Source: Collinsella sp. | GTDB lineage: Bacteria; Actinomycetota; Coriobacteriia; Coriobacteriales; Coriobacteriaceae | NCBI GenBank assembly: GCA_019425015.1 | Contig: JAHYYJ010000002.1 | Location: 118,236 to 182,235, forward strand | DNA length: 64,000 bases | Direction: 5' to 3' | Shown here: piece after piece, positions 1 to 64,000 of the stretch | How the letters are laid out: each line of letters opens with the position of its first letter | How positions within the stretch are numbered: position 1 is the first letter of the stretch | Notes under the pieces: generated by a model | Databases searched by the model: none | Told to the model about the DNA's origin: nothing | What the model saw: the letters and a program-made list of their open reading frames with translations, nothing else | Program-made: the position numbers and the translations under genes

Positions 1-1069
1 CGCCGATCGCGGTGCCCGTGCCGATGCCGAGGTTAAACAGGCCCGAGAAGATCGACATGGCGACGGCCGACGAATCCGCCGGCGTGTACTTGATGAGCTC
101 GGCCTGAAACGCCACGTTAAAGGCCGTGGAGCAGCAGCCCCATAGCGCGCAAACAGCGAGAACGGCGACGAGCGACGGTGCAACCGGACCCATGAGCAGC
201 AGAGCCACAGGCACGCCGGAGAGTGTGATAGCCAAGAACGGAAAGCGATGGCCATCGAACAGTCGGCCGAACAGCCAGCTTCCGAGCAGACCGGAGCAGC
301 CAAACGCCGTCAGCGTCATGGTGATGGCGCTTGCGTCGACATGGGCGACCTGCGCCAGGAAGGGCTCGATATAGCTGTAACCCGCGTAGTAGCCGGTCGC
401 CATAAAGACCGTGACCGCATAAAGCGCGATGAGGAACGGATTCTTGAGCAGCTCGGGCAGCTGCTTAACGGTAAAGCGCTCGCCCACCGGCATGGCCGGG
501 AACACCGCGGCCTGGTAGACGACCGCGACGGCAGAAAAAGCTCCGACCACGGCAAACGTCATACGCCAGCCCACGGCCAGCCCGATGGCGCGGCCGATCG
601 GCAGGCCAAAGATCTGCGCGATGGACGAGCCCGTGGCGATCATGCTAATGGCGAGCGCCCCGTGGCGACTGTCAACCAGGCGCGAGGCCATGATTGAGGC
701 GACCGACCAGAACACGGCATGCGCGCAGGCGACCACCAGACGCGCGCAAACCAAAATAGGATAGGTAGGCGCCACGGCGGACAGGAACTGACCCAGCGAG
801 AACACGGCAAGCACGCCGAGCAGCATACGCTTGAACTCGAAGCGCGAGGCAAACACCATAAGCGGCAACGACAGCAACATGACGCCCCAGGCGTAGACCG
901 AGATCATGATGCCTGCCTGGGCCTCGGTGAGCGAGAACGACGCGGCGATATCGGTCAGAAGGCCGATGGGCATGAACTCCGACGTGTTGAACACGAATGC
1001 GCAGCAGGCGAGCCCGATAAGCGGGAGCCACTGCCTGAGTGAGATGCCATCTTGTCTTGCCTGACTCAT
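1..1069 (-). CDS. MFS transporter (SotB/sugar-efflux-like), N-terminal part; gene continues past the left edge
   Basis: Own translation from ATG at 1069 (MSQARQDGISLRQWLPLIGLACCAFVFNTSEFMPIGLLTDIAASF...) stays open to base 1. It shows serial hydrophobic helices. It is absent from the ORF track because there is no stop in the window. Confidence 0.75.
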   Translation of the reverse strand, partial: MSQARQDGISLRQWLPLIGLACCAFVFNTSEFMPIGLLTDIAASFSLTEAQAGIMISVYAWGVMLLSLPLMVFASRFEFKRMLLGVLAVFSLGQFLSAVAPTYPILVCARLVVACAHAVFWSVASIMASRLVDSRHGALAISMIATGSSIAQIFGLPIGRAIGLAVGWRMTFAVVGAFSAVAVVYQAAVFPAMPVGERFTVKQLPELLKNPFLIALYAVTVFMATGYYAGYSYIEPFLAQVAHVDASAITMTLTAFGCSGLLGSWLFGRLFDGHRFPFLAITLSGVPVALLLMGPVAPSLVAVLAVCALWGCCSTAFNVAFQAELIKYTPADSSAVAMSIFSGLFNLGIGTGTAIG

Positions 1070-1113
1070 ATATAACGTCTCCAATCATTTTGAGCGGAGG
1101 CGATTATATAGCA

Positions 1114-1150
1114 ACGGTCCCGCATCCGTCAGCAACAGATGCGGGGCCGT
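1114..1150 (-). terminator. hairpin downstream of feoB
   Basis: Stem ACGGTCCCGCATC / GATGCGGGGCCGT lies about 40 nt past the feoB stop. The U-tract is weak. Confidence 0.4.
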
Positions 1151-1190
1151 AATCAACTCAATACACAGAGGTTGCGCCATCAATAAATAA

Positions 1191-3551
1191 CTAAGCCAGC
1201 CCCAGCAATATGCCCGCCGAATGCACGACAAACGCCACGATCCAGGCGACCGTCACCTGAAACGCGAACACGGCCACGGCATAGCGCGCGCCCAACTCGC
1301 TCTTGACGGCGCCGATTGCCGCTACGCAGGGCGGGTACAGCAGCGTAAAGACCAGGAACACGTAGGCGGTAAACGGCGAAAACATGGTCGACAGCGCCGC
1401 GGGCGACGTTGCGCCCAAAAGCACCGTGAGCGTCGAGATGACGCTCTCCTTGGCAATGAGTCCGGTGACGAGCGCCGTCGACGCACGCCAGTCGCCAAAA
1501 CCGAGTGGGGCCAACACCGGCGCGATGATGCTACCCAGACCGGCAAGCAGACTCTGCGACTGATCGGCGACCACATTAAAGCGGATATCGAACGTCTGGA
1601 GGAACCAGATGACCACGGTGGCGGCAAAGATAATGGTAAAGGCCTTGGTAATAAAGTCCTTGGCCTTATCCCATGCCAGCATCACCGTCGTCTTGACGCT
1701 CGGCAGGCGGTAATTGGGAAGCTCCATGATAAACGGCACCGGGTCGCCCTTAAATGCCGTGCGGTTGAGCACCAGGGCGGCAATGCAGCCGACCACGATA
1801 CCAATCAGATAGAGCGAGACCATGGCGGGAACTGTCGCCTGCGGGAAGAATGCCCCGCACAGCAGACCGTAGACCGGCAACTTGGCCGAACAGCTCATGA
1901 ACGGCGTGAGCATGACCGTCATCTTGCGGTCGTGCTCGGATGGGAGCGTACGGGTCGACATGATAGCCGGCACGGTGCAGCCAAAACCGACGAGCATAGG
2001 CACGAAGCTGCGGCCCGACAGGCCAAAGCGACGCAGCACTTTATCCATGACAAAGGCCACGCGCGCCATGTAGCCGGAGTCTTCCAGAATGGAGAGGAAC
2101 AAAAAGAGCACGACGATAATCGGCAGGAAGGTCAGCACGCTGCCCACGCCCGTAAGCACGCCGTCGACAGCCAGCGAGCGCACCACGTCGTTGGTGCCGA
2201 ACGCCTTGAGGCCCGCATCGGCCGAGGCGATGATGGCAGCGATGCCGTCCTCCATAAGTCCCTGCAGCGCCGCGCCGATCACGCCAAACGTCAGCCAAAA
2301 GACGAGACCCATGATCACCAGGAACGCTGGAATGGCCGTGTAGCGACCCGTCAGGATGCGGTCGATCTTGACGGAACGCACGTGCTCGCGGCTCTCGTGC
2401 GGCTTGACGACGCAGCGCCCACACACGTCGCCGATAAAGCCGAAGCGCATGTCAGCCAGTGCAGATAGACGGTCGGTACCGGCCTCACCCTCCATCTGGG
2501 CAATGATGTGCTCGATGGCGTCAAGTTCGTTACGGTCCAGATGAAGCGCCTCGGTCACCAGCTCGTCGCCCTCAACCAGCTTGGTCGCCGCAAAACGCAC
2601 CGGGATATGCGCCGTCGCGGCATGGTCCTCGATAAGGTTGGCGATGCCGTGAATGCAGCGATGCAGCGCGCCGCCGTCTGGACCATCGGGCGCGCAGAAG
2701 TCCAGGCGGCCGGGGCGCTCGCGGAACCGTGCCACGTGCAAGGCATGATCCACCAGCTCGCCGATACCCTCGTTGCGGGCAGCGCTAATGGGGACAACAG
2801 GCACGCCCAACAGGCTCTCGAGCAGGTTGACGTCTACGGCGCCACCGTTGGCGGTCACCTCGTCCATCATGTTGAGCGCGATGACCATGGGGCGATCGAG
2901 CTCCATAAGCTGCAGCGTCAGGTACAGATTGCGCTCGATGTTGGTGGCGTCGATGATATCGATGATGGCATCGGGATGCTCGTCAAGGATAAACTGGCGG
3001 CTCACAATCTCCTCGCCCGTGTACGGCGACAGGGAGTAAATGCCGGGCAGGTCGGTAACGCTCGCCTCGGGGTGGTTACGGATAGTGCCGTCCTTGCGGT
3101 CGACCGTCACGCCGGGAAAGTTACCGACGTGCTGGTTGGAGCCCGTCAGCTGGTTGAACAGCGTGGTCTTACCGCAGTTTTGGTTGCCGGCGAGGGCAAA
3201 GTGCAGCGGTGCGTCCTCGGGCACGGCCGTTTTTGCCGCACGGGGCGAATACGTCCCCTCGCCGAGTGCCGGATGCTCCGTCGTGCCGATTGCAGCGTTA
3301 GCGCGCGGACCCATATCGGTATCGTGAATGCCCACGAGCTCAATGCGGGCGGCATCGTCCTTGCGCAGTGTCAACTCGTAGCCACGCAGGCGAATCTCGA
3401 GCGGGTCGCCCATAGGAGCGTACTTCATCATGGTGACTTCGGTGCCCGGCGTTAGGCCCATGTCCAAAATATGCTGTCGGAGTGTCTGATCGTCCGATGC
3501 CACCGATGCGACAACGGCGTCCTTTCCAATCTCGAGTGTATCGAGCTTCAC
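1191..3551 (-). CDS. feoB: ferrous iron transporter, FeoA-FeoB fusion
   Basis: ORF 1191..3722. FeoA-like N-terminus (GLTPGTEVTMMKYAPMGDPLEIRLRGYEL), G-domain P-loop GNQNCGKTTLFN, polytopic C-terminus. Start placed at GTG 3551, 7 nt after GGGGGAGGAA; ATG 3602 is an alternative. Confidence 0.9.
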   Translation of the reverse strand: MKLDTLEIGKDAVVASVASDDQTLRQHILDMGLTPGTEVTMMKYAPMGDPLEIRLRGYELTLRKDDAARIELVGIHDTDMGPRANAAIGTTEHPALGEGTYSPRAAKTAVPEDAPLHFALAGNQNCGKTTLFNQLTGSNQHVGNFPGVTVDRKDGTIRNHPEASVTDLPGIYSLSPYTGEEIVSRQFILDEHPDAIIDIIDATNIERNLYLTLQLMELDRPMVIALNMMDEVTANGGAVDVNLLESLLGVPVVPISAARNEGIGELVDHALHVARFRERPGRLDFCAPDGPDGGALHRCIHGIANLIEDHAATAHIPVRFAATKLVEGDELVTEALHLDRNELDAIEHIIAQMEGEAGTDRLSALADMRFGFIGDVCGRCVVKPHESREHVRSVKIDRILTGRYTAIPAFLVIMGLVFWLTFGVIGAALQGLMEDGIAAIIASADAGLKAFGTNDVVRSLAVDGVLTGVGSVLTFLPIIVVLFLFLSILEDSGYMARVAFVMDKVLRRFGLSGRSFVPMLVGFGCTVPAIMSTRTLPSEHDRKMTVMLTPFMSCSAKLPVYGLLCGAFFPQATVPAMVSLYLIGIVVGCIAALVLNRTAFKGDPVPFIMELPNYRLPSVKTTVMLAWDKAKDFITKAFTIIFAATVVIWFLQTFDIRFNVVADQSQSLLAGLGSIIAPVLAPLGFGDWRASTALVTGLIAKESVISTLTVLLGATSPAALSTMFSPFTAYVFLVFTLLYPPCVAAIGAVKSELGARYAVAVFAFQVTVAWIVAFVVHSAGILLGLA

Positions 3552-3598
3552 GTCCGTGTTCCTCCCCCGGCGCCCACAGGGCGTTGTATTTATGTTCA

Positions 3599-3640
3599 CC
3601 ATGGCTAACCGTTTGCCATGGCTAACCAATTTAACCATGC
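3599..3640 (-). promoter_or_regulatory. putative metalloregulator (DtxR/IdeR-like) operator upstream of feoAB
   Basis: Direct repeats CCATGGCTAACC at 3599-3610 and 3616-3627, plus a partial TAACCATG at 3632-3639. The reverse complement GGTTAGCCATGG resembles an IdeR/DtxR half-site (AGGTTAGCC). Confidence 0.35.
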
Positions 3641-3715
3641 ATGATAGCGCGAACGCACGGCGACGTTCAATCAACAGATTGGTGCAGGGGGGACGGATTA
3701 CTTTGCACCAAGCCC

Positions 3716-3897
3716 TTGACAACTAGGACGATGTCGATGCCTTGGAACCGACAGCGAAAGCCCGTCAGAGCGAGCAAGGTGCCTTGAAACGAGACGGCAT
3801 TGACCTTCTGGTCATGCCGCCGAAGTTGAAAGGCAGATTGCCGCTCTGGCGGGCTTGCAGCGTCAAGTGGTTACGGCGTTTGGTAAAACGCCGTAAC
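3716..3897. ncRNA. unassigned structured element, copy A (paralog at 36256-36436)
   Basis: Near-gapless (one 1-nt indel) ~181-nt alignment to copy B. The 13-mer TGACCTTCTGGTC is identical and the junctions are conserved. Four helices differ in sequence but stay complementary. Confidence 0.5.
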
Positions 3898-4799
3898 TAA
3901 AACCCGTGGCGCTCCAGGAAGCGGAAGGCCAGGCGGATCCAAGGACGGACTGCCACTTGCTTGTCCTCGTTGTCGACCGCGGTATTGGCGTTGCCGAGCG
4001 AAAGGCCGTGGCCACCCTGGTCAAAGACGTGCATCTCGCATGCGACCCCTTCCTCGGCCATGCGCTGCGCAAACGGATAGACCTGCGCAATCGGCGCCGT
4101 CTTGTCGTCCGAAACGCCCCACACAAAGGTCGGAGGCATCTGGCGCGAAACGTGCGTGGTAGGGCAAATGTCGGCCAGGTGCTCATCGGTCGCCTCGCCG
4201 CCCGTCACCATCGACAGATAGTCGTTGAGCAAATCGCGCCCCGTCTTGCCACCCGTCTTGGGCACGCGCAGGTCGATGCGCGGGTCGCGCGTCTGCATAT
4301 CGCGCACATAGGCAAGGTCGAGCAACGGATAGCCCAGCACCACGGCGTCGGGACGAATATCCTCCGGACGAGCCCCGGCAAGGCCCGCGAAAGGTCCGGT
4401 CTTCCACTGCGTTGCCAACGAGGCGCAGATCATGCCGCCCGCCGAGAAACCCACGATGCACACGCGCTTGGGATCGACATGCCACTCGTCGGCGTTGGCG
4501 CGAACCGTGGCGACCATCTTGGCAAGGTCTGCCTGCGGGTGAGGAAAGCTCACGTCGCCCGTGCCACTTGTCACATAGTTGAGCACAAAGGCCTGGTAGC
4601 CGCGGTCCAAAAACGCAAACGCCACGGGATCCTGCTCATGCGGAGCGATATGCGTAAACGCACCTCCGCCGCAGATAATCACGGCAGGGCGGCGGCCATT
4701 CGGCTTATCGGGCAGCGGCTCGGCACCCAAATACGTAAACGTCGCCGGATACTCCTCGGTCGGCTCCTCGCCCCACAGCGCATGGTTCTCGACAATCAT
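3897..4799 (-). CDS. alpha/beta hydrolase (esterase/lipase family)
   Basis: ORF 3897..5006. Nucleophile elbow GFSAGG and oxyanion-like ICGGGAF. Start moved to ATG 4799 (MIVENHALW) behind a GGGAG RBS. Confidence 0.8.
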   Translation of the reverse strand: MIVENHALWGEEPTEEYPATFTYLGAEPLPDKPNGRRPAVIICGGGAFTHIAPHEQDPVAFAFLDRGYQAFVLNYVTSGTGDVSFPHPQADLAKMVATVRANADEWHVDPKRVCIVGFSAGGMICASLATQWKTGPFAGLAGARPEDIRPDAVVLGYPLLDLAYVRDMQTRDPRIDLRVPKTGGKTGRDLLNDYLSMVTGGEATDEHLADICPTTHVSRQMPPTFVWGVSDDKTAPIAQVYPFAQRMAEEGVACEMHVFDQGGHGLSLGNANTAVDNEDKQVAVRPWIRLAFRFLERHGF

Positions 4800-5042
4800 A
4801 TGTGCTCCCTTCGCGCAGATTATGCGCCCTTGTTTTTCGCGTCTAAGCGTACCCCACTTGAGCCCGTGGCGAAGAAACACTCCAGCAATAAGTTTCCCTT
4901 CAACTGATATATCACATAATCCCAGTTCAGAGGTATCGTTGAGCAGCGTAAAATAGGGGCGTTGACCAAGCCGCGAAACACATATGAAACGTTTCCGGCA
5001 AACCAAGCGCGCGATATGCGCCTATTTAAGTTGGAGGCAACT

Positions 5043-5606
5043 ATGGGTCTGCTCGATTCGCTTAAGTCCACCTTCACCTCGACGGGCGAGGCATCCGTTC
5101 CGCCCGCAGCAAGCTTCGCCACCCGCGAAGGCGTCATCTACGCCCCCGTCAACGGCGTGCTCGTCAACCTCGATGAGGTTCCCGATGAGACCATCGCCTC
5201 GGGTATGCTCGGTCAGGGCTACGGCATCGAGCCCATTACCGGCACCATCTATGCGCCCGCCAACGGCCGCATCGGCGCCACCACCGTCACCAACCACTCC
5301 ATCGGCATGATCACCGAGGACGGTCTTCGCGTGTTCATCCATGTTGGCCTGGGCACCGTGGAAATGAACGGCAAAGGTTTTGCCCGCTTTGTCGAGATGG
5401 GTGACACGGTCAAGGCAGGCCAGCCGCTCATCAGTTTCGACCGCGAGGCCATCAAGGCCGCCGGTCACGAGGACATCGTGACCGTCATCGTCTCCGAGCT
5501 CGATCGTCTTAAGAGCATCGACCATGTCGGCGAGTCCGGCACGCTTATCGGCGGCAACCCGCTCGTCAAGCTGGGCGACCCGCTGCTGGTAGCCAAGACC
5601 AAGTAG
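5043..5606 (+). CDS. PTS EIIA component, glucose family
   Basis: ORF 4962..5606. Typical EIIA-Glc core (HSIGMITEDGLRVFIHVGLGTVEMNGKGF). Start at ATG 5043 after GGAGG. Confidence 0.8.
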   Translation: MGLLDSLKSTFTSTGEASVPPAASFATREGVIYAPVNGVLVNLDEVPDETIASGMLGQGYGIEPITGTIYAPANGRIGATTVTNHSIGMITEDGLRVFIHVGLGTVEMNGKGFARFVEMGDTVKAGQPLISFDREAIKAAGHEDIVTVIVSELDRLKSIDHVGESGTLIGGNPLVKLGDPLLVAKTK

Positions 5607-5641
5607 CCAGGCCCCGCGCCACACAGCCAAAAGGCAACACG

Positions 5642-5680
5642 AAAAGCGCCCACGAGCATTTGCCGTGGGCGCTTTTCGTT
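5642..5680 (+). terminator. rho-independent terminator
   Basis: Stem AAAAGCGCCCACG / CGTGGGCGCTTTT followed by a T-run. Confidence 0.75.
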
Positions 5681-5774
5681 TGAAAAACCATCCCGCCAAT
5701 GCCTTATCCGTATAGCCCAAATGAGCCGAGCTGCTAAAATATCGAACTGTATGGATAACTATCATTCAACCGTT

Positions 5775-7190
5775 ATGGGAGGATACGTGAACCGCACCAA
5801 AATCGCGCAGCTTTACGCCGATGCCGAGTCGCTTGGCGGCCAGACCGTCACCGTCGCCGGCTGGGTCAAGTCCATCCGCGACATGAAGAACTTTGGCTTT
5901 GTTACGCTCAACGACGGCAGCTGCTTCCGCGACCTGCAGGTCGTCATGAACCGCGAGGCACTCGACAACTACGACGAGATCGCCCATCAAAACGTCTCGG
6001 CCGCACTCATTTGCACCGGCACCGTCAAGCTGACCCCCGATGCGCCCCAGCCTTTCGAGCTTTCTGCCACCTCCATTGAGGTCGAGGGCGTCAGCGCCCC
6101 GGATTACCCGCTGCAGAAGAAGCGCGCAACCGTCGAGTTCCTGCGCACCCAGCAGCACCTGCGCCCGCGCACCAACCTGTTCCGCGCCGTGTTCCGCATC
6201 CGTTCTGTCGCGGCTGCCGCCATCCACCGCTTCTTCCAGGAGCAGGGCTTTGTCTACGTCAACACCCCCATCATCACCACGAGTGACTGCGAGGGCGCCG
6301 GCGAGATGTTCCGCGTGACCACGCTCGACCCCAAAAATCCGCCCCTCACCGAGTCCGGCGAGGTCGACTGGAGCCAGGACTTCTTTGGCAAGCACGCGAG
6401 CCTTACCGTGTCCGGCCAGCTCAATGCCGAGAACTTTGCCATGGCCTTTGGCGACGTGTACACCTTTGGCCCCACCTTCCGCGCCGAAAACTCCAACACC
6501 ACGCGCCACGCCGCCGAGTTTTGGATGATCGAGCCCGAGATGGCCTTTGCCGACCTTAACGACTACATGGATAACGCCGAGGCCATGCTCAAGTACGTCC
6601 TTAAGGACGTTATGGCCACCTGCCCCGACGAGCTCAATATGCTCAACAAGTTTGTGGACAAGGGTCTGCTCGAGCGTCTGGACCACGTGGCAAACTCCGA
6701 CTTTGCCCGCGTCACCTATACCGAGGCCGTCGAAATCCTGGAGCAGGCCGTCGCCGCCGGTCACAAGTTTGACTATCCCGTGAGCTGGGGCATCGACCTG
6801 CAAACCGAGCACGAGCGTTTCCTGACCGAGGAGCACTTTAAGCGCCCGACCTTCGTAACCGACTACCCGGCCGAGATCAAGGCGTTCTACATGCGCATGA
6901 ACGAGGACGGCAAGACCGTCGCCGCCGCCGACTGCCTGGTGCCGGGTATCGGCGAGATTATCGGCGGCTCCCAGCGCGAGGAGCGCCTGGATCTGCTCGA
7001 GGCCCGCATCAAGGACCTGGGCATGAATCCCGAGCAGTACAAGTACTACCTTGACCTGCGCCGCTACGGTTCCTGCAAGCACGCCGGCTACGGTCTGGGC
7101 TTCGAGCGCTTGGTCATGTATCTGACCGGCGTGGGCAACATCCGCGACGTCCTGCCGCACCCGCGCACCGTGGGCAACGCCGACTTCTAA
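5775..7190 (+). CDS. asnS: asparagine--tRNA ligase
   Basis: ORF 5721..7190. Class IIb aaRS motifs ([41 protein letters not shown]). Start is uncertain: ATG 5775 or GTG 5787 after GGGAGGA. Confidence 0.9.
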
Positions 7191-7237
7191 TCGTCGGACG
7201 CTAGCTCGCGTCGCCACACGCCAACGCTCATCGCACA

Positions 7238-7272
7238 AGCGTCTCTCGACATCGGTCGAGAGACGCTTTTTT
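7238..7272 (+). terminator. rho-independent terminator of asnS
   Basis: Stem AGCGTCTCTCGAC / GTCGAGAGACGCT followed by TTTTTT. Confidence 0.8.
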
Positions 7273-7439
7273 CAACAGCATCCGTCAATCTTTTGGCAAG
7301 TTTTTGGTCAGTTGGGCAGGGCTGTTGAAAACTCGACCCGCCGCTTGCCGACGGCTACCGACCGCCCAGGGCGTCCTGCACCCCTGGGAAAGCCCCGCGT
7401 CCTAGGCTCCATACCGTCGCCACCCAAAACGGAAAGGAC

Positions 7440-8234
7440 GTGGGCGCCATGACCGAAACCGCTGTTGAAACTTACGAGACCACGACGAGGGGCGCCGCCT
7501 CGATGGCAGCCTATCGCGCCGTTCGCATCCTGCAACTATTAAGCGAAAACACCGGCGAGGACAAGGCCATGCTTTCCGATGAGTTGATCCGGCGCCTCGC
7601 CCATCCCGACGACCCCGCCCGCATGCCCATCTCGGCGGCGCGGCGCAGCATCTACACCGCCATCTCCGCACTTCGCCATGCCGGATACGAAATTGAGTAC
7701 AAGCGCGGCGTGGGCTATCGACTCTTGACCCGTCCGCTCACCGACGAAGAGATCATCCGGCTCCACGGCATGGTCATGCGCAACCGCTCCACGCCCATCG
7801 CCATTCGAAAGAGCATGGCGCAGCACCTGGTCGCCATGGCGAGTGCCGACGTTCGCGGCTACCTCGATGCACCCGAGCCTGCTCCAAGCGCAGGCGACAA
7901 ATCCACCAAGGCCACACGCACGCCCGTCAAGCGCATCGATGCCTGCGAGCTCATCGAGCAGGCCATCGACCACGGAACCACGGTGAGTTTTGATATTTCG
8001 AGTGTCACGGCACGCGGAGAGGTCGAAGTGGCACGGATGACACTCCGGCCCTTTGCCATCAAGCAACGAGACGGCATCTCGTATTTGCTGGGAACGGTCT
8101 ATGACGCGCGAGGCGCCGATGACACGTTGCGTACCGTAGAGATCGGCCGAATGAGAAACGTCACCACACGTCTCCTCGACGGCAAGAAGCTCTTCGCCGC
8201 CCTGGACGAGGACGATGCCTCCTCCGCCGCATAA
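7440..8234 (+). CDS. HTH plus WYL-domain transcriptional regulator
   Basis: N-terminal winged HTH (RILQLLSENTG...IYTAISALRHAGYEIEYKRGVGYRL). C-terminal WYL-like segment (ISYLLGTVYD). GTG start after GGAAAGGA. Confidence 0.65.
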   Translation: MGAMTETAVETYETTTRGAASMAAYRAVRILQLLSENTGEDKAMLSDELIRRLAHPDDPARMPISAARRSIYTAISALRHAGYEIEYKRGVGYRLLTRPLTDEEIIRLHGMVMRNRSTPIAIRKSMAQHLVAMASADVRGYLDAPEPAPSAGDKSTKATRTPVKRIDACELIEQAIDHGTTVSFDISSVTARGEVEVARMTLRPFAIKQRDGISYLLGTVYDARGADDTLRTVEIGRMRNVTTRLLDGKKLFAALDEDDASSAA

Positions 8235-8394
8235 GACCCTCCGCCGCCCATTCGACTACCCGTACCGCCCATCCGATTCTGTATTAAAAAACCCGCCAGG
8301 CTGTTGTAAAAATGGACATCAGCGCTACTATAGTCCCACTTGCACTTTGTCCCAGTGCAGTGTTTCCAGCCATTTTTATACTGGGGGTAATGAT

Positions 8395-9375
8395 ATGAAG
8401 GACATCACCATCAGCCGCAGGAGCCTTCTGGTCTCCGCTGGCCTGCTCGCGCTCGCCCCGCTCGCCGGATGCGGCGGCAACTCTGGTTCCGGCTCTGCTG
8501 CCGCCGGTTCCGACTACACCATCGGCGTTCTGCAGCTCACCGAGCACTCCGCACTCGACGCCGCCAACGATGGCTTTGTCAAGGCCATCAAGGAGAGCGG
8601 CCTTAAGGTCAAGATCGACCAGAAGAACGCCCAGAACGACCAGTCCACGTGTAAGTCCATTGCCGACAAGTTTGTGGGCGACAACGTCAGCCTGATTTAT
8701 GCCATCGCCACGCCCGCCGCGCAGGCTGCCGCCGGCGCCACGGCCGATATCCCCATCGTTGGCTGCGCCATCACCGACTACGCCGCTTCCGGCCTGGTCC
8801 AGGACAACGACAAACCCGGCACCAACGTCACCGGCGCCTCCGACCTCACCCCGGTCGCCGAGCAGCTCGAGATGATGCAGAAGGTCCTGCCCGACGTTAA
8901 AAAGGTCGGCCTGCTCTACTGCACCGCCGAGTCCAACTCCGACGTCCAGATCAAGGCCGCCAAGAAGGAGCTCGACAAGCTGGGGCTCGAGTACACTGAC
9001 TTCACCGTCTCGAGCTCCAACGAGATTCAGTCCGTCGTCGAGTCTGCCGTGGGCAAGGTCGACGCGCTGTACTCCCCCACTGACAACACCATCGCCGCGG
9101 GCGCTTCGCAGGTCGGCCAGATCTGCAAGGAGAATAAGCTCCCCTTCGTGACCGGCGAGGAGGGTATGTGCATGGCCGGCGGCCTGTTCACCCTCTCCAT
9201 CAACTATAAGGACCTGGGCTACGCCGCGGGCGAGATGGCCGTTAAGATCCTGAAGGGCGAGGCCAAGCCCGAGGATATGCCGATCAAGCACCTCTCGAGC
9301 AAGGACCTGGTCGTCGTCAAGAACGACGAGATGGCCGAGGCCCTAGGCATCGACCTTTCCGCTCTGGACGAGTAG
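8395..9375 (+). CDS. ABC transporter substrate-binding lipoprotein (ABC_sub_bind family; putative aromatic amino acid uptake type)
   Basis: ORF 8215..9375. Start at ATG 8395 (MKDITISRRSLL). Lipobox LAPLAGCGG. Periplasmic-binding fold pattern. Confidence 0.8.
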   Translation: MKDITISRRSLLVSAGLLALAPLAGCGGNSGSGSAAAGSDYTIGVLQLTEHSALDAANDGFVKAIKESGLKVKIDQKNAQNDQSTCKSIADKFVGDNVSLIYAIATPAAQAAAGATADIPIVGCAITDYAASGLVQDNDKPGTNVTGASDLTPVAEQLEMMQKVLPDVKKVGLLYCTAESNSDVQIKAAKKELDKLGLEYTDFTVSSSNEIQSVVESAVGKVDALYSPTDNTIAAGASQVGQICKENKLPFVTGEEGMCMAGGLFTLSINYKDLGYAAGEMAVKILKGEAKPEDMPIKHLSSKDLVVVKNDEMAEALGIDLSALDE

Positions 9376-9445
9376 CGCCATGCGCGGTAACGCGTCTAGG
9401 GCCCGCACGCGCGCCACAGCCGCGTTATTCAATATCTGAGTCCTT

Positions 9446-9484
9446 GGGGCGAACGCTAAAGACCGGCGTTCGCCCTGCTTGTTT
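9446..9484 (+). terminator. intra-operon attenuator/terminator hairpin after the binding-protein gene
   Basis: Stem GGGCGAACGC / GCGTTCGCCC followed by TGCTTGTTT. Confidence 0.4.
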
Positions 9485-9579
9485 CGGATGAGACAAAACA
9501 TCCGTCCGCAGCTCTTTTATGCATTGGTACCGCTATTATGGAAAATCACGTGTCCACCCTATCCTAGGAGGTATGAAGC

Positions 9580-10503
9580 ATGCTCATTGCATTGCAGGGC
9601 GCCGTTTCGCAGGGCGTCCTCTGGGGCATTATGGTGCTTGGCGTGTTTATCACGTTCCGCCTGCTCGACATCCCCGATATGACCTGCGACGGCAGCTTTG
9701 CCCTCGGCGGCTGTGTCTGCGCCGTACTCATCGTCAACAATAACGTCGACCCCTTGCTCGCCGTGCTGGCCGGCATGTGCGCCGGCGCCATCGCGGGCGC
9801 CGTCACGGGCATCTTGACCACCGTCTTTGAGATTCCCGCAATCCTCGCCGGAATCCTTACGCAGATCAGTCTGTGGTCCATCAACCTGCGCATCATGGGC
9901 AAGTCCAACACGCCCATCCTTGCCAAGGGCACTATCTTCTCATCCGTCAGCAACATGACGGGCCTGCCGCAGTCCACTGTTGCCATTATCCTAGGCATCG
10001 TGCTGGCCGTGGCCATCGTCGCCATCCTGTACTGGTTCTTTGGCACCGAGATCGGCTCGGCACTGCGTGCCACCGGCAACAACGAGTACATGATCCGCGC
10101 CCTGGGCGTTAACACCAACACCACCAAAATGATCGCCCTCGTGCTCTCCAACGCCCTCATTGGCCTTTCGGGTGCGCTCATCTGCCAGAGCCAGAAGTAT
10201 GCCGACATTGGCATGGGCACCGGCGCCATCGTTATCGGTCTTGCCGCCATCGTCATCGGCGAGGTGCTCGGCCGCCTGCTGCCCGGCGGTCTCACGCAGT
10301 TCTCCGTCCGTCTGGCCTCCGCCGTCTTTGGCTCCGTGGTGTACTTCCTCATCCGCGCCATCGTGCTGCAGCTGGGCATGGACGCCAACGACATGAAACT
10401 GCTCTCTGCTGTGATTGTCGCCGTGGCCCTGTGCGTGCCCGTGGTTTGGGAGCGCTATAAGCTCCGCAGCTCCTACACGAAGGGAGATGAGGCAGATGCT
10501 TAA
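9580..10503 (+). CDS. ABC transporter permease (BPD_transp_2-type)
   Basis: Polytopic membrane protein. GGAGG RBS. Overlaps the ATPase start. Confidence 0.85.
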   Translation: MLIALQGAVSQGVLWGIMVLGVFITFRLLDIPDMTCDGSFALGGCVCAVLIVNNNVDPLLAVLAGMCAGAIAGAVTGILTTVFEIPAILAGILTQISLWSINLRIMGKSNTPILAKGTIFSSVSNMTGLPQSTVAIILGIVLAVAIVAILYWFFGTEIGSALRATGNNEYMIRALGVNTNTTKMIALVLSNALIGLSGALICQSQKYADIGMGTGAIVIGLAAIVIGEVLGRLLPGGLTQFSVRLASAVFGSVVYFLIRAIVLQLGMDANDMKLLSAVIVAVALCVPVVWERYKLRSSYTKGDEADA

Positions 10504-11290
10504 GCTCTCGCACGTCAAGAAGACCTTTAACAAGGGCACCGTCACCGAGAAGCGCGCGCTCACCGGCGTCGACCTTACCCTCAACGACGGCGACTTTGTA
10601 ACTGTGATCGGCGGCAACGGCGCCGGCAAATCCACGCTGCTCAACATGATTGCCGGCGTATATCCGCTCGATTCGGGCGTTATCGAGCTCGACGGCACCG
10701 ACATCTCGCGCCTGAGCGAGTCGCAGCGCGCCAAGTACCTGGGCCGCGTGTTCCAGGATCCCATGCGCGGCACCGCAGCCGACATGCAGATTGCCGAGAA
10801 CTTGGCCCTCGCCAAGCGTCGCGGCCAGCGTCGCGGCCTTTCGTGGGGCGTCACCAAGGCCGAGAAGGACGAGTACGTTGAGTTGCTCAAGCGCCTGGAC
10901 CTTGGCCTGGACACGCGCCTCAACGCCAAGGTCGGCCTGCTTTCGGGTGGCCAGCGCCAGGCACTCACGCTGCTCATGGCCACGCTCACCAAGCCGCGCT
11001 TGCTGCTGCTCGACGAGCACACCGCGGCACTCGACCCCAAGACCGCCTCTAAGGTGCTCAATCTGACCGAGGAGATTGTCGACGAGAACCACCTGACCAC
11101 GCTCATGGTCACGCACAACATGAATGACGCCATCCGTCTGGGCAATCGCCTGATCATGATGCACGAGGGCCACGTTATCTACGACGTGGCGGGCGACGAG
11201 AAGAAGTCGCTCACCGTCGCCGACCTGCTGCAGAAGTTCGAGGAGGTCTCGGGCGGCGAGCTCGCCAACGACCGCATGCTGCTGAGCTAA
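10496..11290 (+). CDS. ABC transporter ATP-binding protein
   Basis: ORF 10415..11290. Start at ATG 10496 (MLKLSHVKK). Walker A GGNGAGKST, signature LSGGQRQ, Walker B LLLLDEH. Confidence 0.9.
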   Translation: MLKLSHVKKTFNKGTVTEKRALTGVDLTLNDGDFVTVIGGNGAGKSTLLNMIAGVYPLDSGVIELDGTDISRLSESQRAKYLGRVFQDPMRGTAADMQIAENLALAKRRGQRRGLSWGVTKAEKDEYVELLKRLDLGLDTRLNAKVGLLSGGQRQALTLLMATLTKPRLLLLDEHTAALDPKTASKVLNLTEEIVDENHLTTLMVTHNMNDAIRLGNRLIMMHEGHVIYDVAGDEKKSLTVADLLQKFEEVSGGELANDRMLLS

Positions 11291-11344
11291 AACCTGCCAA
11301 AAAGGGACATGCCAAAAAGGGACAGGTTTATTTTGGCAGGTTTT
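11289..11344. terminator. bidirectional terminator hairpin, GGGACA-repeat family
   Basis: AAAACCTGCCAAAA ... TTTTGGCAGGTTTT. The loop carries two copies of CCAAAAAGGGACA. A near copy in inverted orientation lies at 42083-42122. Confidence 0.6.
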
Positions 11345-11359
11345 ATCTGCGCAAACATC

Positions 11360-11399
11360 AAAACCGCCGCAAAGGGACAGACGCCCTTGCGGCGGTTTT
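11360..11399. terminator. terminator hairpin, GGGACAG family
   Basis: AAAACCGCCGCAAAGGGACAGACGCCCTTGCGGCGGTTTT. Confidence 0.6.
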
Positions 11400-11497
11400 C
11401 GCTAACCCCCATATCGAGCACAGAAGCCCGTACGATGTGATCGGACTGGCTTCTTGATGGGTATCATGGTTGGACGATCATTAGGAGGTTTCTCTAC

Positions 11498-12265
11498 ATG
11501 GAATTGTTTGAGCCGATTCTTCATTTCTTTGCACAACGATGGGTCCACAACATCATCTGGGCAGGTATCTTGGCCATCGGCACCGCCGTTGCCGCCAAGG
11601 TCGCGTCCAAGACCCTGTACCACCTGCTCAACCGCGACGATAACCCACTCCCTTCATCAAGCATCTTCATCAACATCGCGCGCGCCGTCATTTGGATGAT
11701 CGGCGGCAGCTTTATCCTCGACAACTGCTTTGGCATTAACGCAAACGCCCTCGTCGCCGCTCTTGGCGTCGGCGGCATCGCCATCTCGCTCGGCTTTCAG
11801 GACACGCTGTCAAACCTTATCGGTGGCATGCAGGTGACCTTTATGGGCATCATCAAACCCGGCGACAATATCGAGGTCGGCGGCGTGACGGGCGTGGTCC
11901 AAGATATCACCTGGCGCCATACGACCATCGAGGACGCCTGCGGGCAGACCATCATCGTCCCCAACTCAAATATCTCCAAGAACACGCTCGTGCACCTCAT
12001 GCCCTTTGGGCGCGTTGCCGTGCCCGTTGCCGTAAAGGACACGTCCAAGTGGGCCTCGTTGGACGCGCTGGCAGATGAGCTTACCGACGCCACCAAGGCC
12101 GCGGTGCTTCCCATCTCTGGCTTTGACAAGGAGCCGTACGTGCTCTTTAGCGAGATCGGCGACTTTGGCGTCAAGGGCAAAATCATCTTTATCGTCAGCG
12201 ACGACAGCACCACTTTCACGGCAGCCGACGCTTGCATCCGCGCCATCGCCCCCATCATCGCCTAA
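11498..12265 (+). CDS. small-conductance mechanosensitive channel (MscS family)
   Basis: TM helices, then the MscS beta-domain pattern (LSNLIGGMQVTFMGIIKPGDNIEVGGVTGVVQDITWRHTTIE). Confidence 0.85.
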   Translation: MELFEPILHFFAQRWVHNIIWAGILAIGTAVAAKVASKTLYHLLNRDDNPLPSSSIFINIARAVIWMIGGSFILDNCFGINANALVAALGVGGIAISLGFQDTLSNLIGGMQVTFMGIIKPGDNIEVGGVTGVVQDITWRHTTIEDACGQTIIVPNSNISKNTLVHLMPFGRVAVPVAVKDTSKWASLDALADELTDATKAAVLPISGFDKEPYVLFSEIGDFGVKGKIIFIVSDDSTTFTAADACIRAIAPIIA

Positions 12266-12303
12266 AACCACCGCAAAGGGGACAGGCACCATTGTGGTGG
12301 TTT
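12264..12303 (+). terminator. terminator hairpin, GGGACAG family
   Basis: AAAACCACCGCAAAGGGGACAGGCACCATTGTGGTGGTTTC. Confidence 0.6.
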
Positions 12304-12359
12304 CGCATCGTGGTACCATGGTTCATATCGTTGTTTAAACGACTAAGGGAGTAGACACC

Positions 12360-14276
12360 ATGGAAGAGGCCTATCGTCAAGCACGCAAGCGCGGCGAGCA
12401 GGGACGCCGTCGCGCCATCAGCCAAAGCGAGCACCCGTACCTTACGGACCTCGATAGCCTCGTTGCCCAGCTCCCCTTAGGTCAGCGAGAGAGCGTCGGC
12501 CTAAGGGACATTCCGCTCGAAATGGTCGTCGGCACGGTTACCAAGGGCCGTCAGTCTGCCTTTTCGTGCAACTTTATGCCCCTGTTGCCATTTAGCACCG
12601 AGTTCGCCCGCAAGTGGTCCAACCTCTATGACATCCAGGTGACCGAGGGCTATCGCGACCCCATCATCGCCACCGAGTTCATGCATCGGTTCTACGTCCA
12701 GGAGGGCAACAAGCGCGTCAGCGTCCTCAAATTCCTGGACGCCCCGACGGTTTCGGCCAAGGTCACCCGCCTCTACCCCGGCACATGGGATTCCGTCGAA
12801 AGTCGCCTGTACGGCGAGTTCTGCGCGTTTTGGCGCGTCTGCCCCCTATACGAGATCGAGTTCTCGCGCGAGGGAAGCTATGAGACGCTCGCCAAGATGC
12901 TCGGCCAGGACCTTGTCGAAAAGTGGCCACAGAAAAAGGTCGACTACCTGCGCCATACCTTCCTACTCTTTAAACGCGCCTACCTGCGCGCCGGCGGCGA
13001 CCATCTGGACATTACGCCCGCCGACGCCATGCTCGTCTACCTCAATGTGTACAACCAAGACCCTCTACTGGATACGCCGACGGACATCGTCGTAAACCGC
13101 CTGTGCAAGATTTGGCGCGAGCTGGTCATTGCCGGCAAAAATGACGAGGACAAGGTCGATCTTGTCGAAGCGCCGAGCGTCGATGAGGAAGAGGCGCCCG
13201 CCAAGTCCACCTCCGGCGTGCTCAACTTCTTTATGGGCAAGACCGTCTACTCGGCGGCCAACCCCCTACGCATCGCCTTTATCCATGAGTTCCCCTGTTC
13301 GACGTCGAGCTGGGACAGCCTGCACGATCAAGGGCGCCAGTATCTCGATGAGCACTTTGGCGGTATCGTGCGCACCGAGGCGTTTGAGGACCGCCACGAT
13401 CCGGACGTGTTCTACGCCGCCGTGGAAACGGCTGTCAAACACGGAGACAACGTCATCTTCTCGACCTCGCATCGCCTGATGGAATACACGCTCAGGGCGG
13501 CCGTTGAGTATCCCCAGGTTCGGTTCCTCAACTGCTCCATCGGCCTTCCCCACCAAAGCGTGCGCTCGTATTTTGGAAAGATGTACGAGGCAAAGTTTCT
13601 GCTGGGCGCCCTTGCGGCCAGCATGGCGGACAACCATCGCATTGGCTACCACGCGTCGGTCTTTGCGTCGGGCGCGCTTAGCGAGATCAACGCCTTTGCC
13701 ATCGGCGCCTCGCTGCTCGACCCCCGCGCGCAAATTATCCTGACCTGGGGCGATGTGCCCGCCGGAGGCCTTTCCGAGGCCATGTGCCGCGAGGGCGTGA
13801 GCGTCATGACCGGCGCTGACATGTCAAAGTCGCTCGAAGACCCCACGGCCTACGGACTCCACCGCCTGGTCGATGGCAAGGTCACCGGCATCGCCATGCC
13901 GGTATGGAACTGGGGCCGATACTACGAGCTTATCGTGCGAAGTCTGCTGCACGGCACCTGGGATGAGACCAGTGACGACAGCCAGATTCGTGCCGTCAAC
14001 TACTGGTATGGTATGAGCTCGGGCGTCATCGACATTCGCTACGCTCCGGGCCTGCCCTATCAGACGCGTAAGCTTGTTCAGCTGCTCCGCAATGGCATCG
14101 TCGAGGGCTCCATCAATCCATTTGGCGGCGAGCTCCATAGCCAAGACGGCGTGGTGCAGATCGAGGGCTTTCCCCCGCTGCCGAGCACGCAAATCGTCGA
14201 GATGGACTGGCTGGCCGACAACGTGGTGGGCACCATTCCGCAACTCGACGATGAGCCGAAGGTCCGCGCCCTATGA
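12360..14276 (+). CDS. cytoplasmic fusion protein: ParB/sulfiredoxin-like N-domain plus BMP/PnrA-like periplasmic-binding-fold C-domain
   Basis: 638 aa with no signal peptide. N-terminal part has IPLEMVVGT...FYVQEGNKRVSVLKF (ParB-like DGxHR-type motif). The C-terminal 340 aa resemble BMP family binding proteins. Function unknown. Confidence 0.5.
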   Translation: MEEAYRQARKRGEQGRRRAISQSEHPYLTDLDSLVAQLPLGQRESVGLRDIPLEMVVGTVTKGRQSAFSCNFMPLLPFSTEFARKWSNLYDIQVTEGYRDPIIATEFMHRFYVQEGNKRVSVLKFLDAPTVSAKVTRLYPGTWDSVESRLYGEFCAFWRVCPLYEIEFSREGSYETLAKMLGQDLVEKWPQKKVDYLRHTFLLFKRAYLRAGGDHLDITPADAMLVYLNVYNQDPLLDTPTDIVVNRLCKIWRELVIAGKNDEDKVDLVEAPSVDEEEAPAKSTSGVLNFFMGKTVYSAANPLRIAFIHEFPCSTSSWDSLHDQGRQYLDEHFGGIVRTEAFEDRHDPDVFYAAVETAVKHGDNVIFSTSHRLMEYTLRAAVEYPQVRFLNCSIGLPHQSVRSYFGKMYEAKFLLGALAASMADNHRIGYHASVFASGALSEINAFAIGASLLDPRAQIILTWGDVPAGGLSEAMCREGVSVMTGADMSKSLEDPTAYGLHRLVDGKVTGIAMPVWNWGRYYELIVRSLLHGTWDETSDDSQIRAVNYWYGMSSGVIDIRYAPGLPYQTRKLVQLLRNGIVEGSINPFGGELHSQDGVVQIEGFPPLPSTQIVEMDWLADNVVGTIPQLDDEPKVRAL

Positions 14277-14983
14277 AAATCCTTGCCATAGCCGATACCG
14301 AAGAACGATGCCTATGGGAGTGCTTTCGCAAGGAGCGCTTTGAGGGTATCGACCTGATTCTGTCTGCTGGCGATCTGGACCCGGATTATCTTGAGTTTTT
14401 GGTCACGGTCATCAACAAACCGCTCATCTACGTACGCGGCAATCACGATGACCGCTATGCACGTCATGCACCGGGCGGCTGCATTTGTGTCGAAGACACC
14501 GTGTACGTGTATCGCGGCGTCCGCATTGCGGGGCTTGGCGGCTCCATGCGCTACCGAGACGGTGCCAACATGTATTCCGAGCGCGAGATGACCAAGCGTG
14601 TGCGCAAGCTGTCCCGCAAAGTGAGGATGGTCGGCGGCTGCGACATTCTGCTGAGCCATGCACCCGCCGCCGGCGTGGGCGATCTGGATGATCTGCCGCA
14701 TCGAGGATTCGAATGCTTTAACACAGCACTCGAATCCTGGAATCCCGACTACATGGTGCACGGGCATGTGCACCAATGCTATGGTCGCGACTTTCAACGC
14801 GAACATCAGCACGCATGCGGGGCAACGATCATCAACGCCTGCGGCTATACGCAGTTTGAGCTGGACGAAGCGCGCTACCCCATCCGTGGCTGGCAGGCAG
14901 CCTGGCTCAATTCGCAAACCATGCGCCGCGAGCTCAAGCGCCACGAGGCAATCGAGTCCTCTACCGCCAGAACACCCTGGTAA
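14273..14983 (+). CDS. metallophosphoesterase
   Basis: Calcineurin-like motifs (ILAIADTE, SAGDL, GNHD, LLSHAP, GHVH). ATGA overlap with the upstream gene. Confidence 0.85.
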   Translation: MKILAIADTEERCLWECFRKERFEGIDLILSAGDLDPDYLEFLVTVINKPLIYVRGNHDDRYARHAPGGCICVEDTVYVYRGVRIAGLGGSMRYRDGANMYSEREMTKRVRKLSRKVRMVGGCDILLSHAPAAGVGDLDDLPHRGFECFNTALESWNPDYMVHGHVHQCYGRDFQREHQHACGATIINACGYTQFELDEARYPIRGWQAAWLNSQTMRRELKRHEAIESSTARTPW

Positions 14984-15020
14984 CCGCCACAAAGGGGACA
15001 GGCACCTTTGTGGCGGTTTT
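14982..15020 (+). terminator. terminator hairpin, GGGACAG family
   Basis: AACCGCCACAAAGGGGACAGGCACCTTTGTGGCGGTTTT. Confidence 0.65.
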
Positions 15021-15033
15021 GGCCCGAGATAGC

Positions 15034-15073
15034 AAGAAACCCGGTCCTGCACGAGGCAGAACCGGGTTTCTTT
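15034..15073 (-). terminator. terminator of rplKA (bidirectional)
   Basis: AAGAAACCCGGT ... AACCGGGTTTCTT. Confidence 0.65.
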
Positions 15074-15108
15074 AGCAATGCTTGCTTTGCTCAGGCAGTA
15101 ACTAAAAG

Positions 15109-15816
15109 TTACTCAGCCAGGAAGTCGCGCTGGACAGCGGGATCGACCTTGACGCCAGGGCCCATGGTGGAAGACACGGAGATGGACTTGACGTACTTGC
15201 CCTTAGCAGAAGAGGGCTTGACGCGCAGGATCTCGGTGTACAGGGCGGCGTAGTTCTCAACAAGCTGCTGCTCAGAGAAGGACTTCTTGCCCAGGGGCAC
15301 GTGGCAGATGCCGTAACGGTCGGCGCGGTACTCAACGCGGCCAGCCTTGAGCTCGGAGACCATCTTGGCGACGTCCATGGTCACGGTGCCGAGCTTGGGG
15401 TTCGGCATGAGGCCACGGGGACCGAGGATCTTACCAATGCGGCCAACCTTGGCCATCATGTTCGGCGTAGCGATAGCAGCGTCGAAGTTGATCTCGCCCT
15501 TCTGGATCTGGGCGACGAGCTCGTCGGAACCGATGATGTCGGCGCCGGCAGCCTCAGCCTCGCGGGCCTTCTCGCCCTCGGCGAAGACGGCAACACGAAC
15601 GGTCTTGCCGGTGCCGTGGGGCAGGGAGATGGAACCACGGATGTTCTGGTCAGCCTTACGAGTATCGATGCCCAGACGGAAGTGGGCCTCGACGGTCTCG
15701 TCGAACTTGGCGGTGTCGAGCTCCTTAATGAGCTTGGCAGCCTGAAGGGGGGTGTAGAGCGTGGCGCGATCGATCTTCTCGGCAGCGGCGTTATAGCTCT
15801 TACCATGCTTAGCCAT
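15109..15816 (-). CDS. rplA: 50S ribosomal protein L1
   Basis: ORF 15109..15822. [16 protein letters not shown]... Start at ATG 15816, 8 nt after GGAGG. Confidence 0.95.
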
Positions 15817-15933
15817 GTGCATTACCTCCTGTGGTTAAACGGGCGTGAGCCCTCCCACATCGTATCGTGTGCCCTATTGCACACATTTAACGGGCGCCCA
15901 GGTCGGAGCACCCGTCGTTACCATAAGAAATCG

Positions 15934-16362
15934 CTACTCAGCGATGGTGACGCCCATGGAACGGGCGGTACCGGCGATGATCTTCTTGGCGGCGTCAATG
16001 TCGTTGGCATTGAGGTCCGGCATCTTGATCTCGGCGATCTTGGTGAGCTGCTCCTGGGAGAGCTGACCAACCTTGTCGGCCTGGGGCTTAGCGGAACCAG
16101 ACTTGAGGTTCAGCTCCTTCTTGATGAGGTGAGCCGCCGGCGGGGTCTTGGTGATGAAGGAGAAGGACTTATCCTCGTAGACAGAGATCTCAACGGGGAT
16201 GATGTCGCCCTTCTTGTCCTGCGTCTCGGCGTTAAAGGCCTGGCAGAACTGCATGATGTTCACGCCAGCAGCGCCCAGAGCGGGGCCGACGGGAGGAGCG
16301 GGGTTAGCTGCACCAGCAGGAATCTGGAGCTTAATGACGTTGGCAACCTTCTTCTCAGCCAT
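15934..16362 (-). CDS. rplK: 50S ribosomal protein L11
   Basis: ORF 15934..16368. [20 protein letters not shown] signature. Start probably ATG 16362. Confidence 0.95.
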
Positions 16363-16482
16363 GGTCATTCCTTTCGAATCACGAGTGTGAAGTACTTGCT
16401 ATATCGTAAGCACGCACGTGTTAGAAGCACTCCTGAGATGAGCAGTCACAGAAGAAGCACGCTCGCGCGAACGGACGAAAAC

Positions 16483-17019
16483 TTAAGCGATGACAGCGAC
16501 CTGGTTAAAGTCGAGCTCGACCGGCGTCTCGCGGCCAAAGATCATCAGCGTGACCTTGAGCTTGCCAGCCTCGGTGTTAACCTCGGAGACCTTGCCATCA
16601 AAGTCGGTAAGCGGGCCATCGGTGACGCGGACGGACGTGCCGACCTGAATATCAACCGAGGTGCGCTTGGGCGAATCGCCCTTACCGGGACGACGAGTCA
16701 TCTTGTTGTACTCGTCGCGGGAAAGCGGAGCGGGCTTGCCGTTGCCGCCCAGGAAACCGGTGACGCCAGGCGTGTTACGAACGCACGTCCAAGCATCGTC
16801 ATCCATCTCCATGCGGACCAGGACATAACCCGGGAAGATCTTGGAATCCTTGGTCTCACGCTTGCCACCCTCTTTAATCTCGGTGACGCGCTCCATAGGA
16901 ATCTCGATATCAAAGATACGGTCCTGCATGCCCATAGTCTCGATGCGATGCTCGAGATCGGACTTAACGCGGTTCTCGTATCCAGAGTAAGTGTGAACGA
17001 CGTACCAACGCTTAGACAT
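16483..17019 (-). CDS. nusG: transcription termination/antitermination factor NusG
   Basis: MSKRWYVVHTYSGYENRV NGN domain plus C-terminal KOW. Sits in the secE-nusG-rplK context. Confidence 0.95.
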   Translation of the reverse strand: MSKRWYVVHTYSGYENRVKSDLEHRIETMGMQDRIFDIEIPMERVTEIKEGGKRETKDSKIFPGYVLVRMEMDDDAWTCVRNTPGVTGFLGGNGKPAPLSRDEYNKMTRRPGKGDSPKRTSVDIQVGTSVRVTDGPLTDFDGKVSEVNTEAGKLKVTLMIFGRETPVELDFNQVAVIA

Positions 17020-17022
17020 GGT

Positions 17023-17361
17023 TTAGCCCCTCAATCCAGAGAACAGAGCAAGAGCCTCGCCAAAGCCAGCATCGAGCAGAGCGATGACGACGCCGACGAC
17101 GATCAGAGAAGCGCAAACGACGACCGAGTAGTTCACGAGCTCCTTCTTATCGGGCCACGTGACACGCTTCATCTCGGACTTCACCGAAGCGAAATACTTC
17201 TTGGTGCGGGCGAAGAAACCAGGCTTCTCGTTCTTCTTAGACTTCGCAGCCTTCTCGCTCTTCTTGGCAACGGCCTTCTTGGCCTCAACCTTGGAGTTGG
17301 CGGCAGCGTTGTTGGCAGGCGCCTGCTGCTGTGCCTTCTTCTTGTTCTTCTTGTTGGCCAT
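17023..17361 (-). CDS. secE: preprotein translocase subunit SecE (Lys-rich N-terminal extension)
   Basis: C-terminal motif VKSEMKRVTWPDKKEL plus a TM helix. Position is upstream of nusG. Confidence 0.9.
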   Translation of the reverse strand: MANKKNKKKAQQQAPANNAAANSKVEAKKAVAKKSEKAAKSKKNEKPGFFARTKKYFASVKSEMKRVTWPDKKELVNYSVVVCASLIVVGVVIALLDAGFGEALALFSGLRG

Positions 17362-17437
17362 TTGGGTTACCTCCGCGCAATGCGCTTATACATGAGTAAA
17401 CCGTAAGCCCCCAAGTGGGAGCTTACGGAATAATGAC

Positions 17438-17513
17438 TGGCACGCCAGGAAGGACTCGAACCCTCAACACTCGGTTTTGGAGACCGATGCTCTACCAATT
17501 GAACTACTGGCGT
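17438..17513 (-). tRNA. tRNA-Trp (CCA)
   Basis: Reverse complement folds as a cloverleaf: ACGCCAG acceptor, anticodon loop CTCCAAA, GGTTCGAGTCC T-arm, encoded CCA. Confidence 0.9.
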
Positions 17514-17526
17514 ATATGACTAGAGA

Positions 17527-17676
17527 CTAGCGAGTCTCTTTGTGCAGCGTGTGGTGACGGCACCAGGGGCAATACTTCTTGATCTCCATACGATCAGGCA
17601 TGGTCGACTTGTTCTTGGTGGTCGTATAGTTGCGGCGCTTGCACTCAGTGCACGCAAGAGTAACTAGAGTACGCAT
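17527..17676 (-). CDS. rpmG: 50S ribosomal protein L33
   Basis: Own translation, 49 aa: [49 protein letters not shown]. Below the ORF-track size cutoff. Confidence 0.9.
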
Positions 17677-17892
17677 GTATCCTGAACCTTTCATTTCCGC
17701 CCCGTACGGGCACGAGTTGTTACTTTATCAGCTCCACGTAAGTGCTGTCAATGAAAACCTCGAGTCAATTGGTTCTCGGTGGATCCATTCATATTTGGAA
17801 CACATCAATGAAGCCATCGAGATCTAATCGACGGTGCATCCAGGACCATTATCGATCCTCTCGACACCAGCAACGGCTCAATATCCATTGCA

Positions 17893-17930
17893 GAAAAGAA
17901 CCCGGCACCCAAATAAGTGCCGGGTTCTCT
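17893..17930 (-). terminator. rho-independent terminator of tuf
   Basis: Minus strand reads AGAACCCGGCAC ... GTGCCGGGTTCT followed by TTTTC. Confidence 0.75.
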
Positions 17931-17955
17931 AAGTCAGCTATATCAAAGAGCTTAT

Positions 17956-19146
17956 TTACTCAATGATCGTGGAGACGATGCCCGAACCGACGGTGTGGCC
18001 ACCCTCGCGGATAGCGAAGCGCAGGCCCTCCTCCATGGCGATCGGGTGAATGAGGTCGCCCTCGATGGTGATGTGGTCACCAGGCATAGCCATCTCGGTG
18101 CCCTCGGGGAGCTTGACCGTACCGGTAACGTCGGTGGTACGGAAGTAGAACTGAGGACGATAACCATCGAAGAACGGGGTGTGACGGCCGCCCTCCTCCT
18201 TGGTCAGAACGTAAATCTCACCGGTGAACTTGGTGTGCGGGGTAACCGAACCGGGCTTGCAGAGAACCTGGCCGCGCTCGATGTCCTCGCGCTTGATGCC
18301 GCGGAGCAGCAGACCGACGTTGTCGCCAGCCTCGCAGAAGTCCATGGACTTACGGAACATCTCGATACCGGTAACGACGGTGTTCTGGGTATCCTTGATG
18401 CCGACGATCTCGACGGGCTCGTTGAGCTTGAGCTCACCGCGCTCGACACGGCCGGTAGCAACGGTACCACGGCCGGAGATGGTCATAACGTCCTCAACGG
18501 CCATCAGGAACGGGAGGTCGTTGTTACGAGCAGGCGTCGGGATGTACTCGTCGACGGCGTTCATGAGCTCGCGGATAGCGTCCATCCACTTAGCGTCGCC
18601 CTCGAGAGCGCCCAGAGCGGAACCACGGATGACGGGGATGTCGTCGCCGGGGAAATCGTACTCGGAGAGGAGCTCACGGGTCTCCATCTCGACGAGGTCG
18701 ATAAGCTCGTCATCGTCGACCATGTCGCACTTGTTCAGGAAGACGACGATGTAGGGAACGCCGACCTGACGGGCGAGCAGGATGTGCTCGCGAGTCTGAG
18801 CCATGGGGCCGTCGGTAGCAGCGATGACCAGGATAGCGCCGTCCATCTGAGCAGCGCCGGAGATCATGTTCTTGACGTAGTCAGCGTGGCCCGGGCAGTC
18901 AACGTGAGCGTAGTGACGGGAAGCGGTCTCGTACTCAACGTGGGAGACGGAGATCGTAATGCCGCGCTCGCGCTCCTCGGGAGCCTTGTCGATGTTCTCG
19001 AACGCAGTGAAGTCAGCCTTGCAGCCCTCGGTCTCGGAGAGAACCTTGGTGATGGCAGCGGTCAGCGTGGTCTTGCCGTGGTCGACGTGACCAATGGTGC
19101 CGATGTTAACATGCGGCTTAGTGCGCTCAAACTTCTCTTTGGCCAT
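17956..19146 (-). CDS. tuf: elongation factor Tu
   Basis: ORF 17956..19215. [27 protein letters not shown] from ATG 19146 after GAGGAGGG. Confidence 0.97.
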
Positions 19147-19242
19147 AAAGCCCTCCTCTAAACAGGTCGTCCCCGGACGGGACTTTGCCTTTATACCATA
19201 GTGGCCTCTCAACATACTATTGAGAAGCCACCGTGTTACCTA

Positions 19243-19319
19243 TGGTAGCGGTGACTGGATTCGAACCAGTGACGCCACGGGTATGAACCGTGTGCTCTAA
19301 CCAACTGAGCTACACCGCC
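19243..19319 (-). tRNA. tRNA-Met (CAT), elongator type (tRNA-Ile2 not excluded)
   Basis: GGCGGTGTAGCTCAGTTGGTTAGAGCAC..., anticodon loop TTCATAC, encoded CCA. Confidence 0.85.
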
Positions 19320-19322
19320 GGA

Positions 19323-19398
19323 TGGAGCCTGCAACCAGACTTGAACTGGTGACCTCTTCGTTACCAACGAAGTGCTCTACCGACTGAGCTATACAGGC
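19323..19398 (-). tRNA. tRNA-Thr (GGT)
   Basis: GCCTGTATAGCTCAGTCGGTAGAGCAC..., anticodon loop TTGGTAA, encoded CCA. Confidence 0.9.
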
Positions 19399-19408
19399 AC
19401 TTGACGGG

Positions 19409-19490
19409 TGGGAGCTATAGGATTCGAACCTATGTAGGCAGAGCCAACGGGTTTACAGCCCGTCCCCATTAACCACTCGGGCAAACTCCC
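19409..19490 (-). tRNA. tRNA-Tyr (GTA)
   Basis: GGGAGTTTGCCCGAGTGGTTAAT..., anticodon loop CTGTAAA, long variable arm. CCA is not fully encoded. Confidence 0.85.
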
Positions 19491-19796
19491 AATCGTTCAA
19501 GTATCCGCAGGTTCTTTGGTCTTTTGGACCGCCGCCCCCGCGAACGAAAAAGATAATACGATGCAACCTTGGGGGCTGTCAACGAAAACCTCTAGATACA
19601 CGGTTCCGGGCGTATCTATATGCTTTCGACCTGCGGTTTTGTTGAGTTTGGATATGAAGGACGGTGGATTTGGCTGCGCTGGTGACATTTCCCGAGCGAA
19701 TACTTTGGTGTAGTGGAGTACACCTTCAGGATCGAACTTCGATAACGGCTTATTTACACCTATATATAGGTCGAGATCGGGCTTCCGCGGCAAATT

Positions 19797-19941
19797 CGAG
19801 CGTGGATTATCTCCCGTTTGAAATCGAGCGTGGATAATCTCCCACTTTTGACGTGCCACTGGGCCCAAAGTGGGAGATTATCCACGTTCATTCTCTAGGC
19901 GGAAGATTTTCCACTCTCGTGTGTCCGAAAATCCTCGCTCG
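19797..19941. repeat. cluster A of five 19-mer repeats (CGAGCGTGGATAATCTCCC-like) including a perfect 20-bp palindrome
   Basis: Direct copies at 19797-19815 and 19825-19843. Inverted copies at 19872-19890, 19901-19919 and 19921-19941. Palindrome arms at 19829-19848 and 19867-19886. Confidence 0.85.
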
Positions 19942-19971
19942 ATGCCGATGACTAACCTCGCCCCAGTTTCA

Positions 19972-20190
19972 GTCTCGATCTGTAACAGTAAGAGGGTTAT
20001 TCCTCCCCTATCTGTTACAGATCAAGATGTTTCCCTGGCGGCCTGTCTGTTTATCTAAATCTATAACAGCAAGAACGGCTTTCAGCCTCTTCGTGTTACA
20101 GATCGAGATGTTATCGACCATCCCTTGGCATTGTCTCGATCTGTAACTATAAGGAGGGTTTTCAGCCTCTTCGTATTACAGATCGAGACA
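19972..20190. repeat. three tandem ~57-nt imperfect hairpin units (TCTCGATCTGTAAC...GTTACAGATCGAGA)
   Basis: Units at 19972-20027, 20053-20109 and 20131-20190, with a period of about 80 nt. The right halves of units 2 and 3 are about 90% identical. Confidence 0.8.
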
Positions 20191-20240
20191 AACCTGAAGC
20201 TTGGTTGGCGCCAAACACGCCGACTTATCGACATAAATAG

Positions 20241-20277
20241 AAACGGGCCCTGTCCCTCAGGGGGACAGAGCCCGAAA
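20241..20277 (-). terminator. hairpin after tRNA-Thr(TGT), contains GGGACAG/CTGTCCC
   Basis: GGGCCCTGTCCC TCAG GGGGACAGAGCCC. Confidence 0.5.
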
Positions 20278-20283
20278 CTTTCA

Positions 20284-20358
20284 TGGAGCCAGTGACAGGA
20301 ATCGAACCTGCAACCCACTGATTACAAATCAGTTGCGCTACCGTTGCGCCACACTGGC
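20284..20358 (-). tRNA. tRNA-Thr (TGT)
   Basis: GCCAGTGTGGCGCAACGGTAGCGC..., anticodon loop TTTGTAA, encoded CCA. Confidence 0.9.
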
Positions 20359-20442
20359 ACACTTGGCGCTTTCGCGCGAAGCCAATTAAGAATAAAGGAA
20401 TTGCTGACAAGGCGCAACAGACCCTTTGACCGACCACATCTC

Positions 20443-20510
20443 AAAACTATTCGTCAGAACGAATAGTTTTATCCGTTCGCCAAAACAAAAAACTATTCGT
20501 TTTGGCGACG
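20443..20510 (-). terminator. two adjacent palindromes sharing AACTATTCG, likely terminators of the cysS-yacP operon
   Basis: AAAACTATTCGT caga ACGAATAGTTTT at 20443-20470. CGCCAAAAC ... GTTTTGGCG at 20478-20507. Confidence 0.5.
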
Positions 20511-20581
20511 GCAACCCACAGTCCATTGATTACAAATCAACGGGCCGGCCAATTGGAAAACGGGTCTCTATGGATAATCCC

Positions 20582-21259
20582 CTACCGTCCGCGCAGGGCC
20601 TTGAGCTTGGCCAGGGCATCGGGACTCAGGCGGCTGCCCAGAGTCATCTTGATCTGCGGAGCTTCCTCTGCCTCGTGAACGTCGTTGTCGATCTGTTTGA
20701 TCTCGTCCACCAGCATACGGCTCGAGATGCGCGTGACGCCCTTGCCCATGACGACGGCCTGTATTGTGCCGTCACTCGATACCACGGAGCACGCGCGGCC
20801 TTCCTCGCGTGCCTCGATGCAGAGCTTCTGCACCACGGTATCGGCAGAGACGCCCGTCGGCGAGAACTCGATGCGCACGCCGCGGGCCGGTAGGTTGGGG
20901 CGCTCGTTGGAGATGTTGCCCGCGCCGTCGAACACGATCACGGCCTCGTAGCGGCCCTGGGCAAACGCGGCAACATCGTTGATGAGTGCCGTGCGCGCCA
21001 TATCGTGAACGTCGCTGGAATACGGATCATCGGAATGGTCGTAGACGAGCTTTTCGTAGCGCGGCGTGCAGTGGATCACGTTGTAGCCGTCGACCACCAG
21101 CAGCTCGGGCTTATTGGAGTGCACCGTCGAGACCGGGTCGGCGATGGCCTGCGCAAACGCATTGCCGCCCACGCCATAGGTCGCGGCCGAAACAATCGGC
21201 TTGGCCGAGCCTTCGCCAAAGCGCTTGGCCTTGGACTTGGCGCGGTTCTTCTTGGACAT
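20582..21259 (-). CDS. NYN-domain protein (YacP/Rae1-like ribonuclease)
   Basis: LLVVDGYNVIH ... AVIVFDGAGN ... GVSADTVVQKL pattern. Conserved position after rlmB. Confidence 0.8.
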   Translation of the reverse strand: MSKKNRAKSKAKRFGEGSAKPIVSAATYGVGGNAFAQAIADPVSTVHSNKPELLVVDGYNVIHCTPRYEKLVYDHSDDPYSSDVHDMARTALINDVAAFAQGRYEAVIVFDGAGNISNERPNLPARGVRIEFSPTGVSADTVVQKLCIEAREEGRACSVVSSDGTIQAVVMGKGVTRISSRMLVDEIKQIDNDVHEAEEAPQIKMTLGSRLSPDALAKLKALRGR

Positions 21260-21262
21260 GCG

Positions 21263-22177
21263 CTACTCCTCCCCCATGAGCTCGCCGGCATTGTGGCGCA
21301 GCCACTCAAAGCACAGCGCGGTGGTCGCCTGGGCCACGTTGAGACTCTCGGTCATGCCGCGCTGGGGAAGCTTGGTCAAAAAGTCACATTTCTCGAGCAC
21401 CAGACGCGAGATGCCGTCGCCCTCGGAGCCCATGACGAGCGCCACGCGGCCCTCGAAGGGAGCATCCCAGCAGCTGCCCTCGGCATGCTCGGAAGCGCCA
21501 CCCACCCAAAAGCCGGCGGCCTTGAGGTCATCGAGCGCACGAGCGATATTGGGCACCTGCGCGATAGGCAGATGCATGACGGCGCCGGCGGAGGTCTTGT
21601 AGCTGCCCACGGTCACGCCGGCGGCACGCTTGTTGGCGATGATGACGCCCGCTGCGCCCACAACCTCGGCAGAGCGCACGATGGCGCCAAAGTTACCGTC
21701 GTCGGTCACATGGTCGAGCACCACGACAAGCGCCGGGCCCTCGCCTGCGCGGTCGAGGATGTCGGCGACATCGGCGTAAGGGAAGTTGCCCACCTCGAGC
21801 GCAATGCCCTGGTGAGCGCCATGGCTCGACAGCGCATCGAGCTGCGCGCGCGGCACATACTTAATGCGGACACCCGTGGCGTTGAGGTCATCGACCAGGC
21901 GCGACAGAGCGGCATCGCGCTCCCCGCCCTCGGCGATGAGCGCGCACTTGATGGGAAAACCGGTGCGCAGCGCCTCGGCGGCAGCACGACGACCTTCGAT
22001 AAACTCGCCCTTGGGAACCTGGATAGCGTCGCGGTTACGATCACGTTGCGGACGTGCGGCCTGGGCGCGATCGCGCTGGCCCTTGGGAGCGGCAGCGCGG
22101 TCGTTGCGGCGAATCGGACGCGAGCCAGAAGCAGTCTGCTTGCCGCCACGAGGCGCACGCTTGCGATTGTCGGCCAT
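21263..22177 (-). CDS. rlmB: 23S rRNA (guanosine-2'-O)-methyltransferase, TrmH/RlmB family
   Basis: SpoU motifs (LDHVTDDGNFGAIVRSA, LVMGSEGDGIS, ESLNVAQA). Arg-rich N-terminal tail. Confidence 0.85.
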   Translation of the reverse strand: MADNRKRAPRGGKQTASGSRPIRRNDRAAAPKGQRDRAQAARPQRDRNRDAIQVPKGEFIEGRRAAAEALRTGFPIKCALIAEGGERDAALSRLVDDLNATGVRIKYVPRAQLDALSSHGAHQGIALEVGNFPYADVADILDRAGEGPALVVVLDHVTDDGNFGAIVRSAEVVGAAGVIIANKRAAGVTVGSYKTSAGAVMHLPIAQVPNIARALDDLKAAGFWVGGASEHAEGSCWDAPFEGRVALVMGSEGDGISRLVLEKCDFLTKLPQRGMTESLNVAQATTALCFEWLRHNAGELMGEE

Positions 22178-22320
22178 AAAACGGCCTCCTTAAATAGATA
22201 ACGAACAAGAATCGACCGTCCGAGCCATGGCACCTTGCCTTTCAATCGTCGGGCATGACCACCAGGTCTATGCCCTCCTCTTTCAAGGCAATCTGCCGCA
22301 CCTCGAACGGTCGACAAATA

Positions 22321-23787
22321 CTAGAGACTCTTAATACGAGTGCCCGCGGCAGTATCCTCAATGGTGAGGCCCAGGTCCTTGAGCTGATCGCGGATGGCAT
22401 CTGCCAGATCCCAGTTCTTGGCGGCACGGGCCTCGGCGCGGGCCTCGAGAATCTTGGCAGCAGCCTCGTCCACGTCGTCGCCCGTATAGGCAACCAGACC
22501 GGCGGCAACGCCCAGCAGGCCCAGCGGCAGCTCGACCTTGGGCTCAGGAAGCTCAACACCAAACGTATCGAGCAGCTCGACCAGCGTATCGGCGGCAGCC
22601 AAGGCTGCGGCCTTGTCGGCAGCGTCGCCCGCCTGCTCCAGATACTGGTTGCACTCGGTGACAAAGCCAAAGACGGCGCCCATGGCACCGGCGGTGTTAA
22701 AGTCGTCGTCCATGCACTCCTTAAAAGCGGCACGGGTCTCGGCGGCCTTGGCGGCAAACGCCTCGGATGCTGCCTCATCGGCATCGGCCGTCGCATGGTT
22801 CGCAGCCCAACGCAGGTTCTCGACCGTACCGGCGATACGCGCGAGCGAGTTCTCGGCACCCTCCAGGCGCTCCCACGAAAAGTCGAGCGGCGAGCGATAG
22901 CTCGTCTGCAGCATCAGCAGGCGCAGGGCGGCAGCGGAGTGCTGCTCGAGGACCTCGGCCAGCGTAAAGAAGTTGCCGAGCGACTTGGACATCTTCTCGC
23001 CGTCGACCAGCAGCATGCCCGTGTGCATCCAGGTGTTGGAGAAGCCCTGGTGCCAGGCGCAGGTAGCCTGGGCGCACTCGTTCTCGTGATGCGGGAAGGC
23101 AAGGTCGGAGCCACCGCCGTGGATGTCGATCGGGGTGCCCAGGTAGCGGTGCACCATGGCGGCGCACTCGGTGTGCCAACCGGGACGGCCCTCGCCCCAG
23201 GGGCTCGGCCAGCTGGGCTCGCCGGGCTTGGCGGCCTTCCACAGGGCAAAGTCGAGCGGGTCGTTCTTGTCCTCGTTCTCCTCGATGCGCGCGCCAACCA
23301 TCAGATCGTCGATGTTGCGGCCCGAAACCTGACCATAGTTGGGATCGCTGCGCACGGCAAAGTACACGTCGCCGTTATCGGCGGCGTAGGCATGGCCCTG
23401 CTCGATAAGCGTCTTGATCATAGCGATCATGGGGCCGATCTCCTTGGTGGCGCGGGGGCGCACATCGGGGTCGAGCACGTTGGCGGCACGCATGACGCCG
23501 ATGAACTTGTCGGAGAACTCCGTCGCGACCTCGGCGGCCGTGCGGCCCTGCTCGTTGGCGCGCTTGATGATCTTGTCATCGACATCGGTGAGGTTCTGGG
23601 CGAACGTGACCTCGTAGCCGCTCGCGATGAGCCAGCGACGAATCACGTCAAAGCTGATGAACGTGCGGGCATTGCCGATGTGGATGTTGTCGTAGACCGT
23701 GGGGCCACACACGTACATGCGGACCTTGCCGGACTCGATGGGCTGGAACTCTTCCTTTTTATGGGTAGCGCTGTTGTAGATACGCAT
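22321..23787 (-). CDS. cysS: cysteine--tRNA ligase
   Basis: Class I HIGN (YDNIHIGNARTF), KMSKS, and the cysteine-specific WHTECAAM motif. Confidence 0.95.
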   Translation of the reverse strand: MRIYNSATHKKEEFQPIESGKVRMYVCGPTVYDNIHIGNARTFISFDVIRRWLIASGYEVTFAQNLTDVDDKIIKRANEQGRTAAEVATEFSDKFIGVMRAANVLDPDVRPRATKEIGPMIAMIKTLIEQGHAYAADNGDVYFAVRSDPNYGQVSGRNIDDLMVGARIEENEDKNDPLDFALWKAAKPGEPSWPSPWGEGRPGWHTECAAMVHRYLGTPIDIHGGGSDLAFPHHENECAQATCAWHQGFSNTWMHTGMLLVDGEKMSKSLGNFFTLAEVLEQHSAAALRLLMLQTSYRSPLDFSWERLEGAENSLARIAGTVENLRWAANHATADADEAASEAFAAKAAETRAAFKECMDDDFNTAGAMGAVFGFVTECNQYLEQAGDAADKAAALAAADTLVELLDTFGVELPEPKVELPLGLLGVAAGLVAYTGDDVDEAAAKILEARAEARAAKNWDLADAIRDQLKDLGLTIEDTAAGTRIKSL

Positions 23788-23790
23788 TCG

Positions 23791-24285
23791 TTACTCCTTA
23801 ACGGTTTTCTGTAGCAGGCAGACGGCCCAGGCGCCAATTCCCTCGCCTTGGCCTTCCCAACCGAGCTTTTCGGTCGTGGTGGCGGCGACGCCCACGTTTT
23901 CCACGTCGACGCCCAGGGCATGGGCAAGGTTGGCGCGCATGGCATCGCGGTGCGGAGTGATCTTGGGTTGCTGACAGGCAATGGTGCAATCGGCATCGAC
24001 AAACTCAAAGCCCAGCTCGCGTGCATAGTCCATCACGCGGGCAAGTAGCACCATCGAGTCGGCACCCTCGTAGGCGGGATCGGTGTCGGGGAACAGCTTG
24101 CCGATGTCTCCCCCGCGGCAGGCGCCCAGAATGGCGTCGGCCAAAGCGTGCGCGAGCACATCGGCATCCGAGTGGCCCAGCAGGCCGCGCTCGTAGGGAA
24201 TGTCGACCCCGCCGATGATACATCGACGCCCCTCCACCAGACGGTGAACGTCGTAGCCATGGCCAATGCGCAGGTTACTGAACAT
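23791..24285 (-). CDS. ispF: 2-C-methyl-D-erythritol 2,4-cyclodiphosphate synthase
   Basis: RIGHGYDVHRL ... GHSDADVLAHA motifs. Confidence 0.95.
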   Translation of the reverse strand: MFSNLRIGHGYDVHRLVEGRRCIIGGVDIPYERGLLGHSDADVLAHALADAILGACRGGDIGKLFPDTDPAYEGADSMVLLARVMDYARELGFEFVDADCTIACQQPKITPHRDAMRANLAHALGVDVENVGVAATTTEKLGWEGQGEGIGAWAVCLLQKTVKE

Positions 24286-25003
24286 GGGGAAGGTCCTCTC
24301 CCTCGGCCATGCGACCGAGCAGAATCGCGGTTACGGGACGCAGGTCCTCGGGCACCGTCACCTTAAGGTTATCGCGCGGGCTCTGGACGCAGCGGACGCG
24401 CCCACCCATGCGCTCGACCAGTGACGAATCGTCCGTGCCGATAAAGCCCTCAGCAATCGCCGTGGCATGGGCACGCTTCATAGCATCGACGCTAAAGATC
24501 TGCGGCGTCTGCGCGGCCCAATAGAGCTCACGCGGCGGCGTCTCGACGATATTATCGCCATCGACGATCTTGAGCGTGTCGATCGCGGGCTGGCCGCACA
24601 CGACGCCGTCGAGCGAGCGGTCACCCACAAGCACGTCGACCGCATGATCGATGGCCTCGGTCGTGATGAGCGGACGGGCGCCGTCGTGGATGGCGACATA
24701 TTCGAAACCCGCCGGTACCGCATGCACGCCGGCACGGGTGGAGTCCTGGCGGGTGTCGCCGGCATCGGCAAAACTGATGGGCGTGTCATAGTCAAACGGG
24801 TCGATGGCCAGGCGGCGCATCTCGGCACGGCGCTCGGCAGGGCACACCACCACGATGTGGCCGACCTTGTTGCTACGATCGAACGCGCGGATGGACCAGC
24901 TCATGAGCGGACGGCCCGCCACGTTAACGAGCTGCTTGCCGCCGGGATTTCCAAAGCGCTGGCCGCTGCCGCCGGCAACGACCACGGCGCATACGGGCGC
25001 CAT
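24275..25003 (-). CDS. ispD: 2-C-methyl-D-erythritol 4-phosphate cytidylyltransferase
   Basis: VVAGGSGQRFG P-loop-like motif. Overlaps ispF by 11 nt and the disA stop (TAATG). Confidence 0.9.
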   Translation of the reverse strand: MAPVCAVVVAGGSGQRFGNPGGKQLVNVAGRPLMSWSIRAFDRSNKVGHIVVVCPAERRAEMRRLAIDPFDYDTPISFADAGDTRQDSTRAGVHAVPAGFEYVAIHDGARPLITTEAIDHAVDVLVGDRSLDGVVCGQPAIDTLKIVDGDNIVETPPRELYWAAQTPQIFSVDAMKRAHATAIAEGFIGTDDSSLVERMGGRVRCVQSPRDNLKVTVPEDLRPVTAILLGRMAEGEDLPHVQ

Positions 25004-26070
25004 TATGCGTTCCCCTGTTTGGTGCCCTTCATGCGGTACAGGGAGTCCGCAAGAATGGCAGGGTTGTTGACGCCAAAGTCGCCCAGGCGCTCCGGATCTT
25101 CGCTGATGTCGTCCATGAGCTCCTGCAGCGATCCATACTCGTCGACGATCTTCTCGGCCACGCCGTCGCGCACGACGGACACGCGCGAAAGCGTGCGCAG
25201 GCCCAGCGGTGTCATGACGGAGTCCTCGTCCAGGTCGTCGTAACCCAGAACCGCCGCCACATGCTGCGGGTCGGACAAGTCCTTGGGCGTCATACGGCTC
25301 AGGTTGGCGCGGATCTTTTCGGCATTGGCCTCGGAGGAATCGCTCGCATAGTCGCGAATCATCAGGTCGTACTCGGTATCCATGCTGGAGCCGGCGAGCT
25401 GCTCAAGCTGCATCTGCACGAGCTTGCCCTGGTTGCCCAGCTTGACAATGCAATCCTTAAGTTCGGTCTTTGCCTGCTGCATGATCTCGAAGCTCGAGAA
25501 AATCCCGGTAATGTCGGCGAGCGTAACGTAGTCGTCGAGCTCGAGGGCTGTCAGACGCAGCAGGGAGCGGTCGAGCGACTGACGGGTGGTCTGGAGCGTG
25601 GCGACGAGCTGGTTGACCGAGCTCATGATGGTGGTGACAGGCTGGATCTCGTAGCTCTTACCGTGGACGTACACGTTGACGACGGCACGACGAGCCGAAA
25701 CCGAGATCACGATGGCGTCGGTGAGCACCGACATGCGAGCGGCAGTACGGTGACGCATGCCCGTTTCACTCGTGGCGAGCGAGGGATCGGGATTGAGGTG
25801 GAAGTTGGCGCGCAGGATCTGGGTGAGGTCGCCATCGATGACGATGGCACCGTCCATCTTGGAAAGCTCGAACAGGCGGTTCGAGGTAAACGAAATGTTG
25901 AGCGGGAAGCCGTCGTTACCGGCAGCGAGTACGTTTTCGGTGTCGCCGACGCAGATAAGGGCACCCAGGTGACCAGCAATGATCATGTCGAGGGCGGTGC
26001 GGATCGGCTGGCCGGGGGCAGTCAGGCGAATAGCCTGTTCCATACGCTTTTGCAGCTCGTTCTTATCCAA
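25003..26070 (-). CDS. disA: DNA integrity scanning protein DisA (diadenylate cyclase)
   Basis: DAC domain (GALICVGD...DGAIVID...RHRTAARMS) plus a C-terminal HhH region. Confidence 0.9.
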   Translation of the reverse strand: MDKNELQKRMEQAIRLTAPGQPIRTALDMIIAGHLGALICVGDTENVLAAGNDGFPLNISFTSNRLFELSKMDGAIVIDGDLTQILRANFHLNPDPSLATSETGMRHRTAARMSVLTDAIVISVSARRAVVNVYVHGKSYEIQPVTTIMSSVNQLVATLQTTRQSLDRSLLRLTALELDDYVTLADITGIFSSFEIMQQAKTELKDCIVKLGNQGKLVQMQLEQLAGSSMDTEYDLMIRDYASDSSEANAEKIRANLSRMTPKDLSDPQHVAAVLGYDDLDEDSVMTPLGLRTLSRVSVVRDGVAEKIVDEYGSLQELMDDISEDPERLGDFGVNNPAILADSLYRMKGTKQGNA

Positions 26071-26235
26071 GGCATCGCTCCCATCGTATACGCTCCATAA
26101 ACGCTAAATAGTTTCTCACGGTTTGTCCCCGCAGCGCTTGCGAAATCCGATGCTTACAGAATGAGCGAACACCGCTGGGGTAGTCAAAAGAGCCCCAACC
26201 CAAATGAGCTGCTTATGTGGTAGCATCGGGGTTCA

Positions 26236-26376
26236 CATGAATGAGGGAGTAGTCGCGTGACCGGGTTCGCCTCCGGTGGCGCGGTAAGTCAACACACTGG
26301 CCGATGCGGCCTGGCTTGCCTTAATGAACGAGACTCGTGGCTGTGCGCGCAACGCGTACGCCACGGGTCTTTTTTG
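26236..26376 (+). promoter_or_regulatory. yybP-ykoY manganese riboswitch with terminator
   Basis: GAGGGAGTAG 5' box, GTCAACACA, CGAGACTC 3' box. Followed by terminator CGTGGC...GCCACGGGTCTTTTTT, directly upstream of mntP. Confidence 0.7.
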
Positions 26377-26428
26377 TTACTCCCCCAAGAGGTACACGCG
26401 GGCCCGCCCGCAGAGAGAGAGCCAGACT

Positions 26429-27007
26429 ATGGGACTCGCAGAGCTCGTGCTGCTCGCCGTTGGCCTTTCGATGGACGCCTTTGCCGTATCCATCTGCAAG
26501 GGCCTTGGCATGAAGAAGATCAACCTTAAAGTCGCCGCGGTGCTCGGCCTGTTCTTTGGCGGCTTTCAGGCCGGCATGCCCGTAATCGGATGGGCGCTTG
26601 GCAGTCAATTCATGGGCATCATCGGACCCATCGACCACTGGATCGCCTTTATTCTGCTCGCCTTCATCGGCGGCAAAATGCTGTGGGAGGCCTTTACCGA
26701 GGACGAGGACGAAGGCGACAACAAGAATGCCGAGAGGATTGACCTGGGCGAGTACCTAATCCTTGCCATCGCCACCTCGATTGATGCCCTAGCCGTAGGC
26801 ATCTCGTTTGCGGCACTCTCGGTCGACATCGTTCCCGCCGTATCGCTTATCGGCGTCACAACGTTTATCTTCTCTGTCGCCGGCGTGGCGATTGGCCACA
26901 CCTTTGGCGCACGCTACGAAAAACCCGCCACCATCGTGGGCGGCATCGTGCTCACCCTCATCGGACTTAAGATCTTGCTTGAGCATCTGGGGATTTTGGC
27001 GCTGTAA
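26429..27007 (+). CDS. mntP: manganese efflux pump MntP
   Basis: ORF 26324..27007. Start at ATG 26429 (MGLAELVLLAVGLSMDAFAVSI). Duplicated DUF204-type SxDAxAVG motifs. Confidence 0.9.
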   Translation: MGLAELVLLAVGLSMDAFAVSICKGLGMKKINLKVAAVLGLFFGGFQAGMPVIGWALGSQFMGIIGPIDHWIAFILLAFIGGKMLWEAFTEDEDEGDNKNAERIDLGEYLILAIATSIDALAVGISFAALSVDIVPAVSLIGVTTFIFSVAGVAIGHTFGARYEKPATIVGGIVLTLIGLKILLEHLGILAL

Positions 27008-27043
27008 CGCCAAACGCAATCGCTCAAAACTCAACGCCAGTAC

Positions 27044-27078
27044 AAGGCCTCATGCAAAGTTTTGCATGAGGCCTTTTC
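27044..27078 (+). terminator. rho-independent terminator of mntP
   Basis: AAGGCCTCATGCAAA / TTTGCATGAGGCCTT followed by TTT. Confidence 0.75.
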
Positions 27079-27079
27079 G

Positions 27080-27120
27080 TGCAGACTTTTGCATGTCATA
27101 CTGATATGCAAAAGTCTGCA
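27080..27120 (+). promoter_or_regulatory. perfect 15-bp inverted repeat, putative HipB operator overlapping the hipBA promoter
   Basis: TGCAGACTTTTGCAT (27080-27094) and ATGCAAAAGTCTGCA (27106-27120) flank a CATACT -10-like hexamer. Confidence 0.6.
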
Positions 27121-27134
27121 TGTTGGAGATCGCC

Positions 27135-27566
27135 ATGGATACCATTCCCATCACCACACCACGCCAAGCTGGCATCTACGTGCGCCAGGCACGCGAGGCT
27201 CAGGGTCTCACCCGTGCCGCCCTCGCCAAAACGGCCAGTGTTTCGGAGCGCCTGCTCGCATCGCTCGAGCTAGGAGACGCCACCGGCATTCGACTCGACA
27301 AGTTGCTGTCCGTCTTTAACGCACTCGGCATAGGTCTCTTTGCGCAAAGCGATAACGACTCCATCGCATCGCCCTCCGAACATCCGACGACGAAAGCGGA
27401 CCTCCCTATCGCGAACTCGAATGCCCTGCCAAAGCCAAGCGTAGGCAGACGACCCGCTCGACAGGGAACGCCATCTTCCTATGGTGCCTTGCTGGCCCAA
27501 ATCGCAGCCGAGCAAGGCCTTTCCGACACTTCAGACCTCTCCTTTGGCTGTAAGGTTGTGAAATAA
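27135..27566 (+). CDS. hipB: XRE-family HTH antitoxin (HipB-like) with long C-terminal tail
   Basis: ORF 27120..27566. HTH QAREAQGLTRAALAKTASVSERLLASLE. ATG 27135 after GGAG. Abuts hipA. Confidence 0.75.
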   Translation: MDTIPITTPRQAGIYVRQAREAQGLTRAALAKTASVSERLLASLELGDATGIRLDKLLSVFNALGIGLFAQSDNDSIASPSEHPTTKADLPIANSNALPKPSVGRRPARQGTPSSYGALLAQIAAEQGLSDTSDLSFGCKVVK

Positions 27567-28871
27567 ATGGCAGAGATGGAGCTTGCGACCCTCATTTGTG
27601 GCGAAATCGCAGGCACTCTCCGGCAAGACGAGCATGGACTCTGCAGCTTTGTATACGCCCCAACCTATCGCGGAGCACCACTATCGCTTACAATGCCGCT
27701 TTCCAATCGCACGTATGGCCATAACATCGTCCGCCCGTTCCTATTTGGCCTTTTGCCCGACAGCCAAGAGCAGCGCCGCGCTATTGCCGCCGAGCATGAC
27801 GTTGCATCCAACAACCCCGTCGCCCTCTTGTGCCATATCGGTCTTGACTGCGCAGGGGCCGTTCAGTTTTGTCGAACCGATCAATTAGGCGCCGCCCGCG
27901 GCAGGGTCTCGGCATACCGCCCGCTTACCAATTCTCAAATCGCTCACAAGCTCAAAGCAATTCGCGATGACGAAAGAGAGACATGGATGGGCTCCAACGA
28001 AAGCTGGTCCCTGGGCGGCAACCAAGGCAAATTTGCACTAGCTTGGCATGATGGCCAATGGTGCGAATGTCTAGGGTCATCCCCCACTACCCATATCTTC
28101 AAAAATGGTGTCGTTGGGTTCAAACATCAGGCCTTAAACGAATTCGTCTGCATGAAAACGGCTCGGCGTGTTGGCATTCCAACTGCCAACGTCTCCTATT
28201 GCACATTTGAAGACGAAGCCGCGCTCGTCGTTGAACGGTACGACAGAATGGTCAATAGCAGCGGAAATATCGAAAGGCTGCATCAGGAGGACTTTTGCCA
28301 GGCGCTCGGTGTATTGCCAAGCCAGAAATACACCGCCGACGGAGGACCAACCACACGAGACATCCAAGAACGACTGATTAACACAGTCCCCCACCACATG
28401 AATCTTGTGCTTTTTACCTATATGTTGTTCTATAACGCCATTATCGGAGCGCCTGACGCACACGCTAAAAACTACTCGCTCATCCTAGGTAAAGGCACAA
28501 ACGCAGCGCTCGCACCCATGTACGATGTCGCATCGGGCTTGGCGTACGAGCGTATGCGCCGCCGGGCGCGCCTTGCCATGAGCGTTGGCGGCGAAAATCG
28601 TGTGGGGCGCATCGGTCCAGGCGCTATCCGCCGATACCACGGTATGGGCGACCCCGCGCTGGAGGCGGCGCTTACCGATGCCGGGCTATCCGAGAAGTTT
28701 TGCTTTGCGACCATGATGGACCTCGCCTACGAGGTACCCATGTGCATGGAAGAGATCATGGACGAATACGCCGACCTGCCCGGCATGGCGGACCTGCGCG
28801 AGCATATGCTCGGACCCGTCCGCGAAAACTGCCAGCGCACCCTCGATCTCATCAGGGCAGAAATGGACTAG
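27567..28871 (+). CDS. hipA: HipA-family serine/threonine kinase toxin
   Basis: HipA N-terminal and coupling regions (LFGLLPDSQEQR, LDCAGAVQF, SLGGNQGKFAL) and kinase core (DAHAKNYS). Confidence 0.85.
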   Translation: MAEMELATLICGEIAGTLRQDEHGLCSFVYAPTYRGAPLSLTMPLSNRTYGHNIVRPFLFGLLPDSQEQRRAIAAEHDVASNNPVALLCHIGLDCAGAVQFCRTDQLGAARGRVSAYRPLTNSQIAHKLKAIRDDERETWMGSNESWSLGGNQGKFALAWHDGQWCECLGSSPTTHIFKNGVVGFKHQALNEFVCMKTARRVGIPTANVSYCTFEDEAALVVERYDRMVNSSGNIERLHQEDFCQALGVLPSQKYTADGGPTTRDIQERLINTVPHHMNLVLFTYMLFYNAIIGAPDAHAKNYSLILGKGTNAALAPMYDVASGLAYERMRRRARLAMSVGGENRVGRIGPGAIRRYHGMGDPALEAALTDAGLSEKFCFATMMDLAYEVPMCMEEIMDEYADLPGMADLREHMLGPVRENCQRTLDLIRAEMD

Positions 28872-28903
28872 GTGGCTGTAATTTCGCAATTATCAAACAA
28901 AAG

Positions 28904-28947
28904 AGAGGGGGGGGGCACCCGTCGCAAAAGCTCGGATGCCCCCCTCA
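28904..28947. terminator. bidirectional hairpin between convergent hipA and pepD; contains a G9 tract
   Basis: GAGGGGGGGGGCACC...GGATGCCCCCCTC. G-run at 28907-28915. Confidence 0.45.
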
Positions 28948-29001
28948 TAATGTCATTTGCAATCCGCTAGCACGTGGCTCGAACTGCTGCTAGCGCGACC
29001 C

Positions 29002-30459
29002 TTACGCGGCAAGGCGCTTGAGGACGTCGATGAGCAGCTCGTAGAAGCGCTCGGCAGAAGCGAGCTCCATGCTCTCGTCCGGGGTGTGGACATCGGAGAG
29101 CGTCGGGCCCACGGCGATGGCGTCCAGGCCGTGCAGGGCCTCAGCAAACAGGCCGCACTCAAGGCCGGCGTGAATGGACTCGATGCGCAGCTCGGAGCCA
29201 AAGAGCTCGCGATAGCTCTCGACAAAAACGTCGCGGACCGGCGAATGCTCGGCATAGCTCCAGCCGGGATACTCGAACTCGAACTTGGCGTCGAAGCCCA
29301 AGACATCGGCCAGCGTCTGCAGGCGGTCCTTGAACTCGTTCTGCAGCGAGGTGATCGAGGAGCGCGGGGACAGCATGATCTTGACCTGGTCGTCGGAAGT
29401 AGCGACCACGCCGATGTTGGAGGAAACCTCGACGGAGCCGTCGGTGGCGACGTTGCGGCGAATCACGCCGTTAGGGGCAAGACGCAGGGCGCGGATGAGG
29501 GCAAGCGCGGACTTCTGATCCATGGCCTCGACCTCGGCGTCATCGGCAATCTCGACGGTGCAGGTAAAGCCGGGGTCGAAGACCTCGAGCTCGGCAGTGA
29601 CGTCGGCGATGATGCCCTTTGCGATCTGGGCCGCGGCCTCGGCGGCAGCGTGGTCGGCGTAAACCAGCTCGGCCTTGCACTCACGGTTGATGGCGTTGTC
29701 CTTAGTGCCGCCGTTAAAGCTAACGATGGCGGGCTCGCCGGCGACCATCAGGCGGTCGATGATGCGGGCCATGATGAGGTTGCCGTTGCCGCGCTCCAGG
29801 TTGATATCGTTGCCGGAATGACCACCCAGTAGGCCGGAGATGTCGAGCGTGAGGGTGCTGCCGGTCTTGTGCTCGCGCACGATGGGGCAGGTGTAGGTAA
29901 CAACGACGCCGCCGGCGCAGCTGACGGTGGCAACGCCCTCTTCCTCGGAGTCAAGGTTAATCATGGTGCGGGCGCTAATCTGGGACTTGTCGAGCGTCTC
30001 GGCGCCGACCAGGCCAGTCTCCTCGTCGGTGGTGAATACGCACTCGAGGGCGGGGTGAACGATCGAATCGTCATCGAGAACAGTGAGCATCAGAGCGACG
30101 GCGATACCGTTGTCGGCGCCCAGGGTGGTGCCGTTAGCGGTGAGGACGCCGTCCTTCACGACCAGGTCGATACCGTCGGTCGTAAAGTCGTGCTCAACAG
30201 AGCCCAACTTGTCGCACACCATATCGATGTGGCCCTGCAGCATCACGGTCGGGGCATTCTCGGCGCCGGCAGAAGCGGGCTTGCGAATGATGACGTTGTA
30301 GACCTCGTCCTGGTACACATCGAGGCCGCGCTCCTTGGCAAACGCAACCAGGAAATCGCTGATGCCCTTCTCGTTGCCAGACCCACGGGGGATCGCGCTG
30401 ACCTCCTCAAAGAAATGGAACAGCTGGGCGGGCTCGTAGCCGGTAATCTTGTAGTCCAT
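29002..30459 (-). CDS. pepD: aminoacyl-histidine dipeptidase (M20C, PepD)
   Basis: ORF 29002..30564. Start at ATG 30459 (MDYKITGYEPAQLFHFFEE) after AAGGAGG. Motifs HIDMV and GADNGIAVA. Confidence 0.85.
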   Translation of the reverse strand: MDYKITGYEPAQLFHFFEEVSAIPRGSGNEKGISDFLVAFAKERGLDVYQDEVYNVIIRKPASAGAENAPTVMLQGHIDMVCDKLGSVEHDFTTDGIDLVVKDGVLTANGTTLGADNGIAVALMLTVLDDDSIVHPALECVFTTDEETGLVGAETLDKSQISARTMINLDSEEEGVATVSCAGGVVVTYTCPIVREHKTGSTLTLDISGLLGGHSGNDINLERGNGNLIMARIIDRLMVAGEPAIVSFNGGTKDNAINRECKAELVYADHAAAEAAAQIAKGIIADVTAELEVFDPGFTCTVEIADDAEVEAMDQKSALALIRALRLAPNGVIRRNVATDGSVEVSSNIGVVATSDDQVKIMLSPRSSITSLQNEFKDRLQTLADVLGFDAKFEFEYPGWSYAEHSPVRDVFVESYRELFGSELRIESIHAGLECGLFAEALHGLDAIAVGPTLSDVHTPDESMELASAERFYELLIDVLKRLAA

Positions 30460-30607
30460 GGTGCCTCCTTGGCGCAACTGGTTAGACAGTAAGATATGCG
30501 ACTTGTATATTCCCAGACTTTGCGTGCATAAACCAGTCGAAAACGCCGAGCGCCCTTGCATCATCGGCTAACGGTGAGGAAACGCCACTTTATCAAGGTA
30601 AAGCAAG

Positions 30608-31129
30608 CTAGACGGGCCGTGCAGAGGGAACGTTGGACCCCCCAACCAACCTCAACGCCTGTTGAACATTAATGCATACACCATTGGTATGTTTAATAAG
30701 ATTCTTGTCCTCCGTCACGACGTAATCGGCATCAATGCGATTGGCGACGCCCAGCATCAGGTCGTCCTCAAAGTCATTGTGGTGGTACTTGAACACAAAG
30801 GAGTCGAAGACCTCGTCTGCACCGACCGGGGCGATGAGGGCTAGCTCGCGCATCTGTCGAACGCATGCCCAGGCCGTTTCGTCTGCCGCCGCAATGGCGT
30901 TATCGCTCAGTGAGCCAGTCTTTCTTCGGCACTCCTGCTTGATTGCCGCCGAGACAAGATATGAAACGTCTTTGACCGAAAGCGACGAGGCAAACAGGGC
31001 AATCCGCTCCGAGGCGTCGGCAATCTCGATCAGATGGACGACATTTGCCGTACGGACGGACCTGCCAGAAAAATAATCCATCCATACGTTGGTATCGATT
31101 AACAGCTTGAGGACGCCTTCTGTGCTCAT
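30608..31129 (-). CDS. PIN-domain toxin (VapC-like)
   Basis: ORF 30608..31141. LLIDTNVWMDYF with acidic residues ...VTEDKNL. ATGA overlap with the antitoxin stop. Confidence 0.75.
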   Translation of the reverse strand: MSTEGVLKLLIDTNVWMDYFSGRSVRTANVVHLIEIADASERIALFASSLSVKDVSYLVSAAIKQECRRKTGSLSDNAIAAADETAWACVRQMRELALIAPVGADEVFDSFVFKYHHNDFEDDLMLGVANRIDADYVVTEDKNLIKHTNGVCINVQQALRLVGGSNVPSARPV

Positions 31130-31485
31130 AGTTCCACCCACTCGGGATAGCGCTCCGCCATGGCCTCCTCATAGAGGTCGTCATAGTCTCCCGAGAACTC
31201 AGGGATGGGGATGCCGTATTTGAGGCACGAATCGCGAACGATATGGCTGCCTTGCGCGGCCCTTGACTCCATGCGCCGGGGCTCCACTCCGTCAGAAACC
31301 GGAGCCGCCGCGTCTCCCTTCGAGGGCATGCGTCCGTTAACGACCAGATACTCCCAAAGTGTCCGAACGGCTTGTGACGGCGTCATGCCAATATGAGTCA
31401 GGACGGCGTCTCCCGCCTCTTTGAGCTGGCGATCTATACGCACGTTCATCTGAACTGGCCGCGTGTCGAGTATTGACGTAGGCAT
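31126..31485 (-). CDS. RelB/DinJ-family antitoxin with extended C-terminus
   Basis: RHH N-terminus MNVRIDRQLKEAGDAVLTHIGMTPSQAVRTLWEYLV. Confidence 0.7.
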   Translation of the reverse strand: MPTSILDTRPVQMNVRIDRQLKEAGDAVLTHIGMTPSQAVRTLWEYLVVNGRMPSKGDAAAPVSDGVEPRRMESRAAQGSHIVRDSCLKYGIPIPEFSGDYDDLYEEAMAERYPEWVEL

Positions 31486-31497
31486 ATCAGCTCCTTT

Positions 31498-31526
31498 GCT
31501 ATACTATATCTCGATTTTAGTATAGC
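31498..31526 (-). promoter_or_regulatory. inverted repeat/promoter of the relB-PIN operon
   Basis: GCTATACTA N11 TAGTATAGC. Provides TATAGT/TATACT -10-like hexamers about 20 nt upstream of the ATG. Confidence 0.5.
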
Positions 31527-31557
31527 ACGGCAGATTGAAGCGCATTTCAATAGAAAT

Positions 31558-31586
31558 GAGGGCGCTTCCTTATCGGAAACGCCCCC
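31558..31586 (-). terminator. terminator of clpC
   Basis: GGGCGTTTCC gataa GGAAGCGCCC, then TCATTTC, on the minus strand. Confidence 0.5.
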
Positions 31587-31609
31587 GTTATACAAGGTAT
31601 GTTCAATCC

Positions 31610-34252
31610 CTACAGCGCACCAGAGCCGGCTTGCATCATGCCACCGGGGCCCGAGGTCACGCCGCCGCTCACGGGCGCGGCGTTGCCGGTGTGCGGTGCC
31701 GCCGGGGCGGTATCGCCACCGAGCGTACCTGCCGGACGCCGCGCCGGAATCTCGCCCGTGCCGTGGCTAAAGACGAACTTGCCATCGGCCACGTCGCACA
31801 GGACGGTATCGCCCTCGCCCCACTCACCGGCCAGAAGCTCCTCGGACAGCGGGTCCTCGATGAGCTTTTGAATAGCACGGCGCAGCGGACGCGCACCGTT
31901 GGTGAGGTCGGTGCCCTCGGCCACGATCTTGTCATAGGCCGCATCGGTGAGCTTGATGTTCATGCCGTTGGCAATCAGACGCTGGCGCAGGTCGTCCACC
32001 AGCAGGTGCGCGATCTTGGTGAGATTCTCGCCCGAGAGCTTCTGGAACACCACGATGTCGTCGATGCGGTTGAGCAGCTCGGGGCGGAACAGGCGCTTAA
32101 GCTCGCCCATCGCGCGGCCGCGGATCTCACTCGAGGTGAGGCCCTGCTCGCCGGTGGTGCCAAAGCCAACGCTTGCATCCTGCGCAATCTCGCGGGCGCC
32201 CACGTTGGATGTCATGATGATCACGGTGTTGCGGAAGTCGACCGTCTTGCCCTGGCTATCGGTCAGACGACCCTCCTCCAGCACCTGCAGCAGGATGTTG
32301 AAGATATCGGGGTGCGCCTTCTCGATCTCGTCGAACAGCACGACCGAGTACGGGTGGCGACGAACGGCCTTGGTGAGCTGGCCGCCCTCGTCGTGACCGA
32401 CGTAACCCGGAGGGCTACCGATGAGCTTGGAGACCTCGAACTCGCTACCGAACTCGGACATGTCGAAGCTGATGAGTGCGTCCTTGCTGCCAAAGAGGTA
32501 CTCGGCGAGCGTCTTGGCGAGCTCGGTCTTGCCCGTGCCGGTGGGACCCAGGAAGATAAAGCTGCCGCCGGGGCGACGCGGATCCTTGAGCGGCGAGCGG
32601 CTGCGGCGCACGGCCTTGGCAACTGCCTCGACAGCCTCATCCTGACCGATGATACGTGTCTTGAGCACGCTTTCGACCTGCAGCAGGCGCCGGCTCTCGC
32701 TCTCGGTAAGCGAGGACACCGGCACGCCCGAGGTCACGGACACGATATCGGCGATCTGGGAGACATCGATGGTGAGCGGGCTGGCGTCGAGCTCGGCGGT
32801 CCAGGCAGCCTTGGCCTCGGCGAGTTCAATCTCAGCAGCCTTCTGCTGCTCGGTGATCTCGGCGGCCTTGTTCATGTCGTCGCTCTCGGTGGCCTCCTGC
32901 GCGGCGGCCCTGAGCTCCTCGATGCGATGCTCGGCCTCGCGCACCGGCTCGGGCGCGCGATTCGCGGCGATGCGAGCGCGGGCACCGGCCTCGTCGATGA
33001 GGTCGATTGCCTTATCGGGCAGGAAACGATCCTGGATGTAGCGGTTGGAGAGGTTCGCGGCGGCCTCGATGGCACCCTGCGTGTAACGCACGTGGTGGTG
33101 CTCCTCGTAGCGCGGCTTGAGCGCAGTCAGAATCTTGACGGTGTCCTCGACACTCGGCTCCTCGACATCGATGGTCTGGAAGCGACGCTCGAAAGCCGGG
33201 TCCTTGGTGAGATACTTGCGGAACTCCTCGGCCGTGGTGGCGCCGATAATCTGGAAGGCACCGCGCGCGAGCACGGGCTTGAGCATGGAGCTCGCGTCGA
33301 TGGAGCCCTCGGCAGAACCGGCACCGATGATGGTGTGCATCTCGTCGATAAACAGGATGACGTCGTCGGCTTCGGTCGCCTCCTGGATCACGTTCTTAAG
33401 GCGCTCCTCAAACTCACCACGATACTTGGCGCCCGCGACAAGACCCGGCAGATCGAGCGTCCAGATGTTCTGGTTCATAAGATTCTCGGGCACGTTGCCG
33501 GCAGCGATCTGCTGCGCCAGGCCCTCGACGATGGCCGTCTTGCCCACACCGGGGTCACCCAAGATAAGCGGGTTGTTCTTGGTGCGGCGCGAAAGGATCT
33601 CCATCATGCGCTGGACTTCCCTTTCGCGACCGATCACGGGGTCGAGCTCGCCGTCGCGCGCCTTTTGCGTGAGGTTGGTGGCGAACTGCTTGAGCGTATC
33701 GGCACCGCTCCCCTTTTGCTGCGAGGCGTCCGAACCGCTAAAGAACGGCAGGCCCGCACCGGGACGCCCGGCACCGGCGCCGGCGAGCGGACGCTTCTTG
33801 TCCTGATCCTTGGCGGTAAGCTTCTCGATGGCTTTTTTAATGGAAGCGGACGACACACCTAGGCGCATGAGGATGTCCATGGCCATGCCGTTGCCCTCTT
33901 CGACGATACCGATGAGCAGGTGCTCGGTCGACACATAGGTCTGGTTGTTCTCGCGCGCCACGCGGAAGGAGCGCTCCATCACGCTTATGACGAGCGGTGT
34001 AAAGGCGAGCTTTGCGGCCTCGGTCTCCTCGCTGGGCTCGGGAACGGTAGTCTGGACCTCTTTGAGTGTGTCCATGATGTCGTCGTAGGAGATATCGAGC
34101 GAGCGCAGCGCCTCGGCGGCAATGCCCTCGTCCTCCTTGGCGAGCGCGAGCAGCAGGTGCTCGGTGCCCACCTTATTTGAGTGAAGATCGAGCGCCTCTT
34201 GCTTGGCCATGGACATGACCTTGCGCGCGCGATCGGTAAAACGGTCTAACAT
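31610..34252 (-). CDS. clpC: ATP-dependent Clp protease ATP-binding subunit ClpC
   Basis: Clp_N repeats and two AAA+ modules ([16 protein letters not shown]). Has a Gly/Pro-rich C-terminal tail. Confidence 0.95.
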
Positions 34253-34425
34253 GCTAGTTCCTCTTAGACGAGCTAGTTTTTCAAACGCAAAGCGCCGCCC
34301 CGCGGCAGCGCTTTGGTCTCTTTACCCATATGGAGTATATGTTAACCGTTGGGACCTTTCCTGCCCGTAGCCGCTCGACAACGTCTACAAAAAAGGAATT
34401 GCCAGGTGCGTCTGCATCGGCCCAA

Positions 34426-34519
34426 CGAGCGTGGATTTTCGGACACCCATTCCACGAGCGTGGATAATCTCCCGTTTTGAGCCCGTAAACAGGCCAAAAA
34501 CGGGAGATTATCCACGTTC
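34426..34519. repeat. cluster B of the 19-mer repeat family with a perfect 20-bp palindrome
   Basis: Copies at 34426-34446, 34455-34473 and, inverted, 34502-34519. Palindrome arms at 34459-34478 and 34497-34516. Confidence 0.85.
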
Positions 34520-34550
34520 ATGTTTTGCGGATCAGTTTCATTTGCACCAA

Positions 34551-36119
34551 TTAGCTGGTGTGGCGCCAGCGAGAGTCGGTGAGGGTTCTCGCCACGCCCA
34601 GGCCAACGGGCAGAAACGCCACAATGAGCACTGCACGCACAAACCAGCCGAGCATATTGACCGTGTCGAAGGTGCACATGTAATACATCGAGCGATACAG
34701 ATACAAGCCCGGCACCATAATGACAATCGATGGCACCGTGAGGGCGATACGTGGGTAGGTGAGCTTGATTTCGGCTAAGCTCGCGAGCAGCCCCGATACC
34801 AGCGCGCCGATAAACGCTGCCGCCTCGGGAGGCATACCTACGCTCAGGCCCAGAAAGGGAAACAGCGTCGGCGCATCGACGAGCGTAAGGCGCAAGGTAT
34901 TGGACACGGCGCCGATCAGCCCAGCTGCCGCGGCCATCTTTACCGGGCTGTTGAACATCACCGAGAAGCCGAATACGCCAACAAAGCTCATCACCACGCG
35001 CAGGAGCGTAAGGGCAAGCGGCGAAAGGCCGAGCGGGGCAAAATCATCCGGTGCCAGCCCCACACACTCGGCAACCATCCAGCCCACAAGGGTCGCCATC
35101 ACAATAATCGACACGGCATACGAAAGACGCTCAATGCCGCTTCGCATATCGAGCTTAGCGATGTCGAGGCCTGCCGTAATGAGGGGAAAGCCGGGAATCA
35201 CAAAGAGCATGGCGCCGATATAGCCTTCTTGGTGCGACATTGCCCCCGGTACGACCTGGCCAAGGCCGAGCAATGCCAGCAGATACGAAACGCAAGCGAG
35301 CGCAACGCCAATCGTCAGCGCGCTAAACTGGCCAAGACCCTGCTTGAGAATATGAGAGCGAGCAAAGTTGCCAACACCAGCGCCTACGAATGCGCAGGCC
35401 ATCTCGATAGGGCCGCCGCCGAGCAAAAAGACGAAGGCGCCGCAAGCACAAGCTGCCGCAAGGCCCTGTTGCCAGGGAGAGTAATCGGGTTTTGAACTCT
35501 CAACGGTCTTGAGCATCTCGTGGTATTCGTGCACGGTAAACCGGCGCCCATACGTCTCGATTTCCTTTAGGAAGCTCTCCATCATCCAAATGCGATGGGT
35601 ATTGACTCCCGTTGTGGGCAGGCTGACAACCTCGTTAAAGCAGTGGCCATCTTCGATGCAGGTGCACTCAAACGACAGAAGACTTAAGTCAACGTGGACG
35701 GTGACATCGAGTACGGCGGCAACGCGATTCATGGTATCGCGTACACGCCAAGCACCCGTTCCGCTCGCGAGCATAAGCATACCGGTGCGGCAGATGATGG
35801 ATGACTTATCGGTGAGCGGCGCATCGACGGCAAGCTCATCGCCTGCCGTCACGATCTGGTGCCAGTCTGTTTTCATATGGAGTGCGCCGGCACGAACACC
35901 GTGGTGCATGGGGGCTCTCGAAAGCAGCGAGTCAAGGCGCGAAGACTGTGGGGGCTCCGTTGATTCGTCCTCAACCTCATCAGTCTCTTCATCGACCAGA
36001 TCAAATGAGTCAAGCGATGCCGGCTCGCGACGATCGATTAGCTCCTCATCCTCATCGTCAAAGTAATTGAACTGATCGAGCATGTCCTCTTCGATTGCAC
36101 GCTCGCTCGCGTCGTCCAT
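34551..36119 (-). CDS. threonine/serine exporter family protein (fused ThrE N and C modules) with acidic N-terminal extension
   Basis: Acidic N-terminal tail about 70 aa long, then ~10 TM helices with the ThrE-family pattern. Confidence 0.7.
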   Translation of the reverse strand: MDDASERAIEEDMLDQFNYFDDEDEELIDRREPASLDSFDLVDEETDEVEDESTEPPQSSRLDSLLSRAPMHHGVRAGALHMKTDWHQIVTAGDELAVDAPLTDKSSIICRTGMLMLASGTGAWRVRDTMNRVAAVLDVTVHVDLSLLSFECTCIEDGHCFNEVVSLPTTGVNTHRIWMMESFLKEIETYGRRFTVHEYHEMLKTVESSKPDYSPWQQGLAAACACGAFVFLLGGGPIEMACAFVGAGVGNFARSHILKQGLGQFSALTIGVALACVSYLLALLGLGQVVPGAMSHQEGYIGAMLFVIPGFPLITAGLDIAKLDMRSGIERLSYAVSIIVMATLVGWMVAECVGLAPDDFAPLGLSPLALTLLRVVMSFVGVFGFSVMFNSPVKMAAAAGLIGAVSNTLRLTLVDAPTLFPFLGLSVGMPPEAAAFIGALVSGLLASLAEIKLTYPRIALTVPSIVIMVPGLYLYRSMYYMCTFDTVNMLGWFVRAVLIVAFLPVGLGVARTLTDSRWRHTS

Positions 36120-36255
36120 ATAGACGCTCCCTTCCTACCGACTAACCCCCATCCTAGGCAGCAACGGCTAAAGGAAACATAAAAGAGACGGCTGCCATGC
36201 GAGCCATGTGCTCAATAGCCGTTGGGTAGTCGTTTAAGAACGTCCCCAATGACTA

Positions 36256-36436
36256 TTGACGGCCAAGGCAACGCCGATGTTTTGGCAACGACAGCGAGCG
36301 GGTCGCATTTGAGACAAGGTGACGTGAAACGAAAGGGCGCTGACCTTCTGGTCGCGCCCTTGAAGTTGAACGTCAGATTGTCCAAATGCGGCCCGCGCAG
36401 CGTCGAGCCGTTACGCGGTTCGTAGAACCGCGTAAC
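36256..36436. ncRNA. unassigned structured element, copy B (paralog of 3716-3897)
   Basis: Same length and architecture as copy A. Helices 36298-36315/36380-36396, 36320-36325/36370-36375, 36333-36340/36354-36361 and 36410-36420/36426-36436. Confidence 0.5.
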
Positions 36437-36439
36437 CCC

Positions 36440-38404
36440 CTAGTACATCTTTGCGCCGGCGGGGATGGAGGCGTCGAGCTGGATCAGGTTGAGACGCTCC
36501 TCACCATCCTCCTCGTGGATAGCGCTGATGAGCATGCCGCAGCTGGGAATGCCCATCATCTTGCGCGGAGGCAGGTTGGTGATGGCGAGCAAGGTCTTGC
36601 CGACCAGGTCCTCGGGCTCATAATAACCGTGAATGCCGGAGAGGATGGTGCGGTCGGTGCCGGTGCCGTCGTCGAGCGTAAAGTTCAGCAGCTTCTTGGA
36701 CTTCTTGACGGCCTCGCACGCCTTGACCTTCACAGCGCGGAAATCGCTCTTGGAGAAGGTATCAAAGTCGACGAACTCCTCAAACAGCGGCTCGACGGCG
36801 ATCTTGGAGTAATCGAGCGTGGGCTTAAGCGACTTAACGAACGGGCTCGCGGCGTTGCCGGCCTCGGCAGCCTTGGCGGCAGCGGCACCGGACTGGAAAC
36901 CCTTCTCGGGCTTCATGTGCGGGAACAGCAGCACGTCGCGGATGGAAGCCTGGTTGGTGAGCAGCATGACCACGCGGTCGATACCGATGCCGATGCCGCC
37001 CGCGGGAGGCATACCGTACTCGAGGGCGCGCACGTAGTCCTCGTCGTACTCCATGGCCTCATCGTCGCCACCAGCCTTCTCGGCCATCTGGGCGGCAAAG
37101 CGCTCGGCCTGGTCGACCGGGTCGTTGAGCTCGGAGAACGCATTGGCGTACTCGTGACCGGCGATAACCAACTCAAAGCGGTGCGTCAGGCGCGGGTCGT
37201 CCTCAAAGCGCTTGGCAAGCGGACTGACCTCGATGGGGTAATCGCACACGAACGTGGGGTTGACGATGGTGTCCTCGCCCAGCTCATCGTAGATCTCGGC
37301 GATAATCTTGCCGGCGGTCCACTCGGGCTTAATCTCCAGGCCCTTCTCGCGCGCGGCAGCAGCAAGCTCCTCGACCGGCGTATCGATGGTGACCTGTTTG
37401 CCGAGCACGTCGGAGACGATGTCGGTCATGGGACGGCTGGCCCACTCACCAGAAAGGTCGATGGTCTGGCCCTGGTACTCGATGACCTCGGGGTTGCCGA
37501 TGGCCTTGTTAGCCGCCTTAATGACACCTTGGGCGAGCGCCTTCATGCCCTCGAGGTCGGAGAAGGCACGATAGGCCTCCATCGTGGTGAACTCGGGGTT
37601 GTGGGTAAGGTCCATGCCCTCGTTACGGAAGATACGGCCGATCTCGAACACGCGCTCAAAACCGCCGACGATGCAGCGCTTGAGGTGCAACTCGGTAGCA
37701 ATGCGCAGGTAGCACTCCTGATCGAGCGCGTTGAAGTGCGTGATGAACGGCTTGGCAGTAGCGCCGCCCTGGATGGTCTGCAGGATGGGGGTCTCGACCT
37801 CCATGTAGCCGTCGGACTCCATAAAGCGACGGAAGGTGGAGAGAATCTGCGAACGCTTACGGAAGGTCTCGCGAACGTCGTCGTTGGCGATCAGGTCAAC
37901 ATAGCGCTGGCGATAGCGGGTCTCCTTGTCGGAAAGACCGTGGAACTTCTCGGGCAGCGGACGAACGGCCTTGGCAAGCAGGGTCGCGCTCTTAGGGGCA
38001 ACGGAAAGCTGGCCGCGCTGGGTGCGCACAACCACGCCGGTCACGCCCAGGATGTCGCCCAGGTCGAGGGACTTGAGCGTATTCCAGGCGGCCTCGTCCA
38101 TGTCGTTGATGCGGCAGAACAGCTGAATCTCGGCAGTCGCATCGCGTACGACGATGAACATGATCTTGCCCTGACCGCGCTTGGCGACCACACGGCCGGC
38201 GATCTTCACGACGTCCTCGGTGTCCTCGCCATCGGCAAGCTCGGCGTACTTAGCCTCGATATCGGCAACGTAGTCCTCAAGCTCAGAGTGCTCGGGATAG
38301 GGGTTCTGGCCCGCCTCGAACAGGGCGGCGCGCTTGGCCAGGCGGGTGGCGCGCTCGTCGTTGAGCGTCGATGCCTGATCTGCGGCGTTCTGGTTCTCTG
38401 CCAT
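36440..38404 (-). CDS. lysS: lysine--tRNA ligase (class II) with C-terminal tRNA-binding (Trbp111/CsaA-like) domain
   Basis: The LysRS core ends at LLFPHMKPE. An extra ~150 aa follow with FRAVKVKACEAV..KKLL..LSGI..LVGK..NLPPRKMMGIPSCGML. Confidence 0.9.
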   Translation of the reverse strand: MAENQNAADQASTLNDERATRLAKRAALFEAGQNPYPEHSELEDYVADIEAKYAELADGEDTEDVVKIAGRVVAKRGQGKIMFIVVRDATAEIQLFCRINDMDEAAWNTLKSLDLGDILGVTGVVVRTQRGQLSVAPKSATLLAKAVRPLPEKFHGLSDKETRYRQRYVDLIANDDVRETFRKRSQILSTFRRFMESDGYMEVETPILQTIQGGATAKPFITHFNALDQECYLRIATELHLKRCIVGGFERVFEIGRIFRNEGMDLTHNPEFTTMEAYRAFSDLEGMKALAQGVIKAANKAIGNPEVIEYQGQTIDLSGEWASRPMTDIVSDVLGKQVTIDTPVEELAAAAREKGLEIKPEWTAGKIIAEIYDELGEDTIVNPTFVCDYPIEVSPLAKRFEDDPRLTHRFELVIAGHEYANAFSELNDPVDQAERFAAQMAEKAGGDDEAMEYDEDYVRALEYGMPPAGGIGIGIDRVVMLLTNQASIRDVLLFPHMKPEKGFQSGAAAAKAAEAGNAASPFVKSLKPTLDYSKIAVEPLFEEFVDFDTFSKSDFRAVKVKACEAVKKSKKLLNFTLDDGTGTDRTILSGIHGYYEPEDLVGKTLLAITNLPPRKMMGIPSCGMLISAIHEEDGEERLNLIQLDASIPAGAKMY

Positions 38405-38422
38405 AAGTTAGCTCCTCAAACT

Positions 38423-38455
38423 AAAACGCTCCCCAGGATTCGGTCCCAGGGAGCG
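38423..38455 (-). terminator. terminator of greA
   Basis: CGCTCCC...GGGAGCG followed by TTTTA on the minus strand. Confidence 0.6.
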
Positions 38456-38483
38456 AAAACAAACCTTTACGCGGGACCGTGGT

Positions 38484-38954
38484 CTAGCGTGCAATCTTGG
38501 CGATGGTGTAGACGCGAGTCTTGCCGGAAGGCGTAACGACCTCGACGGAGTCGCCCTCGCCGTGACCGATGATGGCGTGACCGACCGGAGACTCGTTGGA
38601 AATCTTGTGCTCGAGCGAGTTGGTCTCGGTGGTACCGACGAGCGTGACTTCCATGACCTCGCCGTTGGGATCAATCAGCGAAACGGTGGAACCGATGGAG
38701 ACGGTCAGATCACCTGTGGTGGCAGCAACCTGAGCGTTGGCGAGGATGGCCTGGATCTCGGCAATACGAGCGGCGTTCTGGGCCTGCTTGTCCTTGGCGG
38801 CGTCGTACTCGGAGTTCTCCGAAAGGTCGCCGAACGCGCGGGCTTCCTTGATGTCCTCGACGATCTCCTTGGCGTAATCGCCCTCACGCCAAGCGAGCTC
38901 CTCGACGAGCTTCTGGCGGCCCTCAGCGGTCAGTACGATCTGGCTTGCGTCCAT
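38484..38954 (-). CDS. greA: transcription elongation factor GreA
   Basis: ORF 38484..38984. Start at ATG 38954 (MDASQIVLTAEGRQKL) after GGGGAG. Confidence 0.9.
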   Translation of the reverse strand: MDASQIVLTAEGRQKLVEELAWREGDYAKEIVEDIKEARAFGDLSENSEYDAAKDKQAQNAARIAEIQAILANAQVAATTGDLTVSIGSTVSLIDPNGEVMEVTLVGTTETNSLEHKISNESPVGHAIIGHGEGDSVEVVTPSGKTRVYTIAKIAR

Positions 38955-39002
38955 ACGGATATCTCCCCAACTCTGATCAAACAATCAACTGTCAACAAAA
39001 CG

Positions 39003-39035
39003 AAAAAGACCGGCTAGCCTGCGGGCAAGCCGGTC
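39003..39035 (-). terminator. terminator of tatA
   Basis: GACCGGCT...AGCCGGTC followed by TTTTTCG on the minus strand. Confidence 0.7.
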
Positions 39036-39060
39036 AGGTGCTCACCCCAAAGGGATGGGA

Positions 39061-39336
39061 CTACTCTGCGTCCGCGTCGCTGTCCTCTGCCTGCTTCTTC
39101 TTGGCAGCAGCGAGCTTGGCCTCGAGCTCAGCGATCTCCTTGTCCTCCTCGGACTGCTCGACCACGACCTCCTCGGCCTGCTTGGTCTCGGCCTTATCGT
39201 CGCCCTCCATACCCTCACGGATATTCTTGACGGTAGAGCCGAGGGACTTGCCGAGCTTCGGCAGGTTCTTGGGCCCGAAGATAATCAGGACAACGACGAG
39301 AATAATGATGAGCTCAGGAGCCCTCAGTCCAAACAT
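39061..39336 (-). CDS. tatA: twin-arginine translocase subunit TatA/E
   Basis: [33 protein letters not shown]. Confidence 0.9.
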
Positions 39337-39409
39337 TTAGACCTCCACAATACAGCGAGACAAGCTCGAATGAGTATACCGCGGGTATCGCGGTATCACA
39401 ACAATAGCT

Positions 39410-39437
39410 AAAAAAAGGGACCGCAAGAAGCGGTCCC
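39410..39437 (-). terminator. terminator after tRNA-Pro
   Basis: GGGACCGC ttcttg GCGGTCCC followed by TTTTTTT on the minus strand. Confidence 0.75.
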
Positions 39438-39448
39438 TCCTCATGCTC

Positions 39449-39525
39449 TGGTCGGGTTGACTGGATTTGAACCAGCGACCCCTGCGTCCCGAACGCAGTG
39501 CTCTACCAAACTGAGCCACAACCCG
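39449..39525 (-). tRNA. tRNA-Pro (CGG)
   Basis: CGGGTTGTGGCTCAGTTTGGTAGAGC..., anticodon loop TTCGGGA, encoded CCA. Confidence 0.9.
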
Positions 39526-39574
39526 TTAGCTCGACTATAGTAACAAAGATTTTCGCCGCGTGCTAGAGAAAATT

Positions 39575-40471
39575 TTATTTCTTTGGCGCGTCGATTTGAA
39601 CCGTGTTGGGAATGAGCTCCGTCGCGCAGGACCACCAGCCGTTTTGCTGGGCAGCGTCGGCAAGCCTTTCGGCCGTGGCGGCGGTGTCGCAAATGGCAAA
39701 TGAGCAGGCACCCGATCCGCACACATCTACAGCAACGGTGCCGTCCTGTTTACGCAGCCAATCGAGAACCATTTGAATCTGCGGCTCCATCTGTGCGGAA
39801 ATGGCACCCAGGTTGTTATGGATGAGCGCATATGCCGTCTCGGCATCACCAGCACGCAAGGCAGAAGCTATCGCGCCGGGCTTGTCCGCAGGCACCGGGG
39901 CCTCGTCAAAACGTCGATAGGCTTCAATTGTCGAAACACTTGCCTCGCGCGGCTTGACCAACACGACGGGCGTTGCGGGCAGCGCGGGGTACTCAGTTGC
40001 CAGCACGTCTCCCCCACCTACGTAGAACGCAGGGCTCGCGTGCAAAAAGAACGGGACGTCAGCACCAATGCCCCGCGCAATGTCGTCGAGCGCGGGGTCG
40101 GAGCGATCAATTCCCCAGAGCTCCGCCAAGGCGACAATGACCGCGGCCGCATCCGTCGAGGGACCGCCCAAGCCGGCGCACAATGGAATGCGCTTCTCAA
40201 TCGTCACGCAGATGTTTGCCTCGCGACCATAATGCTCGGCCATAGCAACCGCAGCCCGATACGCCGTATTCTTTTGCATGGGAAAATCTGATGCCGGAAC
40301 CGTTTGGACGGTCAGCGCCTGCGCCGGCGTGACCGTCACGGCATCGGAAAGACCGACGGCTACCATCAGGGAATCGACCCTGTGGTAGCCGCGGTCATCG
40401 CGCTCGGTATGAACCCCCAGGTAGAGGTTAATCTTTGCCGGCGCGGAAAGAGTCAGGGACCGATCGGTCAC
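39575..40471 (-). CDS. ispE: 4-diphosphocytidyl-2-C-methyl-D-erythritol kinase
   Basis: APAKINLYLGV and the GHMP kinase motif GLGGPSTDAAA. Confidence 0.9.
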   Translation of the reverse strand: MTDRSLTLSAPAKINLYLGVHTERDDRGYHRVDSLMVAVGLSDAVTVTPAQALTVQTVPASDFPMQKNTAYRAAVAMAEHYGREANICVTIEKRIPLCAGLGGPSTDAAAVIVALAELWGIDRSDPALDDIARGIGADVPFFLHASPAFYVGGGDVLATEYPALPATPVVLVKPREASVSTIEAYRRFDEAPVPADKPGAIASALRAGDAETAYALIHNNLGAISAQMEPQIQMVLDWLRKQDGTVAVDVCGSGACSFAICDTAATAERLADAAQQNGWWSCATELIPNTVQIDAPKK

Positions 40472-40473
40472 CG

Positions 40474-40770
40474 TTAATGCTCCTCGAGCTGATTGCCGAG
40501 CGGGGTAAAGATATGCTCGCCGCTCTCGGGATCGAACAGCTCGACCTGACCGGTGAGGACATCGATATACTGGTAGGACTGACGCGACTTGCGCCCGCGG
40601 CGCTCGTCGACCTCGACGATAAAGACGGCGGGGTGGACGCTCTTGATGGTGCCCATGCGCTCGACGACGCGGGTGCGGCCCATGTTGGCCTTCACCTTGA
40701 CGCGATCGCCCACCATATCGGTCAGCTTCTCGTGGATGTCGTCGACGTGATTGACTTCCATCTCTTCCAT
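40474..40770 (-). CDS. veg: Veg-family protein
   Basis: ORF 40474..40794. Similar to B. subtilis Veg (KVKANMGRTRVVERMGTIKSVHPAVFIVEVD). ATG 40770 lies 8 nt after GGAGG. Confidence 0.75.
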   Translation of the reverse strand: MEEMEVNHVDDIHEKLTDMVGDRVKVKANMGRTRVVERMGTIKSVHPAVFIVEVDERRGRKSRQSYQYIDVLTGQVELFDPESGEHIFTPLGNQLEEH

Positions 40771-40884
40771 GAACAGGGCCTCCAGAAGGTGCAATTCAAA
40801 AAGGGGATAATACCCCTAAGATAGACAAAACTCTAATACTATAGCACCCTGTTACAAACACGCGCAAGTAGCTAATTTGGCTAC

Positions 40885-41331
40885 TTACAGATTGTCGGTA
40901 TCGAGGACGATGGTGAATGGGCCGTCGTTGACGAGGTCGACCTTCATGTCTGCGCCGAAGATGCCATGCGCTACGTGCTCGACGTCCTCGCGCACAAGCG
41001 TCAGGAAGTACTCGTAGAGCTCGTTGGCGACATCGGGGGCGCCGGCATCCGTAAAGGACGGACGGCGACCATGACGGCAATCGGCAAACAGCGTGAACTG
41101 CGACACCACGAGCACCTCACCGTCGACGTCGGCAAGCGCCAGGTTGGTCTTGCCGTTCTCGTCCTCGTTGATGCGCAAGCCGCGGAGCTTGCCCCACAGC
41201 TTATCAGCCTCGGCGCGCGTATCGCCGTGGCCCACGCCAAGCAACACCAGGTAGCCGCGTCCAATGCGGCCCACGCACTCGCCGTCGACCGTCACGCCGG
41301 CGTTGAGTACGCGCTGCACCACCGCACGCAC
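40885..41331 (-). CDS. dtd: D-aminoacyl-tRNA deacylase
   Basis: MRAVVQRV...LVVSQFTL...[15 protein letters not shown]. Confidence 0.92.
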
Positions 41332-41334
41332 GGC

Positions 41335-41976
41335 CTACTCCTCGCCCGTCAGCTTGGCGGACAGATGCTCGAGCGCATGGAATCGATGGCTGATGGCGTT
41401 CTTCTCGTCCGCCGTCAGCTCGGCCATGGTCTTGCCCGGCGTGTCGACCGGCAGGAACAGCGGGTCGTAGCCAAAGCCGTGATCGCCGCGGCCCTCGTGT
41501 GCGATAGTGCCCTCGCAGGCGCCCTCACCATAGGTGACCAAACCGTCCGTGTCGATGAGCGCGACGACGCTCATAAAGCGCGCAGTGCGGTCCTCGTCGG
41601 CCACGCCCTCCAGATTCACGAGAAGCTTGGCGTTGTTGGCGGCATCGTCTCCGTGCACGCCCGCATAGCGCGCGCTATACACGCCAGGCTCGCCGTCCAG
41701 GGCATCAACGACCAGGCCAGAATCGTCGGCAATGGCCATAAGGCCCGTCTCCTCGACCGCAGCCTGCGCCTTGATGATGGCGTTCTCCAAAAACGTCGTG
41801 CCGTTTTCCTCGGGGTCCTCAAAATCGCCCAGCTGGCCGAGCGCCACAAAGCGAACCTCGGGCATGACCTTGCCTAAAATGGCCTCGATCTCGGTGAGCT
41901 TATGGGCGTTGCCCGTTGCCACGACAATGGTCGCCGCCGGGTCGAGGGTGTCGATGTCGATCTTCTCAAGTGCCAT
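41335..41976 (-). CDS. rdgB: non-canonical purine NTP pyrophosphatase (RdgB/HAM1)
   Basis: ATGNAHKLTEI...DDSGLVVDAL.GEPGVYSARY...FGYDPLF. Confidence 0.9.
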   Translation of the reverse strand: MALEKIDIDTLDPAATIVVATGNAHKLTEIEAILGKVMPEVRFVALGQLGDFEDPEENGTTFLENAIIKAQAAVEETGLMAIADDSGLVVDALDGEPGVYSARYAGVHGDDAANNAKLLVNLEGVADEDRTARFMSVVALIDTDGLVTYGEGACEGTIAHEGRGDHGFGYDPLFLPVDTPGKTMAELTADEKNAISHRFHALEHLSAKLTGEE

Positions 41977-42082
41977 GAGTGGTCTCCTTGTCTCTATAGC
42001 AATGCCGCGCCGAGGGCGACGAGGGCCTCCGCCTCTCCCCTCTCAATCAACGGCAGTCTTATACTTCGACGTTTTCCCAGAT

Positions 42083-42122
42083 AAAACCTGCCAAAATAAA
42101 CCTGTCACTTTTTGGTAGGTTA
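42083..42122. terminator. hairpin at the rph stop; short inverted copy of the 11289-11344 element
   Basis: AAAACCTGCCAAAATAAACCTGTCACTTTTTGGTAGGTT, compared with the reverse complement of 11289-11344. Confidence 0.5.
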
Positions 42123-42845
42123 GGCGAGGGCCTGGCGCTGGAGCTCGATGAGCTCGGCGATACCCTTGTCGCCCAGGTCGAGCAGGGCGTTGAGGCGTTT
42201 GCGGTCGAAGGGCGCCTGCTCGCCGGTGCCCTGGAGCTCGATCATCTCACCGGTGTCGGTGGCGACGAGGTTCATGTCGACCTCGGCGTGGCTGTCCTCG
42301 GAATAATCGAGGTCAAGCAGCGTATTGCCGTCGACAACGCCCATAGAGATGGCAGCAACCTGGCCCGTGAGCGGGATGCGCTCGATCTTGCCGGCCTCGA
42401 CCCACATAGCAAGGGCGTCGTGCAGCGCCACCCAGGCACCGGTAATGCTCGCCGTACGCGTGCCGCCATCCGCCTGGATCACATCGCAGTCGACGGTAAC
42501 GGTGTACTCGCCGAGCGCCTTCATGTTGACGACGGTACGCAGGCTGCGGCCGATGAGGCGCTCGATCTCCATGGAGCGGCCCTTACGCTTGGCGTACTCG
42601 CGCTTGCAACGCTTACCGGTCGATGCCGGCAGCATGGCATACTCTGCGGTTACCCAACCGGCCTTGGCACCCTTGCGCCAGCCCGGCACGCCCTCCTCGA
42701 TGGTGGCGGCACAAAGCACGCGCGTGTCGCCGAACTCAGCCAGGCACGAGCCGTGGGCATGTTTCATAACACCACGGGTGAGCTTGACGGGGCGCAGCTC
42801 ATTGGCGGCACGGCCGTTGGCACGGTTGACCTGCATGTACTCCAT
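42120..42845 (-). CDS. rph: ribonuclease PH
   Basis: [35 protein letters not shown]...[19 protein letters not shown]. Confidence 0.93.
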
Positions 42846-42900
42846 AGAAATATCCTTTCGGCAGAAGAAGAGGGCAAGTCTTTGGACGGTAACCCTACAT

Positions 42901-43785
42901 CTATTTCAGTTCGTCGATATCGACATGCTCGATGCTTTTGAGCGGCTGGCCAAAGATAAAGCTACCCGCCACCGCAAACTCGGCAATGTTGTCAGACGTA
43001 GTGGCAAAGCGATGCTGCGGCTCGGCAGCGTCGCCCGCCAGTTGCTCACGGCGCGTGAGGATATCGGTCAGCTCGCGCGTAGTCTCCTCGGCAGAACTCA
43101 CGACGCGCACCCCAGGCCCCAGCGCATGGCGGATAGGTCCCACCAACAGCGGAAAGTGCGTGCAGCCGAGCACCACGGTATCGATTCCGCGATCGCGCAG
43201 CGGCTCAACCGTGGCGCCGACCAGCGCTCGCACGGCCGGCGTATCGAAGATGTCCTCGTTCTCGAGCCACTGCTCCTGCAGATGCGCACCCGAGGCGAGC
43301 TCGTGCTCGACAACCTCGACAAAACTCGAAGCCGGGCAGCCGTATACGTCGACGCCGGCATCCAGGTCCTGAATGGCACGCGTGTAAGCGCCTGAGCGAA
43401 TGGTGAGGTTGGTGGCGAGCACGCCCACCCGGCGCGTGCGGGTGCTGTTGATTGCCGCGCGTGCGCCCGGCGCAATCACACCGATGACGGGGACGTCGAG
43501 CACCTGCTGGGCCAAACGCAAGGCCGCAGCGGTCGCCGTATTGCAGGCGATGACCATGATCTTGACATCGTGCTTCGACAGCCAACGGCCCGCCTGCAGC
43601 GCAAACGAGCGCACCTCGTCCTCGGTGCGAGTGCCATAAGGGCAGCGCTTGGTGTCGCCAAAGTAGTAGACGGACTCGTGCGGCAACGCCGTCGCAATCG
43701 CGCGCGCAACCGTCAGACCGCCCAGACCCGAGTCGAATACGCCAATGGGGCGCGTGTCCCCGGCCAGATTCTCGATATCGGACAT
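42901..43785 (-). CDS. murI: glutamate racemase
   Basis: [28 protein letters not shown]. Confidence 0.92.
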
Positions 43786-43836
43786 TACCTCACCAGTCTC
43801 TCTCGAAAAGACATGTCCAAGTGCGGCGACGCCGCG

Positions 43837-44748
43837 CTACGAACGCGCCGCGACCAGCAGCTCTGCCGTCGCCGCCCAACCGTCGACAATTTTGCCGCGC
43901 GTAACGAAAGCGTTCTCGCAAGCAGCCAGGAACTCGGGCGCGCCGGCGCTCGTCAGGCCATTCTCGACCAGGCAGAACGTGCCCACGTGATCGGCCATGT
44001 AGAAGTCGGACTCGGAATCGCCGAGCGCGAGCGTCTCCTCGCGCTCAATCCCCAGGTGCTCGCAGAAGCGCGCGATGGCAACGCCCTTGTTGAGGCCGGC
44101 GGGATTGATGTTAAACGCGCGACCGTCCTCGACGCGATCGAGCTCGAGCGTCGTCGGCTTGGACAGATGCGTCAGGTGACCGTTACAGGCCCACACCAGG
44201 CCGCAGCCGGCCTCGTCGAGGATGGCCTGCGCCTCGTCATCGGGGATGTCGCCGCGCATGCCGACGGTAACCTCGCGGTACTTGTAACCGGTCGACATGT
44301 CGTTGTGATACTCGATCTTGTGCGGCCAGCGGGCGAGGATCTTCTCGCACACGCCAGTCTGCTCGATCACCTGGTGCGGCGTGAGACCGCAAGATGGGTC
44401 GTAGGGCATATCGCCGGTCAGATACTCCCAATCGTTGGCCTTGAGATCGTACATGACCAGGCCACCCATCTCACCAATGTAAGAGTTGAGGCCGAGCACG
44501 CGCGCGTCCTCGTGGATCATGGTACGGTTGCGGCCCGAGGTGGGAACCACTTGGATGCCGGCGCGGGCAAGTGCCACGACAGCCTCGACGAGCTTGGTCG
44601 AGGGGTTGCCGTCGTTGTCGCGCAGCACGCACGAGCCGGGTGCGAGCATCGTAGCATCCAGGTCGGTAAAGACGTACTTAACCTTGGCCAAGCGCTCGCG
44701 CATCTCGCCCGAAAGCTCGGCGACGGTCGGCAGGGTGTTGTGGGACAT
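43837..44748 (-). CDS. HAD-IIB (Cof-like) phosphatase
   Basis: ORF 43837..44790. FTDLDATM motif I, TSGR, LGDSESDF. Start at ATG 44748 after GGAG. Confidence 0.7.
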   Translation of the reverse strand: MSHNTLPTVAELSGEMRERLAKVKYVFTDLDATMLAPGSCVLRDNDGNPSTKLVEAVVALARAGIQVVPTSGRNRTMIHEDARVLGLNSYIGEMGGLVMYDLKANDWEYLTGDMPYDPSCGLTPHQVIEQTGVCEKILARWPHKIEYHNDMSTGYKYREVTVGMRGDIPDDEAQAILDEAGCGLVWACNGHLTHLSKPTTLELDRVEDGRAFNINPAGLNKGVAIARFCEHLGIEREETLALGDSESDFYMADHVGTFCLVENGLTSAGAPEFLAACENAFVTRGKIVDGWAATAELLVAARS

Positions 44749-44855
44749 GGTTACTCCGTTTACGTAGAAGGGTTTGGGCTTGGACGGCATGTTTTGATTG
44801 AGGGAACACGTTTATGGCGACAGCGCACTCAGGGCGCCTTCGCCATCATAGTTCA

Positions 44856-46418
44856 TTAGTCAAACTGGGTAACATCGATCAGGCGATTGGCCAACGAAAG
44901 GTCGCTCTCGATGGGCACGAACTCGTCGCCCACGTGCATGAGCTCCTCGTCACCCTTTGCCAGCAGCAAGACAATGGTGGGAGCATTGGGGTTGACGTAC
45001 TCCTCGCGCGCCGCCTTGAACGCCGCATGCACAGCGGCTTCACGGTCGAGGATGATCTCGTTCGGCGTATCGTCGGGAACATGCTCGGCAAGCTCGCGAC
45101 AGACCTTCATCGGGTCCTCGTGAGCCGGGTCCTCGTTGGCAAAGATCATCAGGTCGGAATATGGTGCGGCCTCGCGCGGAAGCTGCTCGCGGCGCTCCTG
45201 CGCCTTGCCGCCGGCAGCGCCAAACACTGCAATGACTGGACTAGTGGGAAACGCGCGCTTGACCGACGAGAAAAGCGAACGGAACGAAAGCTGGTTGTGC
45301 GCATAGTCAACGACGCAGATCACGCGGCCGTCCTTCGACTCCACGACCTCCATACGGCCCGGCACACGAAGCTTGGAGAGGCCCTTCTTGATGGCATCGA
45401 TACCGATGCCGATCTCGTGCGCAGCGGCGATAGCGACCAGCGCGTTCTCCACGTTAAAGTCGCCCGCGATGCCCAGCAGGACCTTCTCCCCCGCCTCGGA
45501 CTCGTCGGCACACAGGCCATGCAGGTTAAACTCGATGTTAAAGCCGACCACGCGGACATCGCTTGCCCACAGGCTTGCCTCGGGATGCTCGACGCCAACG
45601 GTCACCAAGCGCTCGGCCGTCGACGCTGCCTCCAGCACACGGTCAACCTCTTCGGTGCCCAGATTCACCACGGCGGTCTTTGCCTGGTCAAAGATCCTGA
45701 GTTTGCTCTCAAAATAATCCTCAAACGTGGGGTGTTCGATCGGCGAGATGTGGTCACGCCCGATGTTGAGGAAGCACGCCACGTCAAACGGCAGATTCTC
45801 GACGCGTTGGTACTTGAGCGCCTGGCTCGAGACCTCCATGACCATGGACTGGCGACCGGACTCACGGCAGTTGGCGATATGGCGCCAGACCTCGGGGGCC
45901 TCGGGCGTAGTATTGGTGCTCTCGTAGCACTCGATGCCATCGTCGGTACTCACCGAGCCGATCATGCCGCAGGATTCGCCCGCTGCCTTGATGATGGACT
46001 GAAGCATAAAAGCGGCCGTGGTCTTTCCCTTGGTACCGGTGATGCCCACGATCTTGACGTCGTGGTCGGGACGGTCGTAGACCTCCGGCGGCAACAGGGC
46101 CATGACCGTGCGAACGCTATCAACAACCAGCATCGCAGCACCGCTCTCCTGCGCCAGCGGCTCCAGAGACTCGACCAGCGACTCTTCGCACACAAATGCG
46201 ACGGCACCCGCATCGAGCGCCATGCTCAAAAACGCGGGCTTAAAGGCAGCACCTTTGCAAAAGAACACGTCACCTGCCGAGACCGCGCGCGAATCAAACG
46301 AGCAGCCGGTCACGGCACGCTCGTCAACCTGCTCTGATGCGCGCAGCTCGCCGCACACGTCGAGAAGCTTGGCAAGCGTATCGACCGTGGTCACGGTCGC
46401 GGAATCCGAATGGTGCAT
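44856..46418 (-). CDS. murE: UDP-N-acetylmuramoyl-L-alanyl-D-glutamate--diamino acid ligase (MurE)
   Basis: Mur ligase P-loop GITGTKGKTT and the VVDYAHN motif. Confidence 0.9.
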   Translation of the reverse strand: MHHSDSATVTTVDTLAKLLDVCGELRASEQVDERAVTGCSFDSRAVSAGDVFFCKGAAFKPAFLSMALDAGAVAFVCEESLVESLEPLAQESGAAMLVVDSVRTVMALLPPEVYDRPDHDVKIVGITGTKGKTTAAFMLQSIIKAAGESCGMIGSVSTDDGIECYESTNTTPEAPEVWRHIANCRESGRQSMVMEVSSQALKYQRVENLPFDVACFLNIGRDHISPIEHPTFEDYFESKLRIFDQAKTAVVNLGTEEVDRVLEAASTAERLVTVGVEHPEASLWASDVRVVGFNIEFNLHGLCADESEAGEKVLLGIAGDFNVENALVAIAAAHEIGIGIDAIKKGLSKLRVPGRMEVVESKDGRVICVVDYAHNQLSFRSLFSSVKRAFPTSPVIAVFGAAGGKAQERREQLPREAAPYSDLMIFANEDPAHEDPMKVCRELAEHVPDDTPNEIILDREAAVHAAFKAAREEYVNPNAPTIVLLLAKGDEELMHVGDEFVPIESDLSLANRLIDVTQFD

Positions 46419-46480
46419 CTTTCACCTTTCTCAGCCACTTGGCAGGGACGGTTTTTATAGTAACTGAAACGCGCCCACGC

Positions 46481-46505
46481 AAAAACGGCTCCCGGAGGAG
46501 CCGTT
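46481..46505 (-). terminator. terminator of asnB
   Basis: ACGGCTCC tccg GGAGCCGT followed by TTTTGCG on the minus strand. Confidence 0.7.
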
Positions 46506-46530
46506 ACGCGCAGGCGTTCGTTAGCCGAGG

Positions 46531-48411
46531 CTAGGCAGCCTGAACAGCGGGCTGGTCCTCGTCGATAAAGAAGCGCTTGTACCACACCAGGAACACGAGC
46601 GGCGTATAGATCTTGCGCTGGAAATCGCCCTTGCCCGCAAAGTGCAGATCGAGCAGGTGCATGAGCTCGTCGGTATCGAAGAACTCGCTTGCCCACGGCG
46701 CGGTGAAGTACTCCTTGACATAGTCGTACCACTTTTGCTCGCGCAGCCAGTAGACAATCGGCACCGGGAAGCCCACCTTGGGACGGGTGGCCCACTCATC
46801 GGGCAGCGACTTGTTGGCAGCGTGGCGGAGTACCTGTTTGTTGCCGTTCTCGTTGATGCGGTAGCGGTCGGGAATGTGCTCGGCGAACTCCATGACTTTG
46901 CGGTCCAGGAAGGGCACGCGCAGCTCCAGCGAGTGCGCCATGCACATCTTGTCGGCCTTGAGCAGAATGTCGCCCGGGAGCCACATGTTCATGTCCAGGT
47001 ACTGCTTCTTGACTAGCTCGGGCTGACCCTTCACGCGCGCATAGATGGGAGCGGCAAGCTCGAAGGCGCCATCGCCGGTGTTGTACTCGGGCTTGAGCAC
47101 GCCGTCGACCTCGCGCTCCGGCCATACCAGAGCCTGTCCCAGGAACGACTTCTCGGGGATCTCGGCACCCTTGACCAGGAAGTTATGTCCCTTGAAGTAC
47201 GGCATATGCAACGCCAGGTTACCGAGCGCGCGACGGATGGGCAGCGGCACCATCTTTTTGTACTTGCGGACTGGGACCGTGTCCTCGTAGTAGGCGTAGC
47301 CGCCAAAGAGCTCGTCGGCGCCTTCGCCCGAAAGCACGACGGTGACGTCCTTGCGGGCCATCTCGGCCAAGAACCACAGCGGCACGGAAGACAGGTTGGA
47401 CTGCGGCTCGTCCATGTGATACTGGATGTCCTCAAGCGCACCGAAGAACTCGTCGGCGGTAATCATCTTGCGGACATTCTCGACGCCGAGCTTGTCAGAA
47501 AGTTCCTTGGCGTAGTTAGTCTCGTTGAAATTCTTGTAATCGAAGCCCACCGAGAAGGTCTTGTCGGGCATGAGGCAAGCGGCGATGTAGCTGGAGTCGA
47601 CGCCACCGGAGAGGAACGACGCGACCTTGACGTCGGCGATGCGATGGGCCTCGACGCTCTCGTGCACGACCTCATCCAGCTCGTCGACGTACTCCTCGAA
47701 CGGCTTCTCGACGGCAGAGTAATCGCAATCCCAGTAGCGCTCGATGTTCATCTTGCCGGTCGGGATGTCTACGGTAAAGTAATGCGCCGGCGGCAGCTTG
47801 TAGACACCCTCGAAGAAGGTCTCCTCGGTTGCCGAATACTGCAGCGTCATGTACGGACGCAGGGCCTTTTTGTTGACCGCCTTGTGGAAGTGCGGGTAGT
47901 CCAGGAAGCTCTTGATCTCGGAACCAAAGAGCACGCCCGGAGCGCCGTCACCCGCATCGGCCATGGGATAGTAGTAGAGCGGCTTGATACCAAAGATATC
48001 ACGGGCGCCAAAAAGCTTGTTCTTCTTCTTGTCCCAGATGACGAAGGCGTACATACCGCGCAAGCGATCGAGTACTGCCTCGCCCCACTCCTCGTAGCCG
48101 TGCAGAAGGCTCTCGGTGTCGGCGCCGCAGTGGAACTTGTAGCCCTTGGCCTCGAGCTCGGAACGGAGTTCTTGGAAGTTGTAGATCTCGCCGTTGAAGA
48201 CAATGACGACGCTACCGTCCTCGTTGGCCATAGGTTGGGCGCCAGCCTCGGTCAGGTCGAGGATCGACAGGCGGCGGAAGCCGAGGGCAACGCGGCCGTC
48301 GATAAACTGGCCGCCCATGTCGGGACCACGATGGACGATGCGGTCCATCATCTTGGTGAGCACCTCGGATTGGTTATCCGTCCCACCGACAAAACCGACA
48401 AAACCGCACAT
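46531..48411 (-). CDS. asnB: asparagine synthase (glutamine-hydrolysing)
   Basis: N-terminal MCGF nucleophile, GATase II domain, PP-loop SFLSGGVDSS. Confidence 0.93.
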   Translation of the reverse strand: MCGFVGFVGGTDNQSEVLTKMMDRIVHRGPDMGGQFIDGRVALGFRRLSILDLTEAGAQPMANEDGSVVIVFNGEIYNFQELRSELEAKGYKFHCGADTESLLHGYEEWGEAVLDRLRGMYAFVIWDKKKNKLFGARDIFGIKPLYYYPMADAGDGAPGVLFGSEIKSFLDYPHFHKAVNKKALRPYMTLQYSATEETFFEGVYKLPPAHYFTVDIPTGKMNIERYWDCDYSAVEKPFEEYVDELDEVVHESVEAHRIADVKVASFLSGGVDSSYIAACLMPDKTFSVGFDYKNFNETNYAKELSDKLGVENVRKMITADEFFGALEDIQYHMDEPQSNLSSVPLWFLAEMARKDVTVVLSGEGADELFGGYAYYEDTVPVRKYKKMVPLPIRRALGNLALHMPYFKGHNFLVKGAEIPEKSFLGQALVWPEREVDGVLKPEYNTGDGAFELAAPIYARVKGQPELVKKQYLDMNMWLPGDILLKADKMCMAHSLELRVPFLDRKVMEFAEHIPDRYRINENGNKQVLRHAANKSLPDEWATRPKVGFPVPIVYWLREQKWYDYVKEYFTAPWASEFFDTDELMHLLDLHFAGKGDFQRKIYTPLVFLVWYKRFFIDEDQPAVQAA

Positions 48412-48579
48412 ATACTATCCCCTCTGCTGTTGCTGGGCATCAAATCGAATCAGTAGCTTTTGAGTATACCCGAGGGTGTAAAGAGGGACGGAATGTTCAG
48501 GCAATCTCAACTGAATCAGCTCCGCGCCGACACGCGCCGGTTACCTTTAATGGATATGAGGTGAATGGGGCGATTGTTT

Positions 48580-48588
48580 TGCTATACT
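48580..48588 (+). promoter_or_regulatory. extended -10 promoter element of tRNA-Val
   Basis: TGCTATACT lies 10 nt upstream of the mature tRNA 5' end. No clear -35. Confidence 0.45.
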
Positions 48589-48598
48589 CTCTCCGCAC

Positions 48599-48674
48599 GG
48601 GCGATTGGCGCAACGGTTAGCGCAGGTGCTTTACACGCACAAGGCTGGGGGTTCGAATCCCTCATCGCCCACCA
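48599..48674 (+). tRNA. tRNA-Val (TAC)
   Basis: GGGCGATTGGCGCAACGGTTAGCGC, anticodon loop TTTACAC, GGTTCGAATCC, encoded CCA. Confidence 0.9.
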
Positions 48675-48683
48675 TTGAATTGG

Positions 48684-48711
48684 AAACGGTCCTCGCAAGG
48701 GGACCGTTTTT
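48684..48711 (+). terminator. terminator after tRNA-Val
   Basis: AAACGGTCC tcgcaag GGACCGTTT followed by TT. Confidence 0.75.
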
Positions 48712-48840
48712 GTTTGGGCCCAGCGCATGGGATTCGAACCCGACAGGGTGCGGAGCTGAGGAAACGCGAAGCGTTTTCCAGCGCAGCACGCGAGGGCCGC
48801 AGGCCCGAAGCGAGAGCGGGCGGCGCCAGCCGCACGCGAC

Positions 48841-48928
48841 ATCCCTCATCGCCCACCACTGAATTGTTAGGCCTCCAGCGATGGAGGCCTTTCTTTTTTT
48901 CAGGCCCAGCGCATGGGATTCGAACCCG
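48841..48928 (+). repeat. second copy of a ~185-bp unit: tRNA-Val 3'-end fragment, terminator, tRNA-like T-arm fragment
   Basis: 48841-48866 repeats 48657-48682 (25 of 26 nt). 48903-48928 repeats 48717-48742. Strong hairpin AGGCCTCCA gcg ATGGAGGCCT plus a T-run at 48869-48900. Confidence 0.8.
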
Positions 48929-48967
48929 CCAGCACGTCTGTCACAAAGGCCGTGGCCAGAAAATGGC

Positions 48968-49154
48968 AAAAATGAGTACTGCTACCTTGCTTACAACATA
49001 TCAAAAGATAGTATTTGCTTAAGTTACGCAACATATGTCCATTATAAGGACTAACAATTAGATCAAAATCGTGCATTCATCGCCATTTCGACTTGCCATC
49101 TGGTCTTATTAGTCCAAAATTGCTGCGACCAAATCGGTAACAGTACTCATATTT
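48968..49154. mobile_element. AT-rich 187-bp segment bounded by 14-bp inverted repeats (MITE-like remnant)
   Basis: AAAAATGAGTACTG at 48968-48981 versus CAGTACTCATATTT at 49141-49154. GC is visibly far below the surroundings. No ORF. Confidence 0.3.
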
Positions 49155-49285
49155 AATGTTTTTTGACCAGCAGGTCTCCCCGCCTTAGCAAATCTAAGGC
49201 AAAACGGGCTCCAGACCGCTGAATCATGCCACATAGGGCACGTCCGCAGTCCGGAACCCGGTCCAAATTGAGTTATTGTGCCGCG

Positions 49286-50569
49286 TTAGCCCAAGACACC
49301 CGCCAGGATCTCGATCAGACTGTCCACGTCGGATTCCTCGCAGACGAGCGGCGGCAGGAAACGCAGCGTATGGGCACCCGTAGCGTTAATCACGGCACCA
49401 GCCCCCAATGCACGGGCCACAACGTCGTGTGCATCACCCGCAGTATCGTCCAGATCGCAGCCGAGCATCAAGCCGCGGCCACGCACCTCGGTCACGTTCG
49501 GCAGCTTGGCGAGCTTTGCCTCCATATAGGCGCCTACCTTGGCAGCGTGGTCGGCATAATCGCCGCGCACGAGTGCGGAGAGCGTCGCGGCACACGCCGC
49601 GATGGCCAAGCAGCTACCGCCAAACGTCGAGCCGTGGTCGCCCGGCTTAAACACGTCGGCAATCTCCTTCTTTGCTACGACGGCACCCATGGGCACGCCA
49701 TCAGCAATGCCCTTGGCAAGGCTCATGATGTCGGGTTCCACGCCATAGGTTTGGAATGCAAACGGCTTGCCGGAGCGGAAGATGCCGCACTGGACCTCGT
49801 CGGCGATAAGCACGGCGCCCACTTCGTGTGCCAGGTCGCGCGCTGCCGCCATAAACTCCTCGGTCATGGGGTGCACACCGCTCTCGCCCTGGATCGGCTC
49901 GAGCATCACGGCACAAATTTCGCTCCCCAGCTGCTTAAAGATCGCACGCAGTTCATCGATATCGTTGGGCGTGCAGGCCACAAAGCCACCCGGCAGCGGG
50001 CGGAAACTATCCTGCAGCCAATCCTGCATGGTGGCGGCAATGGTCTCGAGCGTACGGCCGTGGAAGCCGCCGCGCATGCACACGATAGTGTTGCCGCCGT
50101 TATCGGCACGCTTGGCGTACAGGCGCGCGAGCTTCATCGAGCCCTCGTTGGCCTCGGCGCCGGAGTTGGCAAAGAAGGTCTCCCAAACCTGCTCATCCGC
50201 AGCCGGGGCACCAAGAGCAGCTGCCGTGGTCTCATCGCCGGCGGCAATGGCATCGGCAAGCACGCGTGCACCATCTAAGTCGTCGTTGGCAAGCTTGGAC
50301 AGCAGCGCCGCGACCTGTCCACGCTGCTCGATGTAGAAGTAATTGGAGACATGCATGAGCTTTTTGGTCTGTGCCTCGAGCGCCGAGAGCACAGCCGGGT
50401 CGCCATGACCTAGGCTGCACACGCCGATGCCGGCAAGAAAGTCGAGGTACTCACGACCATCGTCGCCGGTGAGCTTCATGCCGTGACCCTCGACAAACTC
50501 GACCGGAGAGCGGCCAAAGGTATGCATAACGTAATGGGATTCAAGCGATTGCTGAGCTGCAAGTGACAT
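49286..50569 (-). CDS. argD: acetylornithine aminotransferase
   Basis: Class III PLP aminotransferase (LIADEVQCGIFRSGKPFAFQ, SLAKGIADG) in an arg operon context. Confidence 0.88.
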   Translation of the reverse strand: MSLAAQQSLESHYVMHTFGRSPVEFVEGHGMKLTGDDGREYLDFLAGIGVCSLGHGDPAVLSALEAQTKKLMHVSNYFYIEQRGQVAALLSKLANDDLDGARVLADAIAAGDETTAAALGAPAADEQVWETFFANSGAEANEGSMKLARLYAKRADNGGNTIVCMRGGFHGRTLETIAATMQDWLQDSFRPLPGGFVACTPNDIDELRAIFKQLGSEICAVMLEPIQGESGVHPMTEEFMAAARDLAHEVGAVLIADEVQCGIFRSGKPFAFQTYGVEPDIMSLAKGIADGVPMGAVVAKKEIADVFKPGDHGSTFGGSCLAIAACAATLSALVRGDYADHAAKVGAYMEAKLAKLPNVTEVRGRGLMLGCDLDDTAGDAHDVVARALGAGAVINATGAHTLRFLPPLVCEESDVDSLIEILAGVLG

Positions 50570-50638
50570 GGGATGCCTTTCGTTGAGCGCCGGACGGCGC
50601 AGGCCTATGGGTGCAGAAATGGGGCGGCTGCGGATCAG

Positions 50639-51619
50639 TTAGACCGTCTGAAGCTTCTCGACCTCGTCGAGGTTCTCGGTCAGACGCGCAGCAAACGTCG
50701 AAAGCGGATGCGGATGCGTATCGAACTCGTAAGCCGTCTCGGTGGAATGGATCACGGTGCCGACGCCGGCATCGGTCAGCAGCTCCAGCAGCAGCGAGTG
50801 CGGCGTAGTACCATTAATGATGTGGGCACGAAATACGCCGGCGGTAAGCGCATCGACAGCGGCGCGTAGCTTGGGAATCATGCCTTTGTCGACCTCGCCC
50901 CCATAGAGCATCTCATTAACCTCGTCGAGCGTCAGGTTGGAGATGAGCGAATCCTTGTCGCTAAAGTCCTTATACAGGCCATCGACATCGGTCAAAAAGA
51001 TCGCCTTGTGCGCGTGGAGCGCCGCGGCAACAGCACCGGCAGCGGTGTCGGCGTTGATGTTGAAGAAACCGCCGTCCTCCCCCGCCGCGACGGTAGCGAT
51101 GACGGGGATGTACTCACTATCGAGTAAGCGCTCGATATAGTCGGTGTTGACGTGCGTCACTTTGCCCACACGACCGAGTTCGGGGTCGAGCGGCTCGGCG
51201 ATGAGCGTACCGGCATCGCTGCCCGACACGCCCACGGCCAGGTTTCCGTGGTGGTTGAGCGCCGCGACCAGCTCCTGGTTGACCTTACCGCCCAGCACCT
51301 CGCGCACGATATCCATGGTGGCAGGCGTGGTCACACGCTGGCCGTTCTTAAACTCGACGGGAATATCGTAATGGCTCAGCGCCTCGTTGATAGCCTTGCC
51401 GCCGCCGTGCACGATGACGGGGCGCATACCGATGATCTTGAGCAAAACGATGTCGCTCATCACGTCGCGGCGCAGTTGCTCGTCGACCATGGCGGCACCA
51501 CCGTACTTGATAACGACCGTCTTACCGGTCAGGTTCTTAATCCACGGCAGCGCCTCGAACAGCAGCTGCGCGGTAACTTCGTTGGATTCGCTCGAGCGAC
51601 AATCGCGTGCGAACTTCAT
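50639..51619 (-). CDS. argB: acetylglutamate kinase
   Basis: ORF 50639..51691. LPWIKNLTGKTVVIKYGGAAM, VHGGG. Start at ATG 51619 after GAGG. Confidence 0.9.
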   Translation of the reverse strand: MKFARDCRSSESNEVTAQLLFEALPWIKNLTGKTVVIKYGGAAMVDEQLRRDVMSDIVLLKIIGMRPVIVHGGGKAINEALSHYDIPVEFKNGQRVTTPATMDIVREVLGGKVNQELVAALNHHGNLAVGVSGSDAGTLIAEPLDPELGRVGKVTHVNTDYIERLLDSEYIPVIATVAAGEDGGFFNINADTAAGAVAAALHAHKAIFLTDVDGLYKDFSDKDSLISNLTLDEVNEMLYGGEVDKGMIPKLRAAVDALTAGVFRAHIINGTTPHSLLLELLTDAGVGTVIHSTETAYEFDTHPHPLSTFAARLTENLDEVEKLQTV

Positions 51620-51700
51620 AGTCTGCCTCGTCTTTCGTGTAGCTATTGCGCCGTACCTCGTTGCCCGCGATTGCAGCGGGACGCGCGGCACATCGGGAGC

Positions 51701-52969
51701 CTAGGAACGGTAGTCACCGTTAATGGAGATGTACTCGTGCGTGAGGTCGCAGGTCCACACGGTGGTCGCCGTGTCCCCTGCGCCCAGGTCGGCCGAGATC
51801 ACAATCTCGGGCGCCTCAAAACGTCGCAGGGCCTCGTCCTCGTCAAAGGGAACAGTCAGGCCGTCGCGACAGACAGGCATGCCCATCATGTCAATGGAAA
51901 CGTCTTCCTGATTAAACTTCACGCCGCACTTGCCGAGCGCCATGGCAACGCGGCCCCAGTTACAGTCGTGGCCGGCGATGCAGGTCTTGACGAGCGGTGA
52001 GTTGGCGACGGCACGGGCGGCGATATCGGCCTCCTCGTCGTTCACGGCGCCGGTGACGTTAACCGTCACGAGCTTGGACGCGCCCTCGCCATCTGCGGCG
52101 ATGTTGCGCGCCAGGCTCTCGCACACCTCATGCACGGCAAAGGCCAGCTCGTCGAAGGCGTCAGAGCCCTCGACAATAGGCTCGGCATCTGCGGCAGCGG
52201 CGCCGGATGCAAGCATGATGCAGGTGTCGTTAGTCGAGGTGTCGGAATCGACCGTTACCTTGTTGAAGGTCTGCTTGACGGTGGAGAGCAACAGGGCGTG
52301 GAGCGCCGCAGGCTCGACGGGGGCATCGGTGGTGATGACTGCGATCATGGTGGCCATGTTGGGCATGATCATGCCCGAACCTTTGCACATACCGCCCACC
52401 GTATAGACATTGCCTGCGTGCCCCACGGCCTCGCTGCGGTAACACACGGCATACTCCTTGGAGTGCGTGTCGGTCGTCATGATAGCGCGGGCGGCGTCGG
52501 CGCCACCGTGGGCGGAGAGCGCCTCGTAGGCGGCAGGAACGGCAGTCTCAAACGTGTCGATCGGCAGAATCTGGCCAATCACGCCCGTGGAGGCGACCAG
52601 AATCTGCTGGGGCTCGCAGCCGATGACCTGCGAGGCGATGTTGCAGGTCTCGCGCGCGCAGGCAAGACCGGTCTCACCCGTGGCGGCGTTGGCATTGCCA
52701 GAGTTGACCGAAACGCCGGCGATGATACCGTAGCCCTTGTCGGCACCGCCCAGATGGGCACGGCTCACCTGCACGGGCGCCGCGCAAAAGCGATTGGTGG
52801 TAAACACGCCGGCACCGGGACAGGGTTTATCGGGCACGACGAGCGCGTAATCCAGGCGCTCGGGATTCTTGCGGAACCCAGCGTGGATGCCTGCAGCTTT
52901 AAAACCAGCCGCAGCCGTAACGCCACCCTCGACGGCGCGAATCTTGATATCAAACAGCTCTGTATTCAT
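51701..52969 (-). CDS. argJ: bifunctional glutamate N-acetyltransferase/amino-acid acetyltransferase
   Basis: GVTAAAGFKAAG and the autoprocessing site PNMATMIAV. Confidence 0.92.
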   Translation of the reverse strand: MNTELFDIKIRAVEGGVTAAAGFKAAGIHAGFRKNPERLDYALVVPDKPCPGAGVFTTNRFCAAPVQVSRAHLGGADKGYGIIAGVSVNSGNANAATGETGLACARETCNIASQVIGCEPQQILVASTGVIGQILPIDTFETAVPAAYEALSAHGGADAARAIMTTDTHSKEYAVCYRSEAVGHAGNVYTVGGMCKGSGMIMPNMATMIAVITTDAPVEPAALHALLLSTVKQTFNKVTVDSDTSTNDTCIMLASGAAAADAEPIVEGSDAFDELAFAVHEVCESLARNIAADGEGASKLVTVNVTGAVNDEEADIAARAVANSPLVKTCIAGHDCNWGRVAMALGKCGVKFNQEDVSIDMMGMPVCRDGLTVPFDEDEALRRFEAPEIVISADLGAGDTATTVWTCDLTHEYISINGDYRS

Positions 52970-53104
52970 CGTCCTTACGACTCCTTATATCAAACAAAAA
53001 AACGGGCATCAGATGGCACGCCACACCAGCCGCAATCACTAGACCAGCTTAAAAGTGGCGCCCCACTCGATGCCCGACTGCCAAATCGTCAACAATCGAA
53101 TGTG

Positions 53105-54175
53105 CTACACCGGGCACGCCACTGTGGGCAAGCCTCGTCGCTCGTCAAAACCAAAGACGATGTTGGCGCACTGGACCGCCTGACCGGCAGCACCCTTGCA
53201 CAGATTGTCGATCGCTCCCGTCGCCACCAGCACGCCCGCGCGCTTGTTGAGTGCAAGGCCGATCTGGGCAGCATTGGTGCCGACGACCGAGGCCGTCTTG
53301 GGCTGCTGGCCGGCATCGAGCACGCGCACAAAGGTGCGACCGGCGTAGAACTGCTTGTAATGGTCGACGACATCCTCAAGGGTCAAGGTATCGATAGCCT
53401 GCGGCGTAAGCGGCATCGTCGCCGTAGAGAGCAGACCGCGCTTGAGCGGTGCCAGGTGCGGGGTAAAGACGACGCGATCGGTTAGACCCAAGATCTGCTC
53501 GATTTCGGGCGTGTGACGATGCTTGCCCACGCCATAGGCCTCCAGGTTTTCGTCCGCGCTGCAAAAATGCGTACGGGCGTTGCAGGACTTACCGGCACCC
53601 GTTACACCGCTGATAGCGTCAACGATCACGGGGCCGCTCTGGGCAACCCAGCCGGCGCGCACGGCAGGAGCGGCAGCAAGGCTCGTTGCGGTGGGATAGC
53701 AGCCGGCGCAGGCGACCAAAACGGGCTTTCCGGCGGCATGACTGGAAGCAGCGGTCTCTAAGTCCTGGCAGAACAGCTCGGGCAGGCCGAAGGCACGTGT
53801 CTTGAGCAGCTCGGGGCTCGTGTGCTCGGCGGCATACCATGCCTCAAAGACGGACGGGTCGCTCAGACGGTAATCGGCCGAAAGATCAAAGCAGGAAACG
53901 CCCGCGGCAAGCAGGGCGGGCACCTGTGCCATGGCAGCCGTGTGCGGCACGGCAAGAAAAACCGCATCGCAGCTCTTGAGCTCGGGGGCGTCATGCGTGG
54001 TGAAAACCAGATCGCTCACGCCAGTAAAACTCGGATACACCGCGGACAGCGGCTGGCCGGCATCGGCGTTGGACGTAATGGCAACAAGTTCAAACTCGGG
54101 ATGACCGAGCACGAGGCGAATGAGCTCGGCTCCGGCATATCCAGCCGCGCCGACGATTTCAACCTTCAAAGACAT
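53105..54175 (-). CDS. argC: N-acetyl-gamma-glutamyl-phosphate reductase
   Basis: VGAAGYAGAELIRLL-type NAD motif and active-site CAGCYPT. Confidence 0.92.
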   Translation of the reverse strand: MSLKVEIVGAAGYAGAELIRLVLGHPEFELVAITSNADAGQPLSAVYPSFTGVSDLVFTTHDAPELKSCDAVFLAVPHTAAMAQVPALLAAGVSCFDLSADYRLSDPSVFEAWYAAEHTSPELLKTRAFGLPELFCQDLETAASSHAAGKPVLVACAGCYPTATSLAAAPAVRAGWVAQSGPVIVDAISGVTGAGKSCNARTHFCSADENLEAYGVGKHRHTPEIEQILGLTDRVVFTPHLAPLKRGLLSTATMPLTPQAIDTLTLEDVVDHYKQFYAGRTFVRVLDAGQQPKTASVVGTNAAQIGLALNKRAGVLVATGAIDNLCKGAAGQAVQCANIVFGFDERRGLPTVACPV

Positions 54176-54260
54176 ATCAGACTCCTTGCCTGCGATTTAT
54201 GCACCGATGCGCATTTCGCAGCGGTCGTTATGAAGTGGGTTGAAACTATAGCACCAAAAG

Positions 54261-54297
54261 ATGCATGAATACGTAAATAGCTTGCATATTCATGCAT
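54261..54297 (-). promoter_or_regulatory. putative ArgR operator (ARG-box-like palindrome) upstream of argC
   Basis: ATGCATGAATacgtaaatagcttgcATATTCATGCAT. Further TGCAT/ATGCA-rich repeats at 54191-54220. Confidence 0.5.
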
Positions 54298-54344
54298 TGA
54301 AACAGTCACGACACATTCACTCAAAGGAATTGACAAATAAACAC

Positions 54345-54395
54345 GGGCCCCATATTGCCGAGTGCACCTTACGGTGACGTTGCAATGTGGGGCCC
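54345..54395 (-). terminator. hairpin after the PNPOx-like genes
   Basis: GGGCCCCATATTGC ... GCAATGTGGGGCCC. Confidence 0.45.
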
Positions 54396-54441
54396 GCTAC
54401 ATGCGAGAATTTGAATTGCCGAAGCTTGCTGAGAGACTCGT

Positions 54442-54852
54442 TTAGAACTCGACCGGCACCCATTCGTCATGGTTGCAGATAAAGGCCTCGGGTTCCTCCA
54501 CGCTAAAGAAGACGAGCGTGGGATCGTCTGCGCCCTCGTAGTGCTCGCCTAGGCGCTCCAGGTGCTTCCAGCCTGCCTCGCGCATTTCGCTCGAAGCCCG
54601 GTCTTCCAGCCCCGCACGCCCGCGCAGAATCAACCAACCATGGCCCGGCCACCAACTCGTGGCCTCAAAGCGCTGGTTTTGCAGAAGCTCCTGCCACACA
54701 TCTTTGGTGCGCGCTGTCACAAACCACAGCTTGCCGTCCTGAATCTGCGCAAACGAGAACGGACGCACATGCGGCTGCCCGTCCACGCTCGTCGCCAGAT
54801 ACCACGCAGGCACCGACGTCAGATACTCCAGCACCGTATTCAATCCGTCCAC
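54442..54852 (-). CDS. pyridoxamine 5'-phosphate oxidase-family (FMN-binding split-barrel) protein
   Basis: ORF 54442..54897. PAWYLATSVDGQPHVRPFSF...GKLWFVT. Start at GTG 54852 after AGGAGGAA. Confidence 0.75.
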   Translation of the reverse strand: MDGLNTVLEYLTSVPAWYLATSVDGQPHVRPFSFAQIQDGKLWFVTARTKDVWQELLQNQRFEATSWWPGHGWLILRGRAGLEDRASSEMREAGWKHLERLGEHYEGADDPTLVFFSVEEPEAFICNHDEWVPVEF

Positions 54853-54906
54853 GTTTCCTCCTGTCGCCTGACCAGTCTTTTTGCAATGGGTAGTCAATTT
54901 GGGAAA

Positions 54907-55353
54907 TCAGAGCTCGAGGCGCTCTTCGCTGCCGTCGATATCGCAGAACCGTGCGGCGATGTTGCGGACCGAGAAGAATGCAAGGCGGCCGTCGTTGGCG
55001 CTATCGTGTTGCTCGCCAATGCCCACCATGTGCCTAAAGCCCGCCTGACGCACTTTGTCGCTCACGACTGCATCGTCCTCGAGCGCGGCCTCGCCGGTCA
55101 GCACAATCCAACACTCCCCCGGTTTCCAACCCGAAACCTCAAACTTGGGGTTCGCGCTGAGCTCGGCCCACACGTCCTTATCGCGCGAGGTGCAAAACCA
55201 CAGCTTGCCATCATCGACCACGGCAAACGAGAACGGCCTCACGCGCGGCTGATGTCCGTCCGTCACGTCGATCGTGGCGAGATACCACGCCGGAATACGC
55301 CTAAGATACGAACAGGCGCGCTCGAGCTGCGCCGTGCGGTCGTTGTCGGTCAT
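54907..55353 (-). CDS. pyridoxamine 5'-phosphate oxidase-family protein (tandem paralog)
   Basis: PAWYLATIDVTDGHQPRVRPFSF...GKLWFCT. Confidence 0.75.
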   Translation of the reverse strand: MTDNDRTAQLERACSYLRRIPAWYLATIDVTDGHQPRVRPFSFAVVDDGKLWFCTSRDKDVWAELSANPKFEVSGWKPGECWIVLTGEAALEDDAVVSDKVRQAGFRHMVGIGEQHDSANDGRLAFFSVRNIAARFCDIDGSEERLEL

Positions 55354-55383
55354 AGGGACCCCTTTCCTGCGCTCGAATCGCGC

Positions 55384-56184
55384 CTAAACAAGTTGAAGAT
55401 TGATGACGATGACGCAGATGAGCAGCAACGCCGTCACCACCGCCGCCAACGCATCGCCACGGCCAAATGCAAGCGCATGCAGACGCGTGCGGCCCTGCTC
55501 GCCATGATAGCAACGGGAATCCATGGCGGCAGACAACGTCTCGGCATGACGGAACACACCCGTGAACAGCGGAATCGCCACACTGCCAAGCATACGCACG
55601 CCGCCGAGCGGGCCTCCCGTCACGCGCGCGCCGCGGCTCGCCTGTGCATCGGCCGTCTGCTTCATCTCGGTGGCAAACTGCGGCATAAAGCGCAGCGCGA
55701 TACCCATAATCATGCCGAGCTCGTGCGCGGGAAGTCCCACACGCGCAAACGGCGCGAGCAGGCGCTCAAAGCCCGCGGTGAGGTCGAGCGTCGGTGTGGT
55801 GAGCGTAATGGCGCTCATGCCGGCCATCATCAAGGTCAGGCGGCACGCCATAAAGGCGGCGGAATGCAGCGAGCCCTCGCTTATCTGCAAAAAGCCGAGC
55901 TGCCACAGAATGCGCCCGCTCTGGTCGGAAAACAGGTTGAGCACTGCGACCACCGCGACGATTGCCAGCAGCGGCGCCATCGATGACAGGACGCGACGAG
56001 CCGGCACCCGGGACACGGTATAGATCAGGACAACGAAGATTGCGACCGGGGCCAGCCCGCGGAAGCTGCCGACCGTGAGCGTCGTGATCAGAAACACAAA
56101 GCCCAAGAGCAACTTAGTTCGCGGGTCCAGGCGGTGGATTGCACTATCGCCGGGATAGTAGCTGCCAAACGAAAACGCCTCCAT
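55384..56184 (-). CDS. ecfT: ECF transporter transmembrane component EcfT
   Basis: IHRLDPRTKLLL and ...MPQFATEMKQTADAQASRGA coupling-helix region. Confidence 0.88.
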   Translation of the reverse strand: MEAFSFGSYYPGDSAIHRLDPRTKLLLGFVFLITTLTVGSFRGLAPVAIFVVLIYTVSRVPARRVLSSMAPLLAIVAVVAVLNLFSDQSGRILWQLGFLQISEGSLHSAAFMACRLTLMMAGMSAITLTTPTLDLTAGFERLLAPFARVGLPAHELGMIMGIALRFMPQFATEMKQTADAQASRGARVTGGPLGGVRMLGSVAIPLFTGVFRHAETLSAAMDSRCYHGEQGRTRLHALAFGRGDALAAVVTALLLICVIVINLQLV

Positions 56185-58088
56185 TAGCAGCCCTCCTCTC
56201 GCGCGACCGTCTTGGATTTAGCAATGTCCGTGACGTTAGAAGAACCGTCTGAGCGACCGATCAGCAAATCTGCCAACTCGTCGGCCAACGACTCAACCGT
56301 ATAGAGCCCGCCGCAACGCAGCGGCACGCCCGCTTCCGCAAGCGCCAGCGCCATGCGCTGGGCAGCGGGAACACCCAAGCCGATTGATTTAAGCTCATCC
56401 GCACGCGCAAAAACCTGAGCGGGCGTGCCCTCGGCAAACACCGCGCCCTCATTCATCACGACAATACGGTCGCAGCAATTGGCAAGGTCATCCATACTGT
56501 GTGAGACCATGACGACGGTCAGGCCCCCATGGTGAAGTCGATCGATAAGCTCAAGGAAATCCCTGCGCGCCGCCGGATCGAGCCCCGCCATGGGCTCATC
56601 GAGCACCAGGACTTCGGGCTCCATGGCGAGCACGCCGGCGAATGCCACACGCCGTTGCTGACCGCCCGAAAGCTCAAAGGGGCTCTTGTCGCCGACCGTG
56701 GAAAGATCGAGGCCCACGCGCAAGAGTGATGACTCGACACGACGGTCGACTTCATCTTGCGGCAAGGCAAGGTTGTGCGGACCAAACGCCACGTCCTGCG
56801 CTACGGTTTCGGCAAACAGCTGACGCTCTGGATACTGAAACACCACGCCGACCTTTGCCTTAACCGCGGCAGCATCTTTCTTGTTTACCAGGTCGAGCCC
56901 CAACGCGTAAACGGAACCCTCCTGAGGACGAATCAGGCCGTTGAGATGCTGAACCAGCGTCGACTTACCCGAACCGGTATGGCCCGCAAGGCCCAGGAAC
57001 TCGCCACGACGCACCGTCAGCGATACATCACGCAGTGCCCACGGACTGCTGGGGTCGTTGCCCCAGAGGGCCTGTTTGTTCGATGCGCCCTCGATGGCTG
57101 AGCGCTTGTGCCAACGGCGACGATCTCGGGCGCTCAGCGAATAGCTGTACGAAACATGGGATAGCTCGATGACGGGCTCCGACGCGTTGTCCTCGTTGTC
57201 TGCCGGAACAGCGCCGTCAGCGATTTCCAACTGGGATGCGAAAGGCCGCCCGGTGATGCCTGTCCAACTCCGCTCGGCATAAGCCTGCGCTATATCGGCG
57301 ACCATATCCGCCTCGCGCACCTGTGCGCAAATGGGCACGCCCTTCGCGCGAAGCGCCCTGCCAAGACAGCACGATGCCGGCATATCCAGGTTGAGCTGCG
57401 CAAGTTCGTCCGCCCGCGTCAGAATCTCCTCGGGCGTACCGAGCATGGCAACGCGCCCCGCCTGAAACACCGCGACGCGATCGGCCTCGGCTGCCTCTTC
57501 CATAAAGTGCGTAATCATCACGATGGTCATGCCGCGTTCGTGCAGCGCGTGACAGGCCTTCATAAGGCCCTTGCGCCCGCGCGGATCGAGCATCGAGGAC
57601 GCCTCGTCCAAAATGAGCACGCGCGGTTCCATGGCGAGCACGCCGGCAAGCGCCACGCGCTGCTTTTGTCCGCCCGAAAGTGCATGGGTCTCGTGGCGCT
57701 CGAAGCCCACCAAACCCACGCCCTTCAGTGCCTCGCGTACGCGCCGCGCGATCTGGGCCGATTCCACCCCAAGGTTTTCGGGACCAAAGGCAACATCGTC
57801 TTCGACAAGCGTCGCCACCAGCTGATCATCCGGGTTCTGGAATACCATGCCCGCGGTCGAGCGAATGTCGTAGACCAGCTCGGGATCGGACGCGTCCATG
57901 CCGTTGACGCGCACCGTTCCCGTATCGGGCTGCAGCAGCGCGTTCAAATGCTTGGCGAACGTCGACTTGCCCGACCCGTTGCCGCCGAGGATGCAGAAAA
58001 ACTCGCCATCCTCGATGTTCAGATCGATGCCGTCGAGTGCCGGTGTGGCACCGTCATAGCTAAAGGAAACGCCCCGACACTCAATCAT
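56184..58088 (-). CDS. ecfA: fused ECF transporter ATPase (EcfA1-EcfA2 in one polypeptide)
   Basis: Two ABC cassettes: GGNGSGKST ... LSGGQKQR ... LILDEA, and GHTGSGKST ... LSGGQQRR ... LVLDEP. Confidence 0.9.
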   Translation of the reverse strand: MIECRGVSFSYDGATPALDGIDLNIEDGEFFCILGGNGSGKSTFAKHLNALLQPDTGTVRVNGMDASDPELVYDIRSTAGMVFQNPDDQLVATLVEDDVAFGPENLGVESAQIARRVREALKGVGLVGFERHETHALSGGQKQRVALAGVLAMEPRVLILDEASSMLDPRGRKGLMKACHALHERGMTIVMITHFMEEAAEADRVAVFQAGRVAMLGTPEEILTRADELAQLNLDMPASCCLGRALRAKGVPICAQVREADMVADIAQAYAERSWTGITGRPFASQLEIADGAVPADNEDNASEPVIELSHVSYSYSLSARDRRRWHKRSAIEGASNKQALWGNDPSSPWALRDVSLTVRRGEFLGLAGHTGSGKSTLVQHLNGLIRPQEGSVYALGLDLVNKKDAAAVKAKVGVVFQYPERQLFAETVAQDVAFGPHNLALPQDEVDRRVESSLLRVGLDLSTVGDKSPFELSGGQQRRVAFAGVLAMEPEVLVLDEPMAGLDPAARRDFLELIDRLHHGGLTVVMVSHSMDDLANCCDRIVVMNEGAVFAEGTPAQVFARADELKSIGLGVPAAQRMALALAEAGVPLRCGGLYTVESLADELADLLIGRSDGSSNVTDIAKSKTVAREEGC

Positions 58089-58675
58089 GCGCGGCCTTTG
58101 ACCTGGTCCTTCTTGGGCGTGATGAGATTAGAGACCGCCTTGTACACCGCAAGTGTCAGCACCGAGTTGAGCACGGTCTTGATGAGGTTGAACGGCAGCA
58201 CGGCAGGAATCATGAGCGGGGCGATCACATCGACCGAGCCATACCAGAACCAAACGCCGATGGTCAGATTCGCAACCATGGACAGCGCCGTAGCGGCAAT
58301 AACGCCCAGCACCAGGCCAATCACGGCACCCTTATAGGTATGCATCTTTTGGTAGACGATAGCCGCAGGCAGAATATAGCCCAGCGTGGCAACCAAGTTC
58401 ATAAGCGCACCGACCCAATCGCCCGTGGTAAGCGCATGGATAACGATCGCCATGGCGGCAACGGCAGTACCGGCACCAGGACCGTACGCAAACCCGCACA
58501 CCATCGCCGGCACCAGCGACGGGTCATACGTCAAAAACGGCGCCGAGGGAAGGATGGGCAGCTGCACATACATAAACAGTGCTCCCAAGGCGCACATCAA
58601 CGCCATAGTAACGAGCTGTTTGGTGCTCCACCTATTCGTGTTCTCAAAATGGATATGCTGCGACTGTTCAGACAT
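58085..58675 (-). CDS. ribU: ECF S component, riboflavin transporter RibU-like
   Basis: ORF 58085..58696. Six-TM S-component. Sits directly behind an FMN riboswitch. Start at ATG 58675. Confidence 0.8.
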   Translation of the reverse strand: MSEQSQHIHFENTNRWSTKQLVTMALMCALGALFMYVQLPILPSAPFLTYDPSLVPAMVCGFAYGPGAGTAVAAMAIVIHALTTGDWVGALMNLVATLGYILPAAIVYQKMHTYKGAVIGLVLGVIAATALSMVANLTIGVWFWYGSVDVIAPLMIPAVLPFNLIKTVLNSVLTLAVYKAVSNLITPKKDQVKGRA

Positions 58676-58689
58676 AAGATCACCTGCCT

Positions 58690-58875
58690 CTTTCATCCGG
58701 ACTCTAACCGTTGGTACTGGGATCTCACCAGTTCAGCCGGCATGCGAACCAACGCACACACGGGTCGCGGACTCATCGGCTCGGTCGCAGGCACTTTACC
58801 TGCGCCACGGCGCCCCTTTGACACCGCCCGATTTACCGCCAGTGGGGAATTTCACCCCGCCCTGAAACAGCAATT
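58690..58875 (-). promoter_or_regulatory. FMN riboswitch (RFN element)
   Basis: The minus strand reads CAGGGCGGGGTGAAATTCCCCACTGGCGGTAAA ... GACCCGTGTG ... GGTGAGATCCCAGTACCAACGGTTAGAGTCCGGATGAAAGAGGCAGG, ending at the ribU RBS. Confidence 0.9.
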
Positions 58876-58991
58876 GCAAGTGTAGCACGAGCAATCGTTC
58901 GCGCAAGTATGCCAAGGGTAATTTGTGGCGGGGACCAGTTGCCGCAACAACCACGTCCTCCGCCCACGCCGACCTCAAGGCCGTAAACGCA

Positions 58992-59134
58992 GGGGATCCG
59001 GGGGCGTGACGGGGCTTCTCTCCGGAACATTCCGCAGGACGCAAAGAGGCTCCGCAGCGCGAAGCGCGAAGCGGAGCCTCTTTGCATGTCCGAGGACGTT
59101 CCGGAGAGAAGCCCCGTCACGCCCCCGGATCCCC
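58992..59134. repeat. 143-nt GC-rich long palindrome downstream of groEL
   Basis: Perfect 37-nt arms at 58992-59028 and 59098-59134, plus an inner 15-bp stem at 59041-59055 and 59071-59085. Confidence 0.85.
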
Positions 59135-59160
59135 GGTGGGAGTTCTAGACCTTGTCGGCC

Positions 59161-60876
<1,716 letters not shown>

Positions 60877-60894
60877 TCAGAGATTCTGACGAGA

Positions 60895-61188
60895 CTAGGC
60901 CTCGACGACAGCGTAGATGTCGTCGGCGCGCATCAGCAGATACTTCTCGCCGTCGACCTTGACCTCGTTGCCACCGAACTTACCGTAGATGACAACGTCA
61001 CCGACCTTGACGTCCATGGGGATGCGCTCACCCTTGTCGTTGACCTTGCCGGCACCAACGGCAACGATGGTGCCGCGCTGCGGCTTCTCCTGGGCGTTGC
61101 TGGCGATATACAGACCAGAAGCGGTCTTCTGCTCGGCCTCGTCGGGCTTGACCAGAACACGATCTGCAAGCGGCTTCAAAGACGACAT
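60895..61188 (-). CDS. groS: co-chaperonin GroES
   Basis: LKPLADRVLVKPDEAEQKTASGLYI. Confidence 0.95.
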   Translation of the reverse strand: MSSLKPLADRVLVKPDEAEQKTASGLYIASNAQEKPQRGTIVAVGAGKVNDKGERIPMDVKVGDVVIYGKFGGNEVKVDGEKYLLMRADDIYAVVEA

Positions 61189-61471
61189 GCTTGTCTCCTC
61201 CTTTTTGGGCCGCGCGGTTATGCCACGCGAATTAACCCTTTTTGTTTGCGTACGCGTTGAATGGTACCCACGAATGGCGGGTTATACAACACGGAGTCAA
61301 AAAATCTTATTTTTTGGCACTTAGATTTTCTGAATGTCGGAGGATAACTTATGCGCAGCCCCAAGGCGGACCGGAAAGCATGAAGTTTTAGCGCGGCAAC
61401 TTTGTGAATCAGCTTCTCAAGACTACAATCCTCCAGATGAAATATGCCCAGATGAGAGGAAGAGAGGGCAG

Positions 61472-61840
61472 ATGACCGATGAGCTGAGCACCTCGACATG
61501 GCGAGATATAGCACCGAATCGCGATGCACGCGACTCCATGCCGCCCGTTCGCACTCGCCTGCTCGCCCTGGCTCTCGTCTTCTCCCTTCTCGCGGTAACC
61601 ATCCTCTCCCCCATCGCAACCGCCCATGAGTTGCATCATGACTGCACCGGCGCGGGCTGCACCATCTGCGCCGAGCTCGCCGGCAATCTGTCGATCGCCC
61701 GTGGCGGTGACACCGTCCCCGTGGGCGCGACATCGTTCATCACCCTCTTGCTGATCTCCGCCCTAGCCGTCATCGGCACCGAGCGATCTTCATATGCCCC
61801 GGTCACCCTATTATCCCTCAGGGTCCGTCTGGACGATTAA
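61472..61840 (+). CDS. small two-TM membrane protein with HxxHHxCxxxxCxxC motif
   Basis: ORF 61334..61840. Start at ATG 61472 after GAGAGGG. TM1, then AHELHHDCTGAGCTICAEL, then TM2. No family recognised. Confidence 0.5.
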   Translation: MTDELSTSTWRDIAPNRDARDSMPPVRTRLLALALVFSLLAVTILSPIATAHELHHDCTGAGCTICAELAGNLSIARGGDTVPVGATSFITLLLISALAVIGTERSSYAPVTLLSLRVRLDD

Positions 61841-61938
61841 CGGCTCCCAATTGAATCAAATAGCTACCGCGTGCCACGGCGGCATCGCCTTCGGCCGTCG
61901 GCACCCCGACGCAGCCGTTTTCAATTCAGGAGCAATCT

Positions 61939-62136
61939 ATGGACAACCGAATCTACCGTCGCCATCCCAAGCGGCGTCCTATTCGTCACCGTGGCCCCAT
62001 GGCGGCGGCATATATGCCCCTTTTAAGTGCGGTCTTTGCTCTCGCCGCTTCTGACGACAATGCGTCCAGCTCGACCCCGTCGAGGGGCTCACTGACAAAC
62101 AGCTTAAAGCCGGCGAGGATTACCCACCCATCATGA
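61939..62136 (+). CDS. possible small secreted peptide (uncertain frame)
   Basis: AGGAG RBS 6 nt before the ATG. Arg-rich n-region plus a hydrophobic h-region (AAAYMPLLSAVFALAAS). The downstream part competes with another coding-looking frame. Confidence 0.3.
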   Translation: MDNRIYRRHPKRRPIRHRGPMAAAYMPLLSAVFALAASDDNASSSTPSRGSLTNSLKPARITHPS

Positions 62137-62192
62137 ACGACAACCTGGAGAAGCTCGTGAAGACGCTGAACTAGGAGTAAGGAACAGAGACG

Positions 62193-64000
62193 ATGAAGAT
62201 GAGCATGAAGGATCTGAAAAGCTGGATGACCGACCATCCCTACCCCCGTACGCTGGCAACGATCGGCGGCGCATCGATATGCTCGATGCTCGCCCTCGAG
62301 CTGCCCTCCAACCATGAACTATGGAAGATGCAGGCCGGACCGGCACTTTTGGAGCTTTTGCTCATCTTCTGCTTCTTGTGCCTGTTGTTCTATCTGCCGC
62401 ACCGCCGTAAGACCTCCGCAATCGTTGGCATCGTTGCGCTCGCCAGCATCGGTATCGCCGAGTACTTCGTAATCACGTTCAAATCGATGCCCATCCAACC
62501 CGGAGACCTGTTCGCCCTCTCGACCGCTGCGACGGTCGCCGGCAGCTACACCTATGAGCTCAGCACTTTCTGCTTCATGGGGCTTGCTGCCGCGGCCTTG
62601 GGAATCGCGCTTATCGTCCTCATTCCGCGTGATGCATGTGGGCGACCGCCGCGCCGCTCATCGGAAACGTCCCCCGAGTCCATCGACCATGCGATGTCTG
62701 CGTCCTTGAAATCGAAGGACTCAAAGGCGTCTCCGGCAACCGAGGGGACATCGACAGCGCCGAGGGAGCATCCAGTCGCAACCAAATCCAAACTCCCCCT
62801 CTCCGTCGACCGTCGTACCGCACTTGTTGCCGGAGCCGCACTGGGGGCGCAGGCCTTCATCAGCTATTACGACACCTTGGGCATCAAGCTTCATACCTGG
62901 AAGCCCCTCGAAAGCTATTACAGTCAGGGGTTTCTCCCCACCTTTATTTCGAGCGCGCAAAAAATGGTGCCGCCTAAACCCAAGCACTACAAGAGCGGTG
63001 AGGCCTCGGCGATCATCAAGCGCCTTGCCGCGCGCTGGAACGCGGGCACGAACGGCATCGCCGACCCCTCCCGTGCCGCTGCCGTCGAACAGTTTGACCA
63101 GCTCAAGCCCTCAGTCATCTGCATCATGAACGAGTCCTTCGCCGACCTTTCAATCTTTAACGAACTGGGCTGTGGCTATAAGGGGCCCGAGCGCTTCAAA
63201 GCCATCGATAACGCGCTTCTGCAGGGAGTGAGCTACATGAGCGCCTTCGGTGCCGGCACCTGTAACAGCGAGTTCGAGTTCTTAACCGGACACTCCATGG
63301 CATTCCTGGGCGCTGGCGTCTACCCGTTCATGAGCTACAACCTGGCCCCGAGCGAGAACCTCGCCCGTCAGTTCAAGAGACTCGGCTATCGCACCGTGGC
63401 CATGCACCCCAACCACGCCACCAACTGGAATCGCGAGAACGTCTTCGCGGACATGGGATTCGACGAGTTCCTCTCGATCGAGGACTTCGCCGGCGCACCC
63501 GAGCTCTGCCGCAAGGTCACCGACGCCGCCACCTACGACAAGTGCCTCGAGGTACTAAAGCAGAGCGACCAGCCGATCTTCATCCACGACGTGACGATGC
63601 AAAACCACTCCGCCTATGACACGGGCTTGGTGCCCACCGACCAGCAACTGCACCTTGCCGTCGAAGGTGTGTCCGACAAAGTTATCACCTGGACCAATGA
63701 ATACTGCTCGCTCATGGAAGCGTCCGATGCCGCCTTCGCCGCCTTCCTGGAAAAGCTGCGTGATCTCGACCGCCCCGTCGTCGTGGTGATGTACGGCGAC
63801 CACCAGCCGTTCTTCACCGACCGCTACAACGACCTCTACTTTACCGATGAGGACGATGCCACCCATACCGAGCGCATCTGGCAGACACGCTATGTGGTCT
63901 GGGCGAACTACGATGTCGCCGGCAACGCACAAACGAGTGGGGAACTCAACACAAGCATCAATAACGTCGGCGCACTCGCACTCAATGCCATCGGTGCCCC
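62193..64000 (+). CDS. LTA synthase-family (sulfatase-fold) membrane protein, N-terminal part; continues past the right edge
   Basis: Own translation from ATG 62193 (MKMSMKDLKSWM...): TM helices, then VICIMNESFADLS and SAFGAGTCNSEFEFLTGHS motifs. The frame is open to the window end. Confidence 0.8.
   Translation, partial: MKMSMKDLKSWMTDHPYPRTLATIGGASICSMLALELPSNHELWKMQAGPALLELLLIFCFLCLLFYLPHRRKTSAIVGIVALASIGIAEYFVITFKSMPIQPGDLFALSTAATVAGSYTYELSTFCFMGLAAAALGIALIVLIPRDACGRPPRRSSETSPESIDHAMSASLKSKDSKASPATEGTSTAPREHPVATKSKLPLSVDRRTALVAGAALGAQAFISYYDTLGIKLHTWKPLESYYSQGFLPTFISSAQKMVPPKPKHYKSGEASAIIKRLAARWNAGTNGIADPSRAAAVEQFDQLKPSVICIMNESFADLSIFNELGCGYKGPERFKAIDNALLQGVSYMSAFGAGTCNSEFEFLTGHSMAFLGAGVYPFMSYNLAPSENLARQFKRLGYRTVAMHPNHATNWNRENVFADMGFDEFLSIEDFAGAPELCRKVTDAATYDKCLEVLKQSDQPIFIHDVTMQNHSAYDTGLVPTDQQLHLAVEGVSDKVITWTNEYCSLMEASDAAFAAFLEKLRDLDRPVVVVMYGDHQPFFTDRYNDLYFTDEDDATHTERIWQTRYVVWANYDVAGNAQTSGELNTSINNVGALALNAIGA

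Follow-up and report, generated by a model that had tools for sequence, protein, structure and literature searches.

The two structured segments at 3716–3897 (copy A) and 36256–36436 (copy B) very probably belong to a repeat family that is dispersed, modular and constrained in its structure, that was seen in this analysis only in Collinsella, and that has tens of copies per genome. Both lie in the window, the 64,000-nt stretch of Collinsella DNA analysed here. An earlier note, made from the letters of the window, had recognised the pair and described it in terms that suggested an sRNA or riboswitch present in two copies; that picture gives way to one of a high-copy, dispersed repeat. The complete unit is ~180 nt long and consists of, in order, (i) a leader of 35–40 nt, in 3–4 variants, (ii) the motif CAGCGA, (iii) a rod of ~100 nt, (iv) a GCAGCGUC junction, and (v) a 12-bp hairpin; this terminal hairpin occupies 28 nt and is preceded by GCAGCGTC and 4–5 nt. 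Lone rods, with neither leader nor hairpin, also occur. The helices of the rod come in many interchangeable sequence types. Its internal loops are conserved; one is a flippable AGGU/AGAU loop, another is symmetric and GA-rich and could form a stack of tandem sheared G-A pairs.

Copies A and B have their unpaired motifs in common, while their helices differ in sequence yet remain complementary. Every motif and coordinate that the earlier note had read by eye is present, exact to the base, and a MAFFT alignment agrees with its single-indel alignment of the two copies, the sole internal indel falling in the terminal hairpin loop. The conserved 13-mer occurs exactly twice within the window, and the family covariance model (CM) scores both copies at 168–170 bits. 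The features of the window are as follows.

3718–3751, plus strand: copy A leader, a variant of the common CAAGGCAACGCCGATGTTTTGGCAACGA leader (upstream-flank profile and alignment)
3752–3757, plus strand: copy A 5' junction motif CAGCGA, with almost no variation among 84 copies
3758–3856, plus strand: copy A rod, type A (MFE fold, pair counts, CM score 168 bits)
3758–3772/3842–3856, plus strand: copy A helix P1
3774–3777/3838–3841, plus strand: copy A helix GCAA:UUGC (the rod also contains a GG/GA loop)
3780–3785/3830–3835, plus strand: copy A helix P1b
3786–3792/3822–3829, plus strand: copy A GA-rich loop
3793–3800/3814–3821, plus strand: copy A helix P2, with a bulged U at 3801
3802–3813, plus strand: copy A apical GACC-UUCU-GGUC
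3857–3869, plus strand: copy A 3' junction GCAGCGTC (3857–3864) and 5-nt linker
3870–3897, plus strand: copy A terminal hairpin, 11–12 bp, GTTACGGCGTT...AACGCCGTAAC
22212–22314, minus strand: lone 'F-type' rod, a divergent third family member (CM 34 bits, E 1.4e-5)
36188–36207, minus strand: terminator-like hairpin and T-run, beyond copy B as viewed from lysS
36258–36291, plus strand: copy B leader, canonical variant i
36292–36404, plus strand: copy B CAGCGA (36292–36297), type B rod (36298–36396) and GCAGCGTC (36397–36404) (MFE fold, CM 170 bits)
36405–36436, plus strand: copy B linker and terminal hairpin (hairpin 36410–36436)

The final base of the copy A hairpin is part of the TAG stop codon (3897–3899, minus strand) of an alpha/beta-hydrolase gene, and the lysS stop codon (36440–36442, minus strand) lies 3 nt past the hairpin of copy B. 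On the leader side, minus-strand genes start ~170 nt from copy A (feoAB) and ~140 nt from copy B (thrE); neither copy stands in any relation to these genes as a sense-strand 5' element. The 5' limits proposed by the earlier note are right to within a few nucleotides, because in 58 upstream flanks the information content rises ~38–40 nt before CAGCGA ends, which marks the onset of family conservation. The TTGAC that A and B share there is not kept in other copies, and was rejected as a −35 box (14-nt spacing to any A2/T6 hexamer). CAGCGA itself is retained beside entirely different rods, and the base preceding it is hypervariable, with no compensation; the outer GAC:GTC closing helix suggested by the earlier note was accordingly dropped, as was a leader hairpin, which showed no covariation. 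The junction motifs CAGCGA and GCAGCGTC are direct, not inverted, repeats.

The F-type rod, which raises the count in the window beyond the two copies noted before, carries neither the junction motifs nor the terminal hairpin. Its folded strand is the sense strand, placed 6 nt after the cysS stop codon (22321–22323) and ~35 nt before the start of a SpoU-methylase gene (22175–22177; neighbours named by Pfam), with a fold of −67.4 kcal/mol against −52.4 kcal/mol for the opposite strand. An orthologue (L138) and related rods were found.

Evidence for selection on structure comes from the family as a whole. Copies A and B fold with minimum free energies of −92 and −97.9 kcal/mol (z = −10.7 and −12.2; 0/200 shuffles as stable), and the 35 variant types have one common fold. 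The covariation initially read from two copies extends to 32 diverged rod variants, with compensatory changes at 26 of 27 pairs; 93.5% of cells pair, versus 67.0 ± 1.1% when shuffled (0/500) and 36–44% when slid. Together with the conserved loops, this bears out the earlier proposal of selection on a rod-like structure with purine-rich internal loops. As to the strand, the earlier note had read the purine-rich loops and one G-U as favouring plus, and one G-U as favouring minus. The fold energies of A and B favour plus: the purine-rich strand, plus in both, is the more stable in 34 of the 35 variants (by a mean of 11.3 kcal/mol), and still in 33 of 35 under DNA parameters. G-U outnumbers A-C at the consensus level (32 vs 13), and a tandem UG/UG is kept in 15 of 16 class-2 rods. 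A coding role was considered and rejected: some rod types contain a mini-ORF (ATG CCC GAC GAx TGA) and a Shine-Dalgarno-like GAGGAGG, which in others, including A and B, are missing or out of frame.

Exact-pattern matching in reference genomes recovered at least 120 matches, 114 of them in Collinsella and six in MAGs without a name; 90 distinct copies, with many different flanks, were obtained. A deeper core motif was found in at least 120 metagenomic stretches, mostly labelled human gut and with a GC content of 55–64%. One 0.9 Mb C. aerofaciens replicon carries 10–11 composite copies and at least four F-like rods. About 20% of copies sit at contig ends, short-read assemblies being broken by them. 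A phage or plasmid origin was rejected: no viral or phage match was obtained, and the only match in PLSDB was the 0.9 Mb Collinsella replicon.

The abutment of the terminal hairpin on a stop codon, pointed out before for the window, is a hallmark of the whole family. Of 122 composite copies, 104 have a downstream neighbour encoded on the other strand, and in 97 of these 104 the neighbour's stop codon falls −5 to +10 nt from the hairpin end (median 1). Lone rods show the same placement in 40 of 44 cases, as do all three copies in the annotated L241, and where two units stand back to back between convergent genes, each faces its own gene. The abutted genes are varied housekeeping genes (lysS, tyrS, ileS, pheS, prfA, queA, rpoD, gyrB, htpG, pyrE). 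At the junction the sequence reads AAC + Y(0–5) + TA; a TA target or target-site duplication was considered and rejected, the TA being that of the TAG or TAA stop codon itself. TAG makes up 72% of stop codons beside the element, against 46%, an excess that fits a 1-nt overlap with the terminal C. The leader-side neighbour is co-directional in only about half of loci, at variable distance. Replication as the determinant of orientation was also rejected: opposite orientations occur 200 nt to 20 kb apart, each matching the local gene.

The copies evolve in concert. Rods of the same type are 98.7% identical, versus 88.7% at adjacent third codon (synonymous) positions, and in 108 of 279 orthologous pairs the two rods are of differing types. 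Between copies, both rod types and hairpin variants are reshuffled, and at orthologous loci one is found in place of another; wholesale replacement of rods by unrelated type D sequence at the same locus is seen as well. One locus is polymorphic for presence or absence, its filled and empty alleles differing over the entire spacer, with no target-site duplication or clean insertion junction. The possibility that rods are insertions into a rod-less base element was discarded (0 of 157 tagged hairpins are rod-less). By clustering, itself a crude test, no recurrent transposase-like ORF emerged among 1707 ORFs in ~1.9 Mb around copies. Nor does the unit have the form of a MITE: its ends are the leader and the hairpin, which are not inverted copies of each other, and it has no target duplication.

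A scan of the window with Rfam 15 at gathering thresholds returned only FMN and tRNAs, in keeping with the earlier opinion that the element belongs to no described RNA class. At E ≤ 10, copies A, B and F drew only chance-level matches of 9–16 bits and none to Collinsella-1 (RF01700), and an I-type rod only terminator look-alikes beside the rod; the T-box, 6S, riboswitch, ribozyme, IS605-orfB and HEARO models gave nothing at the gathering threshold. Literature searches by sequence and keyword found no account of this Collinsella repeat. Scored by a sigma70-like pattern, and not by a promoter consensus established for Collinsella, 5 of 226 upstream regions contain a site, and no conserved promoter emerges; the leader variants have no −10 element in common. 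A terminator consensus scan called none at copy A or copy B. Canonical U-tract terminators do occur in Collinsella and are rare throughout the loci scanned; a simple scan of Collinsella likewise returned few. At one locus, the empty allele (L085) has a canonical bidirectional terminator where L079 and L020 carry the element. The argument that the element stands in for a terminator draws on this one locus, since no depletion of canonical terminators was detectable where the element occurs (14/~110 vs 64/462 background).

We put the probability at roughly 0.45 that the element is a structured repeat of the REP/BIME/REPIN/bcr1 kind acting as a putative barrier or stabiliser at RNA 3' ends. This tentative reading builds on the observed family size, taxonomic range, fold, covariation, strand asymmetry, position, orientation and concerted evolution; from them we infer that the element is transcribed, that it acts as a barrier or stabiliser, and how it spreads. 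The unit sits so that the 3' end of its best-folding purine strand directly adjoins an opposite-strand gene's stop codon. Polymerases nearing the 3' end of that gene from the intergenic side, whether by read-through from a convergent gene or from spurious antisense starts, would transcribe the rod and hairpin, and the structure would stop, pause or process them ahead of their entry into the gene. In the gene's own mRNA, the complementary structure would provide a very stable fold right after the stop codon. The copies would be homogenised and exchanged through copy-to-copy recombination or some other mobilisation, as in elements of the REP/BIME/REPIN/bcr1 type. Several observations count against a 3'-end barrier. 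There is no U-tract after the hairpin on either strand (plus Y(0–5)-TA..., minus GGCTCGACGC...); the folded strand is antisense to both neighbours at ~55% of loci; 14 copies, the window's F rod among them, are in sense orientation; recent within-type mutations show no strand bias (G-U 38 vs A-C 47); and a separate terminator-like site lies past copy B, so that a transcript of lysS would run through the complement of copy B first and reach that site, at 36188–36207, only afterwards.

The conserved non-Watson-Crick loops, superfluous for a plain barrier, imply a specific reader, be it protein or RNA. It is conceivable, though unlikely, that the family represents a new kind of RNA or single-stranded DNA element with a dedicated Collinsella protein that reads the triple tandem-GA and AGGU/AGAU loops. 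The protein might then (a) employ the rod as a polar guard, ending antisense transcription exactly at stop codons, or (b) catalyse the exchange of rods, in the manner of cassettes, at the fixed CAGCGA and GCAGCGTC junctions; the latter, if true, would constitute a new mobilisation mechanism aimed at the 3' ends of housekeeping genes.

A rival is a primarily selfish mobile or recombining DNA element (REPIN/MITE/PATE-like) that would fold as single-stranded DNA, be recognised by a transposase or recombinase and do nothing for its host; it would be found at stop codons because it targets them or because insertions survive only in harmless places. A high copy number, near identity of copies that lie at unrelated loci or in different species, assembly breaks, nested and truncated copies, chimeras, clustering with other Collinsella repeats, module swapping, type replacement at orthologous loci and presence/absence polymorphism all favour it, as do the greater stability of the purine strand as DNA and the neutral appearance of recent mutations. 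We nonetheless regard it as rather unlikely. The polymorphic locus, whose alleles differ across the whole spacer, shows no duplication or clean junction; no rod-less base element and, by the crude ORF test, no recurrent transposase were found; phage and viral collections contain no copies; and orientation follows the local gene rather than the replichore. Helices that differ fully among types around conserved asymmetric loops are, moreover, the opposite of the conservation of terminal inverted repeats (TIRs) in MITEs. A related proposal is a guide-RNA-like scaffold (omega-RNA/PATE-like) whose 3' flank would be the guide for a TnpB/IscB-type protein encoded elsewhere. A multicopy, concertedly evolving scaffold that ends exactly at unique flanking DNA does recall such systems, and this resemblance is the sole support; Rfam models of IS605-orfB, HEARO and other omega-RNAs do not match, no adjacent or recurrent tnpB/iscB-like ORF was noticed among neighbouring ORFs, and IS200/IS605-type ends or a target motif are lacking, all of which makes the proposal very improbable.

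Two further readings treat the element as an RNA gene or a leader. Multicopy sRNAs, transcribed independently from the purine-rich strand as leader, rod and terminator hairpin, might act in trans, as scaffold or sponge for a protein that reads GA loops, or in cis, as antisense to the abutted 3' UTR. The gene-like layout, the consistency of the folded strand throughout, the purine-rich loops with tandem-GA potential, the 3' hairpin ending exactly at a convergent coding sequence and the conservation of same-type sequences beyond synonymous sites would all suit such sRNAs. They are made improbable by leader variants that are unrelated and seldom offer a sigma70-like site, by a hairpin that lacks a U-tract, by lone rods with neither leader nor hairpin, by sense-orientation copies inside operons, and by whole-rod replacement with unrelated type D at the same locus. 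The distances from A and B to the starts of feoAB and thrE, for their part, would suit a minus-strand riboswitch or attenuator controlling these genes. Family-wide context already contradicts this, and we give it scarcely any credence: feoAB and thrE are unrelated, as are leader-side genes generally, which occur in either orientation and share the direction only at about every second locus; at most loci the folded strand is antisense; the minus strand folds worse and would bear A-C mismatches; no Rfam riboswitch matches; and what stays constant is the placement relative to the other neighbour's stop codon.

In the human gut, Collinsella is a genus of high abundance and great diversity. We know of no REP, MITE, ERIC, Correia or bcr1 element that combines strong covariation, non-canonical loops, base-precise placement at stop codons in fixed orientation, and wholesale rod swapping. 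Nor was that combination found among the families compared in Rfam 15 and PMC3733652. The family, present tens of times in a genome and located where core genes end (aminoacyl-tRNA synthetases, rpoD, gyrB, prfA), breaks short-read assemblies, creates chimeric MAG contigs and will be mistaken for a 'novel sRNA' by covariation screens; a covariance model for it would aid both annotation and assembly. Should the element set the 3' ends of transcripts or keep antisense read-in out, Collinsella would have its own, lineage-specific solution to termination; should a dedicated protein partner exist, the two would make up a new system, of the RNA-protein or the mobile-element kind.

Among known systems, the mycobacterial TRIT elements and inverted DUS/USS pairs are likewise repeated stem-loops of conserved sequence that recur, within a narrow lineage, where genes end, often convergent ones. 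They are short single hairpins, unlike the Collinsella unit with its long rod, conserved internal loops and many covarying types, and no U-tract. The bcr1 repeats of the Bacillus cereus group and the ERIC and Correia (NEMIS) elements are dispersed, intergenic long-hairpin repeats of 100–170 nt that are co-transcribed with their neighbours; reportedly, compensatory changes keep their structure and they affect mRNA processing or stability. These elements are MITE-like, with terminal inverted repeats and target duplications (TA, TTTAT), whereas in the Collinsella family neither target-site duplication nor TIR logic was found; it has direct junction motifs, and whole rods are swapped.

REP units measure 20–40 nt, have a stem immediately adjoined by a GTAG or CGTC tag, and flank RAYT transposase genes. 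The Collinsella family resembles the REPs, BIMEs and REPINs of Enterobacteria and Pseudomonas in being a set of high-copy, extragenic, hairpin-forming repeats organised as modular mosaics, in lying past the ends of coding regions, where the flanking genes are convergent or co-directional and a stop codon is often only a few nucleotides away, and in forming lineage-specific families that evolve in concert (PMC3733652 and general background). REPs, BIMEs and REPINs are thought to act as RNA hairpins, in mRNA stabilisation or termination (same sources). The Collinsella units differ in their length of ~180 nt, in a 100-nt rod with conserved non-Watson-Crick loops and helices that covary across types, and in being strictly antisense to the abutted gene; they have no GTAG tag, and no RAYT-like gene was seen among the ORFs around them. 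The Collinsella-1 RNA motif (RF01700; Weinberg et al. 2010) is, similarly, a candidate structured RNA of Collinsella and the human gut, but its model fits none of the three window copies at E ≤ 10, and it is a different element. The terminal hairpin invites comparison with the CGTC-tagged REPs (Di Nocera et al. 2013, PMC3733652): both have an unpaired CGTC before a GC-rich palindrome, lie downstream of coding regions and have no dedicated transposase known. In those REPs, reported from five phyla (none of them Actinobacteria), the tag adjoins an 8–9 bp stem that starts with A-T pairs and has a 4–5 nt loop and a CCA tail (PMC3733652). In Collinsella, by contrast, CGTC stands 4–5 nt from an 11–12 bp stem that begins G-C/U-A, the loop is 4–6 nt with no CCA tail, and the hairpin forms just the 3' part of a longer element.

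Both segments that the earlier note described as an unassigned structured element in two copies were read and aligned, and its motifs and coordinates for the two were confirmed throughout. A covariance model trained on 84 copies scores them at 168–170 bits, and gives a divergent third rod in the window 34 bits:

3716–3897, plus strand: copy A; its minus-strand neighbours are an alpha/beta-hydrolase gene, whose stop codon (3897–3899) has one base in common with the terminal hairpin, and, on the other side, the start of feoA-feoB
36256–36436, plus strand: copy B; its minus-strand neighbours are lysS, whose stop codon (36440–36442) lies 3 nt past the hairpin, and, on the other side, the start of a ThrE-family gene
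22212–22314, minus strand: copy F, the divergent third rod (E 1.4e-5)

Copies A and B both contain the identical 13-mer TGACCTTCTGGTC and the other conserved unpaired strings. Helices P1, P1b and P2 differ in sequence with complementarity kept, while the terminal hairpins are distinguished by a GC/CG swap at two pairs and a 1-nt loop indel. Plus-strand fold energies are -92.0 (z = -10.7) and -97.9 kcal/mol (z = -12.2), respectively; those of the minus strand are -84.0 and -86.9 kcal/mol. Minus-strand genes flank both copies on either side, and the claim that the terminal hairpin abuts the stop codon of the upstream minus-strand gene holds for copy A to within the shared base. A terminator-like site lies past copy B on the lysS strand, and the complement of the unit is probably carried in the 3' UTR of the lysS mRNA. 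At window positions 36221–36255 there is half a unit of a different palindromic repeat that is dispersed in Collinsella, GTAGTCGTTTAAGAACGTCCCCAATGACTA.

An exact pattern, consisting of the inner loop and apical hairpin, was searched for in a species-representative genome collection and matched at least 120 stretches; among the matches listed, 114 are from Collinsella and six from unnamed MAGs. These stretches contain 90 distinct full copies with many different flanks, and the element is not a two-copy RNA. About one fifth of copies are truncated by contig ends, as would be expected where a repeat interrupts the assembly of short reads. In PLSDB, a C. aerofaciens replicon of 0.9 Mb carries 10–11 composite copies and at least four divergent rods; the viral contigs and phage genomes searched gave zero matches. 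That A and B belong to a family of dispersed repeats, modular and under structural constraint, is well established; the family has been seen only in Collinsella.

The unit consists, in order, of a leader (~35–40 nt), the junction CAGCGA, the rod, the junction GCAGCGTC, a linker of 4–5 nt and a terminal hairpin of 11–12 bp. Leaders come in three or four unrelated variants and terminal hairpins in three or four, and these variants combine freely with one another and with the rod types. Hairpins without a rod almost never occur, and the sample contains no rod-less base element. Two details of the initial description are not upheld: TTGAC, common to A and B, is not conserved in other copies, and the base preceding CAGCGA is hypervariable with no compensating change, which leaves the outer GAC:GTC closure unsupported. 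Other short Collinsella-specific repeats crowd the 5' flanks. In other genomes, at least three additional families of short repeats, with a common TTGGGGAC/GTCCCCAA core, occupy the leader side, and such repeats stand in the 5' flanks at many of the fetched loci (e.g., L016, L041, L056).

Comparison of orthologous loci and a search of the fetched loci yielded further rod types (C, D, E, G, H and I), in which the junctions are the same and the rods partly or wholly different. Most of these types have a deeper core, 5'-GAAAGAGGAG(G/C)G ... C(C/G)CGACGA(A/U)UGA-3', whose strands, going by their sequence, are compatible with three sheared G-A pairs in tandem, with A-U, A-U and G-C pairs between. 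In metagenomes the core occurs in at least 120 stretches of GC 55–64%, most of them carrying a human gut label, with ~40 further rod variants among the core matches listed. The outer AGGU/AGAU loop is found in either strand orientation.

Several unusual copies were seen among the fetched loci. Three chimeras, at L005 151–299, L002 7595–7743 and L225 (~3277, minus strand), have 5' and 3' halves from different rod types and a P1 that is unable to pair; they are true recombinants via the common apical segment, or else the repeat was misassembled in the MAGs. An E-type copy, L037 393–540 (minus strand), has its apical stem-loop exactly inverted (GACCAGAAGGTCT replacing AGACCTTCTGGTC), a hairpin-tip inversion. 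Lone rods (those lacking the other modules) of the 'class 2' subgroup stand as direct, head-to-tail tandem pairs with gaps of 0–30 nt at L150 76–284 and L235 11644–11871. In the window itself, strong adjacent hairpin pairs at 27030–27135 and 11275–11410 (z -8.0 and -6.2) match the family model weakly and look like ordinary terminator-type hairpins, unrelated to the family. A near-perfect palindrome of ~170 nt at 58975–59148 (MFE -160 kcal/mol, z -14.9), which directly adjoins an FMN riboswitch (58681–58873, minus strand), is probably a different hairpin repeat.

Covariation was assessed with 35 rod representatives of pairwise identity ≤90%, 32 of which were aligned. RNAalifold predicted 27 pairs in these 32 rods, with compensatory double changes in 26. 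Under the fixed structure, pairing cells reach 93.5%, versus 67.0 ± 1.1% when shuffled (0 of 500 as high) and 36–44% when the partner is slid by 1–3 columns; the covariation score is 0.709 versus 0.205. The signature of selection on structure thus extends well past the original pair of copies, removing the caveat that it rested on two, and the sequence case for covariation in the family is overwhelming.

The folded strand, for which the earlier note had weighed purine-rich loops and single G-U pairs, can now be called with some qualification. With RNA parameters, 34 of 35 variants fold more stably on the purine-rich strand (plus in A and B, minus in F), the mean difference being 11.3 kcal/mol; DNA parameters give 33 of 35 and 4.5 kcal/mol. 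At consensus level the 27 pairs contain 32 G-U versus 13 A-C, and a tandem UG/UG, which on the opposite strand would be a tandem C-A mismatch, is kept in 15 of 16 class 2 rods. Stability and fixed G-U pairs therefore favour plus for A and B, while rare within-type variants show no bias (38 G-U versus 47 A-C events), so that recent mutations look neutral; the call is based on loop chemistry and on differences that are older and fixed.

Position and orientation are the family's most striking property. Genes were called with a simple GC3-based caller, whose output agrees with the RefSeq annotation of locus L241, and copies were oriented by folded strand. Of 122 composite copies, 104 have a downstream neighbour on the opposite strand, and in 97 of these 104 its stop codon falls -5 to +10 nt from the hairpin end (median 1 nt). 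Lone rods have an opposite-strand neighbour in 40 of 44 cases, 22 of the 40 within the same interval, and all three copies in an annotated 40-kb stretch follow the stop-codon rule. The junction reads AAC, 0–5 pyrimidines, TA. Adjoining stops are TAG 89, TAA 32 and TGA 2 (background 534, 498 and 119), an excess of TAG that arises from the 1-nt overlap with the terminal C; across sampled Collinsella genes from all fetched loci, usage is TAG 46%, TAA 43% and TGA 10%. The leader-side neighbour, at a median of ~190 nt, runs in the direction of the folded strand (convergent genes) about as often as against it (tandem genes). Only 14 copies, including copy F, lie in sense orientation in a tandem context; cysS adjoins a sense-oriented copy. 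Between convergent genes two units can stand back to back, each toward its own gene, which rules out orientation by replichore and indicates that it is set by the local gene.

The abutted genes span a range of housekeeping functions (tyrS, lysS, ileS, pheS, prfA, queA, rpoD, gyrB, htpG, pyrE), and the set may be enriched in housekeeping or translation genes. Four aminoacyl-tRNA synthetase genes (tyrS, lysS, ileS, pheS) are among the 39 distinct abutted genes. Neighbours of these kinds occur at:

Fetched loci L034, L014, L023 and L194; window 22321–23787; NZ_OY725717.1 459319–459477: aminoacyl-tRNA synthetase or housekeeping neighbours

We favour, at a probability of roughly 0.45, an RNA-level 3'-end module. 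The element would pose a polar structural barrier or processing site to transcription heading toward the abutted gene's 3' end, its complement would form a stable 3' structure on the abutted gene's own mRNA, and the family would be maintained in the manner of REP/BIME/REPIN/bcr1 elements. In one case the empty allele has a canonical bidirectional terminator. By a simple scan, canonical hairpin and T-run terminators are rare across the fetched loci (10–17% of spacers): 64 of 462 element-free spacers contain one, as do 14 of ~110 spacers that have the element, so terminator replacement cannot be generalized beyond that locus. On neither strand is the hairpin followed by a U-tract. A multicopy sRNA family, acting in trans or as cis-antisense with a protein reader, is an unlikely account of these dispersed, structured copies; no conserved sigma70-like promoter emerged, with 5 of 226 upstream regions positive on the folded strand and 14 on the other. 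A 5' leader for feoAB or thrE, the genes starting beyond copies A and B, is the least credible reading, and a riboswitch-like role is excluded because the downstream neighbours of the abutted genes are unrelated.

Rods of the same type share 98.7% identity at orthologous loci, versus 88.7% at third codon positions of the abutted gene; rod types differ in 108 of 279 orthologous pairs, hairpin variants differ too, and truncated, nested and chimeric copies are present. The family is thus one of concerted evolution with module replacement, by either gene conversion or some mobilization. Filled and empty alleles differ across the whole spacer, with no target-site duplication, and no transposase-like ORF recurs among 1707 neighbouring ORFs. 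We consider a mainly selfish mobile or recombining element, acting at the ssDNA level, rather unlikely, and an omega-RNA-like guide scaffold very improbable. Alongside the favoured 3'-end module there is a little room for a genuinely new mechanism, since no known repeat family explains why non-canonical loops are conserved or why placement is oriented and precise to the base.

At gathering threshold, Rfam matches in the whole window are limited to seven tRNAs and the FMN riboswitch; when the copies were scanned permissively, no match rose above chance level, and the Collinsella-1 motif (RF01700) does not match. This agrees with the earlier note, which could assign the element to no riboswitch or sRNA class it knew, and searches of the literature by sequence and keyword found no account of it. 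Among known repeats, the element lacks the GTAG tag of REPs, and its CGTC is not at the stem foot, with stem and loop geometry differing from those of CGTC-tagged REPs. Terminal inverted repeats and a target-site duplication are missing, as are a terminator-type U-tract and an Rfam match. The element works like REP/BIME/REPIN, bcr1, ERIC and Correia elements, while the defining features of each fail where tested; it is therefore a structured dispersed intergenic repeat that stands outside any named family.
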